The translations under genes and the position numbers were made by a program. 22,109 nucleotides of DNA from Oopsacas minuta. Taxonomy: Eukaryota > Animalia > Porifera. The notes below the pieces were generated by a model, which was not told where the DNA came from, did no database searches, and saw only the letters and a program-made list of their open reading frames with translations. Positions within the stretch are counted from its first letter, which is position 1; each line of letters starts with the position of its first letter. The stretch spans positions 1 to 22,109 of the forward strand of contig JAKMXF010000104.1 in NCBI GenBank assembly GCA_024704765.1, read 5' to 3'. This document shows positions 1 through 22,109 of the stretch, in pieces.

Positions 1-1010
1 AAGTTGATATTGTCCGTTCTCTCTTTGACACCAAAATGGCTGGACTGTTAGATGGTGCTGGAGGAGCTTCTTGTCATCTATGTACTGCATCCGACGAAGG
101 AATTAAAAGCATTGAGTGGGTTCGTTCTGGATTCCCCATAAACAGGTTAATTAGCGATGCTTGGCAACTCTTTGATGAAGTTAACGAGGATGACTTCCTC
201 AAACTCCCATCCAAACAACACTTGTGTATAACTCACAAACCCACATCTGACATCAATATTATTGCTGCCTCCCCTTTGCATGCGTACATATGTGTATTCC
301 GGTGGTACATCTTATTAATATACCATCTTGATCCGGGTCGCAAGGTATGGTCACCATCTAATCACAAAGTAAATGCATCTATGAGGCGGATTCAAGCAAT
401 TCTTCCAGAGAAGTGTAGTTTCAGTGTGGATATTCCTTCAAGTCAGGGCGGTACATCAACTACTGAGAACATTGCACGTGATTGCTTTTTGGATAAGCGA
501 GACTTTTTAAAATAGGCGACTTACTCGATTAATCCATTCTGATAAACCCTAATTAGAGAAGATCCAGACTAATCTATCCGTGGTGTTACGACTTGTGAAC
601 AGCGGGTAACTTAATCAATTGCAGCTAAATAGAAGAGTTGTGTAAAGAAACTTATGAATACATCTTAGTTCAGTTTCCATGGCGAACATCACTCCCTCTT
701 TACACAAGCTACTTTACCATTCTTTCAAGATTATTGGAGAATATAATAATGGCAGGGGATTACAGAAACTATCAGAAGAATGTTTAGAAGTTTCTAATAA
801 GTTCGTGAGGCGGTATCGGGAAAATTTGCCAGAAAAACATTATTCTCTGACAATGTACGAGATATTCTAGTTCGCCTTCTGTGTTGTAGTAATCCCCTAT
901 TAGTGCAGAATCGTTTTACATCCACTAAAACGAGGAATTCTAGTACAAATGACCCAAATAGCCCCCAAGACATCTCATATAATAGCATAGTGTTGGAGAA
1001 TGATAATTAG
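1..1010 (+). pseudogene. RAG1-like / Transib-superfamily DDE transposase, C-terminal half, disrupted (5' part outside window)
   Basis: Frame from nt 3 reads VRSLFDTKMAGLLDGAGGASCHLC (second catalytic D plus CxxC, cf. RAG1 GTGYDEK...ICTLC). It continues GGTSTTENIAR (cf. RAG1 MNGNFARK). After stops and frameshifts it reads QFPW/ANITPSLHKLLYH (Zn-binding HxxxxH, cf. FHKTLAH), LSEECLEVSNKFVRRYRE (catalytic E, cf. Transib LSEEAxEARNK) and FARKT...RDILVRLLCCSNPL, ending at TAG 1008-1010. There is a premature TAG at 513-515 and several 1-bp indels. Confidence 0.9.
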
Positions 1011-1135
1011 TTAAAAATATCAAGATTCAGTTTGTACATTAAGTAACAGTTTCTCCACAAGGTAAATCCCCTCAAATATGTATTAAAGGGAAAAACTACA
1101 CCACTGGCTCATTATTATATAATAGCTTGTTATAT

Positions 1136-2467
1136 CAGGGCATTCAATAAGTCTTGCGGGTCATGATATATCTTAGAAATTAGTCAAGTAATATATCTAA
1201 CTTACATTAATTATAAGTTCACATAGTTAAACTCCATATACTGAAAGTTTCAAGCTTATTCAATACAAATTATGAATTTTTGAGATAGTTACGTATAGTC
1301 AATTTATACCCACTGTTAATTTATGGCTTCAAAGGATGATAATTCAAACTCAAATGGCGAGCTTACGTAGAGTTTCGCACATTACTCAAGATCCAGCCCG
1401 TACAGATCCTCAGCGAGTGACAGGAGATATAGTTGCGTGGATTGCCCTTCCAGATGTATTGTAGAGCGATGGGCTGCCCCTTATAGATCTGGTGATGCTG
1501 ATGTCACAGATTTGCCTCGATCTGGAAGACCGCTATCTGCCACCACTTCAGAGAATATCGCACTCATTCAAAGTATGGTCATGGAAGACAAGTACATTAC
1601 TGTCAATTAGTTAGAACAAAGTATGGTGATTTCATCGGGAGCTATTCATACAATTCTGACGACTGAGCTTGGCTACCGATCAATTTGTGGGAAATAGGTC
1701 CCGAATAAGCTCAGTGAGAATCAAAGGTTGGCACGACTGAATATTACCAAGTAACTCTTGGAAACTCATGAGAACTGCGATTCTAGACGCCTAACAGAGA
1801 TTATTACTGGTGACGAGACGTGGGCGTACTATTCAACATCATATAGCAAGTATAAGATGCGATCATGGGTGAGGGGCGACGAACAACCGGCGAAAATCCC
1901 TAGGCCCTACTTCAGAAAACCTAAGATTATGTATACCATCTTCTTCAGTAGTCATTGAATTGTCTTGCAATTACCTTGTGAGAGTGGTAAGGCTGTTACT
2001 GCTACTTTCTTTATAGAGCAAGTGCTTCCAAATTTGATAAGAAATATAGAAAAGTACAGCCCGAAGACCGGAACTCGAGGAATGAAGATTTTAATTGATA
2101 ATGCTAGTTCCCATACAGCCAAGCTTACCAAAAACCTCTGGGATGTAGAAGGGTTAGCATTACTTCCCCATCCACCATACTCACCAGACCTAGCTCAGTG
2201 TGATTTTTGGCTATTCCCCAAGCTTAAAATCTACCTTCAAGGCATAGATTTTAATACATTACAAGCACTCGGAACGGGCCTGTACCAGTACTTCAAATCC
2301 ATCCCCGAAGAAGTGCACAAAAATGTGTTTTACAAGTGGGTGGAAAGGGTAAAACTTTGTGTATCTGCAGGAGGGGATTACTTTGAATAAATAATATAGT
2401 GAATTAGTGTGTATAGAGTTTGTATCATATTCTATGATATCACCCGCAAGACTTATTGAACGCCCTA
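1136..2467 (+). mobile_element. Mariner (Tc1/mariner, DD34D) element, family 1, full length but decayed
   Basis: 26-bp TIRs CAGGGCATTCAATAAGTCTTGCGGGT (1136-1161) and reverse complement of 2442-2467 differ at 2 positions. The element is ~1.33 kb and encloses a mariner transposase. The TA TSD is not cleanly preserved, so the ends are uncertain by 1-2 bp. Confidence 0.92.
1323..2390 (+). pseudogene. Mariner transposase pseudogene (DD34D)
   Basis: HTH region RAYVEFRTLL...RSGRP; WVPxxL motif decayed to *VPNKL; first D in ITGDETW; second D in IDNASSH; third D in YSPDLAQCDFWLF, with 34 residues between the second and third D. Ends GGDYFE*. Several in-frame stops and an early frameshift. Confidence 0.92.
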
Positions 2468-2584
2468 GTTTATATGCTATAATCCTCCTAATAGGAAACT
2501 TGGCTTTATACAATTAATTCAATAATAGAACTAACAAATAATATTATTGAGCCATGAATGTTAAAAATAATGAAATCACCGAAA

Positions 2585-3151
2585 CAGAGCTGCAAATGGG
2601 TCAGATGAAGTGACCCATGGGTCATAACCCATTTATTCTTTTCTGACCCATTCTGACCCATATGGATTTCATTATTAGGAGCAAGTATAATGTAAGTATT
2701 CAGTCTAGCACAATAATTAAATCAAGTTGTTTTTATATCCATTCAACAAAACAGAGACAGCTTCGATAGTTTCTGGCAACATTGCATCCCGTTGAGATGT
2801 TATGATATGCCGAAGATTAAGGCACTAAAGTGTCTCTCGCTTTCGAATGAGGATGCCTGAATTACCAATAGTCCCATGGCAATTTTTGATAATAATGGAA
2901 ACCTAAGTTTATTCTGCTTCCACCAATCAAGGAGATTAAAATTCTCACTTGTAGTATTCCAAGCATTTAGTATAATGACCACCTCTATTACTTCCAATTA
3001 GAAGGTTTTCTAATTGACAAATAACTTTTTTTAAGGCTACATTGTATATAAGTAAAATTTTGATGGGTCATGACCCATTAACGCATAACTCATGACCCAC
3101 TGATCCATCTGACCCATTGACCCATGGGTCAGTGACCCATTTGCAGCTCTG
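2585..3151 (-). mobile_element. Non-autonomous hAT element (internal-deletion derivative), 567 bp
   Basis: Perfect 19-bp TIRs CAGAGCTGCAAATGGGTCA and an exact 8-bp TSD CACCGAAA (2577-2584 and 3152-3159). Clusters of subterminal TGACCCA motifs lie at both ends, including the palindrome TGACCCATGGGTCA near each end. Confidence 0.95.
2800..2997 (-). pseudogene. hAT transposase C-terminal dimerisation-domain fragment
   Basis: LLDWWKQNKLRFPLLSKIAMGLLVIQASSFESERHFSA matches the hAT dimerisation motif (WW...FP.L..IA...L.I.ASS..SER.FS). Confidence 0.88.
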
Positions 3152-3270
3152 CACCGAAATGACGTCATATCCCAATAGTGGTAATACAACGGAAAGTTTA
3201 TGGTGTCGATTTAATATTTTGACCACATAGAACATGCCTAGTTGTAATAGTTACCTTAGTACGTCATTAT

Positions 3271-3290
3271 GGCGATTTTGGCACACTGTG
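3271..3290 (-). repeat. Putative right terminal inverted repeat of the Transib element, beginning with an RSS-type heptamer
   Basis: The minus strand reads CACAGTG-TGCCAAAATCGCC: an exact V(D)J RSS heptamer followed by an A-tract/AAAATCG motif like that of known Transib ends. Orientation and distance fit the upstream transposase. Confidence 0.7.
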
Positions 3291-3877
3291 ACATTATTTA
3301 CCAAGTCTTATATAATATGTTTGACTATGCTGATATTTCCGATTGACCTTTGGAGAACTACTATTTTGATACAAAAATATATTGCAATAATGGACTAATA
3401 GAAATTAAGTCACTAAAAATAATAGATTAAATGTATAATACGTATTATAAGTAATACGTCTTAGTTGAAAGGCGTATTAAATAACTTAGCTTAAATGGTC
3501 TTGGTCCGACTTTCCAAGAAGAACTACCTTTGATGATGACTGCTGGAATACGTTTCGTACTGGCTAAGAACGTCCTTTCTTTCTCAAATCGCAAGCATGT
3601 GTAGCAAAAAGCAGCATCAGTAATAATGTCATAATGTAGCTATGAAAATGCGTCAAACCTCTCTGCACAAAGATATATTTCTTCAAGTTCAAACGAAACT
3701 GATGCTTAGGAGAAGTAAACCATTTGGTTGCCTTGGATTGCTCAGGAAGGCAAAATGATTCAGCCATGAATGAAATGTATCATATATTTTGCTAAACGTA
3801 TAAAAAATTACAAATGAATATTGTGAATATGTACGCAAACCACCTATGGTGCACTTGTGCCGTATTACATGCCGTAC

Positions 3878-4054
3878 CGTGAACTACGTAATAATAAGGA
3901 CTAGAAACAGTAATAAAAAACTGGACCATGAATGAACTACAGGTGCATTCGTTTTTGTGTTATTTATTATCAGTTATGAAATTTAAATAATAAATGTCCC
4001 TATTTTAATTGAAAATCAACTCTGAAATTGGATCAGGGATGGATAGAAGTCATT
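3878..4054 (+). repeat. TIR of the P-like element (3' end of element)
   Basis: CGTGAACTACGTAATAATAAGGACTAGAAACAG... aligns end to end with the reverse complement of 7411-7586 (roughly 85% identity by eye). Confidence 0.92.
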
Positions 4055-5924
4055 TAAGTAAAGTATGTTAGCATCATAGCATATCATTGCTTATAACCAA
4101 AATAATAACATAATAATAGGCCTAAAACACCAGGAATATAATAAAGGAATAGGAAACCAAAATCATTCCAAAACTGTTAATGATTTAGTAGCAGGAACTA
4201 ATATGCTTCTAAATTGATCTAAATTTCTTCAATTTCCGGGAATCATTCTTACTAGATGTGATTTCCGAGTTGACACTCCGAACTTTATTAGCTAGTATGC
4301 AATTAGTGCATACACTAAGAATCTTCCTAAGGATAATCCAACCAGAAGTATCACAGCCCTTACAATTATCTCTCCAATGCTAGCTAAAATTATCAACCAA
4401 CATATTTTCAGTCAGCTGAATTAATACCTTTCTTGATGGCAAGGAATAGAAGTGTTTCCTAAGAGTTTCCTTCTCATTAATCTTGATAAATATTTTCCAT
4501 AAAACGACAATAGATTCAATTACTATTTCTGAAGGCCATTTCAGAGAACCACGATCAATGTACCTTATAAGGTCATATTTAATAGTGTCTGTAATCTCAT
4601 ATCTTGGTTCTCAGTTAGTTGCTGACTACAAAGATGGCAAGTGGCAGTTTTAAGATAAGAGTATACAGCGTAACCACCAATAAATACAATTGATTGGAGA
4701 ACATGAAGGTCGAGGTTAATAGAATTTAGATCATGTAACAAATCAGCATACTTATCGCAAGATATATTTGTGAATTCATCTGAAGTTGGAGAAAATGTGT
4801 TGATAAATTGTTTTAGGGTAAGTTCTCCTTTCCTTCGTTGTGATGAAAATAACCTAAGAATACTTGACAAATTTAAGCGACGTTGACTCCTAACATTGGA
4901 GAATAGGTGATATGATACTGAGCACCACTCATCATTCGATATAGACCAAATTGGTGTTCAATAGGGTCATTCTGAAGTCGAGAGCTTAGAACATACTCAT
5001 ATCCACAATTCTGAGTTAGGTGTGAAACGAGCAACGGGAGAACTATACAAAAATGACGAAAACTTATGAAAGTGTGTGGACTAAGTTTCCCACCCCTACC
5101 AGTTGTTGAACTCCATCGCTCAAGCCATTTAGAAACTAATTCAAGATACACAAAACGCCAATCTTGGTCTGTGAGAGACCTGGAATACTCATCATTCAAG
5201 TGGACGTGTTTGAAAGGCGTATTTATGTTGAAGATTTTCCAAACCTTACTAATTACATCGACAAAGTTAGAAGTGTCGTTTGCTGAATCTGGGTGCTAGT
5301 GACTTTGAATTTTAATAAGCTGCACAAGTTGAATCATTGAATATGCGAAGAGCTAGATTAACATTGTGACGTTCTAGACTTGTAGGCTAACACGCCTTGG
5401 AACTAAGTCTGTGAGCTTGCTTGACTGTAGAATACTGTTCACTTTTGTACAACCATCGGATATTATTAAACTTTGCCTCATTCTGGTTGGTAGTGGAAGT
5501 AGGGAGCTGTTAATAGATATGCCTATCCGGGTATATAAAAGTAAGATCAGAGTCCTTTAGGTCTAGCAAATTGTTTCTTATTGACTTGATAATAAGTACA
5601 AAATCAAACAGTATATAAAGGTTTCTCTAAGGACAAGCTGGATGTGGAACAACAGGAAGTAATGTCTTTTGGTCGGAGGAACATAATTTGAGCAAATGTA
5701 CATTCAATGAGAAGTTGTTTGTCACGAGTACTTCAACGAATAAACCACACTTTTCAATATCAAAGATTACAGACTTGACAATTGGGTGTAGTTCTTCAGC
5801 GGTAGAAAAGTTTGAGAGAAACAACATGGCAACTTGTGACCATTTTCTGGTTAAACTAGAGATAATCAAGGCAAAACCTTTTTAGTCAGAGTAGTAGGAT
5901 CAATCTCAACAACCACCTTCCCGC

Positions 5925-5986
5925 CTAAACAAGATAATATGAAAAGTTAGAATACCATAATTAGAAATTATATTACCATGTATTAC
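5925..5986 (-). other. Spliceosomal intron (62 bp, phase 1) in the P transposase
   Basis: CAAG|GTAATA...CTAAC...TTGTTTAG|GC. Removing it gives SYQ-G-GKVV, in the expected position after the first catalytic-D strand. Confidence 0.7.
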
Positions 5987-6220
5987 CTTGATAAGAAATA
6001 TCAGATGTAATGTGGACCTCGTTCATATTGAGGGCAACATGTCGATTCCTCTCAAAAAATCTATTGTTAAGTTCTTAAGTATATGGAAATATTAACTATC
6101 TAACCCAATGCAAGACGATAATGCACGAAGTGATCTAGTTGTTGGAAGAAATAGACAATCCAATGATTGAAAAAACCGATAGCAAGCAGGTGAGATCAAA
6201 TGTACTTTCAAGGCGACTGC

Positions 6221-6280
6221 CTAAAATTAGTAAAAGGGCAAAAAAAGAAAGAAATAGATAAGAAATGTAGAAACACTAAC
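6221..6280 (-). other. Spliceosomal intron (60 bp, phase 0) in the P transposase
   Basis: CAG|GTTAGT...T-rich tract...CTAAT-TTTAG|GCA. Removing it joins RYNVVTQ to AVALKVHLISPACY in frame. Confidence 0.8.
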
Positions 6281-7410
6281 CTGAGTAACTACGTTATACC
6301 TCCTTTTGGTTGGTGAAACTAATGAGTTTTCAAGCTGACAAGTAATGAACTGTAGGAGGGGTAACAAAGTATTGCCCTTTATATCATGCTCAGTTATTTC
6401 TGTATTTTCTAATATCGAGATTGATGATTGTAATTTAGTGACGGTCTCTTTGATATTTTCAAGAACAATACTTGATTCAAATAACCCCGGATTAGTGTAG
6501 TTTAGAATATCACCAATTAAGGTCTCAATTTGTCCTATATCTGTTAATCGACTGAGACTCAAATGAACTTGGTGTTGGCAACAAACTGCTGAAACTGTTA
6601 AATTTGAATGAATCGATAAGGTAGATAGAATATGTATAGACTGATTGGCGAATTCCAACTGTAGATCTCTAAGATATTACTAGAGGAGTACTAGATCGCC
6701 CAAACTTGATTAAGGTGTAACTCTGGCAACTTAATTTAAGATCCTCAAAATTCCCCAAACCGAACCGTAATGAATCTTGCTGATCCTGTATAATGCTATC
6801 GTGGAGAGCTTTAGCAAAGTTTTACTCTTCCTTAGATTCAAGATTTAAACGCTTTGCTATTTGACCAGTCGTATTCAAATATGATGGGCCTGCTTGGAAA
6901 ATAATAGACACTGCGTTCGGGCGATAAATTGGTCTGATGCGTGGTATTTCAGAGTAGCTACCATCAGCTTGGAGTGCCCGGTCAACGCGAATAAGATCTT
7001 CCTCCCTAAAATGGTGCATGCAAATGAATATCTTATCCTCTGGAAGGTCTTCGGCTAGATCCCTATGAAGAGCTCTAATCCACTTCTCTTTCAAGTCTTT
7101 GGATCCTTTCGGTAAACTGAAAACGGTGCCAGTAGGGTGACCTCGGTATTAGTTTTGTACCCCAATACAGAACATGTATTTGGCATTAAGAAGTGTCTAA
7201 AATACATGTGAATAAAAGAAAAAGGTAAAACAAAGAAGGAGGAAATGTATAAAGACGAAAAATCAGGGAATTCCAGTCATGGGAAAAGTTCCGCGAAAAT
7301 ACAGCATAGAATATTCCAAAACAGTACCTGCATTCATTTAATAAAATAAATTAATGATATAATCTAATTATGGTTTAGTTGTTATGTGGTTATTAATAAT
7401 ATTCTATTTC

Positions 7411-7586
7411 AATGCCTTTATCTCATCCCTGGTCCAATTTCAGAATCGATTACCGAATTAAAATAGGTACATTTATTATTTAAAGTCCATAACTGATAAT
7501 AAATAGCACAAAAACGAATGCACTTGTAGTTCATCCATGGTCCAGTTTTTATTACTGTTTCCAGTCCTTATATTACGTAGTTCGCG
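7411..7586 (-). repeat. TIR of the P-like element (5' end of element)
   Basis: Reverse complement reads CGCGAACTACGTAATATAAGGACTGGAAACAG..., matching 3878-4054. Confidence 0.92.
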
Positions 7587-7968
7587 GCCGTACCAATACA
7601 GAATATGGGCAAATTATTGATGCCGCGGTCGCCGCACACGCTCTTACGGGTCTAACACTGATGATGCATTTTGGTATGATATCTCTAAAGAAAATGATGC
7701 AATTTTGAAAATGCCAATATATTACATTATTGATGACAATGCAATTTTCTTTTGAGAAATCAAATTCAAATGTATTAACATCTATAGGATTGGGTGTACA
7801 CAATATGTTAGGCCGGATCGAGAAAAGTATACATCACCGCTTCAACTTCTACCTAAGGCAAAAGTTGCCTTTACTCTTTTCTAGGAAAATGCGAGACATA
7901 AATTTGAAAAATATTTCGAGTTGACCCTTGCGGTTTTATATTTTGCTGTGTCACTTTAGCAAACTTGN

Positions 7969-8090
7969 CTCTCTCTAAGTTTTGTTAGAAAGTTGAAATA
8001 TGGTTCTATATAATTGCACTGAGAAATACTAGCTTAGAACTGCTATTTCATTAAAAATATACAGTGATTAGTAAATATTGAATGCCCCTG
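7969..8090 (-). mobile_element. Mariner family 2, terminal fragment (probably the 5' end), cut at the N at 7968
   Basis: The minus strand reads TA|CAGGGGCATTCAATATTTACTAATCA, the same TIR as at 17627 and 21705 with 2 differences. The internal sequence differs from those 3' ends, so this is probably the opposite end. Confidence 0.8.
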
Positions 8091-9919
8091 TACATTGGCT
8101 AAATGGTAAGTTTGTTTACTTAAAAGAATATGTGATCCATGATCACTACAATAATTCTGTAACGGGCGAATTTGATCATGGTAAATTTTTGATATTTTGT
8201 ATGAAAACATCCCATTTTCCAAAATTTTGTAAACGTATATTCAATCAGAGGCTCTATTCAGAGCTTATGATTGATGCATTTTTGGAATACAAATGTCTAT
8301 ATGGCAATCGGCTGGGGTTATTTCGTCTTCAAAATTTTGCCTAGATGGATTGTGTATAGTTAAAACCTATTTGTCTTCATATCAAAATATTTGAGTTACA
8401 GTCGTGTTAAGTTTCTATATATCTATATTCTATCGGGATTTTAGTGAGATTAATTCCAGATTTTCTAGAAAATTTAATCGATTTCTAACCATTGTTTATT
8501 GAATGTGATTGATTTTAAACGAATTGACATGAACTTTTGCATCAATATTCCTTGATAAATTTATTTGTTGTTTGTTGCTTAGCAGGGTAGTTTTAGTTGG
8601 TGAAATATATTAATCATGATTGTATACTCTGATATGTTGCGTTCAGATGATAATTGATTGGTAAAAATTTTGATAACAAACGAAACTGATTTTGGTATTT
8701 TTCAAACATCCTCATTTCTATGCAAAATTCTATAGGAATTCTAGATTTATAATGTGCCAGGAATAATCTAAATAATTGTATATATGATGGTGAATCAATA
8801 ATTTCGGCAACATGAGTGTGGTTTACCTTCTGAGAATATCATATTATTCCCCTTATCTGCTTTACAATGAATTGTTAGTGGGATTTGTGAGGTAATTTGC
8901 AAACCAAGTCAAAGGTCAATGGAGTCGGCAGTTATATTCCAGAACCAAATCACAAAAGCTTTACATCTGGATCATGGTAATAATTTTCCATCCGGAGGCA
9001 AAACACTTAGATAATACTCAAATTCAATTTAGAATTGTATATACGGTAGTTAACATCATAAATGGTCTCAATTAGGATAAATCGAGATTCCTATAAACTT
9101 TGCACAGAAAGGAAGGATTTGCTTAGAAACCACTCAAAAACTCCGATTGTCAAAAATAATCCATTAATCGTTATCCTTTATCGCAACTTTTCAGAGGGTG
9201 TGCAATCCATTTCACAATATTTCGATTATCTAAACAACCTTATGATTAGGTATTTATCGACCAAGTTCATAAATATAATGGATAAAATAACAATTGTATT
9301 CCGATAACGAATCTAGGAGCACAAATATTGCTGTGAATGTTCAAATTGCAATTGTAGAGTTACTTGAATTTTGTCTAAAGGATGAAACCAGAAAGTGTTT
9401 CCTTAATCTTATATGATGGGACCTCAATTTCTGGATACACGATTAAATATTTACGCGGAGTAACCTTCAGATTTGGTGAAAATAATTAATGATGACCGGA
9501 AAATTAGTGAAGAGACAAAGTTTTTGAATCGCTATATACATATTTCCAATCTAAAGATTGATCTGACAATCCAATAGAAGAAAATCTTTGTAATTAGGTC
9601 TAAAACCTATCGAGAGCTAAATGTATCAATCGATAATCAAAAAATTATTCTATTAGGTTCGATTGGCAACCTGAAAATTATGCCACATCTAGGAATAGAG
9701 AAACTAGAATTCAATGTACAATATTATGAATCCTTTTCGTAAACGTACAGGAAAACCGACAAGATTGGAAAAACCAATGAAATATACTCAATTCTCGAAG
9801 CAATGTCTGTCTGCAATTGTTATCAATCTTTGCTCAATGTTGGGTTACAATCCAAATATGTATTGTCAGTTGATAGAGAACTTCTGGATTAGCAGGTAGG
9901 TAGTCGTTATTAGATATGA

Positions 9920-10540
9920 ATTCAAGACACAATGGAATATGAGTGTCTAGTTATAGTCGCGTCAACAAAGTTTACACTATGATTTACAGTCAAGTAAGGG
10001 AAATTTCCAGAGTTCATTGAGTTAAAGATGCCTATTGATCCGAAATAATTCTAGTCCTCGTTAGATTATAGGTGTTTATCAGTGGAATCAGTGTTGTAAC
10101 TGAAGGATCTCCGACTGGAACCTATCTCTCGTTCCTCTAGCCACACCCCCATATACCTACCCGACCAGAAGGTTGTCTCCCTCGATGGTACTTCCTTCTG
10201 CCAAACATACTCTCGTCCATCTCAACAATCTCTTCAGGTCCACTTTATGCTGAGGATTCGCCAAAACCTCTACACAAAGATCGCCATGAAGTTCGTCCAA
10301 AAAGTGATTGTTGTCGTTGATCATCCCAGATTCTCTACCAATGCGCCTGTACTACTGAATTCCTTTGATCAAAGATAAATAAATTGGAACAGATCAATTA
10401 ATGGTGAATACGAGGCTTCGAAGAAGGAACCTATTCTAAGAGATATTTCTCATAAGACACCCCCAATTTCGGTCTCTGGCGCACCTGAAAATTTACCTTG
10501 CAACAAAACTAAGCTACACTTTCAGAGCAAGAAATACAAG
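9920..10540 (-). pseudogene. Merlin (IS1595/ISXO2-like) transposase remnant
   Basis: Across frameshifts: CISC...FRCARD (Zn ribbon), EISLRIGSFFEAS..LFQFIYL*SKE, TTITFWTNFM/RDLC, GPEEIVEMDESMFGRRKYHRGR, VYGGVARGT, TTLIPLI....TRIISDQ*A, YLTVNHSVNFVD. No TIRs found. Confidence 0.88.
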
Positions 10541-10649
10541 CGTCAGCACCACCAATATAATAATTTCACGGAATTACACAGATGCTAGGTGAACTATAGG
10601 CATCATAATAATAATGCTAAAGTGAGCCTTTGAAGTGTACTGTTATTTA

Positions 10650-19120: not shown

Positions 19121-20545
19121 ACTGATCGAACTTGTACCAAGTATCTAAATTCAATTTCAAATGTATACACATATTCATTTAAAACATACTTTGAACAAGT
19201 ATCTAAAGTCAATTTCTTCTGTCTCCAGATTTCTACGCTGAATCAGACCTTTTACAAGTTTCTGAATTCAATTCAACCGTCTGCACAAATTCAAGTTGAT
19301 TATGATTTGTATCAAATTTCTTGATACACTTCCAAATATGTGAACTAATTCATGGTGAATCTAACTTGTCAAGTCACTTCCTTCTATTTCATCAGTCTAC
19401 ACTTATTCACTGTGATTCTGACATTTTAACAAGTTTATATATTCAATTTCACTTGTCGCCAACTATTCAATTATATTTTGGCATATAACAAGCTCACACT
19501 TTCTATTCCAAGTGTCTGAGACCACATTCACTATGACAATTGTGGTAATAGGGCTAGGCATTGAATTTCCGTTGTCGGCACCTATTCACTGTGATGCTGA
19601 CTTGTAACAAGATGACACATTCAGTTTCAGTTTTCAGCAGCTATTCACTGTGGTTCAAACTTGCAACAAGGATACACATTATATTTCAGTTGGCACACCT
19701 ATTCACAATCATTCTGAACTCTCGCAAGAATAAATATTCATTATATTTTGTTATACATACTCCCTTAGATTATGAATTGGAACAAGCCTAACATTCCAAT
19801 TCAGTTGTCAGCACCAATTCACTGTGATTCTGACCATTAGTGAGTTTAAACATTCAATTTCTTTGCACCCCTGTTCACTGTGATTCTGACATTGTACCAA
19901 GTGTAAATATTCAACTTCAACTGTCTTCACATATTCATACTGATTTTGACGTATAACAAGAATTGTTAATCAATTTCAACTGTTTAGCTATATTTACTGT
20001 GATTGTGACTCATAACATGTTTACTTATTCAATTTGTACTGTATGCGCATATTTCGTGTAATACTGACCGGCAACACGGTAAATCATTCAATTTCAACTA
20101 ACTGGATATATTCACGGTGATTCTGAACTGTAACGAGGTTAAGCTTTCAATTTCAACTGTTTCTTCATACATTTCGTGTGATATGGACTAGTAATAAGGT
20201 TGATCTCTCAAATTAACTGGTTAAAGTGATTCTGGCCTGTTACAAAGACAATCGTATAATTTCAACTTTCTGCACATATTCAATGTAGTTCTTATGTCAA
20301 CAACTTTAATCATGCAGTTTCAACTATCTGTACTGATTTAATTTGGATTCGAACTTCAAAAAGTTAATCATTCAATTTCAACTCTATGTACTTATTTAAT
20401 TTGATTCTCAACTGTAACAAGTTTAATCATTCAACTTAAAAACTCTTCACATATTTACGATGATTCGGACCTGGTACAAGTCATATCATCTAATTTCAAT
20501 TGTCTAGGCCTATTCACCGTGATTCTAACATGTATCAACTTAGAA
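19121..20545. repeat. Diverged tandem array, 59-bp period, ~24 units
   Basis: TTCAATTTC-like anchors fall at about 19150, 19208, 19267, 19326, 19382, 19442, 19501, 19561, 19620, 19679, 19737, 19794, 19853, 19910, 19969, 20028, 20087, 20146, 20207, 20255, 20313, 20371, 20430 and 20489. Hand consensus: TTCAATTTCAACTGTCTGCACATATTCACTGTGATTCTGACTTGTAACAAGTTTAATCA. Confidence 0.95.
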
Positions 20546-20547
20546 GT

Positions 20548-21080
20548 TATTAAATAAGTAATTTGGTGAATAATTATAGAGATAAATAAGTTAACAAGAC
20601 CAATTATAAATGATCCATTTCTTTACTGTGTACGAAGAAAGTTGGTTTAAAATAGAAGAAATATGGTTATTGCGAATACATTTTGAAATCAACCGAGCTT
20701 ATATAATTTGAATCAATTGAATTGAACAGATCTGAACATCAGTATCCCATACAGTATCGGATTGCAATAATCTAGATTAGTAATAATGAAGTCATGTGCT
20801 AGGCTAAGCGTTCTAGTATATTTCTATCAAGATATATGGTAGTATTACTAATATTACTAATAATACGAAGAGCAGAGCTGTTACAGAGCAAATTAGAATT
20901 TACGATAATACCTAGATCTCTGATATTATCTACAGGTTCAATTGAGTGCCCATCAATTAATAGTTTCATAGTTGGAACCACCTTCATAAATTTATAAAAG
21001 AGTGAAAATATTGTATTTGCTCTGGATTCCATGTCATCGTATTCATTTTAGCATTTAAAGATTTTAGATCAAGTCCAAAG
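20548..21080 (-). pseudogene. L2/CR1-group non-LTR retrotransposon, post-RT C-terminal ORF2 fragment
   Basis: In order across frameshifts: TWNPEQIQYFH, LIDGHSIEPVDNIRDLGIIVNSNL, NLDYCNPILYGI, QLIQII*ARLI...NHISSILNQL...VKKWIIYN, YSPNYL. These match the L2-clade motifs V..VRDLGV.LDS.L, LDYCNSLL.G and LQ..QN.AAR.I...HI.P.L..L. Confidence 0.82.
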
Positions 21081-21704
21081 TGCTATTCCCTGGGCCGGAT
21101 TTAAGGTAGTGAGGGGAGTATTTTGTAGAGGTCCTCCAAATATTTATTCTATATGAACTTGAGTACTTGATACATTCAAAGAGTGACATAATATGAATTA
21201 TTGGCCCGAAAAGAGAAGATATCGACTTCATCATGCACTGTTGAAAGATTGTCCTTTATATTGTACCCACTATATTATAGTATAGTATATATGATGTAAT
21301 ATTCATGTGGTTCTATGAATATGATCGATGATTTGGTTCAAATTCACTAAGGATAGTAGAATTGGACCTCGCAATCTGAACTTCGTTAATCATAATCTTG
21401 CCAATCCGAACGGGCCCGAAAGGGTATACAACTTTGGAAAAGGTTCAAAAATTTCCAAAGTAACTAATAGCAAATTATTCTCCCGATATTGAATAATCTT
21501 GGTAAAGAGTATTCCGGAACGTTTATCTTCCGCTTCCATAAACATATCACATGTATGAACACCCACGTCTTTCGCAGCACCAAGATAAGAGATTACAGAA
21601 AGATAATACACAGCAAACATTTTCTATTTCTGAAACTTTTCGTATATTCCCTATAAATAGGGCTGCCCACTCCGAGTCAACATAGAATTAACGATGAATA
21701 TATA

Positions 21705-22109
21705 CAGGGGCATTCAATAAATACTAATCATACCATCTAAAACTATAGATACTTGTGTAAAGTTGGTAATTTTTGCTATGAATGTTCAAAGTAGTCTCCT
21801 GATATGCTACAACTGAATTTAGCCTTTTAATCCAATTTTCAAATGTCTTTCTGTACTCATCCTTGGGAATGACTTCAAGGTATCCGTAAATTGCCCAACC
21901 GAGGCTGAGCCGATCCTCAAATTCGCGTCCGGAGAGGTTGTCTTTGAGTTTTCTAAACAGCCAGAAGTCACATGGGGCTATATCAGGGGAGTAAGGTGGA
22001 TGTGGAACTTCGTGCATACCCATATCTTTAATTTTTTGCCTTACAGCCAAAGATTTATGCGGTCTAGCATTATCATACAAAATTTTGAGACCACGAGTTC
22101 CAGTCTTTG
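21705..22109 (-). mobile_element. Mariner family 2, 3' part, runs off the window
   Basis: TA (21703-21704) then CAGGGGCATTCAATAAATACTAATCA. These 405 bp are the reverse complement of 17223-17627: same length, same translation, and no mismatch in the stretches I compared. Confidence 0.95.

Follow-up and report, generated by a model that had tools for sequence, protein, structure and literature searches.

The tandem repeat at 19121-20545 of the window, by which we mean the whole 22,109-nucleotide stretch of Oopsacas minuta DNA that was analyzed, probably (at a probability of about 0.72) represents a single locus in a satellite family of the O. minuta genome that is old, dispersed, and low in copy number. 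This family, whose monomer is 59 bp long, is apparently undescribed in print. The window corresponds to the first 22,109 bases of the 28,395-base contig C104, and we searched the assembly of 61,460,524 bases in 365 contigs. Since many large contigs of the assembly also carry the repeat and the neighboring transposons, contig C104 is native to the genome. The published genome comprises 365 scaffolds, ~61 Mb, with 36% G+C and 34.1% interspersed repeats, in which DNA transposons represent 15.4% and "unclassified" repeats 18%, and satellites go unmentioned in that paper (PMC10280926). One more curated satellite family would improve masking and annotation of a genome with such an unclassified fraction. 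The features of the window that concern the array and its surroundings are as follows.

17630-18920, + strand: 1.29-kb non-coding element that is multi-copy in the genome, where at least 18 copies are nearly full length (82-96% identity).
18921-19120: left flank of the array, single-copy by own-genome search, in which the multi-copy matches end at ~18920-18927.
19121-20545, + strand: array of 24 head-to-tail 59-bp units (probable satellite), delineated by TRF, repeat finding, unit HMM, unit-by-unit global alignment, and BLAST.
~19121-19137, + strand: partial unit that opens the array and precedes the 24 full units.
19138-20535, + strand: full units of the array, by global alignment.
20195-20242, + strand: the single short unit of 48 bp, by global alignment to the consensus.
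20546-21702: right flank of the array, essentially single-copy, with only three short weak matches in the own-genome search.

Within 19121-20545, autocorrelation is highest at lag 59 (0.42 versus a background mean of 0.28, sd 0.02), and the unit HMM matches the + strand without a break between 19138 and 20534. TRF detected only the best-preserved stretches of the array. Global alignment to 24 copies of the consensus yielded unit lengths of 57-61 bp and one of 48 bp, which bears out the period and the number of units in the original prediction; the short unit carries an internal deletion of ~10 bp, roughly in columns 27-36. BLAST matches between this array and others start at 19125 and end at ~20555. 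As had been noted from the letters alone, no two of the AT-rich units are identical, and the window units show 73% identity to the family consensus. The two subtypes proposed within the array receive weak support (identity 0.62-0.66 within and 0.57 between, permutation P = 0.0055). We confirmed that the array is non-coding, as predicted, since there are stops in every frame, the period of 59 is indivisible by 3, the longest ORF touching the array encodes 85 aa, and the longest one wholly inside it encodes 76 aa. A satellite is recognized by head-to-tail copies at a constant period, by the absence of coding, and by arrays of the same monomer family at other loci. The window array displays the first two of these features, and the third emerged from the rest of the genome.

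A search for homologous arrays, one of the checks originally suggested, revealed 47 other genomic places matching the window array at 65-84% identity. Allowing up to three mismatches, the core 19-mer has 117 matches in the genome versus 16 for a reversed control. In brief, we built a sequence-only unit model from 70 units and scored 150 candidates genome-wide, which gave at least 171 units in at least 30 contigs, and these genome-wide figures are lower bounds. The arrays contain 2-25 units each and occupy ~40 or more dispersed sites. Two more of them lie on contig C104 past the window, at ~24.7-25.7 kb (- strand) and 25.8-26.1 kb (+ strand). On some contigs the arrays are regionally clustered, such as at C244 657-702 kb, C327 292-336 kb, and C364 27-64 kb. 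One solitary high-scoring unit was found at C45, in unique sequence. No telomeric repeats were found at any examined array locus. Outside this genome, a metagenome pattern scan for two conserved blocks 59 bp apart retrieved 101 loci, none of which had a unit-HMM match.

We estimated the age of the family from a clean-cut set of 122 units from 19 loci. Mean identity to the family consensus is 74%, and pairwise identity is 64.5% within arrays versus 61.2% between loci. An ascertainment-free re-cut of whole arrays (178 units) gave 64.8 and 61.2%, respectively, and included units that have decayed to 58-66% identity. Since identity within arrays is so close to that between loci, the 59-bp family is old and barely homogenized. 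Unit similarity is flat at ~66% across lags 1-7 in the 122-unit set and drops slightly with distance in the window array, from 0.64 to 0.60. The maximum-likelihood tree of the units is nearly star-like, with internal branches accounting for only 15% of its length. Together, the flat pairwise identities and the short internal branches indicate that the units have drifted almost independently since an old amplification. A weak locus signal is detectable in this one species, as the nearest neighbor comes from the same locus for 35% of units versus 7.6% expected. The CpG observed/expected ratio is 0.46 in units versus 0.70 in the window, with TpG/CpA in excess, a pattern that old silent DNA would be expected to show. 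Turnover has nevertheless occurred occasionally, in the form of local block duplications, inversions, and transposable element (TE) insertions. In the C55 array (L033, C55:965.4-966.9 kb), a 3-unit block is duplicated 472 bp (8 units) away with 88-95% identity, and the C299 array (L039, C299:1078.5-1079.0 kb) is younger, with 76-82% identity between units and a peak at lag 3. The family also offers a clean case of a probable satellite in which homogenization has all but ceased.

The columns of the unit are not equally preserved, with consensus frequencies ranging from 0.37 to 0.94. The best-kept blocks are ATTCAATTTCA (columns 12-22) and ATTCA (columns 36-40), at 83-84% consensus frequency, and the loosest columns are 1-11, 41-43, and 53-59, at 52-70%. 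The layout first proposed for the unit is thus borne out in part, but the "more variable" ~11 nt correspond to columns 23-35, which show an intermediate consensus frequency family-wide (75%). The nearest-neighbor pair chi-square is 179 (df 58, disjoint pairs), whereas the values from uniform-rate array simulations run through the identical pipeline (12 started, 10 usable) averaged 57 and reached 71 at most. This heterogeneity holds within A/T columns alone (P = 4e-9), the column profile of the window correlates with that of the other loci (rho 0.69), and the profile obtained without HMM ascertainment correlates with the first one (rho 0.91). Strictly uniform decay, which the original prediction had named as an outcome that would speak against it, is thus not what we observed, but the departure from it is mild. 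Gamma-distributed rates raise lnL by 28.6 with an alpha of 5.9, and empirical site rates span 0.54-1.55, about threefold overall. Relative to the mean, the two best-kept blocks evolve at 0.64-0.77 and the loosest columns at ~1.27 (block rates of 0.64-0.82 versus 1.26-1.28), a difference of only about twofold, and no column is invariant. Some "variable" columns are bimodal (column 42 with G at 0.41 and T at 0.42, column 47 with T at 0.57 and A at 0.34), which looks like old variant polymorphism. In the whole-array re-cut, gaps occupy 1.5% of positions versus ~24% for substitutions, a contrast that is uncalibrated against neutral DNA of this genome. Most likely, the column differences are mainly mutational and genealogical, perhaps with weak constraint, and given their robustness, the ATTCAATTTCA and ATTCA blocks may be under weak selection.

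Such selection would be expected if the arrays were phased protein-binding sites, with ATTCAATTTCA and ATTCA bound in a satellite of the centromere, heterochromatin, or insulator type. We consider this improbable. The two blocks are indeed better kept across independent arrays than uniform-rate simulation allows, the 59-bp phase is maintained with few indels, and the arrays are regionally clustered on C244, C327, and C364. However, the constraint is weak according to the rate estimates above, invariant columns are lacking, units have been free to decay, the palindromes of the unit, which would be natural dimer sites, are not preferentially preserved, and the total copy number is merely some hundreds of units. 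A more elaborate version, which we regard as slightly less probable again, is that weak selection might keep both blocks via a putative sponge protein and that the array clusters might mark a centromere-associated or heterochromatin-nucleating domain. To our knowledge, no centromere sequence is known for any glass sponge, and if the clusters prove to be one site per chromosome, the 59-bp family could be considered as a candidate marker of centromeres in this group. Still more remote, and in our opinion very improbable, is that the array is a precursor transcript cut into ~59-nt RNAs with guide-like variable segments, in a snoRNA-, piRNA-, or CRISPR-like manner. A regular unit length and segments differing in conservation would suit such a precursor, and five units fold with a marginal z-score of -2.3 on the + strand, but the score is -0.3 on the - strand, and the fold has no repeating structure on either. 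No Rfam family reaches threshold anywhere in the window. Both palindromes that had been predicted, TCAC-N-GTGA and CTTGT-A-ACAAG, are in the consensus, the latter spanning the unit junction, but the full TCAC-N-GTGA is kept in only 16% of units. When we carried out the covariation check that had been suggested, TCAC-N-GTGA pairing was no better than shuffled (z 0.08), CTTGT-A-ACAAG pairing showed a marginal excess (z ~2), and neither palindrome displayed any compensatory change. A structured RNA is recognized by compensatory changes or by a match to a described family, and the 59-bp unit has neither. In a repeat-spacer system the variable segments would be mutually unrelated, whereas here the variable columns share a 52-70% consensus. 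The "variable" segments are homologous among units (68-70% consensus), as the original prediction had noted in favor of a mundane origin, and are therefore faster-drifting columns rather than independent spacers. Finally, arrays are found back to back in both orientations, which also argues against a precursor transcript.

An alternative that we judge unlikely, if a little less so than the binding-site one, is that the arrays are remains of tandem repeats inside a DNA transposon, the rest of the carrier having decayed beyond recognition. The candidate carriers are foldback-like arms, a Helitron- or MITE-type element with an internal array, or part of the abundant Transib/RAG1-like elements. 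Short arrays spread over many sites in a genome rich in DNA transposons (15.4%; PMC10280926) would fit this scenario, but the flanks of the arrays speak against it. We compared the flanks at 23 array ends, over lengths of up to 400 bp, all-against-all by BLAST and nhmmer and found none common to more than two loci, a comparison whose sensitivity is limited at ~61% identity. The flanks of the window array itself are single-copy, and the 1.29-kb element to its left stops 200 bp short of it and is elsewhere unassociated with the 59-bp family. These findings support the original view that the array is not accounted for by any TE in the window, and they provide no sign of the shared non-repeat flanks or termini by which an internal repeat of a known TE, another outcome named beforehand as contrary, would be recognized. 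In addition, there are no collinear copies among arrays, with a best z of 2.3 over many diagonals. These results weaken the transposon scenario, but only in part, since flanks of a carrier as old as the units, at ~61% pairwise identity, would be nearly invisible.

Each candidate carrier resembles the arrays in some respects. As in foldback (FB-type) elements, several loci have two inverted 59-bp arrays 0.1-4 kb apart, and inverted junctions are present at 9 loci. However, both polarities are represented among these junctions (- then + as well as + then -), and instead of mirroring each other the arms are 70-80% alike, the same as random unit pairs, which points to rearrangement rather than to a foldback element. 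Foldback elements have inverted arms with defined outer ends and a single polarity, whereas the surroundings of the 59-bp arrays revealed neither conserved outer termini nor target-site duplications, and the window array is unpaired on its left. Tandem repeats inside non-autonomous elements of the Helitron/Helentron or MITE type are known in bivalve and insect genomes, and arrays of 2-25 monomers over many sites resemble them, but the 59-bp arrays are without common left or right flanking modules, and the C45 unit stands alone. That solitary unit was considered as a progenitor TE and rejected because it is surrounded by unique sequence, as were identical 19-mers at C6 and C66, which belong to an unrelated young repeat with a chance 20-bp resemblance. 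The case for Transib rests on proximity and on a heptamer. RAG1-like ORFs lie within ~1-5 kb of arrays at 7 of the ~19 examined loci, with a geometry that varies by locus, but with 846 RAG1-like/Transib first-look candidates genome-wide, this proximity may only reflect TE-rich islands. The recurrent neighbors of the arrays are only remnants of Tc1/mariner, RAG1-like (Transib), and hAT-like elements, and since such remnants abound everywhere, we discarded them as an explanation. The heptamer CACTGTG is present in the window subtype of the unit; it also forms the end of a Transib at 3284-3290 of the window and belongs to the CACAGTG-CACTGTG motif of Transib terminal inverted repeats and recombination signal sequences (RSS). 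This link was dismissed because only 7 bases match and because, family-wide, no part of the unit is less conserved than the CTG at the center of the heptamer (52%). By eye, the unit has no evident likeness past the heptamer to the Transib end (3250-3290, with TGACCCA repeats), where there is no unit-HMM match either.

Under the satellite scenario, unequal exchange or slippage would have multiplied an AT-rich 59-bp monomer into short tandem arrays, and arrays or array seeds would then have reached dozens of sites, by a route that can no longer be traced. The units have since drifted mostly independently, to ~26% from the consensus and with little homogenization, and the mild column differences most likely reflect mutational context (AT-biased mutation and CpG loss) plus old variant polymorphism, perhaps with weak constraint. 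A sequence-specific function is unnecessary to explain the features of the family. The preference for a decayed minisatellite over a functional array that was expressed at the outset is thus supported by the homologous variable segments, the non-covarying palindromes, and the star-like tree. In dispersed euchromatic satellites of invertebrates, a single monomer family is spread over many loci in the form of short arrays (PMC5615363). The 59-bp family resembles them in having 1) head-to-tail, AT-rich monomers of fixed length in many short arrays genome-wide, 2) more and less conserved segments within a non-coding monomer, and 3) TE-rich surroundings and local block duplications. It departs from them by its low copy number, hundreds of units, and by very little concerted evolution (65% within arrays versus 61% between loci).

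The surroundings of the arrays yielded several additional observations. Many of the RAG1-like ORFs are intact, at an identical length of ~720 aa, which suggests recently active families. A TGACCCA(T)-rich Transib subterminal block at 3060-3140 of the window is seen again at the start of C349 (L035:1-90), 2.5 kb from a 59-bp array. A transposon-like terminus, GTAGAAGCCGCTTAATCGGGAC, adjoins two arrays, at L038 ~6400-6490 (C364) and L029 ~1750-1840 (C25), and probably belongs to a small, abundant element that inserted into arrays or beside them. Also at C364, a hAT-like C-terminal fragment (L038:5404-5739) sits between two parts of a 59-bp array and is a TE insertion that has split an old array. 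Within the 1.29-kb element, the (TCTG)n tract (18274-18318 in the window) reaches ~0.5 kb at C23:33230-33737, with lesser expansion at C310 and C22. A single N at 17199 marks the junction of two repeat families. Finally, the 3' part of a young mariner-like element is present as two inverted copies, at 17223-17629 and 21703-22109, which bracket the array region. Over 407 bp, these two copies match at 100% identity, whereas more than 25 other genomic copies are at 94-97%, most of them at 96-97%, and the right copy runs into a 1811-base run of N (contig 22110-23920). The inverted pair reflects a local inverted duplication or else an artefact of scaffolding or gap filling.
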